The notes under the pieces were generated by a model. That model was not told the DNA's origin. It searched no databases and saw only the letters and a program-made list of their open reading frames with translations. A program made the translations under genes and the position numbers. From positions 22,506,001 to 22,570,000 of the forward strand of contig CATNEN010000001.1 of assembly GCA_950097015.1 (NCBI GenBank): 64,000 bases of DNA, written 5' to 3'. Origin of the DNA: Macrostomum hystrix (taxonomy: Eukaryota > Animalia > Platyhelminthes). Shown piece by piece: positions 1 to 64,000 of this stretch; position 1 is the stretch's first letter, and every line of letters begins with the position of its first letter.

Positions 1-340
1 CAGATGTTAATACTGACTTCACAGATTCCAAAGCTGATTGACACTGACTGTCCCATCTAAATGTCGCATCGTTGCTGAGCAGTCGATTTATCGGGGACAA
101 AACAGATGACAAGTTTAGGATGAACTTCCCGTAGTAGTTTATGAGCCCAACCAAAGATCTTACTTCGGACACGCTGCTAGGGTTTGGCGCATTTCGCACA
201 GCATTGACCTTGTCTGGCGATGGGTGCAACCTGTCACAGTCGATTATGTGACCCTTGAATTCTACCTTCTGCAGTCGTCTTTGCACTTGTCTTTGTTGAG
301 TTTGACACCCCAGGACTGCAATACTTTCAGTACTTTGTGT
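1..340 (-). pseudogene. Ty3/gypsy pol fragment (RT C-terminus/connection), frameshifted; runs off the window start
   Basis: Minus strand reads LQSWGVKLNKDKCK, then after a frameshift LQKVEFKGHIIDCDRLHPSPDKVNAVRNAPNPSSVSEVRSLVGLINYYGKFILNLSSVLSPINRLL...FRWDSQCQSALESVK. This is the same region as LNASKC...FLGMVKFYSNF in the 2347-6342 polyprotein. Confidence 0.85.
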
Positions 341-835
341 ATCTTCTGATTAATGTTGCTTTTTTAGTTACATTTGCAAGATTATTTTTTGCTACATTAA
401 ATTATGATTGTTCTGTTTTTGGTACTTATGGCCTTGAAATCGTAGCTGTCATTTTCTTCTAAAATAAACATCGACTCGACACAGTTTCTTACTAAACTTT
501 TTTTACAAAGAGTGCTTTAATTATACTTTTAACTGAAACAGAATTTTTGTTGATACAGTTTTCGTTTTTTGTACATTTAATATAGATTTATAACTAAAAT
601 CACGATAACTTAGAGAAGGATTCCTTACCTTGAGCAACCCGATTTTGACAAGGAAATGTACTTTTTTATACTATTTAAATAAAATCTCGACAATGGCAAT
701 GAATCTCATTCGAGCAGTAAGTAGCAGCTTTCATTGGCTCAGGAGCTTTTGCTATTTTGCTCGATATTCAATATTCCAACAACCGCCATGTACCAACTTC
801 TATTTTTTTATACTTATGTTCTCTCTCTCAAATAG

Positions 836-1406
836 GTAGCGCGGCAACAGGCGAGGCGTCTCTGTTCCGAACCATCTGTACGCTACGAAATCAATGAGCT
901 GATCGCGCGGAATTTTCAAGGCCGCTTCAACAGAACAGGCGGGAAGGGCGATCAAGAAAACTCCAAACTTTCTTTCGATACCTGTGGCGAAATTCTGAAA
1001 GGTTTGTACAATGTTCATTGGCTATGTGCATATTGCTATAACTAGAAAATTTGAATTTCAAGATCCAAAATCATAAATTTCGTTTAATAATCGAAATTAT
1101 GAACTCTAAAAATTATAAAGTAAAGCTGTCCTGATTTTAAATATTTTTTCTGCTGCGATGTACCGTTAAGCCTTTACTTACTGCATGTTAATAGACCCAC
1201 TGTAGTTAATAAACCCACTTTTACCTTCAGATTGTCCAGATGCCCTGTCGCCCAAGTTTTCTTTTGAAAAGATCCACAAGGCCATCCAAGGTTTTTTATG
1301 GTGTCTGAAAGCGGAGAAGCGCGCGCACAACAGTCGCGATGCAGAAGCGGCAGAGCAGAGAGGCGCATCCTGTAGCGACGAGTCTACAGCCGGCGATTCG
1401 GAGTAA
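836..1406 (+). CDS. Two terminal exons (836-1001, 1231-1406) of a DUF4806-like protein (accessory gene typical of EnSpm/CMC-type transposons); 5' part not identified
   Basis: AG acceptor at 834-835, GT donor at 1002 and TTCAG acceptor ending at 1230 join in frame: VARQQARRLCSEPSVRYEINELIARNFQGRFNRTGGKGDQENSKLSFDTCGEILK-DCPDALSPKFSFEKIHKAIQGFLWCLKAEKR...stop at 1404-1406. The family call rests on the FNxxG..K..F and EKIxKAIQxWL-like pattern, judged by eye. Confidence 0.45.
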
Positions 1407-1526
1407 CTGATCGCCAGTTGAACTACTAATTCAGGTGAACTACTCAGGTGAGAGAAATTGTGGCTTCATTACGCTCTTCCCGATCTTTTGGCGCCTGGGA
1501 TAAAGCCAACGAATTTTAGAAAAAAA

Positions 1527-1703
1527 TGGGGACGCCACACCACCCTCAATTACCCCAGCTAATGCTTGTACCCATTTGGGTGAGCTGAAGCAATGCTGAG
1601 TTAAGTGTCTAGCTAAAGGACACAAGTTGTACTAGTGTTGTCAGGAATCGAACCTCCCTGCCTTTAAGCGTGAGTGCGACGCTCTAACTTCTAGGCTACA
1701 ACC
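1527..1703 (-). mobile_element. tRNA-derived SINE copy
   Basis: Minus strand begins GGTTGTAGCCTAGAAGTTAGAGCG (A-box-like) and GGTTCGATTCC (B box), followed by GTGTCCTTTAGCTAGACACTTAACTCAGCATTGCTTCAG...AAATGGGTAC. Homologous copies lie at 34.1-35.3 kb. Confidence 0.75.
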
Positions 1704-2060
1704 TCTTAGTAGCTAGATATTATATTATTTGCTAGAAAACTAACTGCTTTGAAAGTTATCTTTCCACACAAAGTATCTCAAACTTAACTTATTGGCAAGC
1801 TTAACTTAACCTTTCACAGGGTAGAAAAGGATGATTGCTGATTAAATGTTTTATATATTCGCTGTGAGTTTAGATTTTTTCTAAAAAAGGGGTCAACGAT
1901 TGCGCCGCGTAGTTCATACACAACGCGGTATCCAAGTGAACATCTCCAAGCCATTTCATTAAATCTTGGCCTACTGCACGATGAAATAATCGCTGAAACA
2001 ATGGCTTCTCAAAAGTTTCAGGGCTGTATCGATCGACTGGTCATAAACGTTAGTGGTCGC

Positions 2061-2215
2061 TGTTGTGCAGTTGATTAATGCACGTACATAGTTCGTACAT
2101 GTACACCTCTGATATCGATTGGCGCAGAATATATATAGTCCAATAACTGAGAGCCAACTTGGCGTGAAAGTTTCGGATACTAACTTGGCTGACTCGCTAC
2201 TATTCATTTACAACA
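2061..2215 (+). repeat. 5' LTR of family A element
   Basis: TGTTGTGCAG...TTTACAACA; no difference seen from 6529-6683. Confidence 0.97.
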
Positions 2216-2346
2216 TTGGCATCGCAAGCTCAAGCGAACACCCACCCCAATAAGCCGGGGTCGGAGTAGACTGAAGTGAAGTGACTGCAAGCCTGCCAAG
2301 CCAAGCGTAAACAACAGCGCCAAACTGCAAAAGTGCAAACTGAAAC

Positions 2347-5300
2347 ATGACGAGTGACAGCAACTCAGCAGAAGCGCCGCGGATCAGCGTATCGCCGCCG
2401 GATCAATTCCTGCCGCAGCCGGGCCGACCGGCGAGGCCGTGGAAAGAGTGGAAGGCCCTCTTTGAGAACTACTTACTTGCGGCCGGCTACGACACTTTGC
2501 CGGAAGCGAGGAGGCGCGCGCTGTTGCTGCACTGCCTTGGCGCGGAAGGGCAGCGAGTCTTTGCGGCTGTGGCAGCAACGAAGAGGCCGAGTCCGACAGA
2601 ACTCGCGGCGACAGTCGCGATTCTGGACGAGCAGTTCGGAGCCAAAGTCAACGTGGTGGCGGAGCGCCACAAGTTTCGGCAGCGCAGTCAGCGTCCGGGT
2701 GAAAAGATTGCGGACTTCGTGGCGGCTCTGTATGCTCTGGCTGGCTCATGTGAGTTCCGCGACATGATGGAAGAAATGATCCGCGACCAGATCGTGGAGA
2801 AGGTCAGCGACAGGCGAATTCGAGAGCGCTTGCTGATCGAGGACGGCCTGACGCTGCAGAAGGCAGTGACGCTGAGCCAGCAATGGGAGACCAGCATCGC
2901 TGAGGCCAGCGCGATAGAGACGGAAGGCGCAGCCGCGGCCGGAGCACAGCTGGAAGAAGAGGTGAAGAGAGTCCGACTACAACCAGACAGGAAGAACACA
3001 GGACAAGGGCGACCAGATCGGGAGTCATGCTCCAAGTGCGGAGGCGGGCACAACAGACGAGCCCGGTGTCCAGCTGAAGGCAAGAGTTGTCATGTCTGCG
3101 GGAAGGCGAACCATTTCGGCCGGATGTGCAGGTCGCAGGGCGCCAAGGTCGCCGAGGTCATGGACGAGAGCGGCCAAGCCGTGTACATGGTGCGCGGCGC
3201 CTCCAGTCCCGACATCCGCTGCCGGCTGAAGGTGCATGGCATCTGGCTGAATCTGCTTGTAGACTCGGGAGCCAAGGTGTCCATCCTGTCAGAGAGGACC
3301 TTCAGGAAGCTCGGAAACCGGTCGCCACTCCAGCCGTCGACCAAGAAACTCATCGCGTACAACGGCAAGGCAATCGATGTCGTCGGCGAGGCGGTGCTGT
3401 CCGTCAGCTATCGCGGCCAGCTGGTGCCATTTTTCTGCTTTACCGTGGTACGGCAAGGCTCCGACATCATGGGAACGGATCTGATGCAGCACCTCAGCTT
3501 CCAGGTGGTGGACAAGGACGGCGACCTCGTGCGCACAGTCGAAAAAACGGCAGAGCTACCGGTCTGGCTGGCCGAGCGCTTCAAGCCACTGACGCAGGGA
3601 CTCGGGCGGATCCGAGGATTCGAGCACCGGCCCAGGCTGAACCCCGCCGTGCCCCCGGTGGCGCAATCGCTACGCCGCATCCCACTTAGCATCAAAGACA
3701 AAGTCCAGGCGGAGATTGACCAGCTGCTGGAGGATGACATCATCGAGGAGATCCAGGCTTCAGAGTGGATTTCGAACCTGGTGATCGTCCCGAAGCCTGA
3801 TGGCAAAATCAGGGTCTGCAATGACCTCAGGTGCCCAAACAAGGCCATAGTTCCGGATAAGCAGCCGCTGCCGACATTCGAGGAGCTGACAACGGAGTTC
3901 AAGGGCTCGACCGTGTTCACTAAGCTGGATTTAAATTCTTCGTATCTGCAGTTGGAGCTAGCAGAAGATAGGCGGGACTTAACGGCCTTCATTACGGAGA
4001 AAGGGCTGTACCGGTACAAGCGCGTATGCTATGGCCTAAACAGCGCCCCGGCGGCCTTCCAGAAAGTTCTCAGCAAGATTCTCCATGGCTGTTCCGGGAC
4101 GCTGCACTACATCGACGACATAGTGGTGCACGCTGCCAACGAGGCGGAGCACCTGCGGCGGCTCACGACAGTGCTGGACAAGCTGCTCGCCCATGGCGTC
4201 ACGCTCAACGCCTCAAAGTGCCAGTGGGCTGCAGAGACAGTGCAGTTCCTGGGCTACATCGTCTCCGCGAGAGGACTTCAGCCGATGCAGTCTAACGTTG
4301 AAGACATCGAGGCGGTGCCGGAGCCCCAGAACGCCGAGGCAGTGGCCTCATTTCTGGGAATGGTTAAATTCTATTCCAACTTTCTGCACAACCTGTCCGA
4401 CATCGCCGAGCCGCTGCTGCTGCTACTTCGCAAAGAGCAGCCCTGGAACTGGACAACAGATTGCCAAAAGGCCTTTTGGAGGCTCAAGAAGATGGTGGTG
4501 TCCCCAACATGCTTGCGATTCTTCAGTCCCGACGACAAGATCATCGTGGCCTGCGACAGCTCCGCGCACGCTCTGGGGGCCGTGCTGATGCAAGACGACA
4601 GCGCCGGGGTTCGAAGACCAGTCGCTTTCGCGTCAAGGACCCTGTCAGCGACCGAGCGCAAGTACTCCGCATCAGAGAGAGAGGCTCTCGCGTGCATCTT
4701 CGCGTGCGAGAGATGGCACTATTTCCTGTTCGGCCGGAGATTCGAGCTGCACACGGACCACCAGGCTCTGACGACGCTGCTGACGGCTCAAGGCAGCGGC
4801 CACCGGCCTCTGCGGCTTCATCGATGGGCCGACCGCCTGCTCGCGTACGACTTCCAAGTCTGCCACGTTCCTGGCAAGAAGAACATCGTGCCAGATTTTT
4901 TGTCGCGCCACGGCGCTCTCGAAGGAAAATGCCCAAGGCAAAGCGAAGAGGACTCGACCGAGCTCCAAGTGAATGCCGTACTGCTATCGGGCGCGCTGGA
5001 GATTGTCAGTCCAAGCGAACTGGCCGAGGCATCCCTGCAGGACCCGGTGATCAATGATGCGGTCACAATGACGCTCCAGGGGTGGCCTAACTCCATCAAG
5101 CAGCTGAAGCCGGAGCTGCAGCCGTTCTGGAGGATGCGGACGCAACTGGCGCTCTGGAATGACGGCAAGTGCCTGGCCAACGGCACCCGAGCAGTAATCC
5201 CCGCATCCCTGAGGGAGAAGACGCTGCAGCTGGCGCATTTCGGGCACCTCGGCGTGAGCAAAATGAAGCAGCATTGCCGGGACGCAGTCTGGTGGCCGCA

Positions 5301-6342
5301 AATCGATCAGCATATCGAGGAATTTGTGCGACATTGCGAGGCCTGCCTGCTTAGCGAGAAGAACTTTAAGCCACCCAAGACGGTCCTGACCCCTACGAAG
5401 TGGCCGACGCGTCCATGGGAGGAACTCCAGCTCGACATCTTCGGGGAGCTGCACTCTGCGCCGAACTCCTGTCGCTTCATCCTGGTGCTGTACGATTTGC
5501 ATTCAAAGTGGCCGGAGGCTGCCTGCATGTCGACTGTCACAAGCGCGGATGTCATCGACGCCCTGACAACGTGGTTTAGCCGCTGGGGCCTGCCGAAGAG
5601 CATTAAAACAGACGGAGGTCCGCAGTTCGTGTCCGGCGATTTTGAGGATTTTCTTCAGCGCTGCGGCATCCGGCACCGGCAGTCACCGCACTACCACCCC
5701 CAGGGCAACGCGGCCGTAGAGCGCTTCAACCGTTTTCTCAAGGACGGCCTAAAGACGCACCTAGAGGAGTGCTACGACTTCAAGGACGCGGTGAAGACGC
5801 TGCTGTGGTCGTACAGGGCCACCCCGCATGCACTGACTGGAGTGTCACCGGCGGAGCTCATGACAGGCCGGAAGATCAGCACCCCGTTGACAGCTCTGCA
5901 GCCAAGGACAACAGCGCGGCACAGACTGGCGGCCAGCATCAAGCGGAGGCAGCAGCGCGTTTTCGATCAGCTCAACACGACCCGGAGGCCGCCGCCCACG
6001 TTCATAGTCGGCGACTGGGTGCGCGTGAAGCGGCCGTTCGCCCGCGGCAAGCTGAGCAGCCGCCTGTCCGAGCCACGGCAGATCTCCCGGATCGCGAGCG
6101 CGACCACCGTCATCCTCAGCGATGGCTCCCGCTGGCACGTCGACAACTGCGTCCGGGTACCGCGGCCAGCCGGAGCGCTGCCGCACTGGCCAGCGCCGGC
6201 TCCCAGCGCAGCCGGGACAGCCGCGGAGGCGGCGACGGCGGCAGACCCAGCGAGACAGCAGCAGCCAGCCCAGACGGCGATCCGAGTGAGCTCAAGGCCG
6301 CGAGCGCCGCCGCAATGGTACGGTGAAATCGTGACTCACTGA
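2347..6342 (+). CDS. Gag-Pol polyprotein, 1331 aa (CA, two CCHC knuckles, protease, RT, RNase H, integrase)
   Basis: CSKCGGGH..C and CHVCGKANHFGRMC knuckles; LVDSGA protease; YIDD RT; CDSS...SEREALA...TDHQAL RNase H; H-GHLG...CEAC and LDIF / TDGGPQF / GNAAVERFN integrase; uninterrupted. Confidence 0.97.
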   Translation: MTSDSNSAEAPRISVSPPDQFLPQPGRPARPWKEWKALFENYLLAAGYDTLPEARRRALLLHCLGAEGQRVFAAVAATKRPSPTELAATVAILDEQFGAKVNVVAERHKFRQRSQRPGEKIADFVAALYALAGSCEFRDMMEEMIRDQIVEKVSDRRIRERLLIEDGLTLQKAVTLSQQWETSIAEASAIETEGAAAAGAQLEEEVKRVRLQPDRKNTGQGRPDRESCSKCGGGHNRRARCPAEGKSCHVCGKANHFGRMCRSQGAKVAEVMDESGQAVYMVRGASSPDIRCRLKVHGIWLNLLVDSGAKVSILSERTFRKLGNRSPLQPSTKKLIAYNGKAIDVVGEAVLSVSYRGQLVPFFCFTVVRQGSDIMGTDLMQHLSFQVVDKDGDLVRTVEKTAELPVWLAERFKPLTQGLGRIRGFEHRPRLNPAVPPVAQSLRRIPLSIKDKVQAEIDQLLEDDIIEEIQASEWISNLVIVPKPDGKIRVCNDLRCPNKAIVPDKQPLPTFEELTTEFKGSTVFTKLDLNSSYLQLELAEDRRDLTAFITEKGLYRYKRVCYGLNSAPAAFQKVLSKILHGCSGTLHYIDDIVVHAANEAEHLRRLTTVLDKLLAHGVTLNASKCQWAAETVQFLGYIVSARGLQPMQSNVEDIEAVPEPQNAEAVASFLGMVKFYSNFLHNLSDIAEPLLLLLRKEQPWNWTTDCQKAFWRLKKMVVSPTCLRFFSPDDKIIVACDSSAHALGAVLMQDDSAGVRRPVAFASRTLSATERKYSASEREALACIFACERWHYFLFGRRFELHTDHQALTTLLTAQGSGHRPLRLHRWADRLLAYDFQVCHVPGKKNIVPDFLSRHGALEGKCPRQSEEDSTELQVNAVLLSGALEIVSPSELAEASLQDPVINDAVTMTLQGWPNSIKQLKPELQPFWRMRTQLALWNDGKCLANGTRAVIPASLREKTLQLAHFGHLGVSKMKQHCRDAVWWPQIDQHIEEFVRHCEACLLSEKNFKPPKTVLTPTKWPTRPWEELQLDIFGELHSAPNSCRFILVLYDLHSKWPEAACMSTVTSADVIDALTTWFSRWGLPKSIKTDGGPQFVSGDFEDFLQRCGIRHRQSPHYHPQGNAAVERFNRFLKDGLKTHLEECYDFKDAVKTLLWSYRATPHALTGVSPAELMTGRKISTPLTALQPRTTARHRLAASIKRRQQRVFDQLNTTRRPPPTFIVGDWVRVKRPFARGKLSSRLSEPRQISRIASATTVILSDGSRWHVDNCVRVPRPAGALPHWPAPAPSAAGTAAEAATAADPARQQQPAQTAIRVSSRPRAPPQWYGEIVTH

Positions 6343-6528
6343 CTCGTTTTTTAGTGACGGTTATTCAGCTGTTATTAGCGATCAGCTGTTTCGATTTAAT
6401 TCTCTTTGAAGTACCTGATGCATAAAAAGATCATTTTACTCCTTCGATGCTTGGTAATGCACTTTTATTTCCTGCTCAATATTTGCATAATTATTTTCGT
6501 TGCTCTATCCTTTGAAAGGGAAGGTGAA

Positions 6529-6683
6529 TGTTGTGCAGTTGATTAATGCACGTACATAGTTCGTACATGTACACCTCTGATATCGATTGGCGCAGAATAT
6601 ATATAGTCCAATAACTGAGAGCCAACTTGGCGTGAAAGTTTCGGATACTAACTTGGCTGACTCGCTACTATTCATTTACAACA
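6529..6683 (+). repeat. 3' LTR of family A element
   Basis: Direct repeat of 2061-2215, followed by the TSD GTCGC. Confidence 0.97.
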
Positions 6684-7182
6684 GTCGCCACGATGTACAG
6701 CCTCAGCAGCAGTTCTACATAGTAATGGAATGTAGAACTAGAGCAAGATTAGAGCAAGATTTCATAATGGCGTTCGAATTCCAGCCAACTCTCAATTTTA
6801 TTGGCAGGATGTTGTGCTTCCACCGTACTCACCATTTTTAAATCCTGTGGAATCTGCGCACAGTTGTTTAAAAGCCGCGATCAAGCAGCATCTGGCGCTT
6901 CCGGCAGTCAAAGCCGAACTGGACGGTCAATCTCTACAAATTACCCTCAGTCAATGGCGAGTTGCTGTTTTAATCCGGATCGTCGAAGAATCGACTTGCA
7001 TGTTGACAGCAGCGAAGTGCGGTGGTTGGAACCGCCAGATGATGCGCTTCATTCCTAGATGCATCGCTGGAGATTCGATTTTATAAGTCATAGCTCGCAT
7101 ACCAAAGTCTCGTAGAACAGAGGACTACTTAGGTTAGGAAGTCAACGAGAACTGTATATTATGACATTATTCCTTATAATTC

Positions 7183-7260
7183 TGATGTGCTGTAGTCTGC
7201 TGAGCAGCCTCCAGGCAATCTGTGGAGTCAGCGCTGCCCTGGTGCTGTGGGGGGCATGTG
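7183..7260 (+). repeat. Diverged 5' end of a family-B-related LTR
   Basis: TGATGTGCTGTAGTCTGCTGAGCAGCCTCCAGGCAATCTGTG matches the LTR starts at 23491 and 56973. Confidence 0.75.
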
Positions 7261-8344
7261 AGTAGGAAGTCTGCGGTTACCCGTGCGGTTAAGTGCAGGT
7301 AAGTGTTGTATAGGAATAGTTAGGTTAGGTAGTGGTGGTGAGGATAGAATATAATTGGTTGGCTTTTCGATAGCAGACTGCCGTATGGTCAGCGATATGA
7401 AATCGAATGTTTAGAAAGAAGCATAGGCTATAATTGAGAATAAAAGCGTGTTGGGCATAAGATCAACAATTGCTGGTCTAGAGTATAGCTGAAACGATAA
7501 TACAGCAAGAGTTGCTTTAAATTGACAATTTCACTTGTCAAGTAGGCAAAAATTAAGCCAAGCAATTCATGCTATTTATTGATTCACTTATGCTCAAAAT
7601 TACCCCTACTGCCAGTTTATATTGCTGCAATGTTGTCAATGTTACTATTATGTTACCTTTCAATGTATATATTGTTCAAATGTTGCGGCAATGTTGAAAC
7701 GGCAATTTGTTTTCTTTTTCTTTTCATCAATTCCCTACTTATAGTAGCACTAAGAAAACATTAAAGAATGGAGCTATTTTGCAGGGTTAGCTCAAATTAT
7801 GGTGAAAGTTTTGCTTGGTCACATATATTATAATATTATGACTATACCCATTTAAAAAAATAACCGCATTCTCAATAATTAGAACTGCAATTTATGTTTT
7901 TTGTTAAAATTTTTCAATTTATTTTGATCATGCAAAAATATTCGTGCATTTTATAACATAAAATATAGATTTTACTCTGTGGGTGTTCGCGGCATGTTTG
8001 TTTGTGGTTGTTTGTATCTAGGCATAGATTAGATTAGCCATATAAAAATTCTAAATGGGTAATTCCATATTAGACTTAGAGTCCTATTTCCAAAAAATGA
8101 AAATTTGTACAAAAAGTTATAGACAATCAGCAAAAAATTGAAATTGATATGTCCCTAAGTCTTTTGTCATGCTGTTATCCCAACTCATCTATTATGCATT
8201 TGTAGTCAATTTTATTATCTTCTATAAATCTTAGTCATTTTAGTGTTTAATAGATATTTTTTTAAATCAAATGAAATTCCATGATTTGTTGTTACATTAG
8301 AACATGGAAGTTTAGCTCCTTATAGGCCTACCTTCACTTTAAGA

Positions 8345-8370
8345 ATATATATATATATATATATATATAT
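8345..8370. repeat. (AT)n microsatellite
   Basis: 13 AT units. Confidence 0.9.
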
Positions 8371-9956
8371 CTGATATTTGAATATTGCGACTTTACTATA
8401 TATAGGCCTATAGCATCAACTTTCAATATGCACATTGCATGGCAGAATTTACACTATGAGATAGGAAGCATCTTTCATTATAAAAAATTAAAATTTGAGG
8501 TTAACCCTGTCCTGTCTATTTTCCATGGGTTTGAGTAAATTTTTGTCTTTTTGATAGATTTCAATACCTTTGCGATTTCAACACAAGTGCTATCTTCTTT
8601 CTATCATTAAAATAGTAACACTGTCCACCATGCCCACAAGTGTGGCATAATAAATTATGTTATTATGTTAATAGTTAATATTTGTTATAGATGAAATCAA
8701 ATATAACAATGAATTTTAAAATAAGTAGAAAATAAGACAGATTATTATAAACCTTGGTGTACTGTAAACAAAAACGAGTCGATCGATGGTTAGCTTGAAC
8801 AAACCGACAAAAAAACACTCACATCTCGTGAGTGGCCTTCTGTGCTCATTTATTATAGATTTCACAAGCAGCAGGCTCAAGCGGAGGGGGTGGACGATGC
8901 CACTGCACGTCAAACAGGTTAGGGGTGAGAAAGTTAAGTACGCATGCGAGCTAAATGGAATATTTGATGTACATTAAAATGAGACCATGACAAAATAAAT
9001 GAAAGAACCCCTGCCTTCAATTCACTTGGAATAAATAATCCTGCTACAAAATATGAATTTTAACAACTGTTATCTACAATTGTTTGCAAAATGTTAGACA
9101 TATTAGCCTTTTTATGATTTTTACCACTATTTTCTGATGTTGTCTTTTTAATGAAATCAGTCATTACATTTGTATATTCTACAGTTTTTGCAAGATAAAG
9201 GCTTCTATTAAAAGATTGTAAACTACAAATTTTCTGCAAAAGACAATTTTTTAAATTTAGTAAGCTCTCAAAGCCACTGGCTCTTTATATCAATATGAAA
9301 CTTTCGTAGTAATAGGTGTTAATGTTAGAATGTTAGTCATTGTGCCTTTTCAAAATAGAATAGTTGTGCAATGGCCAATAGTTAGCCATTGTCATTTATT
9401 ATTGTTGATATTGTCTATATTATAATTATTTTTATATGTAGATGTTTAAAATTTAATGTACTATTTCACTAAGTTTATTGCCCTAGATTAGATCCTGAGA
9501 TACAAAAGAAGTATATTTATATTTTTCAGTTGAAATCTCATGGATGATAAGAGTTACAGCAAGCGTACCTTTCAAATGAAGGCCCTAGGCAATATAAAGA
9601 GATCCAAGCATTATGAGCATCAGCTCATTTGGAGAGATCTATAAGTGTTTCTCATCAACTAGAAGATGCCATTGCTGAACAACAAGAAGCCGAACACTTG
9701 GTTCAAGCCCATGAAGTTGAACACCATGAAGCCCAGTACCATGCCCACGCCCAACTACATAAATCTGAGCAAAATGGAGTCTCCAATGACTGCATGGAAC
9801 AAGAAGACAAAGATTTGTTGACAGAAGTTGCAAATGTGAATGATCTACCTGGTAAGTTGCTGCAGTCTCTTAAACTGTAACATTACTGACCTAATGTTAA
9901 AATGAATGCATTGATTTATTGTAGAACCTTCATCATTTTTATTTTAGTTCCTAGTA

Positions 9957-9985
9957 CTAGCAAGTTTTGCCCCCCTTCGGGGAGC
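9957..9985 (-). terminator. Helitron 3' terminus: hairpin plus CTAG
   Basis: Minus strand reads GCTCCCC-GAA-GGGGGGC (7-bp stem with one G-T pair), 8 nt, then CTAG|T. This fits the Helitron hairpin + CTRR + T-target rule. Confidence 0.75.
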
Positions 9986-11466
9986 CATATTCAGTACTCA
10001 AAAGTGAAAATACTACGATAATGTTCTCTATTTAAAATAGGCTTTTTTGGAGATCGTTAATAACGCATTTTAGGTAAAACAAAACTATCAACTTTTTACG
10101 GTTTCTTAGTTTAGAGCCTTTTATGTCAACGTTTTTTGATAAAATGATCTTACCAATTTCATACATAAAATTGTTCAGAGCGCTTTTTTAGTTGTTACTG
10201 AAAATGAAATGAAATTTTATTTCAAGAAATTCCTACTATCCGAGAAATGTACTTGCTTTATTCCGATTTTCTTGTTGCTTGTATTGCTCATGTGTACTAC
10301 AGTTTTATACACATCCAGACAAATTTTTTACTTTCTTCATTTGTAAGTGAATTTCTAAGCCCTGCTCATCGTACTAACTGCGACTGCAATGTTCCGAACA
10401 ATAAGTAGCTCAGCATTGCAACTATTGCCCTTGAATGAGGCCCCTATTATAATAATAAATGACTTAAAGAGTCAGTTCAATGCAGCTATCTCATTGTGAA
10501 TGGACTTTGCAAAAGCAACTGGAGCTACATCCTTCGACCTTTGGTTTGACGCTTTTAATAAAGCTAACACTGGCTATATATGGCTATGATATATGATATA
10601 TATTATCATACTAAATTTCCCGACCCCCTCTCTTTTCTAGTCACACTCCTCAGCAGACTTCTCTTTTCTTATTTGCCTCATTCACATTGTCAAATCTTAT
10701 TTTGAATCTTACATATTACATTTTACATAAAAGTCTATTTCAAATTAGATCCCATTTTGATAGTTCATAATTGATAGCTAATATCAATGGCTAATTAAAT
10801 ATCAATGGATCAATTTCTAATCTCCTTTCTTTTTCTTAATAATTCCAGTTCTCATCAGATCCTATTTCTCATCTGACCTCTTTTCTTAGTAATCCATTAT
10901 GTATCATTCTTCATTACAAATGCATGCCTGACAATTTGTCTTTTAAAATAGAATAAGGGAATTACCAGGAGTGCAGATTCATGAATCATGGGACTGGTCT
11001 TTGTAGGCTAAAACATTTATTTGTATCTCTTCAATTACAAAACACATTTAAAACAACAAAACAACAACAATTAAGTCAGCATTCGGCAAAATTATTATTA
11101 TACAAATACATATCATTATCATTATGACGTTATAAGAAAACAAACTCAAAATGTAAAGAATTCAATGCAATAAAAAAACTGGATTGCGCCTAAAAATATT
11201 TACACAAACAGTAAACATGATAAACTTGCAGAAGGCTCCGCCAACAAGACAGTATCATTGCACAGTTCATTGCATTTGACTGCAAGAATAATGGTGTCAA
11301 TCCTACTGCTTGTTGGCTTGCTTTACTCTGCACTGCTGGTCAGAGGCATTCACTGGGGCAAGTTAAGTTCACATTCTCAACGTCACACAAAAAGCTTTAC
11401 TGCTTGGGAAGCATTCACAGCCGGGGTCGGCATTAAGCAAGTTCATTCACTCTTGCCACAGCACAG

Positions 11467-11761
11467 CAACATGCTTAGTCGGCCGTCACAAGATTTAAGG
11501 TCTGCGATTAGGCTGCTTCAGAACATGGCTGCGTACCCTCCATTTTACCGTGGAAGAACCTCTGAATCGTGATAAGCAGCGAACACGTATTTCAACCACG
11601 TCTCTCAAGGCCCATTGATATGCAGTCAACCTGCTCCAAAAGGAACAGGATTTACGCTGATGTGACTCATTGGGCCAATGGGCAGAGCTCAACTATCATG
11701 CACCATTTACACATCAGGCGGCTCAACTTGTGATGGCGACTCACTGCAACATCTCACAGAC
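11467..11761. repeat. 295-bp direct repeat, copy 1 (copy 2 at 16953-17247)
   Basis: CAACATGCTTAGTCGGCC...CATCTCACAGAC, near-identical between copies; the ORF track gives near-identical 65-aa translations for both. Confidence 0.95.
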
Positions 11762-11837
11762 ACAATTACACAGCAACTGTCTCACCCATGCTACACTCAA
11801 TCTGAGTAGTTTAGGTTGAAATCCTTGTCCGAACCAA

Positions 11838-13205
11838 TTACTCGTCCATAGACATTCGCGAGTCGCCGTAATGCTCAGCCACATCAGCTCTAGGCGTATA
11901 AGTGAGGACCTGCTGGCTCCTGTATTGCCCGTCTCGGGAGAATGTAATCTGCGAAATGAAATGGGGGATAAAATCTCTTTAATTAGGAAGTCTTAATATA
12001 ATACTGTTGCATACGTGTGCGTGCCCCATTTGCATCCTTTTAGACAATGGAAAATGCATAATATAGGGGTGTGGTCAGCAGCATTATTCAGTCCCTCAGT
12101 TAAAGGGTAGAGTCGCGAAGCAGAAAATTCGCGTTAGTTCCGTCAAATAAACTCACCTCCTTGTCTCCGAAACGCAGTCGGATTCGTTGTACACCGTTGA
12201 ATTGGTTATACATTCGCTCGGGGTATTGCATCACCATTTCGTCATCTCGTGACGCCTTGTTCTCCTGTTGAACACTTTGGATGATGCGCACCGCCTCGAA
12301 GCACTGTTGGCTAGTCACAGCCTGTCTGTACCAGTCGGAAGCATCAGAGACTTCGGCAGAGTCTTCTGGCCAATGCTGCTCTTCCGCTTTGGAACAACCG
12401 AGACTAACCGCTTCGGCGAACTCCTGGACTTGCGCACCTCGAATGGCCAGAACGTCGCCCACGGACCAGTTAGTCACCTTGCTGGCAGAGGTAGCCCAGA
12501 AGGTACACGATACTTGGCACCCAGACTGATCCACGAGCGTCACTTTCGCTAGGTTGACCAGCTTTCCGGCACCGGTTTTCACTTCCCGCGGTTTCTCGAC
12601 TGCAGAGATTGTTCCACGAACGTCGACATTCCTGCGTTGTATGGAAATGGAAAACAAATGACTAAAAGCGACTGCACGAAGGCTGCCAAGCTTGTAGTAT
12701 CTATAAACTGCAGTCTAATAAGCCACAAAGATCCCAGAGTAAAACGACTATAATAACCTGTCAACAATATTACTCACGTGTTAATCTGGCTTCCGGAAAT
12801 CTCATTAATTTTCCTGTACATAGCTGCACGTCGAGAAACCGTCTCGTTTGTCTTCACAATAACACCAGATTTGTCAACAGATACGGTCATCTCGTATTGG
12901 TTACCCGTACGGTTGTACGCCGAATTTGCCTTCTTCACCCAACCTCCGGTTATGCGCACGGCCTCGTCGGCTTGGCAGACGTCCAGAAGTGGCCTCAGAT
13001 CTGTGCCAAACACGCTCACTCGAATGTTCCCCGTGTCATCACTTAAGACGAAGGAGAACACTTGGCCCGGTCCGTCCTTGCCGACAAAGTCCTTGATGGT
13101 CGTCAGCATCGTCACCAGGCCGACGACAGCAACCTCCATCAGGCCCGGAAGCAGAGCAGATACGCACATTTTGCTCTTCTTGGCTTGTCCGGCAGGCGAC
13201 TCCAT
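11838..13205 (-). CDS. RPA70-like ssDNA-binding protein with two OB folds, 3 exons (13205-12778, 12631-12157, 11948-11838), ~337 aa
   Basis: OB1 GQVFSFVLSDDTGNIRVSVFG...VKKANSAYNRTGNQYEMT; OB2 VDVRGTISAVEKPREVKT...VTLVDQSGCQVSCTFWA...VLAIRGAQVQEF. GTGAGT donors and CAG acceptors join all three exons in frame (428+475+111 = 1014 nt). Confidence 0.85.
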
Positions 13206-13810
13206 CGTTTGTTTGCTATTAAGTAAACAGAAAAGTCTAGAAAATGACAGAACAAAAATTTTGCACTTAGATAGGGCTGTTTAGTTTGATATAAAAGTCG
13301 CTGTCGCTTATATTATCTCTATATTCATTTCAAAATAACAACCCACCGTGCACTTAAAAGTGCGATGACTCACGCCACTTTCAATTGGGTGTGGCAACCT
13401 CCTCTGGCTTCCAGACCCCTCAAATCCACCATCCCCAATAACATAAGTGAGGAGTGGGCCCAAAAGCTGCTGACCAATCAGAAACAGCTTTGATAATAAC
13501 CATGGTACAATTCCAAACCATAATGAGCTGATAAAGCTAAGCCAGTCAAAATGGCAGAACACCACCCACTGTATACACTAATCTCAAATCACACAGCATT
13601 AAGCTGTCCTACCTCAACTACAACGTAACGTCTAGACGATACAAAAAAACTTCTAGACGCAAACTGGCTGAGACAACTTTGGACTGCCTAAAAGCTCTAA
13701 GCCAATCAGAATGGACCAAGCTAATCTGCAGGGTTTTGAGCACTGATTGAAATCCAGCCTTTACGGTGGAGTATATTTATATGACGTACAACACTGAATG
13801 GCCCACAACC

Positions 13811-14238
13811 ATGAAAATCAACCACAACTACTATGCCGGCGGCGGCGGCGGCGGCGGACGTCGCGGTCGAAGAGGCCACCGCAGAGGACCCAGTAAGTAA
13901 CATTGTGTCTGCCTATAATTCTATACATCTGCCTTACTTGGTCATTTATTTTCACTAAGTCCTTCCGTCAGGCATTCAGTTAGACAATAAACTTGGTACA
14001 ATTCTAACACTCATTGCAACATTCTTAACACTCAATTCATACAGTCTCGTGTTACCTCTGCGGTGGGCCCCACAGCATAGCACGCTGCCCCGCCGTCGCC
14101 GAGCACCGGCGGCAACAGCAAGAAGAAGAGAAGAAAGCAGACGAAGAAAAACGGCTGCAGGAACGGCTCCAAAAATTTCGAATCCAGCAGCAGAAGCAGA
14201 GGGAGCAAGAGCAGCAGCAGGAGCAGCAGCAGCAGTAG
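13811..14238 (+). CDS. Small RGG / CCHC-like zinc knuckle / Q-E-rich protein, 2 exons (13811-13892, 14045-14238), ~91 aa; tail may be shortened by a nonsense change
   Basis: MKINHNYYAGGGGGGGRRGRRGHRRGP, phase-1 intron GTAAGT...ACAG, then ISCYLCGGPHSIARCPAVAEHRRQQQEEEKK...QQQQ*. TATA-like TATATTTATA at ~13773. A paralogue with the same intron lies at 54670-55133. Confidence 0.75.
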
Positions 14239-16952
14239 CAGCTGCAGCAGCAATGACAACAGCACCAAAAAAAACTGCGACGTTAATTCGTATCATTAAT
14301 TCATAGCATATTATTTCATATCATATTAATTCATAACATAATATTTCATGAAATAATAATTCATATCATATTAATTCATATCATATTATTATTATGATAT
14401 GATAAATAAATTGTAACCACTCTGTTCTTCTTTGCTTACATTTACGATTACTAAAGACTCATTTTTTCGCTTGGATTAACACACTATTATAATAGTGTGT
14501 AAACTTCGTTGCAAACTTTCATGCCATTTAAAATACACTGCATCGAACAGAGAAGGCGAATTTCAAGAATTGAGGATACTCGGTATTGTCACTAACTGTC
14601 ATTTTGTCAGCTAGCGATAATCAGTCTTAAAGACTTACAGATCTGCTGATCTGAAATTTCATACATTTGCAGAACTCAGAGGTACTCATTTTCATCAAAT
14701 TCAAATTTGAATTATATCCTATTTTTAATCAGATCCCATTCTGCTTGTAGATATATCAAACAATATCTACGGCAATAAATTGTTGTCCTATGCTGTTCCA
14801 GTTTAAATCCAATCTCAGAAGCTCAGTTCTGCCTTTTCTCCTTTGATTTTATATTCTATAGTTTCATTGCTCAATTTTCACATTATTTCCCCTTCTCCTT
14901 TCTAGTCACTCCTCAGCAAACTTCTCTTTTCTCACATGCCTCATTCGCATTGTCAAATCCCACTTTAAATCAAATCCCTTTTTGAATACGAGTACATTTC
15001 AAATCAGATCACATCTTGATAGTTTGCAATGTGTAATAGCTAATATCAATGGCTGATTCAACCAGTTTGATTCAAATAAGTTTCGCAGCTATGCCTAAAT
15101 CAGCTGTGCCTAAATCAGCTTCGCAGCTGTGTCTAAATCAGTTTGTATGACAGATGACAGATCTGCATGACAGTATGACAGATTTGTATGACAGTTAGTT
15201 GAAAGATACATTGACAGGCTGCTAGACTGCTAGACAGATTGATAAACACGCAGATAAATACATAAAAGAAACTTATATGTCTACACTCTCCACTGTGTGG
15301 ACTTATTATAATAACACATTTACATCCTGATGTCTGTTACTCTACTGTCAGTAGAAATATTCACACGTCAGAATTTTACTGAATTTTACGGTATTGGCTT
15401 TACTGAAACATGTGCCTCTTTTTCACAATTTATTTACATAAGGCTGTTAGTTAAGGCTGTTATCATTAATCATAGTAAATATTTCACAAAGCATAGCATA
15501 GTCAAACAAAATTGCACAACCATAATGCCGTTATTAGTCAATCATAATGCAGTTATTGGTCAATCATGTCTTCGCCATGCCGTGGCCCGCAGAGCTGAAA
15601 TAGCGAAATAAATAAACAATAGACACAAAACATTTTAGTTTTAAAACAAAACACCATCTCATCAGAAAGTGCAGGCATCAATTCTGTTATTAAAAAGGGT
15701 TTGCTGGATTGGCAGTGTCTTTCGCAAGCGGAACAGCATTATTGCATGATTCATTAGAATCTTTTATGTCAATCCTACTGTCCACAGCAAAATTATTCTG
15801 CCCTGCGTCACAGAGCGCATTCACTGGGGTATGCAATAAATAAATAAATAGCAGCGAAATGTCCATTTCAAACATCTCTCTCTCGAGGCCCATTACTATG
15901 CAGCCAGCCTGCTATCTGCAATGACATCAAAGAATTCAACTGCTTGATTACTGAGGGAATCTGTGTCCCAGCTAGACACCTAAAACATTGGTCATCAAAA
16001 GCACATCGCTTATTCCACACATTTTACAGAAGTATTCGCTTATACACCCATAGTTAGCCCAGTAAAAGGTTGTGGAATTCATATAGCATGCACTTTCCCA
16101 GTTCTTGGAGCCAGCTGCCAGTTCTATCATACTGACTAATTTGCTCATATTTAATCCTGTCAGCAACAGCCATACAATTCGGACAGCGCAGTTCTCATGA
16201 ATGAGTCTGATGTGCCATTCAAATCATGCACAACCGGCATACCCAACTTCCAACTTAAAAAGGTGACCTGAAAAGTTCGGGGCATCCAACAGGTTCAGCA
16301 TTTCTGATGATTCGATAATAATCACAAATAATCATCAATTATCTATGCTAGTATGATTCCCACAGGGCAGCTTCACTTCGAGAAAGTTCACTTTCTCTGC
16401 TTGAACATTTTGGCAATAGAGTGCGAAAGCGATGAGAAGTATCTTCTCATGGGAAGCGAAAGTGGTGAGCAGAATTGATTTCTCGACTCTGGCGCCCATG
16501 AAGACTTCTTAGTGTTTCATGGGGATTTCCCTTAGTTATATGCGCTATTATTCAATCGACCCATGGCTTTTCAGCAGGATAATCCTGCTTTGTTGGACAA
16601 TCCACTCTGGCATTTTTAATATACTCATCGTCAAACGTGGCCGGTGATTTCGGCCAGCTGTGTGTGGACAGACAGGTGCGAATGTTCATTCTTAATCGCA
16701 AATCAATCGGTACTCTTAAACAGGCATTCTTCTGCAGCTGACTCTAAAAATGGATTACTTGCTTTTGTATGCATTCACAGCATTTTGCAAGGCTTATAAA
16801 TGTAAAATATAATACTCCTGTCAAATATGCAGACTTAAGAATATACCTTTTCTGACTTTTGTTTCACGCCCTACTGTGACACAAATTCCGCTACTCCTAC
16901 TATATAATATTCACTTTCTTTGATGTCACTGCAGCACAGCCACAACACAGCT

Positions 16953-17247
16953 CAACATGCTTAGTCGGCCATCACAAGATTTAAGGTCTGCGATTAGGCT
17001 GCTTCAGACCATGGCTGCATACCCTCCATTTTATCGTGGAAGAACCTCTGAATCGTGATAAGCAGCGAACACGTATTTCAACCACGTCTCTCAAGGCCCA
17101 TTGATATGCAGTCAACCTGCTCCAAAAGGAACAGGATTTACGCTGATGTGACTCATTGGGCCAATGGGCAGAGCTCAACTATCATGCACCATTTACACAT
17201 CAGGCGGCTCAACTTGTGATGGCGACTCACTGCAACATCTCACAGAC
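16953..17247. repeat. 295-bp direct repeat, copy 2
   Basis: Near-identical to 11467-11761. Confidence 0.95.
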
Positions 17248-17309
17248 TCACAAGTCACGGGAACTCAATTGAAGTTCGATAAACTCACGAATGTCCAGTG
17301 AACAATCTT

Positions 17310-18200
17310 CTAGTCTCCAGTGAGCACCTCTGGGTAGACAACGTTCCTGGTCGTGGTTTCAGACAACCGGACCCGGACATTTGCTACATTTTCGCTCGAG
17401 ACAGCGCAGTATATAACTGGCCGTGCGAAAAGCATCCAACCGCCAGGTCGATGCCGACTGTCTCCAGGCTCTGCCCCTGAGACTTGTGAATCGTCAGGCA
17501 AAAGCTGGGCTTCACCGGGAACTGCAGCCGCTTGAAGCAGACTGGCAGGTCAGCATTGTTGGGCTGTAGGGGAATCCGCGGCAGCAGGATTTCATCTCCA
17601 GTGAACTGGCCGGCAGCGACTTTGCAGCGCAGCACATTCTCGCCCAGCTCCAGGATGATCAGCCGGGTGCCGTTGCACAGCCGTGGCGGATTCAGAATCC
17701 GCAGCAGAACCAGCGGCATGCCCACCTTGAGCTTCAGAAGGTGGGCAGGGAAATTCGGTGCATCCAGCTGATTCAGCAGCTCCGGAGGAAAGTGCGTGGC
17801 CGCATCCTCGTCAGCCACGCTGTCCACCGAGCGATACTCGCGCAGTTGGCCTGGGAACATGGCCAGGCACTCGTTGTTGATCGCGTCAACCGCATCGTTG
17901 TAGGGCGCCAGGATGGCTCGGCTGGCAAAGTAGCTATCGCGCTCCTGACGCCTCGAACGCAGGGTACACGAACAGGATCAGCTCGGATAGCGGCGCCTCC
18001 GCCGAAATGACAATCTCGGCAGGAAGGCGGACGGTGTCATCCGACTGATCAGCCAACCCAGAGCCGATCTGTGTGGATTGGGCAGGAAAATGCAAGAGAA
18101 TCGCAGGCTACACAGGTGATCTACTCCTACAAGCAGCAATAGCAAAACTTACCTGCATGAGCAGCTGCATATAGCGATGGTACAGCTCAGCATCAGCACA
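17310..18200 (-). pseudogene. Helitron PIF1-family helicase, C-terminal half, frameshifted
   Basis: RAILAPYNDAVDAIN; LKLKVGMPLVLLRILNPPRLCNGTRLII; FKRLQFPVKPSFCLTIHKSQGQSL; FSHGQLYTALSRA; after a frameshift TTRNVVYPEVL. The N-terminal Walker A region is absent. Confidence 0.93.
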
Positions 18201-18204
18201 ACTC

Positions 18205-18740
18205 TGCAGCAGCAGCAGGCGGGCAAACTCGTCAGTGCGGCACAGCTTGAAGAAGGCCGTCAGTGTCGAGTCTCGTGGCACCTTTGCTCTGGCGCCCGCG
18301 GTCTGCTCGTTGAAGTACACAAGCTGCTCTTCCGTCTTGTGCACGCAAAGTCGGATGACCGCCGGAAACCTGTTGTGCACCTGGGCAAAGGTGAGGATAT
18401 TTTTTGAGCATCAGAGTGACCGCCAAGACTAAATGCAGTGCTAAAATCACAGCTACATCACAGCAGACCAGAGCAATTACCTCAAAGGCCAGGATAGTGT
18501 TGACAGCTTCCATCGGACCAATGTAGCGTGCAGACAGGTACTCCGAGATTTCGTCCCGTGACTTCGCCTGCCTCTCAGGAGGAGCACTCGGCTGAGATTC
18601 AGCAGCTTCTGCGGCGGCGGCGACTTTGAAAACGGCCATGTCGCCATTCTTCATCAAGTACTTGATCACGTACTTCACAGACTTGACAGTGGCGCAAACT
18701 TCAACGTTCAAATGGCACGCGAACTGCTCGCACCGGCGGG
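18205..18740 (-). pseudogene. Helitron Rep (HUH/Y2) domain, C-terminal remnant
   Basis: CHLNVEVCATVKSVKYVIKYLMKNGD (YxxKY catalytic motif); DEISEYLSARYIGPMEA; PAVIRLCVH; STLTAFFKLC; GT-AG intron at ~18480-18382. Confidence 0.9.
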
Positions 18741-19015
18741 ACACAATGCCTGTGTGGTATGAGGCAGACCAGGCCTACGGGCTAAGGTCTGCGATGCCTC
18801 ACACCTGCAGTCGTTTTTTGAGCAGGCTTGGCAGGAATGGAGCCCTGTGCCTCCGGGTGCAGGAATCCTCTCCACGTTGTCCCGTCAGCTGACCCATGGG
18901 TACACGTCCCGCGAGTGTTCAAGGCTGACCCTAGGGCAGCCGGACAGAATGGGCAACAGCGCTGGATGACCCATCCAGGGCCTCCGGCCTAACTGGGTAC
19001 CTCTAGCCCCGGCTG

Positions 19016-19360
19016 GAGGGAAAGGTGTCACCCTTTGACCTTAACAGGGTATGCGGCGAGTCCGCAGCGTTTCGTGCACCTGTGCGTGATCAGGTACCTC
19101 TGGCTACGGCTCCGAGGGAAAGGTGTCACCCTTTGACCTTAACAGGGTATGCGGCGAGTCCGCAGCGTTTCGTGCACCTGTGCGTGATCAGGTACCTCTG
19201 GCTACGGCTCCGAGGGAAAGGTGTCACCCTTTGACCTTAACAGGGTATGCGGCCAGTCCGCAGCGTTCGTGCACCTGTGCGTGATCAGGTACCTCTGGCT
19301 ACGGCTCTGAGGGAAAGGTGTCACCCTTTGACCTTAACAGGGTATGCCGCCAGTCCGCAG
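19016..19360 (+). repeat. 98-bp tandem repeat, ~3.5 copies, in the LINE 5' UTR
   Basis: Unit starting GAGGGAAAGGTGTCACCCTTTGACC at 19016, 19114, 19212 and 19309. Confidence 0.95.
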
Positions 19361-19591
19361 GCCTCGGCGCTGGCCAAATAGCGCCCTCTAATGTCCCAGT
19401 GTTGACCGTGCTGATGGACGCTTGACCAGGGAGTAGTCTGGCCTCCTACGGTTCCTCCCGGTGGTCCTGGCATCCCACCCCGGGTTGTAACTTGTCTTTT
19501 TTGGCTGCCCCCGCTCAGCTTTGGGATCGCGGCTGAGCGGGTTATTCCTGCCTGTGTCTACAGGAAGCCCCTCTCCTCATTGCAGCTTCTA

Positions 19592-21139
19592 ATGGCTTCC
19601 AGCCTTCCAACTGCTCCGGCCGAGGACACCATGGTGCCCGAGGCCATACACGCTGCGGCGCCCGGGCTAGCTGGCCCCGCGACCGCCACAAATGCCGCGC
19701 TGCCCAACTCGCGCGATGACCGGGGCGCTAAGCGCTCCACAACCTCTGGAGCGGCAAAGCGTCGTAGGCGCTTAATGGCCCACGGCAAGCCGGCTCCATC
19801 GACCGAGGACCGGGCCCAGGCCAGAGGGGCCGAAGGGGCTCTGCCTAGGGCGGGGGCTGGGGCGGGGGGCCTTGCGCCTCCTGCCCAGGCTCCTGCACGG
19901 GGCGGAGCCCACGACGCCCCGAGGCCAGGGTCGCGGGCCAAGGAGGTCCCGGCGCCCATCCGGACGGCGGCTCGGCCTGAAGGAGAAGCGGAGGCAGAGG
20001 GCCCTGTGCCCACCGCCGACGCTGATCCCGAGGGTGGGGTCGCCACCGGACAGGGCCCGGGACCACATGCCACCTACGCCGCCATCGCACGTAGGCAACC
20101 TGCCGTTGTCATCACCGGCAGAGACGGAAAAAGGCTGAGCAGCGAACAGCTCAGCAACATTTGCCGCAACATAGATGCTATGCTGTGGCAACTTCAACTG
20201 AAGGGCGAGCCCCTGGCGGTCGGCGCAAGCGCTACCAGGGAATCGTGCTTCGTCGTCTGGCCCGGCGACGCGGAATCAGGGCGGCGGCTCCTTGAGTTGC
20301 TGCCCACGCAGAGCTGGGCGGCTGGCCTCGACTTCCTCCGGGAGAACGAGCCACCAAAGACCAAGCGACACCGCATTTTCGTCCCGGCGAAAAGTGTCGT
20401 CACCAGCGCTGAGGACCTCCGCATGGGCCTCATCGCGATGAACCGGGAGCTGCAGACAGCGGGCATGATCGTGCACCGCACGATCCTGCGCCCCGATGGC
20501 ACCGGGTTCACCGCCATTCTGGGCCTGTCCGAGCAATGGACACGCCGATACCCAGATGGCGCCAACATCTGCATTGGTCTGTGGAAGACCAAAATCTTCG
20601 CCTTCGAGGCAGATAAAACTCGAGGTCAGACCGGGCCCACCACCGTACCGGCCACTGAAGGGTCCTCGGACCCCGAGGTTGGGACTGGGGGCAGGGCCCA
20701 GTCGTCTCGCCAAAAAAGGCCAGAGCGTGCCATCGCTGGCAGCTCTGAGCGTCGCCCCGCGCGCATCACAAAGCGCCGGGGCCTTCTCCAGCGGGCCTCC
20801 GAGGTGGTGCGAACCGCCAGGATGGCCCAGCTGCGCGCTGAGATGCGCGGTGGCCCACCGGGGCAGGCGCCGCAACCAAGGGCTACGGGGGAGGCCTCTA
20901 AGGTGCCCAGCTCCATCGAGCAGGGCCCTTCGAGCGCCCCTCCCACGGCCCAGGGTGCGGTGTCGGCACCGGTTGAGGGTGACTCTGGGCCTGGGCTCGG
21001 GGCCGGGGGTGGGGACTGGGCGGCTGACCCCGTCGAGTTCCCGCCTCTGGCTCGGGGCCGGGGCACGGAGGAGCCCATGGCTACCGACATCGACCCGGAG
21101 GAGGAGGACCGCCTTCTGGCTGAGTCCCCCTCCAAGTAG
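19592..21139 (+). CDS. LINE ORF1 protein (DUF4780-like core), ~515 aa
   Basis: Basic SGAAKRRRR motif and TYAAIA, then the core VVITGRDGKRLSSEQ...RIFVPAK...LIAMNRELQT...ICIGLWK flanked by low-complexity tails; lies directly upstream of the ORF2 start. Confidence 0.75.
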   Translation: MASSLPTAPAEDTMVPEAIHAAAPGLAGPATATNAALPNSRDDRGAKRSTTSGAAKRRRRLMAHGKPAPSTEDRAQARGAEGALPRAGAGAGGLAPPAQAPARGGAHDAPRPGSRAKEVPAPIRTAARPEGEAEAEGPVPTADADPEGGVATGQGPGPHATYAAIARRQPAVVITGRDGKRLSSEQLSNICRNIDAMLWQLQLKGEPLAVGASATRESCFVVWPGDAESGRRLLELLPTQSWAAGLDFLRENEPPKTKRHRIFVPAKSVVTSAEDLRMGLIAMNRELQTAGMIVHRTILRPDGTGFTAILGLSEQWTRRYPDGANICIGLWKTKIFAFEADKTRGQTGPTTVPATEGSSDPEVGTGGRAQSSRQKRPERAIAGSSERRPARITKRRGLLQRASEVVRTARMAQLRAEMRGGPPGQAPQPRATGEASKVPSSIEQGPSSAPPTAQGAVSAPVEGDSGPGLGAGGGDWAADPVEFPPLARGRGTEEPMATDIDPEEEDRLLAESPSK

Positions 21140-21236
21140 ACCTCTGTCTGCATGATGATCCCCGGAATATCATGCCTGCAAGTTAACACCCAGCACTGCG
21201 TGGCAGCATCAGTCAATCTGTACCTGTGGTCAGAGG

Positions 21237-21750
21237 TCAGAACTTGACTTTCTTGGCCCTCTTGGCAGGAGTTCTGCTTGCTGCCAAGCTTGGAAACTCT
21301 GCATCTGAAAGGGCTTGCAAAGGCTCTCGAAGTCTCAGTGACTCGTAATGTTCATGGCGCAAGAGCACCCGCACAATGGCATTAGGAGGATGCAGATTAG
21401 CCCTAAAATACTGCATAACATTACCATTGGCCTGGTAAATGACCAGGTCCACATTAAAACAGCGGCTCAATAACGAAGCAACTTCATCTGAAACATGAAT
21501 TCCTGTTTGAAAAGAGCAATTCACAATGTCATCAGCACTCTCAGGTGCAATGAGGCCATCTGCAACCAACTGAGGCATGAGTTCTGCAACACGGCAAGAC
21601 AAATCCTGCCGCAAGGAGGCTGCGTCAGTTTCCAGCGGGGTTCCACGCAGCTGATCACACACGGAATAAAAGAAGCAATTGCCATCACCCACAATGGGGA
21701 TTACCTGCAACTGATCAAAGGGTACAATAGCTTCCGTACCTTGCTGCTGG
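21237..21750 (-). CDS. OTU-like cysteine protease exon of the Helitron polyprotein
   Basis: IVGDGNCFFYSVCDQL (catalytic Cys motif) and HEHYESL (catalytic His motif); same strand as, and upstream of, Rep/helicase. Confidence 0.85.
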
Positions 21751-21909
21751 GTGTCCGACCTAAGGGGCAATGAGTGAACGTAAGCACAGCTCCCTTAATT
21801 GGCTTTTTTTTAAAGACAATTAATTTTAAAAAATTATCCCATTCAAGGCAATTCCGATAAAAAAACAAAAATAAAGACTTGTTTAAAACTTTGCTATAAA
21901 ACTCACCTA

Positions 21910-22316
21910 GAAACCACGGCTCCACGGCGACGAATCCGATCGGCTTCCAGTCGGGCAGCTCGCTCTGCCTCAGTCTCAGCCTCTCTGCGCTGAGCGTCCC
22001 GCTGCCGCTGTTCTTCCAGTCGGGCAGCCCACTCTGCCTCAGTCTCAGCCTCTCTGCGCTGAGCGTCCCGCTGCCGATGTTCTTCCAGTCGGGCAGCCCA
22101 CTCTGCCTCAGTCTCAGCATGTCTGCGCTGAGCGTCCCGCTGCCGCTGTTCTTCCCGTCGGGCAGCCCGCTCTGCCTCAGTCTCAGCCTCTCTGCGCTGA
22201 GCGTCCCGCTGCCGCTGTTCTTCCAGTCGGGCATCCCGCTCTGCCTCGGATTCTGCCTGTCGCCGTCGCTTAGCATCGCGGCTCTTCTTTAAACTGCTAG
22301 CGCCGCGTCGAACCAT
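21910..22316 (-). CDS. First exon of the Helitron polyprotein: 23-aa STPR-like repeats (69-bp tandem repeat, ~5 copies)
   Basis: Unit EAETEAERAARLEEQRQRDAQRR; ATG at 22316; GTGAGT donor at ~21907. Confidence 0.75.
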
Positions 22317-22699
22317 GATTGAGAAATGAGAAGTGAAATGAAATAGTTGAGAAAGAATGATAAGGTTTGAAAGGTAAAAGTTTGTGATTTGGATGTCTGA
22401 AGAATCAGATAAGGTGCCCTTATAGCCAAACTAAATGCAGGCTATTTATCATCCAGTGGGCTGAATCGGCCCTTATCTAAAGACGCAGGGTAAAAACTGA
22501 AAAATCGATAAAGAAGAAAGGGGTCTCAATCTTAAAAACCTATGATTTCGGGTGTGGGCTCTCCAGGCCTGTGTGTGCACATTCCAGGGCAGAGGGCTAA
22601 CAATGTACACTGGTCTGCGCCAGCCTGAAAATGAAGCGGGTTAGGGTACTAATGTACATGCTAATACTATACCCAGCAGAGAACCAATGTCGCTGTTGT

Positions 22700-22955
22700 A
22701 TAAAACTGTTGGACACATTTAGAAAACAGACACAGATATTATTAAGACACATTTAAAAAACTGCAAAACACATAAAAAACAGGTAAACACATTAAAAAAC
22801 GGTTAAACACATTTCGACAACTGTTAACACATTTAGAAAACTGTTGAACACATAAAACTGGTAAACACGTTTAGAAAACTGTTAAACACATTTAGAATAC
22901 TGTTAAACACATTTAGAATACTGGTAAACACATTTAAAATACTGTTAAACACATA
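22700..22955. repeat. 21-bp minisatellite (ACTGTTAAACACATTTAGAAT-like)
   Basis: About 11 imperfect copies. Confidence 0.9.
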
Positions 22956-23409
22956 CATTGCTTTAAGAAATTTAGACAAGGTTTGATGATTTATATGTTG
23001 TAGTAAGAAAGGAGTAGATGTCTCGCTTGTATTGAGCAGTATATTGCAGTTTATTTGAAATGAAGTCTGCTATGCACATTTTACCTATTCAAATCAAACA
23101 CACACACACACACGGGTGAGAAAAGCTATGATGTAATCTATTTATAAATTCGCACTGACTGTCTCGCCAGTGGGGCTGACATAGCTATGTACATTTCTTA
23201 TACGTGTACTCACTTTTAACGAAACTGGCCCTGATGCAATCATTAAAATTGGCAGCGGAACGCACATTGACAAAACTGGCTCTGATGTAATGCATTAAAA
23301 ATCCTATCTAAAACAGTTTTTCGAATATTTAATCCCCTTAGCAATAAAGTTAAGCTTAATAGAAATACGTGCATATGTGTCCCCATATTTGGCATCTTTT
23401 GGTGAAGAA

Positions 23410-23490
23410 ATGGTGAAAATCGGTTGAGCCGTTCGGGAGAAAATCAATTACAAGCAAGCAAGCAACCATTTCATTTTTAGTATATACTAG
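23410..23490 (-). other. Helitron 5' terminal region
   Basis: Minus strand CTAGTATATACTAAAAATGAAATGG(TTGC)n...CCGAACGGCTCAACCGATTTTCACC resembles animal Helitron 5' ends. The terminal T of the expected TC is not seen because the gypsy LTR starts at 23491. Confidence 0.6.
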
Positions 23491-24144
23491 TGATGTGCTG
23501 TAGACTGCTGAGCAGCCTCCAGGCAATCTGTGAGTCAGGCTGTTCTAGGTCTGTGGGAGGGCTAGGGTTGGTAGTTAGTGTTTCCCGTGCACGGTCACAT
23601 CCGCTCGCCACCCCCTCCGCTCTCTCTCTCTCTTTCCAGCTCTGTCTGCGCACTGAGTCATATTGCACACCATGGTGCAATCGCTTAAGTTCGGAAGAAG
23701 ACTGGCAGAACAACGCTCAAATGCTCCTACTATAAGTAGAGCACAGTCCGACGAATCCTTGAGATGGTGTTGTTATCATGGTAGCACGATTTCTGTATGA
23801 ATATGGCACTTTCTTGTCTCCAGCCTTCATGCGTTTTGCAACGTTTGCGTTCTCTTGCATCCGTTCAAGCATCTGTAAGTCTGCAAACTTATTGGCAATT
23901 GTGACCGCATACTGCATTTAGAAGCATAGTGTGCCGTCAATTGCAGGGCAGAAGTATCAGACTTGAGAATCATAGTTTGACGGTAAGATTCCCGAGGAAG
24001 CTAGGTAATCTAGCCTGACTACCGGATTGCTCCACTGCTACGAAGCATTCAGTGTTGAGGCCGGTAAAATCTCTCTCTCTCGGAATCTAGTTCCTGTCTT
24101 GGTTATTTGCCAATTGTGTGTGCCACGCTACCACAGGTACAACA
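23491..24144 (+). repeat. 5' LTR of family B copy 1 (654 bp)
   Basis: TGATGTG...GGTACAACA followed by the PBS; homologous to 56973-57639. Confidence 0.9.
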
Positions 24145-24207
24145 TTGGTGGCAAAGCGGTGTGATTCGAGTTAGCCTTTTTACTCATTCACTGCGGAAAC
24201 GGACGCC

Positions 24208-25494
24208 ATGTCCCAAGAGGAATTGGATTCGGAGAGAGAAGAGAGGCAGCAGGTAGCCCGGAGCTTGGAGTCTCGCGGTGGCTGTGCGCTGCAGGAAGCT
24301 GCTGGCAGGAGTCAGTGGAACGGCCGCGGCAACGGCTGTGTCGGCGACGGCGAGGACAGCGAGAGCGACTTCGGCGACGACGACCAGTCCGGCGGCGAGG
24401 ACGACCGGGGCGCAGCGGCAGCGGCAGCAAGGCGACGACGACCGAGGCTGGACGACAGGGCGACGGCTGACCTGGTGTACCGGATGCTCAACCTGATGGA
24501 GAAGCAGGTGGAACAACAGCAAGGTAGGACGGCGAAGATCGCCAAGTTTTCTCGGGGTCAGGACGTGCATCTGTGGGTGGACGCGTTTGAAGCGTATTGC
24601 GCCCGGGCTGCGATTCGCAGTTCGGAGACACGCAAGGCCCTTCTACTCGACCACCTCGATGTACAGTGCCTGAATGCCGTCCTCAGGATGAAGCTGCCCG
24701 AAGAGCTCACGTATGCCCAGTTCAAGGAGCGTATTGTGGAGCGATTCGCGCCGCTGAGTAGCCCTGAGGAGTACCGAGACGAGTTCCGCAATCGCTATCA
24801 GAAGAAATCGGAAACGCTTGATGATTATGCTGATGCGTTGCAGGGACTCGGCGAGCAGGCCTATACCAACCTTCGCCAAAGAGATTTGGACTATGAGTTG
24901 GTCGACCAGTTTATTAAGGGAGTTCGGACTTCGGTTGAGAACCGCAAGCACCTGCTGCGGACTCGCCCTAGGACACTCCTGGAAGCTAGGCGAGAGCTAA
25001 AGCGCCTAGAGGTGGTCGACGAGGCAGTCCAGAGGGCGAAGGAAGGGCCGGCTCGGATGGTGCACGGCGAGGATGAGGACCTGAATGCGCGGCCGCCACC
25101 GCAAGGTGTTACCGCTGCGCTGAAGGGACTCGAATCGCTGATGACCAAGATGGTCGAGGTCCAGGGTCAGCAGCTGCAGCATCAGCAGAAGATGCAGGAG
25201 ATGCTGGTCCAGGCGCTCAGCCGACCACAAGGAGCCGTGCAGCAGGAAGGACCGGCGCCGCCAAGAGGGGCATGCTTTGGTTGCGGGAAGTTCGGACACC
25301 TGAGGCGTGATTGCCCGACGAGGCCACCCAAGCCGCGTTTCGAGCACCACACTCAGGGGTACCCGAGAGAGCAACGGCAAGAGCCCAGGCAGCAGTCCGA
25401 GCTGCAGGCCCAAGGCACTCAGACGTCGGGAAACGGGACGGCGAGGAGCACGGACGGCAGTGCCCCTCGCAGTCCAGTTCCTGGACGGGCCTGA
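24208..25494 (+). CDS. gag: Gag, 428 aa, one CCHC knuckle
   Basis: Capsid-like region (FRNRYQKKSETLDDYADAL, DQFIKGV) and CFGCGKFGHLRRDC. Confidence 0.93.
   Translation: MSQEELDSEREERQQVARSLESRGGCALQEAAGRSQWNGRGNGCVGDGEDSESDFGDDDQSGGEDDRGAAAAAARRRRPRLDDRATADLVYRMLNLMEKQVEQQQGRTAKIAKFSRGQDVHLWVDAFEAYCARAAIRSSETRKALLLDHLDVQCLNAVLRMKLPEELTYAQFKERIVERFAPLSSPEEYRDEFRNRYQKKSETLDDYADALQGLGEQAYTNLRQRDLDYELVDQFIKGVRTSVENRKHLLRTRPRTLLEARRELKRLEVVDEAVQRAKEGPARMVHGEDEDLNARPPPQGVTAALKGLESLMTKMVEVQGQQLQHQQKMQEMLVQALSRPQGAVQQEGPAPPRGACFGCGKFGHLRRDCPTRPPKPRFEHHTQGYPREQRQEPRQQSELQAQGTQTSGNGTARSTDGSAPRSPVPGRA
25428..25481 (+). promoter_or_regulatory. -1 ribosomal frameshift signal: G GGA AAC plus downstream stem-loop
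   Basis: Heptamer at 25428-25434 in the gag frame, 6-nt spacer, then stem GCGAGG-A-GCAC / GTGC-C-CCTCGC. A -1 slip enters the pol frame (GKRDGEEH). Confidence 0.8.
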
Positions 25495-28109
25495 GGGAGA
25501 CTGAGGAGTCAGCTGGAGGAGAGGGTAGGGGCTCTCCTAGCACCAGCTTCCTCGAGCGTTGGTATGCCTCCAACGCTGACCCCTATGTGACGGCGATGGT
25601 TTCCAAAAAGACGGTGCCTTTTCTCCTAGACTCAGGGAGCAGGCGCTGTCTGATTGGAAGTGAGACGTGGGCATCTCTGCGGCAAGTAGTGCCGCACGCT
25701 GTGCTGACAGGAGAGAGTGCCCTGTGCAACTTTGATGGTTCTCGATTGCCGGTTTTAGGGCGAGTCGCCTTTGAGGTCAGGCTCGGCGACTACGCTGTAG
25801 ACGTCGAGTTCTGCGTGACGAAGGGCGAGCACGAGAACATCCTAGGAATTGATTTCATGCGCCAGCACACCCAGAAGATTGACTTTCCGAAGGGGATGCT
25901 GACCATGAAGTCAGGAACCAGAGTGCCGCTGAGGTTCACGAGGCGAGAGGCGAGGGCCAGTCGGGTTTACTCACTCGAGCAGACCACTGTGCCAGCGCGC
26001 TCTTCGATGCTCGTAGCGGTGAAGCTAGCGGGTGGCCGGACTGACTGTCACGGCACGCCGCTGCTTGTTGAGTCCTTGAGGTCAGGACTGAAGCCAGGGG
26101 CGTCTCAAGTCGAGATGGCCCCGACATTGCTGACGATGGCTGACGGGACAGGGTGTGTTGAAGTCATCAATACCTCTTGCTTCCCGGCGGTTATTAGACG
26201 CAATGGTCTTGTAGGGCTGGCGAGGCCATTGAAGGCAGACGAACTCGAATATCTACCGGAGCTAGAGGAGACGCCGGTCAGGCAGGTTCAGGCAGAAGGG
26301 CTGGAGAGCGATGAGGCATGGCTAGAGGAGGTGGAGATTTGTGAGAGGTTGACCGAGGAGCAGAGGCATCGGGTTAAGGAGATGTTGAGAGAGTGCCGCG
26401 AGGCATTCGCAATGCATCCCCTGGACCATGGTGTCACTGACTTAGTCACTCATGAGATCATTGTGACAGATCCCACTCCAGTTCGCATTCCACCGAGGAG
26501 GATCCCGCCTCACTTGATGGAACAGTTGGACAAGATGCTGGATGAGATGTTGGCGAAAGGCATCATCAAGCCGACATTCTCCAGCTACAACACGCCTCTC
26601 CTGATTGTCCCTAAGAAAGACAAGACTATCAGGATTGTCTTAGACTATCGCGAGTTGAATAGCCGCTGCCTGAAGCACGTCTATCCGCTGCCAGACATAC
26701 AGCAGACCTTTGAGCATTTGAGAGGGGCGTAATACTATTCCGCCCTCGATCTTGCACAGGGTTTCTGGCAGATCCCGCTGAGAGAACAGGATAGACACCT
26801 GACCGCGTTCTCGGTTCACCACAGAGGTCAGTTTGAGTTTACTGTGTTGCCGATGGGCATGACGGATTCGGCAGGGTCTTTTCAGCTCTGTATCAACAAG
26901 CTGCTGGAAGGGCTGACGCCAAAGGTAGCGTTGGGGTATATCGATGATATACTCGTCCACTCGCCTACCTTTGACGACCATTTGGAGCATCTGAGGATGA
27001 TGCTGACGCGAATCCGTGAAGCCCAGTTCAAGCTGAAGCCGAAGAAGTGCCACCTGTTCAAGAGGGAGCTGCACTACTTAGGCCATGTGGTGACACCAGA
27101 AGGCATCCTGACGAACGAGGATAAGATCGCCGAGCTCAGAGGCTGGCCGACACCTCGAAGCGCCAAAGAATTGCGCAGCTTCTTGGGGTTGGCACAGTAC
27201 TACAAGAAGTTCGTCCGCAATTACTCAGGGATTGCAGCACCATTGCACGAGCTCACTAAGCGGGACGTTACCAGCTTGAAGGGTCTGTGGAAGACAGAGC
27301 ATGAGAGAGCCTTTCAGGGATTGAAGGATGCGTTGTGCTCAACGGAGGTACTGGCGTACCCGGAGTACACCTCTGACCCGAAGGTGACTTTCGTCCTGGA
27401 CACAGATGCCTCTGATGACCGCATAGGGGCTTGTTTGAATCAGCTGCAGTCTGATGGAGTAGAAAGGCCTGTCGGCTACTACAGCCGGAAGCTGCGAGGG
27501 CCGGAGACCCGCTACACTACGACCCGCAAAGAATTGTTGGCAGTCGTAGATGCGATGCGGCATTTCCGGTACTTCCTGGTTGGCAAGAAGTTTGTTGTCC
27601 GGTCCGATCACAAGGCCCTGTTGTGGCTCATGCATCAGACCGAGGCGACAGGCATCCTAGGCCGTTGGGTTGAGAGAATGAGTGAGTTTGACTTCACCAT
27701 TGTTCATCGTCCTGGAAAGTCTCACCAAAATGCTGACTCGATGTCGAGAAAGCCGGATAACCCGGTGAATTGTTCTTTTGGGGTGGTGACACCCCACAAC
27801 CAGTTCGGTGCGAGTGCTTGCACCCGCCAATTTTCGAGTCAGCTGGAGGAGGGACAGGAAAGGGACAATAAACAGGTTGAAGTCAACGAAGCCGCAGAGC
27901 CACTGCGAGCTGTGAAACCCAAGGCTCAAGATGTCATTGACGGCCGATCAGGATGGGAAGCAGCTGTGTCTGAAGGACTGGTGAAAGAGCCGGTCCTGGA
28001 GCCTGTCGAGGTGCGCCAAGACAAGGCGGTGCTGCAAGGGTGTCAGGATGACACGACCGCAGGCCAGCCTTTGAGGCGGGAAGCACCTGTCAACGGGGCC
28101 CCGCAGTCA

Positions 28110-28625
28110 GCTCGTTGCAGCCAGTTCTGCCTGCAGACTGTGGACGCCGCCGGGCAGACGGTAGCTACTGAAGGTAGCTGGAGCCAGGGAGCCACAAGGG
28201 AGGAGCACTGGGTGCGGGGCTGTGATGCCAAGGCACAGGTGCAGACTCAGGTGGTGGCGGAAGGTTCAGAGGTAAAGGATAAGGTGCCCGCTCGTTGCAG
28301 CCAGTCCTGCCTGCAGGCGCCGGATCCAGAGCCTCTGGTGTGTCCGGAGACAGAGGAGGTGTCCGCTCGTTGCAGCCAGTCCTGCCTGCAGACACCGAAT
28401 CCTGCTGTTGAGGAGTTCTCGGAAACAGGGGAGAAGTCGCTGGCTCGTTGCAGCCAGTCCTGCCTGCGAGCGACTGATCCCGCTGTGTCAAGGTCCTCGG
28501 GTCAGGAGGATCAGCAGTTAGCTCGTTGCAGCCAGTCCTGCCTGCCGACTGCTGGTCCCTCCGTGGGACAGGGAGCAGAGGTGGAGGGGAGTTGTCAGAC
28601 TCGTTGCGACCAGTCTCGCCTGTCA
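28110..28625 (+). repeat. 78-nt-period repeat with a conserved 25-nt core inside pol
   Basis: GCTCGTTGCAGCCAGTCCTGCCTGC-type cores at 28110, 28290, 28365, 28443, 28521 and a degenerate one at 28599; encodes ARCSQSCL. Confidence 0.92.
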
Positions 28626-30189
28626 AGGACACCCCCTGCTGCCAGGGCTCCTGGGTCCAAGGACAAGGAGGACAAGGACAGTGGAGAGCTGCCTCCGGTA
28701 AGAGCAGTGGTGACAGAGTTCCTGAGGGTGCCGGTTAGCCAGGTCGAGTTGCTAGAAGCTCAGCACCAAGACCCAGCAATCCGATACCTGACGGAACTGA
28801 AACTGTCAGGAAGGCAAAAGCCCAGGTTCGATCAGCGACTCCAGATGCCGAAAGAGGTCAGAGACCTCCTGGGTGCATTTGAGGAGCTGGAGGTGCGCGA
28901 CGGGTTGCTCGTCATAGACTTTGATGACAACCGGCCGCCGCGACCAGTGCTACCGAAAGCGTTAGACTCGCGTGTCTTTGAGGCCTTGCATGACTCACCC
29001 CTGGCGGGTCATCTCGGCCAGTCCAAGACAGTGCAGAGAGTTAGAGACAGGTTCTGGAGACCCGGTCTCTGGTCGGAGGCGACGGGGTACGTGGCACGTT
29101 GCAGGACATGCCTGGAGAGCAAGTCAAGGCGGAAGGAGGTAGTCCCACCGCAGAGCTATCCAGTGTGTGAGGTTTTGGGAAGGGTGCACGCCGACGTAAT
29201 CGGGCCTTTGTCTCAGCCAAGTGCCCGAGGACATCGGTACATCCTCACCCTGTGTGATGCAACATCGAAGTACCCGTTTGCCTATCCGATGCGAAACCAG
29301 AAGACGAAAACCGTGATCAAACTGCTGCTGGATAGGTTCATTCCCGAGTACGGTGCACCAGCCTGGTTGCACACGGACCAGGGGACGAACTTCATGAGTG
29401 CAGAGTTTGAGGACTTCTGCAAGCTGTATGGCATCCGCCACACGCACACGTGTCCCTATAACCCAGCCAGCAATGGCCAGGTCGAAAACCTGAATCGCCA
29501 AATCAAGTCAGTGCTCACGTGCTTGTTGGAAAAGGATCACAAGGATTGGGACCTGATGCTGCCCGCGTGCTTAATCGCGTTGCGCACCAGTGTCCACCCT
29601 GTGACCGGGTACACGCCGTACTTCCTGGTCTTCGGACGGGAGTACCGGCTGCCCGTCGACAACACCTTGACTGCACTGGCTGAATACGCAGACCTGCCAG
29701 ATTATCTCCGACAGTTCCAGGAGCGCATAGACCAGGCGGTCAATTGTGCCCGGGACAAGCTCGAGAGGTACCAGGTGCTGCGAGAAGAACACTACCAAGA
29801 AAGACCGCAGGCGAGACCACTCCGCCCAGGCCAGCTGGTCCTGCTCAACAACCCGGTGATCGAATCCGGCGAGATCAGCAAATTCCATCGGCCTAGACAA
29901 TCGGTCTACGTAGTGCTCGAGTGTAAGGGCGAAACGGTGTACAAGATCAGGCGACACGGCAACACCAGGAAGGCCAGGAAGCAGGTGCTTGTAGTCCACC
30001 GTCGCAACCTGCTCCCGGTACCGGCCTCAATATGCGACAGGACGGAAGAGGCGAGCCCGGCACGGCGGAAGCTCGGAAGGCCACCCAAGGGTAGCCCTCC
30101 AGCAGCTGACGCGGCCGGTGAGCCTGCCGACAGCGACGACGACAGTGACGACGACGAGATCGGCCTGTGGAGCGCTCGAAGGTGGCACC

Positions 30190-30510
30190 TGATCCCCCAG
30201 TTGGCCATGATCCCCCAGTTGATAATGATCCCCCAGTTGACAATGCTCCCCCAGATGACAATGATCCCCCCAGATGACAATGATCCCCCAGATGACAATG
30301 ATCCCCCAGTTGACAATGATCCCCCAGTTGACGATGCTCCCCCAGATGACAATGATACCCCAGTTGACAATTATCCCCCAGTTGACGATGATCCCCCAGT
30401 TGACAATGATCCCCCAGTTGATGATGATCACCCAGTTGAGAATGATTTCCCATTTGATGATGACTCCCCATTGATGATGATGCCTAGTTGACAATGTTGC
30501 CCAGTTGAAT
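30190..30510. repeat. 18-bp minisatellite (GATCCCCCAGTTGACAAT)
   Basis: About 17 copies; the same unit recurs at 55800-55910. Confidence 0.95.
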
Positions 30511-30664
30511 TTTTATCTTAGCTTCTTTCGTAGAAAATTGAGAAGTACAACAATTAAGTGAATATTAGGCAAAATATTTATCATAAAAAAATATATCATT
30601 ATGAAGTTATGAGATAACAAACTCAAAATGTCGAGAATTCAATTCAATGACAAAAGAAAACTTT

Positions 30665-30905
30665 TGTCATGATTCAAACTCCGGCTAAACTAGAGTCTAA
30701 ATCATGGCTAAACTAGAGTCTGAATCATGGCTAAACCAGAGTTTAAATCATGACAAAACCAGAGCTTGAATCATGGCTAAACTAGAGTCTGAATCATGGC
30801 TAAACCAGAGTTTGAATCATGGCTAAACCAGAGTCTGAATCATGGCTTAACCAGAGTCCGAATCATGGCTAACGCAGAGTTTGAATATGGCTAAAGCAGA
30901 GTCAG
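30665..30905. repeat. 23-bp minisatellite (AATCATGGCTAAACYAGAGTYTG)
   Basis: About 10 copies. Confidence 0.93.
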
Positions 30906-31879
30906 ATTCAGACGCATTATCTCAAATGCTGAAGTGAAAATTACAAAATCACAGTTCAATGAAATTGGTTTTCTGTGCACATTAAGATAGCTAATTTACC
31001 GATTGTCCATTCGAAGGCTTCGACCCTTAAAAATAATTTTTAACTCTTTTCAAGTCATTTAATGTCCGAATCCAGCGATTATCAGTTTATTGATTTTCTA
31101 TTGACCAACTGGTGGTACATTAGGTTGAGTACAAGCCCCACCACCCATTCACCTGCATTGCAGTGCAGTCAGAGAAAAGAAATAGCAGTTTATCGATATT
31201 CGTTAGATCACATCAAAATGAATAGATCAATCAGCTTGGGCTACGTAGAAGCATGTACACACGCCACGGTTAATATTAGTTTTCACACCTCATGCCGCCC
31301 CCTGCGCACTGCTCAAGCCAGCCTTCTCGCTAGCATTTGGGATACAATCATTATTGAAATTAAAAAAATAGCAAATGAGACAGCCTAGTTTGGAAGTAGT
31401 GAGTTTGGAATGCAAGTCAATCAGTCAGTCAGGTTTTAATATATATTGCTGTGGATGGACGGTTAGCAAAATTTACGTGTACATTTAAACACTTCCTAAT
31501 TTATATTTTCTTCCAGCTTTTAGAATGTGAATGCAAGGGTGACTGAGAGACAGGAAGAACATCGTTCATCGTTCAGCGATCACTGAAAGATGAACGATGT
31601 ACAGCGACTGTCAACGATCCAATCACATTATTAAAAGCAGCTAGTACATGTAGAAGATATAGATAAGGTAGACAAGAGAGAGAAGTACCTGTTTTGTGCA
31701 AACAAATAGTGTACATTATCCAATGGTTACAATCTTTTCTATATATATAGCTATATATAATTGGAATGGTATAGTGTAAAAAGCCAGGTAAAACCTACAG
31801 ACAGCCTTTTTTGCTTTGTTGCTTAATCTTATTCAATGCACCAACTTTAATAATGAAAATTTTGGATCTGCCGCACAAC

Positions 31880-32350
31880 GGAAGATCATCAGTTGTTGCA
31901 CGAGTCTTACTGAGAACGGAAGTAAGTTACTCGATTTTAATTGTTTAATAATATACACTCGTATTGTTACAGACATTTCTCCAATTTTTAGGCTTTTTCG
32001 CTTTGCACAAACATTCATTTCAGCTACGCAACTTCACAACATCGCAAGGCGGCAACAGCACTCTTTTTTCCGCGCTCCTAGTTGACGAGACCAGCGATGT
32101 AAGGGCTTGTTTTTTTGGGCGCCAACTCGAAGCGATTTGGGAGAAGTGCGCCGAGGACAACAGCATATCTGTAAATGGCGCAATCGTAAAGCTGGCCGAC
32201 GACCGCTATAACATTTCTCATAATCAAAGAGAGTTACGAGTCGACATCGACAATGGCGGCGCCGTTGAAGAAGTGCCTGAAAAGGTACCGGGCGTCGCGA
32301 GCTTCAGACTCCGCCCGATTTCAGAACTCGCTGCAATTAGAACTGACGGG
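31880..32350 (+). pseudogene. Diverged RPA70-like OB-fold fragment (third paralogue)
   Basis: VVARVLLRTE, intron GTAAGT...CAG, then LRNFTTSQGGNSTLFSALLVDETSDVRACFFG...VKLADDRYNISHNQRELRVD; aligns by eye to OB1 of the 13205 gene. Confidence 0.75.
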
Positions 32351-34273
32351 TCTGTTATTAGAGTTTTTAGATTTTATGAATTGTAACTACACCCGGTGTA
32401 AAAAGCATCGTCGAAAAGACGTCTTTTCGACGCCTACGGTCCGATCTAACCCTATGACAGCTCAGCTAAAAAAATCGAGTTAGCTGCTGAAAACGTCATA
32501 AAAGGCTTTATTTTCCGTTACTTATGCATTTAAAAGATGAAAAATTGTGTAATTCCAACAGTCCGATTCCAGTCCGCAAAAGGACATTTTTTGATCTACT
32601 GTACAGAACCTAACATGCTTAAAATACTACTCGTATTTAAACGTTAGTAGTACAGCAAGTTAAATGTTTGGTTTGTATAATCGTAATATTTAGTTTTTAG
32701 ATATAAATTATTTACTATACATATACTTACTGTTTTACTGATCAGTGAGAGCTAGGAAATAAAGTTTGTGTGCATCAGTGAAACAATTTACGAGTCTATA
32801 GTGGAATCATCAAAATATTCTGAGCGTGTATACAGTTCGATCTTCTGGTCGGCCATGCATATTCTGGCTGTCTGCAGTAAACCGCTCAATAGCCGTATAA
32901 AATGATTGATACTGCGGCAAATGCTTTAATTGAATTACATCTCGAATAGCTATGTATTTAGGAGTATATAGAATAGGTTGAAATCGCATGATTGAGATGG
33001 TCCGTTTTCCGTCCGATTTGAGTCCGTAAAAAAGCGACGTGAATGTAAAATTTAACAAACACATGTATTTTGACCGCAGGCAATAAAAAGTTTTGTCGCA
33101 GAAGAAGCCAGTTGCACTAAACTTAATAAGAAGTCAGAATCAATTTTTTAGTTTCAAATTGCAGCTTAAAAACGAAAGAATGGCCTGAGCAAAGTTTTTG
33201 AAAGCGCATGCACTGCAAACTTTCACTTTGACCTGACCGGATCCTCAATTAATTAGCTATTATGTACGTGAGAATTCTCGATTCGATCAACGAATTCTCA
33301 AAAACTATTCACAGTAAGACACTACAACTCATTAGACAAGACAAAGTGAATATAAACACCGATATCAAACGATCGCCATCACTTTGTGGTTTATATATAA
33401 GTTAATTATTAAGTGAAAGTCTATTTGATCAGCAATGTTAGTGTAGTTTAGTTAGGATATATTATGAAGCTACAGGAATATTTTTTACAAAAAAGAGTGT
33501 TATTTTAAAGCGCATAGTGTATATTTACTTTTATTTAGCAAAAAATACATATTTTTGCAACATATTATAATGAATTGTACCATGTGAGGCTTAAATGCCT
33601 ATATACTATATAGCTAGGTTACAATTCCTATTTTCTGCTCTAGATACTTCAAGTCTAACTCCTGTTTATTCTTGGGCTTTCACAAGTGGCTATTTTATTG
33701 AAACAGTGAAAGAAAGAAACTGTTATATAGCTATGATATGAGAACTAATTGTCATGAAAAATGTATTATTACTTATTAGCTGGTTTAGGTATGTGGCATG
33801 CAGTTTTGGTCATGCTTAGGCATTAAGAAGCAAAGATCTGTCAGTTAACAGTGAGCTATAGTCAATCATGCCTTTCATAATCTTGGATGGCAGCAGCATT
33901 CAGGCTAGCTCTTGTTGGCCAAGCACCAGATACAGTAGAAGTTCCAGTAAGCTCTCGTACATGCAGATCGAGAATCTTGCCATTCCTTAACCTGTTTGAA
34001 AAGGATAAGGTGGTTAAGAGAGTTGTTGGTTAGCTTGTTGGTTTTAAATGTATTAAACAGAGCAGAAAAATAAATAACATAGCACATAATATGTATAGGC
34101 TAAGTAATTAATATAATTTATTATACCTACCTATGGTCAACAGCACAGCCACAGCTATTGTGCAGCATACGCTCGTATCTAAAGGCTGCACATGGCTGTT
34201 CAGTCCATGGACATAGGGATGCCAGACCCACCTTCAGTTCCCCTAGTTAATATTGGTACCCATTTTACAGCTG

Positions 34274-34564
34274 GGTTGTAGCCAGCAGTTAGAGCGTCGG
34301 ACTCGCATCTTGAAGCTTGATGGTTCGATTCCTGACTCCTATTTCAATTTGTGTGTCTAAGAAAGGCACTTAACTCTGAATTGCTTCAGTTCACCTAGCT
34401 AGCTATTAAATGGATGGGTACCAGTATTAGCTGTGGTAACTTATGGTGGGTGTAGCCTCCCCCCAGTCCATGGACTGTACTGGCTGTAGTCCATAGCCGT
34501 ACGCAGTCTTCAGATGCGCTGCAAAATAGTTGCAGCTGTGCTGTCACTCCACATCTGGCCCAAT
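34274..34564 (+). mobile_element. tRNA-derived SINE, near full length; partial minus-strand copies at ~34140-34273, ~34608-34690 and ~35053-35250
   Basis: GGTTGTAGCCAGCAGTTAGAGCG (A box), GGTTCGATTCC (B box), GGCACTTAACTCTGAATTGCTTCAGTTCACC...ATGGGTACC core; homologous to 1527-1703. Confidence 0.8.
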
Positions 34565-36039
34565 AGAGACAGGTGTAATTAGTTATAGCATTATTATTAC
34601 TTTTATAACTGGGTGAACTGAAGCAAATAAGTTAGGCGTCTTGCCAAAGGGCATAAATTGTACTAGTAGAGTTGGGAATCAAACCCCCCACCCTAATTCC
34701 CGCTGCCTCATCTCTCCCATGTCTAATCCCTCCCCTTTCTCAGATTCCTACAGATAAAACGGCCGTCGTCTTTTAGGTTCTGTACGTCGCCCACAGGCTA
34801 ATAATTTTGCTGACCCCTAGCTGCTAAATACCATTGAACCAGACCAAATAACTCATGTATACACTGGGATCACTGGCTATGGTAGGACCAAATACTAGAT
34901 ACCAGTACAAGTAACTTCACTTGCCTTAACTTGCTGCTGTTTCAAGATCTACTACACCTCCATCTCTAAAGTTATCAGAGCTACTAATAAATGAACAAGT
35001 GTTTTTAAACCAACCTTGTACATGGATGTAAATAACTAATAATTGATTACACCAATTGGGCCAGATGTGCAGCCGACAGCACAGCCGGAGCTATCCACGG
35101 CGCATCTGAAGACTGCGTACAGCTGTACAGTCCATGGTCTGGGGGGACGCCACACCCACCTTCAAATATCCCAGCGAATGCTGGTACCATTTAACAGCTG
35201 AACTGAAGCAATGCAGAGTTAAATTAGTGTCTTGCTAAAGGACACAAATTGTCTCACATGAATGCAGCAGACCAAATAACCCTAGCTAGTACCAACAGCT
35301 GTCAATAGCTAATGAATGGCTATAATTTTTATGACACTTTAGGGTCTGACATACAAAGGTAGTCTATGTTTAGTAAGCCTTTTAGTTCAAAAATGCATTC
35401 ATAGCAAACTGAACCTGTACACATTTATAATCGAAACCAATGGCTCAAAAAGCTAGTAGCTATCAATTTTGGGTTAGGTGCCAAGTATTTCACAAAAGGA
35501 TCATGATTAGTCAAGCACTTACAATGTGACCAGTTCTCAGATGCACTGATGTAAGGAAAGCAGTTGCTAGGTAGTACTGCCTTAAGCCAGTCAACAATGC
35601 CACCATTCCAGCTAGTGTGATAAGTACCTGTTCAATAATGTTAAATATTTTAATAGCTGAAAAACTTATTACTATTAGCCATTTAAATTAGTCTGATAAA
35701 AAAGATTCGAGCTACAATTGAAACTAGTAACTCACCAGTCAGCTGAATTTATTTAATAGAACACTCTTGCCGAAACCTAGTCTTGTTTCGTCTGACTTTG
35801 AATTTATTTTATTTGTTTAATTCCTTCGAGATTCTTTTGATTGCTTCTCATTTGATTCCTCTGAGATTTCAGTGCTGAGTGCTCTTAAAAAATCGATAAT
35901 CATACAAAGATCTGTTCATACGATCTTGATTAAAAAGATACGAATTTGATTGAAACCACTTAATTTCAGATATCAGTTACTGCGTCATGTCTGCGTGTTA
36001 TATTCAGATACTACTACTGGCCCACATCTTAACATAGAT

Positions 36040-36252
36040 ATGGAAAATCAGCAGCAGCCCCAGCAACAGCAGCAGCAGCAGCAGCCCCAGCAGCAGCAGG
36101 GGCAGCAGCAGGGCCCTGGCTCACCGTGGCTTCTTGAGCCACACACGGTGGGCCAGGGCCAACGTGTGGTTGTCTGGAAGGTGAAGGTAGGTGCCGGGGC
36201 ATCTACCAACTTCACCCCGCGCCGGCACCTACCTTCCGGTGGAAGTAAATAA
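36040..36252 (+). CDS. Hypothetical 70-aa polyQ-containing peptide
   Basis: GC-rich ORF MENQQQPQ...PWLLEPHTVGQGQRVVVWKVKVG...SK in AT-rich DNA, with AATAAA immediately at the stop; no recognisable domain. Confidence 0.3.
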   Translation: MENQQQPQQQQQQQQPQQQQGQQQGPGSPWLLEPHTVGQGQRVVVWKVKVGAGASTNFTPRRHLPSGGSK

Positions 36253-37885
36253 AAAGGTTTGTTAAACCACTTTTTGCTATTTTATATCAATTGTTCTTCG
36301 CAATTCTTGACAGTTTTTTAACAATTATTAAAATATGCTTTTAAACATCCTAAAAAAGATATACCCGGTTTTGCAGGTTTTACTTTCCTTAAAAAACTTC
36401 ATATTGGTGCTAGGTGGTAAAACTAAATCTCTTTCTAGCCATTAGCTACACGTCGTTTAACATGCTGCAATTCACACAACAAATGCTAACACATTATTAC
36501 AATAAAGCAAAATGCACTCACCTTTAATATGACAGTAGCTAAATGCTATAACGTTAGTATTTTTGTCGTACGTGCCGCACTTCGTGTTTAACCATGCAGC
36601 TCATTCCATAAGCCAACTTCAAGCATTCGCTTAGAGTTGGATGCATGCCCTTGTTGCCATTGGATAAAGCATTTATTAAAGTTGCATATTTTTACTAAAT
36701 AATGATATTTGCGTTGCATGCCAAATATTAATTACGTATTTAAATTATAACATTTGCGCCTTAAAACTACTTTTCGCCTTTCAGAGCATATATCGAGAGC
36801 TGCGCCATATATCGAGAGCTGCGCCAAAAAATAGCGCCACATAGCTGCATGCGTTTTTGGATATCTATGCCTTCGTGTCTTTATTTATTTCACACTTATT
36901 TATTACATGCACTGCATGCATAAGTATTTATAAAGTGCTTTAGCTTTGAACGACAACAAACATATTTATTGAGCTATTGCACCTTGCTTTGTGTTTCTGC
37001 ACTTAACATGCATGCATGCTTCGCTTCTCAGAATGACTTGATATAATAGCTGGCTATAATCGCATCTGTCCCTTAAAGGCTTGCTGAAAGCTGAAATTCA
37101 TAGTTGACCAGGGATCAAATTTCAACCGAAAGCAAAAAACTGTATACTGTCAATTTCAAAATTTAGTTTTCCCCGTTCCAGAAAATGCTGAGACGTGTGT
37201 TGCAAGGTGGTCGGCAGAAAATGCACCGACGAGACATCGCTCTTAGCTTTTACCTCGGATGTACAGGTATGCAGTTACTTTCTTCTTAAGCAGTTTGAGT
37301 TTAAATTCACATTAGGAATTCAAAATGAGATAAATGAATTGATCTAACCCTCTGCAGCATGGGGAATTTCAGTCAGCGTCGAGCACAAGTTTGCCCAGCG
37401 TCCCGGCTAGCTGCATCTGGCCGAGTTTAGCAGGTTAGAGAACGACAGCGACCTTCACGAACTCCTTGTCATGTCAATAGAGTTCCACGGCTGCACTCGC
37501 AACAACGTTGTGTGCTTTTTGTTTTTTAGTTTATGAAATAATGTGCAGCAACAATTAGTTTATTTATAGTATAGCATTTATAAGTACTCGTAGATCTCAT
37601 ACTTTTATAGGAAACAGTCGGTCTCAATTACATGTCTTCAAAATCAAGGTTTAATTACAGATGATAAGTCATGCATGGACAATATGAGAAAACACAAGAA
37701 AACAGAACAAAACATGGCCGTAAGAAACAATAGTTTACATGAGTGAAGTAGCGCAACTGACAATCAGACAATCCGTGATGTAATTCTGAGTCATTGTCTG
37801 GATCATGTGATTTCTAGGGCAATGTAGGGATTTCTGAGGTATTAATTAAATTATGGGATTTCTGATTTGGGTGTCATTTTGTCTG

Positions 37886-38668
37886 TCATTTTTCTAAAAA
37901 AAGTTTTACTTTCTCGTGGTCGAAGTGAAATTTGTAAAAGTGCTTGTCTCTTGGGTGGGTCTTGGTGATAAGCTTGTCCTCGTAGTAATGCCTCAGCGCT
38001 CGCTTCATCGTTTCAAAGCTCATGTCCCGCCGCTTGTAACTGCCCCAGGCCTCTGCTAGGCCGGTTGGGTTTAGAATTTGGAAAATGCCCTCCAGCTTGT
38101 TCTCCCAGCGCAAGCAGGGTGGCGACAGGTCAGCGACAGACGGAGTTTCGAGAAACTGGTACAGAAACTCCCACAGCCAAAAATTCCTGTCTGAGGTTGG
38201 GCAATCCTAAGTTTTGATAGCTAATTGTTGTTAAATACTAAAGATTCTCAAATCCCAATTTTTCGCAGCTCAAAAACACTAAACGATGCCAGCACGCTTC
38301 TTCCTTGTTCTTTTTATGACGCCTGGCGGCTGCACATGCGTTGGGAGATGCGAAGTGGGCGGATCAAGCGAATGAACCCAGCAAAGGGAGCAATCAATCG
38401 CCGAAGCATTCAGTCGCTGCTGCGGATGCTGTTGCTGTCCGATGGACCAGATGGACTCCGATGCGCTCATGGCCCCAGTGTCATCTTCGTTGGCAACCGG
38501 CTTGTACAAATCGAAGAGGGCAGCGCTTTCGTAAGACTGGAGGTCACTGAATTCGCAGCGCATCACGGCGAAGTCCAAATTGTCTAGACTGCCCAGGTCA
38601 TCGACGGGCTGGTAAGAATAAATGGGTTTGCGATTAGCTTGTCTCCCGTGAACAATCAATCTAGACAC
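37886..38668 (-). CDS. ETS-domain transcription factor (ELF/E74-like helix); ETS exon 38190-37886, probable upstream exon ~38668-38300
   Basis: FWLWEFLYQFL...CLRWENKLEGIFQILNPTGLAEAWGSYKRRDMSFETMKRALRHYYEDKLITK...YKF contains the three ETS tryptophans and the RALR recognition helix; CAG acceptor at 38193-38191. The start codon and donor are uncertain. Confidence 0.85.
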
Positions 38669-40449
38669 CGTGTCCCATAGCTAGACAATCTAGCCACTCT
38701 CCGCAATCAAGTGTTGCTATAGTAACTGTCTTTCTAGCTATAAGCTAGCTACCTAGAAAATCTGAGATTTTGATATACTCCTAGTAGATACCCACTGTCT
38801 CCCATAGAACTACCAGTCACTGTCTCGAATCATAGATTTACCTTTAGGGATTCAGTTGTATTTCGGCTATCAAAATTCATTGTCCCAGTGTCTGGCACAG
38901 CCTCTAAGAGGAACCAGTTAATATTACTCTTGGCTGCTTCCGCTTTGTTGCTTATAGTTGTTGGAAAAAATATTGTGGCCGTGTCTCCGCTTTAGACAGC
39001 TAGCCAAATCAAGTTAAAATGTAAGGTATCTATGCTACCCTAAAGAAACGCTTTGTTTGTCTAGTCTAGACTCTAGTGACTCTAGACTCTTATCTCTGCT
39101 GTGAATTTTACTTCCCCTCGAGATCTCTCAAAATTTAGTTGGGTTAGACCATGAAATTCCCCAGGCTATTGTATTGTCTACAATTACGGTTGTAGACAAT
39201 AATCAGTAATTATATTTCTCATTGTCATTGTCAATGACAGTTGTTCGTTGTTGTTGTTGTTGTTGTTGTATTGTCAATGACACTGATCCCTTTACAAATT
39301 TGGTAATATACGTTTATAATTTTGATTATTGGCAATCATTCTATACAAAGATAAATACTCGTATGTAAATTGGGTTTAAAACATTCCGAATTTCTTCCAG
39401 ATATTCTCCATGAACACCTGACGCCCGGTACACGGTCAGGTGCGTCGAGAAATGGAAGCTGCGGATGACATTGATATTAGTGTCTATTCTAAGATTGCTC
39501 CTCAGAAGTTCGAGCGTCATGAAACTGTTGCCGTACTGTTTAGTTTAGCGGCATAATCACTGCAATATAACTGTTCAGCGTGAGAAATAAATTCGAAAAT
39601 AAGTTTTTACTAATTAATAGTCACAACAGGCATTTTGTACGAAAGAAAAACTCCAAGTGCCTTTATCAGGTAAAAGCGGGCTCTTTTATTATTGCTCTTT
39701 AAGCTTTCCCATTTTTATTTCTGTAATTTACTGTTGGTCTGTTCAATTTCACTCCTCTTCAGTTGCTTTGCATTTAGTACCCTGCAGATATTTAATTCTA
39801 CAAAAAATTCCGGTTTGAGTGCAATCCAAATCCTATCCTAGGCCTATCCCATATGTATACAGATATTTGGTGTTTACTTTTTTCTCCCGCTATGCATCCT
39901 TTTACTATTTATACAGAAAATTAAACGTTCTTTGTGCGGCAATTAAGCAGCCACAGTCAGACTTATTCATTATACTGAACTGCGTTAGAAATTTATATTT
40001 ATTTTCGTTGACTCTTACTTCTTTTATTTCGAAATCTCACATACTAATACTATATGTATATACAAAACTATTCCTTATTGTCAAGTCAACAACTACGGAA
40101 ATCCAACCAGTGCCAGTGGCACACAAAAAGGGAAGGCGACGATGAAAAATTATGGCTTGTGTATTTTTTGTGTAAATGTGTATTTTTTAAAGATTTATTT
40201 ATTAAAAAATGTGCGCGTGCGTATTTGTGCATAAATATTGAACACAACATTGATACAGTTATTTATAAACTATTGGCGCCAGTCAGTCAGCCGGCTTGGT
40301 CAGCCGGTCCCAGTCAGCCGATCTGCTGCCCTGCAGAGATTCACAGGACGCCCGGCTGCGATATAAAATATGGGTTTCAGTTTCATTTAGCTTATTTAGC
40401 TCGGTTATTAGATCAGATGCGTTAATAAATATTCTAATAATAATAATAT

Positions 40450-40782
40450 TCAAAAGCGACTACTCACATATGGGTCCAGGCCCGCCGCTATGCGGCGAGC
40501 TCTGGCCATCCGAATCATGGCCAGATTCACTCGACGCGTCGCTTCATTCAGCGCGTCCTGTGCCCGGCGCCGTGCGGGCTTCCAGGCCACTGTCGCCGCC
40601 ATCTCTTCCGCAGCGACGAGGCACGACTGGATGGCCTCATCCAGTTTGGTGGCGGCATTGGCCAGAATGTTAGCCCGGAACTGTGCCGGGAACAAATGAA
40701 AGTGGAACTCATTGTAGACATCAAGGCCATGGACATGGCATTGGCTGCTGTTGATGCTGTTGCTGTCGCTGTTGTTATTCAT
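40450..40782 (-). CDS. Hypothetical 110-aa protein
   Basis: GC-rich ATG-started ORF in AT-rich flanks; TATATAAATA ~105 nt upstream on the same strand; alanine/arginine-rich, probably helical; no recognisable domain. Confidence 0.45.
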   Translation of the reverse strand: MNNNSDSNSINSSQCHVHGLDVYNEFHFHLFPAQFRANILANAATKLDEAIQSCLVAAEEMAATVAWKPARRRAQDALNEATRRVNLAMIRMARARRIAAGLDPYVSSRF

Positions 40783-40997
40783 TTTTATTTGTTGAAGGAA
40801 GGTTGAAGGAAGTTAGTTGAGGGAATTTTAGTGATCTGGTGGGAGAAGTTGCAACTATAAAATTGCTCAACAACGATTGATTATCTATTTATATATGAGC
40901 CATACGTGCAGATATGCCACAGGTGGGTCCCCGCCTTCTCAAAAATTTATTGGACACAAGCCAATGAAAACGTGCCCGCGCCGCGCGGAATCCGACA

Positions 40998-41080
40998 GAG
41001 CCAATCCGAGCCAAGAGCGAGCCGAACCGGCTCGAGCCGAGCCGAGCGAGCCGAGCCGAGCCGAGCTGAGCTGAGCCAAC
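40998..41080. repeat. (GAGCC)n-like pentamer array
   Basis: CCGAGCCGAGCCGAGCTGAGCTGAGCC-type run upstream of the transposase pseudogene; possibly subterminal repeats. Confidence 0.7.
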
Positions 41081-41539
41081 TCGACTCGAGTCTCGACAAA
41101 GGCAAGTAAACTAGCAATTGTAGTAAATTAGTGAATTGTAATTTACAGACTTCTAGGCTATAGTAATATTATTTTCCCGGGTTAATTTACAGCAATTTTA
41201 TTTTCAATATATCCCATCTATTAGCCTTTGATAACCATCACTTACTCACAAAATTTCTAAAAGACGGACTAAAGGCGACACGAACCAACGACGAAAGTTT
41301 CAAAATTGGTTCACAAAGAACCTACTTGACTTTGCGGACAGTGATGTAGAAATGGACCAAGTGAGTTTTCAATTTTTATTGAGTTTCTATTTAAGTTTCA
41401 TGCAAGTTTGTGAAGAAATTTGACGAGGGTGGGGCAGACAGAGCAGAGGCAGGATTGACAGGGTTATAGGTTTGATTGATTGCATCGAATTTTATGCACA
41501 GTTTCATCGTCTTCTTTTTTTCCTCTTTATTGTCAATCA

Positions 41540-42452
41540 GGAGGTTGCATCTTCCCATGCAGATGGCGCAAGCCTCATTCCACCTGAGGATTCGCGGCCT
41601 GATTCTACCAGTGCCGGTGTCAATGCCTGTGACCCCATGCATTTATCAGCTATTAACGAGGCTTTCGACGAAAGTGAGGCTGATGAGTTCGACTACGCCG
41701 ATCACTTGTCAACAGATGCGGAAGATGGGGACCCAGGCCAAACAGCAAAGCCATCATTGGAGAGCCTGAATGAGGAGCTTCTAATATTCTTCGTTCGTTA
41801 CAACATCTCACATTGAGCGATGCAGTTCCTGCTCAATGCTCTAGTCTGCCGAGGCCTGCCGGTCGCAAGAACAGTGCACCGTCTGCGCAAAGAACCTTCG
41901 GCTGAAGCAGTACAAATACAAAAGTACACCATGGGTAGTGGACACTTTTCCTACATCGGTATTGCTTCGAACCTGGCGTTCCTGATTCGCGACGGCATGT
42001 TGGATCTTGGAAATCCGGAAGCCACCCAGAATGACAGCAAGGTTGGAACTGGACATTGATGTTGGCATTGACGGAATGCCGATTTACAATTCGTCAAATT
42101 ACGCGGCATGGCCTATTATCGTTAAGTTTTCGAGGTTCTGTCGCCCACTTCCTGTTGCTGTGTATGCTGGGTTGGGTAAACCACCTCTTACCGAGTACCT
42201 GGCCGACTTCATCAAGGAGCTGCAGTCCTTCATGACCGACTTTGTCGAAGTTAATGGGGTGCTAATCCACATCAGGAACATCACGTTCATTTGCTACACG
42301 CCAGCGCGGTCCTTCATCACCGCAACTTTGGGCCACAACGCACATCACGGCTGCCCCTACTGCAGAGTGGTAGCCCAGACGGTCGACCGGCGAATAGTCT
42401 ACCCTGTCGAAGTCGGAGAGTGTCGCACAGCTGAGGATTATCGTTTTAATAG
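41540..42452 (+). pseudogene. EnSpm/CACTA (CMC)-type transposase, disrupted
   Basis: DVGIDGMPIYNSSNYAAWPII, PVAVYAGLGKP, ICYTPARSFI (D to Y in the CDxPAR motif), GHNAHHGCPYC; stop at 41814-41816 and a frameshift near 42030. Confidence 0.8.
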
Positions 42453-42475
42453 GTGCGTGTGTGTGCATGGGGTTG

Positions 42476-44796
42476 TGAAATAGTCGCGGGTTTGCAATCC
42501 GATGATCTGTCCTCGTGGAGGAAAGGAGTGTGGGGATGGCGATAGGGTCAGAAGTCGTACCGCAAAGTCTCGCGAGTTGCCGCGGAAAGAGGGATGAAGG
42601 GAGAGATGAAGGGAGAGACAGTGGATGCAGGGAGTGGTCCTCTCGGCCTCAGGCTGGCCAGTCCCACTCAACCCATAGGCCACAGGCATGACTGCCGTGC
42701 CTACCCCAAGCAGTGCTCGAAACCGGCTAAAAGTCTAAATAGATGTCGGACTACCCGCAAACGGATAGGACAGGGCTATGCAGCCTACTGTCATCAGTAG
42801 CATGTTCGTAACTGACCCCTAAACTCGGTAGCAGTGGTCGACTCGGCCTAGGCTCTTGTCTTAGAAATGTGGAAAGGCTGTCGGCAAGCGGAAAATGATC
42901 TAGGGTAGCGCCACCACCCAATGCGCCTACGTTGCCACCGCAGACATTTGGGAACTTGGGTCCCCGGAGCTCGCGGCTCCTAGTTTGTCACACAGATCTT
43001 AGACAAGCCGAAAAAATAGAGCCTTCTGTAACTTCCGTTTTAGACTAGGGTGAAGACCCCAGAATGGATCGAGACACGCCTCACCAGGGGATTCCTGAAA
43101 TTGCGCTACAGTGGTCTAGAAAGGTGGTACTCAGAACCTGAAAGAGAAACCCATAGCCAGAATCCTACTCATGGGACATCAGACACATTCTGTACATTAG
43201 ACTGCAGCCTACACATTAGATAACTAGCAATCCGAGTCTGTGTGAGTTGAGGAAAACAGAGGCAGGAGAGATTAAGCTGAACACTGGCTGAGTGATTATG
43301 CGAGCGTAAGATTAAAAGATCATCACCCCCCACTCCCTTGGCGGTGGGAGCGAGAGGGGGGAACGGAAGGGAAACTCAATTGGCAGAAGAGCTTGACACG
43401 CACTCCCAGTTCCGCCAGGAAACGAGGAAAACCCGCCAAGGAATTCCCCACCCCTGGGCAGAAAGACAACACGTGCTACACCCCGCATTTTACTTGCAAA
43501 TCCCTAGCTCCATATTGCTCTCATACGCGCTTACAATTTCCTTCCTGCCGCAGCTTTCAGCTCGGCTGTGCCAGAGCCCATTCCCCTAATAGATTAGCCA
43601 CTCATGGTAGAGGGCTGTCTAAGGTTAAAATAAAGGTGAAAAGGAGACATAATAAGAGAAGATAAGTTGTTATAAAGTTAAGCCCAATAAGTTAAAAGTG
43701 CTTAGATTGGATAGTTTATTAGGCGAAAAAGTTCCTAGCTTCCCTCCCACTAAATGCCGCTTAACTAATAGAAAGCCCCTTAGGAGCAATAATTGCAAAC
43801 CGCTGCGCGGATTACTTATCTGGACGCTTCGGCCGCGTGCTGCAATCCCGTTGTTCTCGGGGAAGAGGACGGGGTAAGATAGTAAAAGCCGGGAAGGGAA
43901 AGATGCTGCGAGTCGGCAGGGGGCCAACACGCTTGGAGCTCAAGGCTCAATTTAACAGCTCACCTAAAGAGGTGGCTCGCGCTCAGGGGGAACGGGGACA
44001 GGAAATGGGCCTGCACTAACTGTGGAGCTATGAGCTCTAGGGTCTATGCCCTAACTGGGTCTGGGGGATAAGTCCTGGGTCCGGTGGGAGTCCGGCCCGG
44101 CAAAAGTAAGTCCGGCAGGGGAGAAGGGGAAGAGCCGGTGGGAGAAAAGAGGTCCTAGAGGGAGCAGCGCCGCGCGCTTGCTTAAATAGGCCTTGCAGCA
44201 CGCCAACCCCGACATCCATCAAAGCAACCCACATTCGCGCCCGCCTGTCAACGGGGAATCGAAGCGACGACAGGCCGCCCCAATTGCCCAATGAACCGGC
44301 GGCGGGAAACGACAGGTGCTCATCGAGAGCAGCCATCGGCAGACGGCCAACAATTGTTACTCCGCCGGGACAATGGAAGCGCAGGCGCCGACCTGCCTAC
44401 AGTGATATTTACACGTATCTAAAGGAAGGAGGTCATAAAGTCGAGCTGGGCTCGAATACTGTAAAGAAGCGGGGACATGAAGAATTTTATGATCACTCAT
44501 AACGCGTGAGTGAGCCCCTATATCTGATCGCGGTTTGGAGGGGAATTATGACCTAAACTAGTTCATACAGTAACATTATGGCCGCGATCAGTCATTCCTA
44601 CGGGGAGTCTAGACAACTCCGGAGAGAGAGGATTCGACAGCTACTTGATTCACCGCCGCCTCAAACCCGGCCCTAAGATTAATGATCTTGTTTTGTGACC
44701 AGCTGCTGGGTGGGTCGCAATTATTAGTTACTTAAAAATTTGAAAAATTATGCTGGCTCACATTCCCACTCGATTCCAGCAGCACACTCCACATCA
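42476..44796 (-). repeat. 3' LTR of family C element (2321 bp)
   Basis: Plus strand TGAAATAG...CCACATCA; direct repeat of 51115-53435 with about 4 substitutions noticed. Confidence 0.97.
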
Positions 44797-45682
44797 CTCC
44801 ACCTTCGCTCACTTTCACGTAAGACACTTACGTGCCTACTGACAGTAGTAGCGGGGTGTCTCGGGAATCGAGGGGATAAATAAAAATTACCTACAACATA
44901 CTGTAGAGAACCCTAGGAAGAATTCCGCTAGAGAAGAAATCCTAATGCGTACGTACGTACGGCTATAAATAGATTGGTGCGAGAGTAAAAAAACGGTCGG
45001 CGCCCCTAGCGACTAAGGGATAGAGTCCTGAGGGGAGGTGGGTGCGCATTCCGGTCGCGGCGATGTTGTTCTCGTTGCCCAGGGGGTGCCTCGTCCCGGC
45101 TCGCCTTCTTCTCCAGGTGGCTGCAGCTCGTCCCAGTTCTCCCTGCCCGGCTTGGTCTCGGTTGCGCAATCCTGGGGGGCCCCGGCCGTCTTCTCCTTGA
45201 GTCCGAGGGGTCCGGCCGTGCTCTGCCCAGGTGGGTCCAGGTTGTTCAGCCCGTTTGCGCCCTTGCCGATCCTGCTGCCGGGCCTTGGTAGCCTCTGATT
45301 CGCCGCGCGCCCGGATGTTTACAGCTGGCCGTGCCCGAAAATGCTCGCCGGGCCGGTTGCCTAGCCGTTGCGCGCGGTCCAATCGGCGCTGCAGCTGGTC
45401 GCAGCCGGAGAAAACCGCTGCTCAGGCCGCTCAGTTACGCTGCTGCCGGCCGCGATATCTCCTCACCGAAAAAATCAAGGCCCCAATACTAAACTACAAC
45501 TATGGCCCCCGTACTCATGGAATTTCCCACGATCCTTCCGAGCCTTCCTATTGGCTGGCGCCCCGGCCACCAAAACCCCTAAACAAACTATTATAAAAGA
45601 CCACTTGATGCTCCATTAACTTCAGGCCTGTTATCCTTGCTAAATTTATCAATTATTCTCGATCCATTTACCAAAAAATAAT

Positions 45683-46393
45683 ATGCGCCCGACTAGCGCC
45701 AGCATTGTGCCTGCATGCGAAGCTGCCGATATGGCCCTGCCGCCACCACCTGGAGGAGAGAGGTGAGTTACATTGCTTCCACTCGGCCTCCCAAGGCCGG
45801 TTATTGAGGGGCGATAATGAAATGGTTAGATAATAATTAGATTAGCTAGGATAATTATAGCAGTTCCCGGCACCCCCAACCTGATTCTGATCTATGACTG
45901 ATCCTAACCCAACCCAGATCCCTCAGCCCTCTAAGTTGAGTAATCCCAGTGAAATCCTAAATTAGCATTAAATCGAGTTTAATTTGTATAAAAATTTAGT
46001 GAATTTGCTATCACCGTGAGTGATTGCCACCGTCCTGCCCTCCTACTTCCAGAGATGCCGTGCCGCAGCCATTCATACGGCTTATCTTCGTTATTAGTAA
46101 GTCACCATGAATTGATATTTTAACGCTTCATTCTATATTAGCCACCACTTGATCTGATTTCTGGGTCAATCATCACTGAAATCCTACGCCAACCCTCAGC
46201 CGTAGTTACTTAACTACTTCCTTTTAATAAAACAAGATCCATCCCATCTCCCGCAGACATTGACGTGGCGCACAGCCGTCTCGCGGCAGAAGATCTCAGC
46301 GAGGCTCTGGTGGGCCCCATGGGCTGGGCCGCGGCGGCCGGCCTGTTGATGGCCGCAGGAGCATTCGCACTGGCTCGTCTTCGCCGGCGCTGA
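45683..46393 (+). CDS. Predicted antisense 3-exon membrane microprotein (45683 or 45731-45762, 46053-46096, 46257-46393), 70-86 aa
   Basis: TATAAAA at ~45593; donors GTGAGT (45763) and GTAAGT (46097); pyrimidine-rich CAG acceptors; in-frame product ...MALPPPPGGERDAVPQPFIRLIFVINIDVAHSRLAAEDLSEALVGPMGWAAAAGLLMAAGAFALARLRRR*; ATTAAA downstream. Confidence 0.55.
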
Positions 46394-47531
46394 CGCAAGG
46401 CGCAGCGAAAAGAGAAGCCATGAGCCTCGGGGGTTTTTCTACCAGACATCGACCCCCAGCCCCCTGTAAATACAACCTACTTCTTAGACTCCATTTCCCC
46501 ACATTTATCTAGTGCTTAGCCCCCATCTGTACAAACATCCCTTTTTTTTACTTTTCATTAAAATTTTTGCCATTATTATATTGCTTATCACAACCACCAC
46601 CTTGCTTATTAAAAATTGTACATAATGCAAAAATACATTTATCCAGTGCTTAAATTGGTGTGTACCGTTTACATGATTTCTCTGGTTGGGTTTCCTTGAT
46701 TTAAAAGAACGGTGTTATTCATGCTTAGAGAATTCTAAAGAGCAACGCGTCATTCCCAGTTTACATCTAAAACGAGCTCCCTCAATAATAATAAGGTGGA
46801 CATGGAACTAATCGAAAAATTACAACAGAGAGGCTTGCTTAGGTGCCCGCAGTCTAGTTGGCTCATCCGCGTAAACAACCCTGTCCTTTTCGCTGTGCCC
46901 TCACATTCACTTCTCACCTCCCTTAGAAAAGGAGCCACCATTGAAATAGTTCGTTTCCCCCGAACCAATAAGAAAGCTTCTCTCAACCTGAGCTAAAAGC
47001 CTGCCAGTTCCTTGTTCAACCACCCACCCCACTCCAAACTTAGGGTGCCCATCATACCACCCCGCTCACTTTGGCGGGTTGGTATCCCTCCTAATATAGA
47101 AATCTGTTCCCAGATGAACCAACTCCACGGCCCACCCGAAACAAAGCGATATAGAGGGTGCCATTCACAATGTGGTGCGAGTAATTTTAAATGTTTGAGA
47201 AAAGAAGGGTGCACGCCCTAGACTGCTGCAGTTAGAAATTATCTCAAGCGAAAAGTTTACTAGGGGAATTTCACCCCACTATGTATGTTTTTGGGTTTTT
47301 GACTAAAATTGTAAGAGTTTTTAGAATAAGATTTTTGTGCCAAGACGGCTTTTAAATGAGAGAAGGGAAAAGCATGCACAGTAGGAAGAAAAGCAAGAGG
47401 TGCGCGGTGCGAGCTGTTAATAAAGGGAAAAAGGATGGGGAGAACAAGGGAAAGATTTGGCGGGTAGGGCTTACCATGGATATCTCTCGCGCATTATCAT
47501 GCTCCATTCGGATTCTAAAGATCCTATCCTC

Positions 47532-48107
47532 CTATTCTTCCTTAATGGGCGTACTCTCCACTATGTCCCCGCTATCACCTTCACCTTCCATCTGTCTCAC
47601 CATGCGGCCGAGCGTGCTGTCGCCTGGCGGCGTCTCCTCGATGGTTGATGCCTCTACCGCCCAGCTTCTCCATGGCGTAGAGGCTAGTCCGGAAGATTGC
47701 CTCCAGACTGCCTCGCCAATCCGCGATGTTACCAGCTGGTGCTCGAGATCCCATCTGCCAGGTATCCGGGTAGCCTGTAGCCAGGACATGAGGGCTTCGG
47801 GCACTGCCATGCCCCAGTCTTCTGGCGGACAGTAATGGGGCCACCGGAGATTCCAAGGCAGGGTCTCCTCGTTCTCACCTCTTGGCGGGCTCGGGTCCCG
47901 TTCCTCGACCCATGCCTGCGCCAACCACCGGGCTTCGGCTAGCCTGCATGCCAGGGCGAGATCTACTCCGGCCTGTGCCGCACGGCCCAACGCAGGGAGT
48001 AGCCACAGGCGGACCATGATCCATGTCCTCCTGCCGGCCAACTCTCGCCGATAGTCGGTGGCGACCGTCTCCAGCCACCAGGCCACAGTGATGCTCAGGC
48101 CAGCCAT
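47532..48107 (-). CDS. Orphan Trp-rich 191-aa ORF downstream of the protease
   Basis: ATG-started GC-rich ORF in the sense orientation where RT would be expected; no recognised motif. Confidence 0.55.
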   Translation of the reverse strand: MAGLSITVAWWLETVATDYRRELAGRRTWIMVRLWLLPALGRAAQAGVDLALACRLAEARWLAQAWVEERDPSPPRGENEETLPWNLRWPHYCPPEDWGMAVPEALMSWLQATRIPGRWDLEHQLVTSRIGEAVWRQSSGLASTPWRSWAVEASTIEETPPGDSTLGRMVRQMEGEGDSGDIVESTPIKEE

Positions 48108-48237
48108 GTCGACAATTTTTGTTAAAATGAACTGACTGCGTCCCTTCTAAACTTCCCGGCTCCTCCACTAACCTCCAGTCTAAATATCCACAAGGGGGAG
48201 TGGGGGGGAAAGAAAAGGGGAGGGGGGTTCCTCAGCC

Positions 48238-48783
48238 CTAAAAGGCAGGCTTCCGCCTGAGCGAGAAGGGAATAGACTGGTTGTAAATGATTAATTGGCG
48301 CGAGTCGAAATCAAGGATGGCATGGTGATGAGCCAACCAGGAGGCGCCTAGAAGGGGAGAGCAGTCGCCCTCGACCACTAAGAATAGCGTGTCCAACGCT
48401 TCGGCGCCAACCTGCAATTTGACTTTGACTTGCGCCTGTGCAATTATAGGGGTGCCATTATACGCGAATAAAGAGAATTGAGGGGGTTCGAAATGAGAAT
48501 AGGAGATGATGGATGACATCGAGCCCGGAAGCACATTCACCATTGACCCAGTGTCGATCAGGAGGTCAAGGGGTGCTCCGTCCAACTCCAAGGCGACCCA
48601 CACCTCACTGAGCTTCTCAGAGCGGTTGGGGCGGGTGCGCACTCGGGTGGGGACTCGGCCGAGTGAATTCACTCGGACTTTGATGGGGGAGGCATCAACG
48701 GGGGGGCCTCGATCGCCCGAGCTGCGTGGGGCACCTCCGGATAATCGGGCTGCCTCCAGTCGGCGGCCCCGCTCCCGTTTCCC
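48238..48783 (-). CDS. Retropepsin-like aspartic protease, reached by -1 frameshift from gag
   Basis: LDLLIDTGSMVNVL and SPLLGASWL motifs; GGGAAAC at 48783-48777; clean stop at 48240-48238. Confidence 0.9.
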   Translation of the reverse strand, partial: GKRERGRRLEAARLSGGAPRSSGDRGPPVDASPIKVRVNSLGRVPTRVRTRPNRSEKLSEVWVALELDGAPLDLLIDTGSMVNVLPGSMSSIISYSHFEPPQFSLFAYNGTPIIAQAQVKVKLQVGAEALDTLFLVVEGDCSPLLGASWLAHHHAILDFDSRQLIIYNQSIPFSLRRKPAF

Positions 48784-49742
48784 GCGGCATGGTTCCCACG
48801 GTACTTCTTCCGCGGCCCCATTGCTACCCTGGGGTACCACTGGTGCCCGGGCAGGTGCGGATGGGGCGGGCGGGCCGGGGTTGGCTGTGATTCGCGCAGC
48901 TGCCGCGTGACTTCCGCGAGCTGCTGGGAAACTTTGGCCTGTGCCTGGGCCAAGTGCTGCTGCTCACGGCGGACGGCTTGAATCTCGCCGGGGGGTTCTT
49001 GCTCCTCGGCTAGCCCGGCCCTGACCTGGCGCACTCGGCGACGGGGGTCGTGCTCAGCGGCCATCTCAAATGCCTGGGTGGCGGCGCGCAGCTCAGCGGC
49101 AGCCGCCTCTACCGTGGCGAATTCTATCCGCATCATGGGCGCCAACACCTCCGGGGGGGCCGTGATGCCTTCTAGGAAGGAGGCCAGGAGGGCTTGTTCA
49201 AAGGGTGGGCCGCGGCCATTGGGGTTGACCTGGGTGGCCACAGATCGCAGGCGGTCAGCGAACGAGGCGTATGACTCGCCTCTGTCCTGCTTAAGGTTGC
49301 GCCCGCTAAGGAGCCGGGCATAGGGTGTGCAGGCGCCGCTGAGGGCCTCGGTCAGGTCTTGCACAAACCGCGGGTAGGTCACTCGGCGCGGCAGGCTCAT
49401 GGCCTGGGTCAAGGGTTCGCCCCCTAAGTGAGCCAGGAGGGTGAGGATTTTCTCCTCCTCCGTCTCAAGACCCTCGGCCTCGACCTTCAAATTAAACCTG
49501 CGCAGCCAGCGGGGAAAAGAGTCCTTCGCCGACTCGAAAGGTTCTAGAGCAATTTTTACTCGGTGGGTCCTAGCCCGTCGCGGCTCTAAGCGCTCCATCA
49601 GGGAGGCTAGGCGCTCCACTGGGTCTGCTGGCTGGGCTGCCGCAGTTGCTGGGGGTTCGGCTCGCGCTGCTGCTACAGCGCGGCCTCTCGGTGGGCGGGC
49701 ACTGCCAACGGCCTCCACCACCTCATCCTCCTGGTCAGACAT
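48669..49742 (-). CDS. gag: Gag-like protein, 357 aa, no CCHC knuckle
   Basis: MSDQEDE start; PFESAKDSFPRWLRRF, LLAHLGGE, LKQDRGESYASFADRL and FLEGI align by eye with family B Gag. Confidence 0.88.
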   Translation of the reverse strand: MSDQEDEVVEAVGSARPPRGRAVAAARAEPPATAAAQPADPVERLASLMERLEPRRARTHRVKIALEPFESAKDSFPRWLRRFNLKVEAEGLETEEEKILTLLAHLGGEPLTQAMSLPRRVTYPRFVQDLTEALSGACTPYARLLSGRNLKQDRGESYASFADRLRSVATQVNPNGRGPPFEQALLASFLEGITAPPEVLAPMMRIEFATVEAAAAELRAATQAFEMAAEHDPRRRVRQVRAGLAEEQEPPGEIQAVRREQQHLAQAQAKVSQQLAEVTRQLRESQPTPARPPHPHLPGHQWYPRVAMGPRKKYRGNHAAGNGSGAADWRQPDYPEVPHAARAIEAPPLMPPPSKSE

Positions 49743-50182
49743 GTTGGCCACAGAGGGAATGAGGATTTTGCGAGTTAAGAGGGGGTTTGTCGCTAAAGCA
49801 ACACTGGGGATGAGAAAAAGTGGGCTAAGCGGGGTGCTGCACACGGCAGTGGCCGCGGAGAATAAGCAATTGAAAAACCCGGCCCTAGCGAACAAAGACT
49901 GCGATGCAGCGGCCGATAAAGCGATAAATGAAAAACTGATAGGAGAGAAAAAGGGCCCGGGGCCCTGGCTAGCTCTACTTCCAGCCTTGGCTTCCGACAA
50001 CTGCTTGCGCGCACTCGAACTTGGGACATAGGAGTCTAGGTTTTAACTTAGCACTCATTCAGCAACCCTATAGCGGACTGTTACACTACAGGTACGGCGG
50101 GGCCAGTACTACTGCAAGCTTGCGCCTGCAGCAGCCTATCGCCCTACCTTGGAAAGTACACGACTTCAATAAGTTACTCAAG

Positions 50183-50719
50183 AAGGCTAATCCCCGATTC
50201 GCTCAGAGGGCCCTTCCCGGGGGGGTGGCCGGGGGCTTCGCCTCCGCGATTTACAAGGCTGGGAAGTCCAGGTATTTTACCTCTGGAGCCTCGCTTCGGC
50301 TTAGGAGTCCGTGGCTTAAGCCCGGTAACTGCGTTTAGACTACCCTTCAGAGAGCTTCTTAGAAAAGGACGTGCCGACCGATTTCTAGCCCATCCCCAAG
50401 GTCGGCAGTTTCAGGGCGCGGGCACGGGCGTCCTTAGACTCCCTCAGGGTCCCGACCCTAAACTATTCCGCCCCTAAGTTAGGCTTAGTCAAAGTTACGT
50501 GGCACCTTCAGAATCAGGAACATGAAAAACGGGCCCTGCGTGATGCCCAAGGAAAGGCTAACCCCCGATTCGCTCAGAGGGCCCTTCCTGGGGGGGGTGG
50601 CCAGGGGCTTCGCCTCTGCGATTTACAAGGCCGGGAAGTCCAGGTATTTCTCCTCTGGAGCCTCGCTTCGGCTTAGGGGTCCGTGGCTTAGAGCCCGGTT
50701 ACTCCGTTTAGATTACCCT
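50183..50719. repeat. Two ~165-bp direct repeats in the family C 5' leader (50183-50346, 50554-50719)
   Basis: AAGGCTAAYCCCCGATTCGCTCAGAGGGCCCTTCC...GTTTAGAYTACCCT in both. Confidence 0.9.
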
Positions 50720-51092
50720 CGCCTAGAACAATCACGCAGGAAAACCCCGCAGACAGTCCCCGACTCCTGCAGTAGCCACATAACCCGAAGACACTCTAGC
50801 ATGAAGTCCACTCACACAGCCTACTCATAGTAGAAAGTCACTAATCAGAATTTTTAGAAACTCTAACAAAACCTTACATTAACTGTCAATGTAAGCTCCG
50901 AAGTCCGAATCAAATTGAAACTGTTCAAAGAAAATAATTTGACAGTTACTCGGAACTGAAGTCCAGTCTCCAGAGATAAGATTCCGGCATACGGATAATG
51001 AAATCTAGAAGGAGCCCTTACGGCTAGCTACTACAGAAATCTGCAGCGCTAAACTAACAATTGAAATTCAAGTTCGTTTCGCGCCCTTTCTA

Positions 51093-51113
51093 GATCCCAC
51101 CCCGATGCCACCA
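51093..51113 (-). promoter_or_regulatory. Primer binding site, tRNA-Leu-like
   Basis: TGGTGGCATCGGGGTGGGATC one base after the LTR end; resembles the complement of tRNA-Leu 3' ends (TGGTGGCAGCGGTGGGAT). Confidence 0.75.
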
Positions 51114-51114
51114 T

Positions 51115-53435
51115 TGAAATAGTCGCGGGTTTGCAATCCGATGATCTGTCCTCGTGGAGGAAAGGAGTGTGGGGATGGCGATAGGGTCAGAAGTCGTACC
51201 GCAAAGTCTCGCGAGTTGCCGCGGAAAGAGGGATGAAGGGAGAGATGAAGGGAGAGACAGTGGATGCAGGGAGTGGTCCTCTCGGCCTCAGGCTGGCCAG
51301 TCCCACTCAACCCATAGGCCACAGGCATGACTGCCGTGCCTACCCCAAGCAGTGCTCGAAACCGGCTAAAAGTCTAAATAGATGTCGGACTACCCGCAAA
51401 CGGATAGGACAGGGCTATGCAGCCTACTGTCATCAGTAGCATGTTCGTAACTGACCCCTAAACTCGGTAGCAGTGGTCGACTCGGCCTAGGCTCTTGTCT
51501 TAGAAATGTGGAAAGGCTGTCGGCAAGCGGAAAATGATCTAGGGTAGCGCCACCACCTAATGCGCCTACGTTGCCACCGCAGACATTTGGGAACTTGGGT
51601 CCCCGGAGCTCGCGGCTCCTAGTTTGTCACACAGATCTTAGACAAGCCGAAAAAATAGAGCCTTCTGTAACTTCCGTTTTAGACTAGGGTGAAGACCCCA
51701 GAATGGATCGAGACACGCCTCACCAGGGGATTCCTGAAATTGCGCTACAGTGGTCTAGAAAGGTGGTACTCAGAACCTGAAAGAGAAACCCATAGCCAGA
51801 ATCCTACTCATGGGACATCAGACACATTCTGTACATTAGACTGCAGCCTACACATTAGATAACTAGCAATCCGAGTCTGTGTGAGTTGAGGAAAACAGAG
51901 GCAGGAGAGATTAAGCTGAACACTGGCTGAGTGATTATGCGAGCGTAAGATTAAAAGATCATCACCCCCCACTCCCTTGGCGGTGGGAGCGAGAGGGGGG
52001 AACGGAAGGGAAACTCAATTGGCAGAGGAGCTTGACACGCACTCCCAGTTCCGCCAGGAAACGAGGAAAACCCGCCAAGGAATTCCCCACCCCTGGGCAG
52101 AAAGACAACACGTGCTACACCCCGCATTTTACTTGCAAATCCCTAGCTCCATATTGCTCTCATACGCGCTTACAATTTCCTTCCTGCCGCAGCTTTCAGC
52201 TCGGCTGTGCCAGAGCCCATTCCCCTAATAGATTAGCCACTCATGGTAGAGGGCTGTCTAAGGTTAAAATAAAGGTGAAAAGGAGACATAATAAGAGAAG
52301 TTAAGTTGTTATAAAGTTAAGCCCAATAAGTTAAAAGTGCTTAGATTGGATAGTTTATTAGGCGAAAAAGTTCCTAGCTTCCCTCCCACTAAATGCCGCT
52401 TAACTAATAGAAAGCCCCTTAGGAGCAATAATTGCAAACCGCTGCGCGGATTACTTATCTGGACGCTTCGGCCGCGTGCTGCAATCCCGTTGTTCTCGGG
52501 GAAGAGGACGGGGTAAGATAGTAAAAGCCGGGAAGGGAAAGATGCTGCGAGTCGGCAGGGGGCCAACACGCTTGGAGCTCAAGGCTCAATTTAACAGCTC
52601 ACCTAAAGAGGTGGCTCGCGCTCAGGGGGAACGGGGACAGGCAATGGGCCTGCACTAACTGTGGAGCTATGAGCTCTAGGGTCTATGCCCTAACTGGGTC
52701 TGGGGGATAAGTCCTGGGTCCGGTGGGAGTCCGGCCCGGCAAAAGTAAGTCCGGCAGGGGAGAAGGGGAAGAGCCGGTGGGAGAAAAGAGGTCCTAGAGG
52801 GAGCAGCGCCGCGCGCTTGCTTAAATAGGCCTTGCAGCACGCCAACCCCGACATCCATCAAAGCAACCCACATTCGCGCCCGCCTGTCAACGGGGAATCG
52901 AAGCGACGACAGGCCGCCCCAATTGCCCAATGAACCGGCGGCGGGAAACGACAGGTGCTCATCGAGAGCAGCCATCGGCAGACGGCCAACAATTGTTACT
53001 CCGCCGGGACAATGGAAGCGCAGGCGCCGACCTGCCTACAGTGATATTTACACGTATCTAAAGGAAGGAGGTCATAAAGTCGAGCTGGGCTCGAATACTG
53101 TAAAGAAGCGGGGACATGAAGAATTTTATGATCACTCATAACGCGTGAGTGAGCCCCTATATCTGATCGCGGTTTGGAGGGGAATTATGACCTAAACTAG
53201 TTCATACAGTAACATTATGGCCGCGATCAGTCATTCCTACGGGGAGTCTAGACAACTCCGGAGAGAGAGGATTCGACAGCTACTTGATTCACCGCCGCCT
53301 CAAACCCGGCCCTAAGATTAATGATCTTGTTTTGTGACCAGCTGCTGGGTGGGTCGCAATTATTAGTTACTTAAAAATTTGAAAAATTATGCTGGCTCAC
53401 ATTCCCACTCGATTCCAGCAGCACACTCCACATCA
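51115..53435 (-). repeat. 5' LTR of family C element (2321 bp)
   Basis: Direct repeat of 42476-44796, adjacent to the PBS. Confidence 0.97.
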
Positions 53436-53489
53436 GTTGTGTGTATGTGTGTGTGCTTTTGCGAATTTTGTATACCAGCTTATACATCT

Positions 53490-53845
53490 CGAGGGTCCTC
53501 ACAATGGCTCCACTTTGGTCAATTGAAACTGTTAGCTCGTGCTCATTGTCCGTAGTGCTGTACCTGGGATCCGCCTTCTTCACCCAGCCGCCGGATATGC
53601 GGATGGCCACGCCCTCACGGCACACGTCTAGGAAAGGCTTAAGATCCTTTCCGAACACGCTTACACGAATATCGCCGGTGTCGTCACAGAGGATAAAGGA
53701 GAACACTTGGCCTCGTCCTCTTTTGCCTTCAAAGTCCGTGATTTTGGACAGCCTCATTACCAGGCCAACGATCGCAGCGTGCATCAGGCCCGGAAGCAGA
53801 GCAGAGATACACACTGCTTTTCTTGGCTCCTTCGCATGACTCCAT
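53490..53845 (-). pseudogene. RPA70-like gene, second paralogue, frameshifted and truncated after OB1
   Basis: ATG at 53845 gives MESCEGAKKS, then after a frameshift VCISALLPGLMHAAIVGLV...GQVFSFILCDDTGDIRVSVFG...GGWVKKAD; clearly homologous to the 13205 gene. Confidence 0.85.
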
Positions 53846-54669
53846 ACTGCTCGATTGTTGATTGTCAAAAATATAGATGATAAATTTCACAAATAAGTCC
53901 TTTATGGCTTGTAGTTTGATAGTTTCAGCATCAAGGCCAATTGTGCTAGTTTTTACTGCAGCATTTCGGACAACCCCAACTCTGATGACTCATATCAATG
54001 GCATGATTCGGTGCTAATTGAGGGTGCCATGTAAAGATCAATAATAAGATCTGGCTAACCAATCAGAAAGAATTTTGTTCTGCAATTTTCTAATCCACCC
54101 ACTGGGCTACTTGTTGTGGATTGGCTGGTGATTGCCTTAGCTCTTAAATTGCTATTTTATGTGCAGTGTCGGGTGTCAGAGTCGATTATGGTGCGACTTG
54201 TTATGCAATCAGTTTTCGACACACTTTAATAATAGAACACCAAAACAATCTTATATGCACAGTGTAATTGGGGCGCCAGTGCGGCGTGTGGCTAAAAATA
54301 GAGGTTTTCAAGTTAGCCAACAGCAGTTAGCTGCATTCATTTAAAGTGCTTTCATTTAAGTGCCCGTGCCAGACCCACCCTAGTGAGACGGTTCAGTCAT
54401 CACCAACAGCTAAAGCCTCATGAAGCTTACCAATGAAGCCTCACCCGACTTTAACTGGGGTTGGGGTGGCCCTAAGCTGGTAGTCATTTTTGACCAATAA
54501 GAAACGGGCTTTAATAAAAATGAAATGAGTTTTGTTTGGTTTGCAAGGCTTTCAAACCAATCTTGCTAATTCTTGCTTGGCGTGGGTGAGCGTATATAAC
54601 CCAGAGCCTAAAATATATTCTTCCATTCATCCATTTATTCCTCGCAATCCAATCTAAACAATTAACGAA

Positions 54670-55133
54670 ATGAAGTTCACGCAAAATTTCTTCGGCGGCG
54701 GCGAGCGGCATGGAGGCCGTGGCGGTGGCCAGCGTAAACCAAGTAAGTCTCATTTCTAAGTCTCATTCTCGTAATTATACGTCTTTCGAAACCACCTGTA
54801 GAGTAAAATTGCACTTTGCCAAACTTAACAGTCGCCTGTTATCTCTGCGCCGGACCCCACCCCGTGGCCCGCTGCCCGGAGCTGGCTGAGCTGCGGCTGC
54901 AGCAGCAGCAGCAGCAGCAGCAGAAGCAGCAGGACCAGCAGCAGCAGCTGCATCATGAGCGGCAGCCGGACCAGCAGCAGCAGCTGCATCACGAGCGGCA
55001 GCAGAAAAAGCAGGCACCTCAGCAGCAGCATCATGAGCGGCAGCCACCTAAGAAACAACCGCCACCTAAGCAGCAGCCAGCGAAGCAGCGATCTAATGAG
55101 GAGGAGGACGAAGAGGAGCCAATGTTCTTCTAA
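54670..55133 (+). CDS. Small RGG / CCHC-like knuckle / polyQ / acidic-tail protein, 2 exons (54670-54742, 54832-55133), ~124 aa
   Basis: MKFTQNFFGGGERHGGRGGGQRKP, phase-1 intron GTAAGT...ACAG, then IACYLCAGPHPVARCPELAELRLQQQ...EEEDEEEPMFF*; TATATAA at ~54594; AATAAA at ~55169. Confidence 0.8.
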
Positions 55134-55269
55134 TTTCTTCGGTCCACAATATTACTTGAGTTTAGAAAAATAAAAAGTAAAGCAAGTAAATAAGTTAAAA
55201 AATTAAAAATGAAATAAAAAATTGCAACTATATTTTGATTAATTGATTCTCTTTTGTCTTCAATTTGAT

Positions 55270-55660
55270 TTCAGTGACAATAATATCAGTAGTGAGGTGG
55301 GGGTTGGGCAGATGCTCCTGCAGAAATCGCCACCAGCAAGACCAGAAACCCTGCACAGTTTGATCAAATAGATCTATTCCCAGGTGTCAGTCTTTCTGCT
55401 TGCTGGCTGCAAGTCCTCATGGGAGATTGAATTTGAGAAGTCAATATTAGTAAAATAAGAAATGCAGCAATCAATCCACTTTAGGCCAGTTGATAACTGC
55501 AAACTCATTCTCACATATTTCAGTGACAATGAAATCAGTAGTGAGGTTGGTTGGGCAGATGCTCCTGCAGAAATTGCCACCAGCAAGACCAGAAACCCGG
55601 CACAGTTTGATCAAATAGATCTATTCTCAGGTGTCAGTCTTTCTGCTTGCTGGCTTCAAC
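55270..55660. repeat. Two ~140-bp direct repeats (~55270-55410, ~55518-55655)
   Basis: TTCAGTGACAAT...GGGCAGATGCTCCTGCAGAAAT...GTCAGTCTTTCTGCTTGCTGGCT in both. Confidence 0.9.
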
Positions 55661-55799
55661 TCCGCATCGTAGGAGACATGCATGGGGGCTAAGTAATGCA
55701 CTCAGCACACTCAGCAGCTGGGAACACGTCTTAGTTGCACGTCTCAGTAAGCAAAATTGCCCTGTCTTACTTGTAAATAACTAATCAAAATAACATAAC

Positions 55800-55910
55800 C
55801 AGTTCACAATGTTCCCGCTGTTGACAATGATACCCAAGTTGACAATGAACCCCAAGTTGACAATGATCCCCCCCAGTTGACAATGATCCCCCAGTTGACA
55901 ATGATACCTC
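55800..55910. repeat. 18-bp minisatellite, same unit as 30190-30510
   Basis: About 6 copies of GTTGACAATGATCCCCCA-like units. Confidence 0.88.
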
Positions 55911-56156
55911 AGATCCTCCGGGGAGCAGAAGCAAAGTATGGGATTAAGACAATTTCCCCTCCGCATTAAGCCAATTTCCAGATAGTATAGTGTTATGTTT
56001 GCCTCGCCATCCCTTCCCTTCCCTACGTTTCCAGCAAATTTCCGTTTATCATCATCATGCTATTTGCCAATTATTTGCCATAGTGGAACAGGCGTTTGGC
56101 AGTACATTCTTAGCAGTTTAGCCACAATAACCATATTATCAAAAGTGATCTGACGG

Positions 56157-56972
56157 TGAAATGGGTAGGGTCTTTTGCAAGCCGATGACCGCCCTCGTGA
56201 TTAGATAGGAGCGTGGAGAAAAGGCGATAGAGTCGAAGGTCGATCGCGCTGCCGCCGCGAGTTGTCGCGGAGAGGGATGAGACGAAGGGAGGGATGAAGG
56301 GAGAGATGGAGGGAGAGATGAGGCGGTACAAAGGATGCAGGGAGTGGTCCTATTGGCCTCAGGCTGGCCAGTCCCACTCGTCCCATAGGCCACAGGCATG
56401 ACTGCCGTGCCTACCCCTAGCAATGCTCGAACCCGGCTAAAAGTCTAAAGTGAGGTGTCGGAATATCCGTAAACAGATAGGACAGGGCCAGAGTGCCTAC
56501 TGTCGTCAGTAGCATGTAAATAACCGACTCCTAACCTTGGTAGCGGTGGTCGAAACGGCACAGGCTCTTGTCACAGAAATGCGGAAAGGCTATTGGCAAA
56601 GCGGAAAATGATCTCGGGTAGCGCCACCACCCAATGCGCCTACGTTGCCACCGCAGACATTTGGGAACTTGGGTCCCCGGAGTGCACAGCTCCCAGTTCA
56701 TCACACAGATCTAGACAAACCGAAAAATAGGGCATTCTGCAACTTCCGTTTTAGACTGGGGAGAGAGCCCCAGAATGGATCGAGACACGCCTCAACAGGG
56801 GATTCCTGAATTCGCGCTACAGGGGTCTAGAAAGGTGGTACTAAGAACTCGAATGAAAAATCCATAGCCAGAATCCTACCCGTGAAACATCAGACACATT
56901 CCTTACATTACACTGCAGCCTACACATTAAGTAACTAACAAATCGAATCTGTGTGAGTTGAGGAAATCAGAG
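56157..56972 (-). repeat. Diverged family C LTR, interrupted by family B copy 2
   Basis: Starts TGAAAT and is collinear with 42476-43261 up to GTGAGTTGAGGAAATCAGAG, where the family B LTR begins. Confidence 0.9.
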
Positions 56973-57639
56973 TGATGTGCTGTAGACTGCTGAGCAGCCT
57001 CCAGGCAATCTGTGAGTCAGGCTGTTCTAGGTCTGTGGGAGGGCTAGGGTTGGTAGTTAGTGTTTCCCGTGCACGGTCACTTCCGCTCGCCACCCCCCTC
57101 CTCTCTCGTTCTCTCATTCCAGCTCTGTCTGCGCACTGAGTCACATTGCACACCATGGTGCAATCGCTTAAGTTCGGAAGAAGACTGGCATAACAACGCT
57201 CAAATGCTCCTACTATAAGTAGAGCACAGTCTGACGAATCCTTGAGATCGTGTTAGTGCCATGGTAGCACAATTTCTGTATGAATATGGCACGTTTCTTG
57301 TCTCCAGTCTTCGTACCCGCTCGGAACAGTTTGTGATTACTTTCTGTGTCCATTCTTTTGGCTCTCTAAAGATCTTAGACAATTCTTGTTGGTCTAGGTC
57401 ACACACTGCATTTAGAAGCTTGGTGTGTCACCCGATCAAGCATAAGATCTGAGAGTTTAGCTAGGAAGTGGACTAAGTAGAAGAAGTCCCGAGAGAACTT
57501 AGCTGTCTAAGCCTGACTACCGGATTGTTCTTCTGCTAGGAAGCATCTGAGTGTGAGGCCGGATACTCTCTCTCTCGGAATCTAGTTCCTGTCTTGGTTA
57601 TTTGCCAATTGTGTGTGCCACGCTACCACAGGTACAACA
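56973..57639 (+). repeat. 5' LTR of family B copy 2 (667 bp)
   Basis: TGATGTG...GGTACAACA followed by the PBS. Confidence 0.9.
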
Positions 57640-57702
57640 TTGGTGGCAAAGCGGTGTGATTCGAGTTAGCCTTTTTACTCATTCACTGCGGAAACGAACG
57701 CC

Positions 57703-58992
57703 ATGTCCCAAGAGGAATTGGATTCTGAGAGGGAGGAGAGGCAGCAGGTAGCCCGGAGCTTGGAGTCTCGCGGTGGCTGTGCGCTGCAGGAAGCTGCTGG
57801 CAGGAGTCGGTGGAACGGCCGCGGCAACGGCTGTGTCGGCGACGGCGAGGACGGCGAGAGCGACTTCGGCGACGACGACCAGTCTGGCGGCGAGGACGAC
57901 GACCGGGGCGCAGCGGCAGCGGCAGCAAGGCAACGACGACCGAGGCTGGACGACAGGGCGACGGCTGACCTGGTGTACCGGATGCTCAACCTGATGGAGA
58001 AGCAGGTGGAACAACAACAAGGTAGGACGGCGAAGATTGCCAAGTTTTCTCGGGGTCAGGACGTGCATCTGTGGGTGGACGCGTTTGAAGCGTATTGCGC
58101 CCGGGCTGCGATTCGCAGTTCGGAGACACGCAAGGCCCTTCTACTCGACCACCTCGATGTACAGTGCCTGAATGCCGTCCTCAGGATGAAGCTGCCCGAA
58201 GAGCTCACGTATGCCCAGTTCAAGGAGCGTATTGTGGAGCGATTCGCGCCGCTGAGTAGCCCTGAGGAGTACCGAGACGAGTTCCGCAATCGCTATCAGA
58301 AGAAAGCGGAAACGCTTGATGATTATGCTGATGCGTTGCAGGGACTCGGCGAGCAGGCCTATACCAACCTTCGCCAAAGAGATTTGCACTATGAGTTGGT
58401 CGACCAGTTTATCAAGGGAGTTCGGACTTCGGTTGAGAACCGCAAGCACATGCTGCGGACTCGCCCTAGAACACTCCTGGAAGCTAGGCGAGAGTTAAAG
58501 CGCCTAGAGGTGGTCGACGAGGCAGTCCAGAGGGCGAAGGATGGGCCGGCTCGGATGGTGCACGGCGAAGATGAGGACCTGAATGCGCGGCCGCCACCGC
58601 AAGGTGTTACCGCTGCGCTGAAGGGACTCGAATCGCTGATGACCAAGATGGTCGAGGTCCAGGGTCAGCAGCTGCAGCATCAGCAGAAGATGCAGGAGAT
58701 GCTGGTCCAGGCGCTCAGCCGACCACAAGGAGCCGTGCAGCAGGAAGGACCGGCGCCGCCAAGAGGGGCATGCTTTGGTTGCGGGAAGTTCGGACACCTG
58801 AGGCGTGATTGCCCGACGAGGCCACCCAAGCCGCGTTACGAGCACCACGCTCAGGGGTACCCGAGAGAGCAACGGCAAGAGCCCAGGCAGCAGTCCGAGC
58901 TGCAGGCCCAAGGCACTCAGACGTCGGGAAACGGGACGGCGAGGAGCACGGACGGCAGTGCCCCTCGCAGTCCAGTTCCTGGACGGGCCTGA
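57703..58992 (+). CDS. gag: Gag, 429 aa
   Basis: Near-identical to 24208-25494. Confidence 0.93.
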   Translation: MSQEELDSEREERQQVARSLESRGGCALQEAAGRSRWNGRGNGCVGDGEDGESDFGDDDQSGGEDDDRGAAAAAARQRRPRLDDRATADLVYRMLNLMEKQVEQQQGRTAKIAKFSRGQDVHLWVDAFEAYCARAAIRSSETRKALLLDHLDVQCLNAVLRMKLPEELTYAQFKERIVERFAPLSSPEEYRDEFRNRYQKKAETLDDYADALQGLGEQAYTNLRQRDLHYELVDQFIKGVRTSVENRKHMLRTRPRTLLEARRELKRLEVVDEAVQRAKDGPARMVHGEDEDLNARPPPQGVTAALKGLESLMTKMVEVQGQQLQHQQKMQEMLVQALSRPQGAVQQEGPAPPRGACFGCGKFGHLRRDCPTRPPKPRYEHHAQGYPREQRQEPRQQSELQAQGTQTSGNGTARSTDGSAPRSPVPGRA

Positions 58993-61900
58993 GGGAGACT
59001 GAGGAGTCAGCTGGAGGAGAGGGTAGGGGCTCTCCTAGCACCAGCTTCCTCGAGCGTTGGTATGCCTCCAACGCTGACCCCTATGTGACGGCGATGGTTT
59101 CCAAGAAGACGGTGCCTTTTCTCCTAGACTCAGGGAGCAGGCGCTGTCTGATTGGAAGTGAGACGTGGGCATCTCTGCGGCATGTAGTGCCGCACGCTGT
59201 GCTGACAGGAGAGAGTGCCCTGTGCAACTTTGATGGTTCTCGATTGCCGGTTTTAGGGCGAGTCGCCTTTGAGGTCAGGCTCGGCGACTACGCTGTAGAC
59301 GTCGAGTTCTGCGTGACGAAGGGCGAGCACGAGAACATCCTAGGAATTGATTTCATGCGCCAGCACACCCAGAAGATTGACTTTCCGAAGGGGATGCTGA
59401 CCATGAAGTCAGGAACCAGAGTGCCGCTGAGGTTCACGAGGCGAGAGGCGAGGGCCAGTCGGGTTTACTCACTCGAGCAGACCACTGTGCCAGCGCGCTC
59501 TTCGATGCTCGTAGCGGTGAAGCTAGCGGGTGGCCGGACTGACTGTCACGGCACGCCGCTGCTTGTTGAGTCCTTGAGGTCAGGACTGAAGCCAGGGGCG
59601 TCTCAGGTCGAGATGGCCCCGACATTGCTGACGATGGCTGACGGGACAGGGTGTGTTGAAGTCATCAATACCTCTTGCTTCCCGGCGGTTATTCGACGCA
59701 ATGGTCTTGTAGGGCTAGCGAGGCCACTGAAGGCAGACGAACTGGAATATCTACCAGAGCTAGAGGAGACGCCGGTCAGGCAGGTCCAGGCAGAAGGGCT
59801 GGAGAGCGATGAGGCATGGCTAGAGGAGGTGGAGATTTGTGAGAGGTTGACTGAGGAGCAGAGGCATCGGGTTAAGGAGATGTTGAGAGAGTGCCGCGAG
59901 GCATTCGCAATGCATCCCCTGGACCATGGTGTCACTGACTTAGTCACTCATGAGATCATTGTGACAGATCCCACTCCAGTTCGCATTCCACCGAGGAGGA
60001 TCCCGCCTCACTTGATGGAACAGTTGGACAAGATGCTGGATGAGATGTTGGCGAAAGGCATCATCAAGCCGACATTCTCCAGCTACAACACGCCTCTCCT
60101 GATTGTCCCTAAGAAAGACAAGACTATCAGGATTGTCCTAGACTATCGCGAGTTGAATAGCCGCTGCCTGAAGCACGTCTATCCGCTGCCAGACATACAG
60201 CAGACCTTTGAGCATTTGAGAGGGGCGCAATACTATTCCGCCCTCGATCTTGCACAAGGTTTCTGGCAGATCCCGCTGAGAGAGCAGGATAGACACCTGA
60301 CCGCGTTCTCGGTTCACCACAGAGGTCAGTTTGAGTTTACTGTGTTGCCGATGGGCATGACGGATTCGGCAGGGTCCTTTCAGCGCTGCATCAACAAGCT
60401 GCTGGAGGGGCTGACGCCAAAGGTAGCGTTGGGGTATATCGATGATATACTCGTCCACTCGCCTACCTTTGACGACCATTTGGAGCATCTGAGGATGATG
60501 CTGACGCGAATCCGTGAAGCCCAGTTCAAGCTGAAGCCGAAGAAGTGCCACCTGTTCAAGAGGGAGCTGCACTACTTAGGCCATGTGGTGACACCAGAAG
60601 GCATCCTGACGAACGAGGATAAGATCGCCGAGCTCAGAGGCTGGCCGACACCTCGAAGCGCCAAAGAATTGCGCAGCTTCTTGGGGTTGGCACAGTACTA
60701 CAAGAAGTTCGTCCGCAATTACTCAGGGATTGCAGCACCATTGCACGAGCTCACTAAGCGGGACGTTACCAGCTTGAAGGGTCTGTGGAAGACAGAGCAT
60801 GAGAGAGCCTTTCAGGGATTGAAGGATGCGTTGTGCTCAACGGAGGTACTGGCGTACCCGGAGTACACCTCTGACCCGAAGGTGACTTTCGTCCTGGACA
60901 CAGATGCCTCTGATGACCGCATAGGGGCTTGTTTGAATCAGCTGCAGTCTGATGGAGTAGAAAGGCCTGTTGGCTACTACAGCCGGAAGCTGCGAGGGCC
61001 GGAGACCCGCTACACTACGACCCGCAAAGAATTGCTGGCAGTCGTAGATGCGATGCGGCATTTCCGGTACTTCCTGGTTGGCAAGAAGTTTGTTGTCCGG
61101 TCCGATCACAAGGCCCTGTTGTGGCTCATGCATCAGACCGAGGCGACAGGCATCCTAGGCCGTTGGGTTGAGAGAATGAGTGAGTTTGACTTCACCATTG
61201 TTCATCGTCCTGGAAAGTCTCACCAAAATGCTGACTCGATGTCGAGAAAGCCGGATAATCCGGTGAATTGTTCTTTTGGGGTGGTGACACCCCACAACCA
61301 GTTCGGTGCGAGTGCTTGCACCCGCCAAGTTTCGAGTCAGCTGGAGGAGGGACAGGAAAGGGACAATAAACAGGTTGAAGTCAACGAAGCCGCAGAGCCA
61401 CTGCGAGCTGTGAAACCCAAGGCTCAAGGTGTCATGGACGGCCGACCAGGATGGGAAGCAGCTGTGTCTGAAGGACTGGTGGAAGAGCCGGTCCTGGAGC
61501 CTGTCGAGGTGCGCCAAGACAAGGCGGTGCTGCAAGGGTGTCAGGAAGACACAACCGCAGGCCAGCCTGTGAGGCGGGAAGCACCTGTCAACGGGGCCCC
61601 GCAGTCAGCTCGTTGCAGCCAGTTCTGCCTGCAGACTGTGGACGCCGCCGTGCAGACGGTAGCTACGGAGAGTAGCTGGAGCCAGGGAGCCACAAAGGAG
61701 GAGCACTGGGTGCGGGGCTGTGATCCCAAGGCACAGGTGCAAACTCAGGTGGTGGCGGAAGGCTCAGAGGTAAAGGAGAAGGTGCCCGCTCGTTGCAGCC
61801 AGTCCTGCCTGCAGGCGCCGGATCCAGAGCCTCTGGTGTGTCCGGAGACAGAGGAGGAGGTGTCCGCTCGTTGCAGCCAGTCCTGCCTGCAGACACCGAA

Positions 61901-64000
61901 TCCTGCTGTTGAGGAGTTCTCGGAAACAGGGGAGAAGTCGCTGGCTCGTTGCAGCCAGTCCTGCCTGCGAGCGACTGATCCCGCTGTGTCAAGGTCCTCG
62001 GGTCAGGAGGATCAGCAGTTAGCTCGTTGCAGCCAGTCCTGCCTGCCGACTGCTGGTCTCTCCGTGGGACAGGGAGCAGAGGTGGAGGGGAGTTGTCAGA
62101 CTCGTTGCGACCAGTCTCGCCTGTCAAGGACACCCCCTGCTGCCAGGGCTCCTGGGTCCAAGGACAAGGAGGACAGGGACAGTGGAGAGCTGCCTCCGGT
62201 AAGAGCAGTGGTGACAGAGTTCCTGAAGGTGCCGGTTAGCCAGGTCGAGTTGCTAGAAGCTCAGCACCAAGATCCGGCAATCCGATACCTGACGGAACTG
62301 AAGCTGTCAGGAAAGGACAAGCCCAGGTTCGATCAGCGACTCCAGATGCCGAAAGAGGTCAGAGACCTCCTGGGTGCATTTGAGGAGCTGGAGGTGCGCG
62401 ACGGGTTGCTCGTCATAGACTTTGATGACAACCGGCCGCCGCGACCAGTGCTACCGAAAGCGTTAGACTCGCGCGTCTTTGAGGCTTTGCATGATTCGCC
62501 CTTGGCGGGTCATCTCGGCCAGTCCAAGACGGTGCAGAGAGTGAGAGACAGGTTCTGGAGACCCGGTCTCTGGTCGGAGGCGACGGGGTACGTGGCACGT
62601 TGCAGGACATGCCTGGAGAGCAAGACAAGGCGGAAGGAGGTAGTCCCACCGCAGAGCTATCCAGTGTGTGAGGTTTTGGGAAGGGTGCATGCCGACGTAA
62701 TCGGGCCTTTGTCTCAACCAAGTGCTCGAGGACATCGGTACATCCTCACCCTGTGTGATGCAACATCGAAGTACCCGTTTGCCTACCCGATGCGAAACCA
62801 GAAGACGAAAACCGTGATCAAACTGCTGCTGGATAGGTTCATTCCCGAGTACGGTGCACCAGCCTGGCTGCACACGGACCAGGGGACGAACTTCATGAGT
62901 GCAGAGTTTGAGGACTTCTGTAGGCTGTATGGCATCCGTCATACGCACACGTGTCCCTATAACCCGGCCAGCAATGGCCAGGTCGAAAACCTGAATCGCC
63001 AAATCAAGTCGGTGCTCACGTGTTTGTTGGAAAAAGATCACAAGGATTGGGACCTGATGCTGCCCGCGTGCTTAATCGCGTTGCGCACCAGTGTCCACCC
63101 TGTGACCGGGTACACGCCGTACTTCCTGGTCTTCGGACGGGAGTACCGGCTGCCCGTGGACAACACGTTGACTGCGCTGGCTGAGTACGCAGACTTGCCA
63201 GATTATCTCCGACATTTCCAGGAGCGCATAGACCAGGCGGTCAATTGTGCCCGGGACAAGCTCGAGAGGTACCAGGTGCTGCGAGAAGAACACTACCAAG
63301 AAAGACCGCAGGCGAGACCACTCCGCCCAGGCCAGCTGGTCCTGCTTAACAATCCGGTGATCGAATCCGGCGAGATCAGCAAATTCCATCGGCCTAGACA
63401 ATCGGTCTACGTAGTGCTCGAGTGTAAGGGCGAGACAGTCTACAAGATCAGGCGACACGGCGATACCAGGAAGGCCAGGAAGCAGGTGCTGGTAGTCCAC
63501 CGGCGCAACCTGCTCCCGGTACCGGCCTCAATATGCGACAGGACGGAAGAGGCGAGCCCGGCAAGGCGGAAGCTCGGAAAGCCACCCAAGGGTAGCCCTC
63601 CAGTAGCTGACGCGGCCGGTGAGCCTGCCGACAGCGACGACGACGACGACGACGACGACGAGATCGGCCTGTGGAGCGCTCGAAGGTGGCACCTGCGACC
63701 ACGAGCTGTTTCCAGGCCGAATCTCCACGAACCGGCCGGTCCAGAGATCTGCAACGGAGAAGAGGCGGGGGAGGCGTATGGTGATGTGGTTGTCCCGCCG
63801 TCGGACAGTCCGTTGCCCTCTCCAACCCTGTCCCCTATCCCATCCTCTGTGCACGGGGAAGTTGCAGAAAGTGTTAGGGCCGAAGGTGTAGGTGAGGCTG
63901 CTCAGATAGGTGAAGCTAGGGATCAGGAGCCGCAGCAGAGGCCGCAAAGAGTTAGGCGAGAGCCGGAAAGGCTGCAGGTCGATCCAAGCAGAAAGTCCTA
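58926..64000 (+). CDS. pol: Pol (protease, RT, RNase H, repeat insert, integrase), apparently open to the window end
   Basis: Collinear with copy 1; CAA at 60228 replaces the copy 1 stop. Its absence from the ORF track is consistent with there being no stop before 64000. Confidence 0.88.

Follow-up and report, generated by a model that had tools for sequence, protein, structure and literature searches.

What is known of Helitron movement comes mostly from a single reconstructed transposase, and there has been little testing of what the accessory genes do. In canonical Helitrons (HLE1) of plants, cnidarians and fish, passages of three papers place an RPA-like gene downstream of the RepHel gene (PMC11417382, PMC6431247, PMC4683698). 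The 20 extra domains of Helitron-like elements given in the main text of PMC11417382 include no knuckle or CCHC domain. Here, we describe a Helitron copy from Macrostomum hystrix that resembles HLE1 elements in its 3′ end (a subterminal GC hairpin and CTAG, with a host T after it), in an RPA-like gene on the RepHel strand and downstream of it, and in non-autonomous copies that share termini. It differs from HLE1 elements in a third conserved gene (hereafter KN) between RepHel and RPA, and in an RPA reduced to two OB folds. A sequence-only reading of the same DNA had stated that such a small partner is not known from described Helitrons, and our literature search likewise found no published description of a KN-like one.

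Termini and gene content of the Helitron copy

The window, that is, the whole stretch of 64,000 nt analysed, holds both genes within a non-autonomous Helitron copy of ~13.5 kb on the minus strand (about 9957‒23486; the position of the 5′ end is uncertain by ~5 nt either way). The 3′ terminus (9957‒9985, minus strand) consists of CTAG at 9957‒9960 and the hairpin GCCCCCC-TTCG-GGGGAGC at 9969‒9985, as read on the plus strand. Such a CTRR-type end with a GC-rich hairpin was found in the window copy and in at least 10 other copies. The homology of five copies (L001, L003, L015, L019 and L020) ends at the left boundary, where the flanks are unrelated, and the right boundary is common to L015, L018 and L019. 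A host T follows CTAG in the window copy, L001, L003, L015 and L019. The 5′ end is TCTAATATAC in L015, L019 and L020 versus TATATAC in the window copy and L018; the 5′ flank of the window copy is a Gypsy element, and the original target is unreadable there. Some copies of the KN/RPA family stand in head-to-tail arrays.

RepHel is present in the window copy as minus-strand remnants, namely the helicase C-terminus (17313‒18101; Pif1_2B, UvrD_C_2), a pre-helicase piece (18177‒18711) and N-terminal exons with 69-bp repeats (21285‒22276). The Rep (HUH) domain between the N-terminal and helicase remnants is missing, and the copy has no match to PF14214. The fusion of Rep (HUH, Helitron_like_N) with a PIF1-type helicase was not found in this copy, while sister copies have RepHel (L007). 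Since the Rep domain is missing, the window copy cannot move unaided and needs an outside transposase, and since sister copies carry RepHel, it is a non-autonomous member of the family. A direct repeat lies just 3′ of the RPA stop (11455‒11764) and is 97% identical to a second one just 3′ of the helicase remnant (16939‒17250). Autonomous copies have a longer form of this arrangement, with a 1.2-kb repeat and a 31-bp satellite. The repeat follows both the helicase and RPA, and RepHel and RPA-KN were considered as two tandem elements; this was rejected because no terminus motif lies between them. Since the search of the window copy gave no internal terminus motif, RepHel and RPA-KN are taken as one element.

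The pair could in principle be a cluster of host genes with Helitrons as neighbours only, as neither the window copy nor the copies most closely related to it (C5:5047221, C1:21305668 and C1:14661263) have a Rep domain nearby. However, the pair is enclosed by the CTAG-plus-hairpin 3′ end and by a 5′ end common to copies in unrelated flanks, and RepHel remnants lie in the same copy. In addition, in an autonomous copy of 16.3 kb (C5, L008+L009), Rep, KN and RPA are all enclosed by a single 3′ hairpin and a single 5′ end. A host cluster is highly improbable and is refuted by the boundary mapping, which bears out the earlier placement of both genes between Helitron termini. A canonical Helitron family carries RPA and KN as cargo.

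A reduced RPA gene and a small spliced knuckle gene

The RPA-like gene is predicted on the minus strand at 13205‒11838 and is intact, with three exons, GT-AG introns throughout and a frame unbroken over both junctions. Exon 1 (12778‒13205) encodes a first OB fold of the DBD-A type, which matches Pfam PF01336 (4e-7) and aligns in the PDB search with residues 182‒284 of human RPA70, corresponding to DBD-A (E 1.7e-6). Exon 2 (12157‒12631) encodes a second OB fold of the DBD-B type and a C-terminal region; it matches Pfam REPA_OB_2 (PF16900; 8e-11) and aligns in the PDB search with RPA70 residues 339‒388 (DBD-B). Exon 3 (11838‒11948) adds 36 codons and the stop. The three exons give a product of ~336 aa (hereafter mini-RPA) that has the hallmark of the RPA70 family, the tandem ssDNA-binding OB folds DBD-A and DBD-B. 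Unlike human RPA70 (1JMC / 8RK2), mini-RPA has neither the N-terminal DBD-F nor the zinc-containing C-terminal DBD-C in Pfam and PDB searches; it also lacks the trimerisation helix, and its C-terminal region is unrelated. Outside both OB folds, the exons had no Pfam or PDB match. The predicted product is thus a cut-down RPA, not full RPA70. A word-index protein search with exon 2 returned two unspliced Logan fragments and nothing else. The frame, introns and domain matches bear out the intact three-exon, two-OB-fold gene of the sequence-only reading, whose junctions 12778/12631 and 12157/11948 are exact at the sequence level.

The same holds for the divergent two-exon gene proposed ~600 bp away and for its junction 13892/14045. 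KN is predicted on the plus strand at 13811‒14238 as an intact gene with a product of ~90‒130 aa. Exon 1 (13811‒13892) begins with MKINHNYY, continues into a Gly/Arg-rich arm and ends in phase 1; it is followed by an intron of 152 nt (13893‒14044; GTAAGT...CAG) and by exon 2 (14045‒14238), in which a CX2CX3HX4C-P knuckle precedes a long helix of Q/E/K/R residues and the stop codon. The junction falls in the Ile codon A|TC, and the knuckle reads CYLCGGPHSIARC. The start ATG at 13811 is conserved, and an in-frame ATG upstream at 13781 is limited to a few copies. The consensus start MK(I/F)(N/T)xN(Y/F)(Y/F) and the basic Gly/Arg-rich arm after it are kept in all lineages inspected, which were some of the divergent KN lineages. 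In other lineages, the intron is 86‒177 nt long with position and phase unchanged, and four further lineages lack it without any break in the frame (copies named: L004/L006, L008/L026 and L021/L022/L027). Since the intronless lineages keep the reading frame, the KN splice is supported.

Searches with spliced models used each exon separately, and paralogues that naturally lack the intron stood in for full-length KN. Neither the KN exons nor the natural intronless full-length KN had a Pfam match. AlphaFold2 models exon 2 with a pLDDT of 91 as the knuckle and then a single helix at residues 15‒62, and Foldseek found no match for this model in the PDB. A word-index protein search with the KN N-terminus found nothing, and a library of 15 billion proteins had no KN protein from M. 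hystrix. The Gly/Arg-rich N-terminus, the knuckle and the Q/E-rich tail of the earlier description stand, but its polyQ does not: the window tail is a charged helix of mixed Q/E/K/R with at most four consecutive Q, while other copies have more than 30 Q. Neither the length nor the sequence of the tail is conserved, and many copies are broken there. The arm of the window KN is RRGRRGHRRG, with three RG and no RGG, and L010, L011 and L013 carry a di-RGG of the GRGGRGGG type. The Gly/Arg composition of the arm is conserved across copies, and the RGG/RG motif is not.

The four knuckle ligands (C, C, H, C) show no variation, the X3 spacing is found in 44 of 44 loci, and zinc binding is predicted. 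The best match among solved structures is the eIF3g zinc knuckle (2MJC; E 0.015), with identical spacing, and eIF3g of the host itself reads CRICRGPHFTTRCP, again with the same spacing. KN has no match to zf-CCHC (PF00098, CX2CX4HX4C) even at E ≤ 1, and the X4 spacing was not found. The zinc knuckle of the sequence-only reading is real, but of the eIF3g type rather than the retroviral one. KN shares with eIF3g (2MJC; PF12353) the CX2CX3HX4C-P spacing and the G, H, R, C and P positions, including the GPH of host eIF3g. In contrast to eIF3g, it is multicopy within a transposon, carries an arm rich in RG and a helix rich in Q, and lacks the eIF3i-binding N-terminal region and the C-terminal RRM, with no score for PF12353 or RRM.

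A KN profile searched against 1.84 billion proteins matched mostly CxxCxGPHxxxxCP knuckles, and the two matches typed by Pfam are retrotransposon proteins (Retrotrans_gag / Gag-protease). Ty3/gypsy-type Gag nucleocapsid knuckles are the top matches and resemble KN in a single knuckle flanked by basic residues, a feature of nucleic-acid chaperones. However, the similarity is limited to ~20 residues, and KN has no Gag capsid domain. An origin of KN from the Gypsy Gags in the window was rejected, since their knuckles show the canonical X4 spacing. In Macrostomum lignano, the protein PAA85584.1 (BOX15_Mlig001744g2; paralogues g1 and g5) aligns with KN at an hhalign probability of 96.6%. It is also multicopy and has an MKVT start, an Arg-rich arm, an I-x-CYFCGENHRVSRC knuckle and a Q-rich tail, but its identity to KN is ~41% over just 32 residues. 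A word-index search with this protein returned itself alone.

Genomic distribution, gene order and selection

The pair was earlier said to recur at 53.5‒55.1 kb, and this holds for KN, which is complete there and belongs to another lineage (54670‒55133, plus strand; exon 1 54670‒54742, an 89-nt intron, exon 2 54832‒55133). Most of RPA is gone, leaving part of exon 1 (53455‒53846, minus strand; 57% identical to the first copy). This second copy is a fragment of 2.1 kb (53487‒55579), truncated on the left by an LTR ending at 53435; DNA homology ends at 53487.

The divergent spacer of the first copy spans 605 bp (13206‒13810), with CCAATCAGAA boxes at 13474‒13483 and 13702‒13711 and a TATA-like run at ~13773‒13783. 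CCAATCAGAA occurs three times in the 64-kb window (0.12 expected), always inside the two RPA-KN spacers. CCAAT boxes recur in the RPA-KN spacer of every lineage, and the lineage with both genes on the same strand has them upstream of each gene. Since CCAATCAGAA is confined to these spacers and lies upstream of both genes, it fits the co-regulation suggested earlier, at the level of sequence. A spacer of 600‒860 bp would provide each gene with a separate CCAAT/TATA promoter.

The knuckle motif of KN was found at 44 loci in the genome. RPA exon 2 lies within 6 kb of 32 of them, and fragments of RPA exon 1 remain at 5 or more others, so that KN stands beside RPA sequence at no fewer than 37 of 44 loci. 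A Rep domain lies within 20 kb at half of the loci (22/44). The count of RPA copies is 48. The head-to-head arrangement noted earlier holds for the window copy but is not fixed: in a divergent lineage (L021, L022 and L027), KN is on the RepHel/RPA strand in the order RepHel-KN-RPA. Across deep lineages, KN keeps its position between RepHel and RPA. KN was not detectable in several RPA-bearing Helitron lineages of the genome and is therefore not essential for Helitrons in general. RPA exon 2 is identical in L006 and L008 while KN is clearly different, so the two genes are exchangeable independently, which weakens the case for tight co-adaptation.

KN and RPA (exon 2) evolved under purifying selection. 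Between lineages, dN/dS is 0.06‒0.35 for the 20-codon knuckle core of KN, with dS saturated, and 0.13‒0.18 for RPA exon 2, so the proposed check of dN/dS across copies did not give neutral values at this depth. All 15 third positions of 15 knuckle codons vary versus 7/15 first and second positions, and every zinc-ligand residue is encoded by both synonymous codons among copies. Within subfamilies, dN/dS is near neutral (0.2‒0.9, on very few changes).

The KN frame is short, of low complexity, without a Pfam match and without such a protein from M. hystrix in public libraries, and might have arisen by chance as an ORF from sequence rich in G/C and CAG. This explanation is scarcely credible and, judged from the sequences, refuted: the motif recurs at 44 loci, variation is distributed over codon positions as in a coding gene, and both the synonymous changes in ligand codons and the constancy of the intron phase point the same way. 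It is also very unlikely that KN is a functionless, passively carried fragment captured from, for example, a Gag nucleocapsid or eIF3g, with the likeness of copies reflecting their youth. Gene-fragment capture is described as frequent in Helitrons in PMC11417382, and the near-neutral values within subfamilies and the tails broken in many copies would suit such a fragment. However, silent sites between lineages are saturated, yet the ligands and GPH/RCP residues are invariant; the start motif, arm and intron phase are also conserved, and intron loss preserved the frame. The comparison of copies largely refutes passive carriage.

Candidate roles of KN beside mini-RPA

We consider it somewhat more probable than the reverse (roughly 55%) that mini-RPA and KN are accessory genes of a canonical Helitron and that KN is an ssDNA/RNA binder acting with mini-RPA. 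As a candidate nucleic-acid chaperone, and by analogy with retroelement nucleocapsid, KN would use the knuckle and the basic arm to bind single-stranded nucleic acid. It would then assist mini-RPA on the single-stranded transposition intermediate, e.g. to coat or anneal it or to help the terminal hairpin fold, and the long helix may serve self-association or contact with a partner.

We know of no ssDNA-binding role for an eIF3g-type knuckle. KN may instead be a real, selected Helitron gene that acts on RNA or the host; we regard this as rather unlikely, though a serious contender. Its role could then lie in nuclear import, in the translation or mRNA handling of element transcripts, in regulating transcription from the CCAAT promoters, or in counteracting silencing by the host. 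The spacing and GPH...RCP residues match eIF3g, host copy included, KN and RPA are swapped independently, and arms rich in RG and helices rich in Q, such as those of KN, occur widely among RNA-binding and regulatory proteins. On the other hand, KN stays between RepHel and RPA across deep lineages, and the other parts of eIF3g are absent from it.

Returning to an ssDNA/RNA binder that acts with mini-RPA, a stricter form is doubtful, namely that KN and mini-RPA make up a two-subunit, transposon-encoded complex for ssDNA handling, in which the knuckle and helix of KN replace the lost DBD-C/trimerisation core in trans. If this were true, this Helitron clade would possess a minimal machine of its own, 'RPA plus nucleocapsid', to handle the rolling-circle intermediate. 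The interpretation of the sequence-only reading as a whole is partly supported.

Short spliced genes in transposons escape standard annotation, and the comparison of intron-bearing with intronless copies can validate them without RNA data. KN is a small protein invisible to domain scans that has been selected beside the ssDNA binder of the element through deep divergence, which points to a helper protein and makes KN a concrete candidate for transposition assays.

The Helitron copy around the pair

The window and its closest copies share homology from a single point on the left, 9956/9957, to a single point on the right, ~23486; their flanks are unrelated. On the element's own strand (minus), the left boundary consists of a GC hairpin, 12 nt, CTAG, and a host T, and by its sequence this is a canonical Helitron 3′ end. 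At the 5′ end, which forms the right boundary, three of the loci fetched for comparison (L015, L019, and L020) have TCTAATATAC..., and the window has TATATAC.... No additional terminus motif was found in the interior of the window copy. These termini enclose a small zinc-knuckle gene (hereafter KN) and an RPA70-like gene, and the same copy holds minus-strand remnants of the transposase RepHel: the helicase C-terminus (17313‒18101; Pif1_2B and UvrD_C_2), a pre-helicase piece (18177‒18711), and N-terminal exons (21285‒22276). The proposal of the sequence-only reading that both genes are Helitron-borne is thus borne out. Their placement as host genes beside Helitrons is contradicted by the boundary mapping and the enclosing termini. 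With the Rep domain gone and much the greater part of the helicase lost as well, the sequence identifies the element as a non-autonomous Helitron of 13.5 kb in which both accessory genes are intact.

In place of the Rep and helicase core, the window carries a GC-rich 2.5-kb stretch (18711‒21285) with 98-bp tandem repeats (18996‒19360) and a plus-strand open frame of 519 aa (19580‒21139) that has no Pfam match. Two Gypsy copies with 96.5% identity lie at 23489‒30191 and 56971‒63695, the first directly abutting the Helitron 5′ end.

Two other copies are more complete. In L006+L007, the order is multi-exon RepHel (Helitron_like_N and PIF1), 31-bp satellite, 1.2-kb repeat, antisense KN, and RPA; in L008+L009, one 3′ hairpin (1139) and one 5′ end (17429) bracket Rep, KN, and RPA within 16.3 kb. 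The region directly 3′ of RPA in the window recurs directly 3′ of the helicase (11455‒11764 and 16939‒17250, 0.3 kb), and autonomous copies have the same repeat (L006+L007, 1810‒3517 and 6697‒11760) as 1.2 kb plus 31-bp satellite arrays of 0.5 and 3.2 kb. Because this repeat lies downstream of both RPA and the helicase, the RPA-KN module appears to have been inserted or duplicated between two stretches of the 3′ region of the element itself. In L015, L018, L019, and L020, the 3′ CTAG runs straight into the 5′ TC of its neighbor (e.g., L019 ~9008‒9025), and such head-to-tail arrays are as expected if rolling-circle termination failed.

Gene structures and selective constraint

KN exon 1 (13811‒13892, plus strand) ends in phase 1 at GTAAGT, and exon 2 (14045‒14238, plus strand) begins after CAG; the codon split into A and TC maintains the frame. 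The predicted product comprises MKINHNYY, a Gly/Arg-rich arm, I-S-CYLCGGPHSIARCP, and a Q/E/K/R-rich tail. Conservation places the start at ATG 13811, whereas ATG 13781, suggested by the ORF list, occurs in only a few copies. Exon 2 as a whole-genome query found 22 places; with a profile built on the N-terminal half (A1), the number of distinct loci was 44. The comparison of KN loci rests on 27 that were fetched. Across these 27, the motif [S/A/G]C[Y/F][L/F]C[G/A]G[P/G]Hxx[A/I/R]RC is repeated beside RPA neighbors with just 40‒100% identity to the window RPA, and in several lineages the intron (86‒177 nt) has an identical position and phase. In L004/L006, L008/L026, and L021/L022/L027, KN is intronless, and a single unbroken ORF covers the MK.. 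start, the arm, and the knuckle. This encoding of the same protein by intron-bearing and intronless copies is the strongest DNA-level evidence for the predicted splice.

Between lineages, the 20-codon knuckle core shows a dN/dS of 0.06‒0.35 with saturated synonymous sites; 15/15 third codon positions are variable versus 7/15 for first and second positions, and both synonymous codons are in use for all four zinc ligands. Mini-RPA, the RPA70-like gene, gives 0.13‒0.18 for exon 2 at dS ~1.1 in the comparison between lineages of the genome, and at this depth both genes show purifying selection. The tail, previously described as Q/E-rich, is Q-rich in all copies but varies in length and sequence; it has a loosely conserved RLxExLxxLRLQ stretch and is frameshifted or interrupted in many copies. 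We put the probability that KN is a real, selected Helitron accessory gene at about 90%.

The CAG/polyQ tail of three independent KN copies contains a non-LTR retrotransposon ORF, each time in frame with KN: L027 4881‒9800 (C1:2792480‒2797399; open frame 1639 aa), L010 ~4155‒2632 (minus strand; 518 aa), and L012 ~5474‒6655 (plus strand; 404 aa). Putative zinc-finger, endonuclease, reverse-transcriptase, and RNase H parts were recognized by reading the sequence, and a 2A-like D(V/L)E(V/L)NPGP motif precedes the LINE protein in the inserted part of L027 and L012. Since three tail insertions are in frame and two have the 2A-like motif, they suggest a CAG-repeat-targeting LINE that may use the host ORF for its translation, with release by a 2A skip.

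The minus-strand mini-RPA has an OB fold in exon 1 (13205‒12778; PF01336, 4e-7) that aligns to residues 182‒284 of human RPA70 (DBD-A), and REPA_OB_2 in exon 2 (12631‒12157; 8e-11), which aligns to residues 339‒388 (DBD-B); exon 3 (11948‒11838) keeps the frame. Both introns are GT-AG with the reading frame preserved over the joins, and the junctions are exactly those first proposed. Spliced models of both genes were searched one exon at a time, never as joined sequence. Because only DBD-A and DBD-B were matched, and these Pfam and RPA70 alignments found no counterpart of the N-terminal OB fold or the zinc-containing DBD-C, the predicted product is a cut-down two-OB protein of ~336 aa.

Association of KN and RPA across Helitron lineages

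The window (C1:22506001‒22570000) belongs to a 220-Mb eukaryotic genome that is not human, has 67 Helitron_like_N matches, and is also rich in Gypsy elements. RPA exon 2 lies within 6 kb of KN in 32/44 loci, at least five further KN loci retain fragments of RPA exon 1, and a Rep domain lies within 20 kb in 22/44. Since 16/48 RPA exon 2 matches have no KN within 6 kb, mainly in lineages 31‒36% identical to the window RPA, KN is a marker of a subset of RPA-bearing Helitrons. The proposed head-to-head arrangement applies to 26 of the 32 loci (~5 are same-strand); the orientation is not fixed, as RepHel, KN, and RPA all lie on one strand in the L021/L022/L027 lineage, but the order RepHel-KN-RPA is conserved.

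The recurrence of the pair reported at 53.5‒55.1 kb holds for KN, which is complete and of another lineage (plus strand; 54670‒54742, an 89-nt intron, and 54832‒55133), but just part of RPA exon 1 is present. This second copy (53487‒55579) matches L013 at 92% and is cut beside an LTR ending at 53435. The LTR element (42476‒53435) that adjoins and truncates it has 2.3-kb LTRs with 99.8% identity (42476‒44796 and 51115‒53435).

Every lineage has several CCAAT boxes in its RPA-KN spacer (600‒860 bp), and a TATA box precedes KN there. The 64-kb window contains the 10-mer CCAATCAGAA three times, in each case within one of the two RPA-KN spacers (0.12 expected), and in the same-strand lineage each of the genes has it separately on its upstream side. 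Because of this distribution, the putative promoters fit a shared regulator, e.g., an NF-Y-type factor.

Resemblance and possible role of KN

Pfam gave no match for KN. Its profile found 27 matches among 1.84 billion proteins at E ≤ 1e-3, mostly CxxCxGPHxxxxCP knuckles; Pfam typed two of them, both as retrotransposon Gag or Gag-protease proteins. Among the 27, only Macrostomum lignano PAA85584.1, which has several paralogues, shares the whole architecture (hhalign probability 96.6%): it begins MKVT.. and continues with an Arg-rich arm, I-E-CYFCGENHRVSRC, and a Q-rich tail. This protein is also the one independent indication that the genome is that of a Macrostomum-type flatworm. Among solved structures, the eIF3g zinc knuckle 2MJC (SCRICKGDHWTTRCP; E 0.015) matches best, sharing the X3 spacing and trailing Pro; the host eIF3g knuckle is CRICRGPHFTTRCP. 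The Gypsy Gags of the window have the canonical X4 spacing, unlike KN. AlphaFold2 with KN exon 2 and 14 homologous rows predicted a knuckle (1‒14) followed by one long helix (15‒62) at pLDDT 91, and Foldseek found no match to this model.

An RPA-like gene located downstream of RepHel is a familiar feature of Helitrons (PMC11417382, PMC6431247, PMC4683698). A full-text literature search for Helitrons with zinc knuckles or CCHC found no such partner described, in agreement with the initial impression. A 2024 survey of Helitron-like elements names 20 extra domains, with no knuckle in its main text (PMC11417382).

KN may be a small nucleic-acid binder in the style of nucleocapsid proteins, with a basic arm and one knuckle, and its helix may serve self-association or contact with a partner. 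The main alternative is that KN acts on RNA or on host regulation. Two observations speak against tight co-adaptation of KN and RPA: some RPA-bearing lineages are without KN, and RPA exon 2 is identical (dS 0) between L006 (C3:7218147‒7220352) and L008 (C5:5170878‒5173044), whereas their KN genes differ strongly, with a core dS of ~0.5 and unlike N-termini. The Helitron lineages of this genome appear to be mosaics exchanging the KN module. A specific role of KN on single-stranded DNA is a tentative assignment, somewhat less probable than its absence; in this role, KN would join mini-RPA on the single-stranded intermediate that arises during rolling-circle transposition. Comparison of the copies demonstrates a selected, transposon-borne pair of predicted spliced genes.
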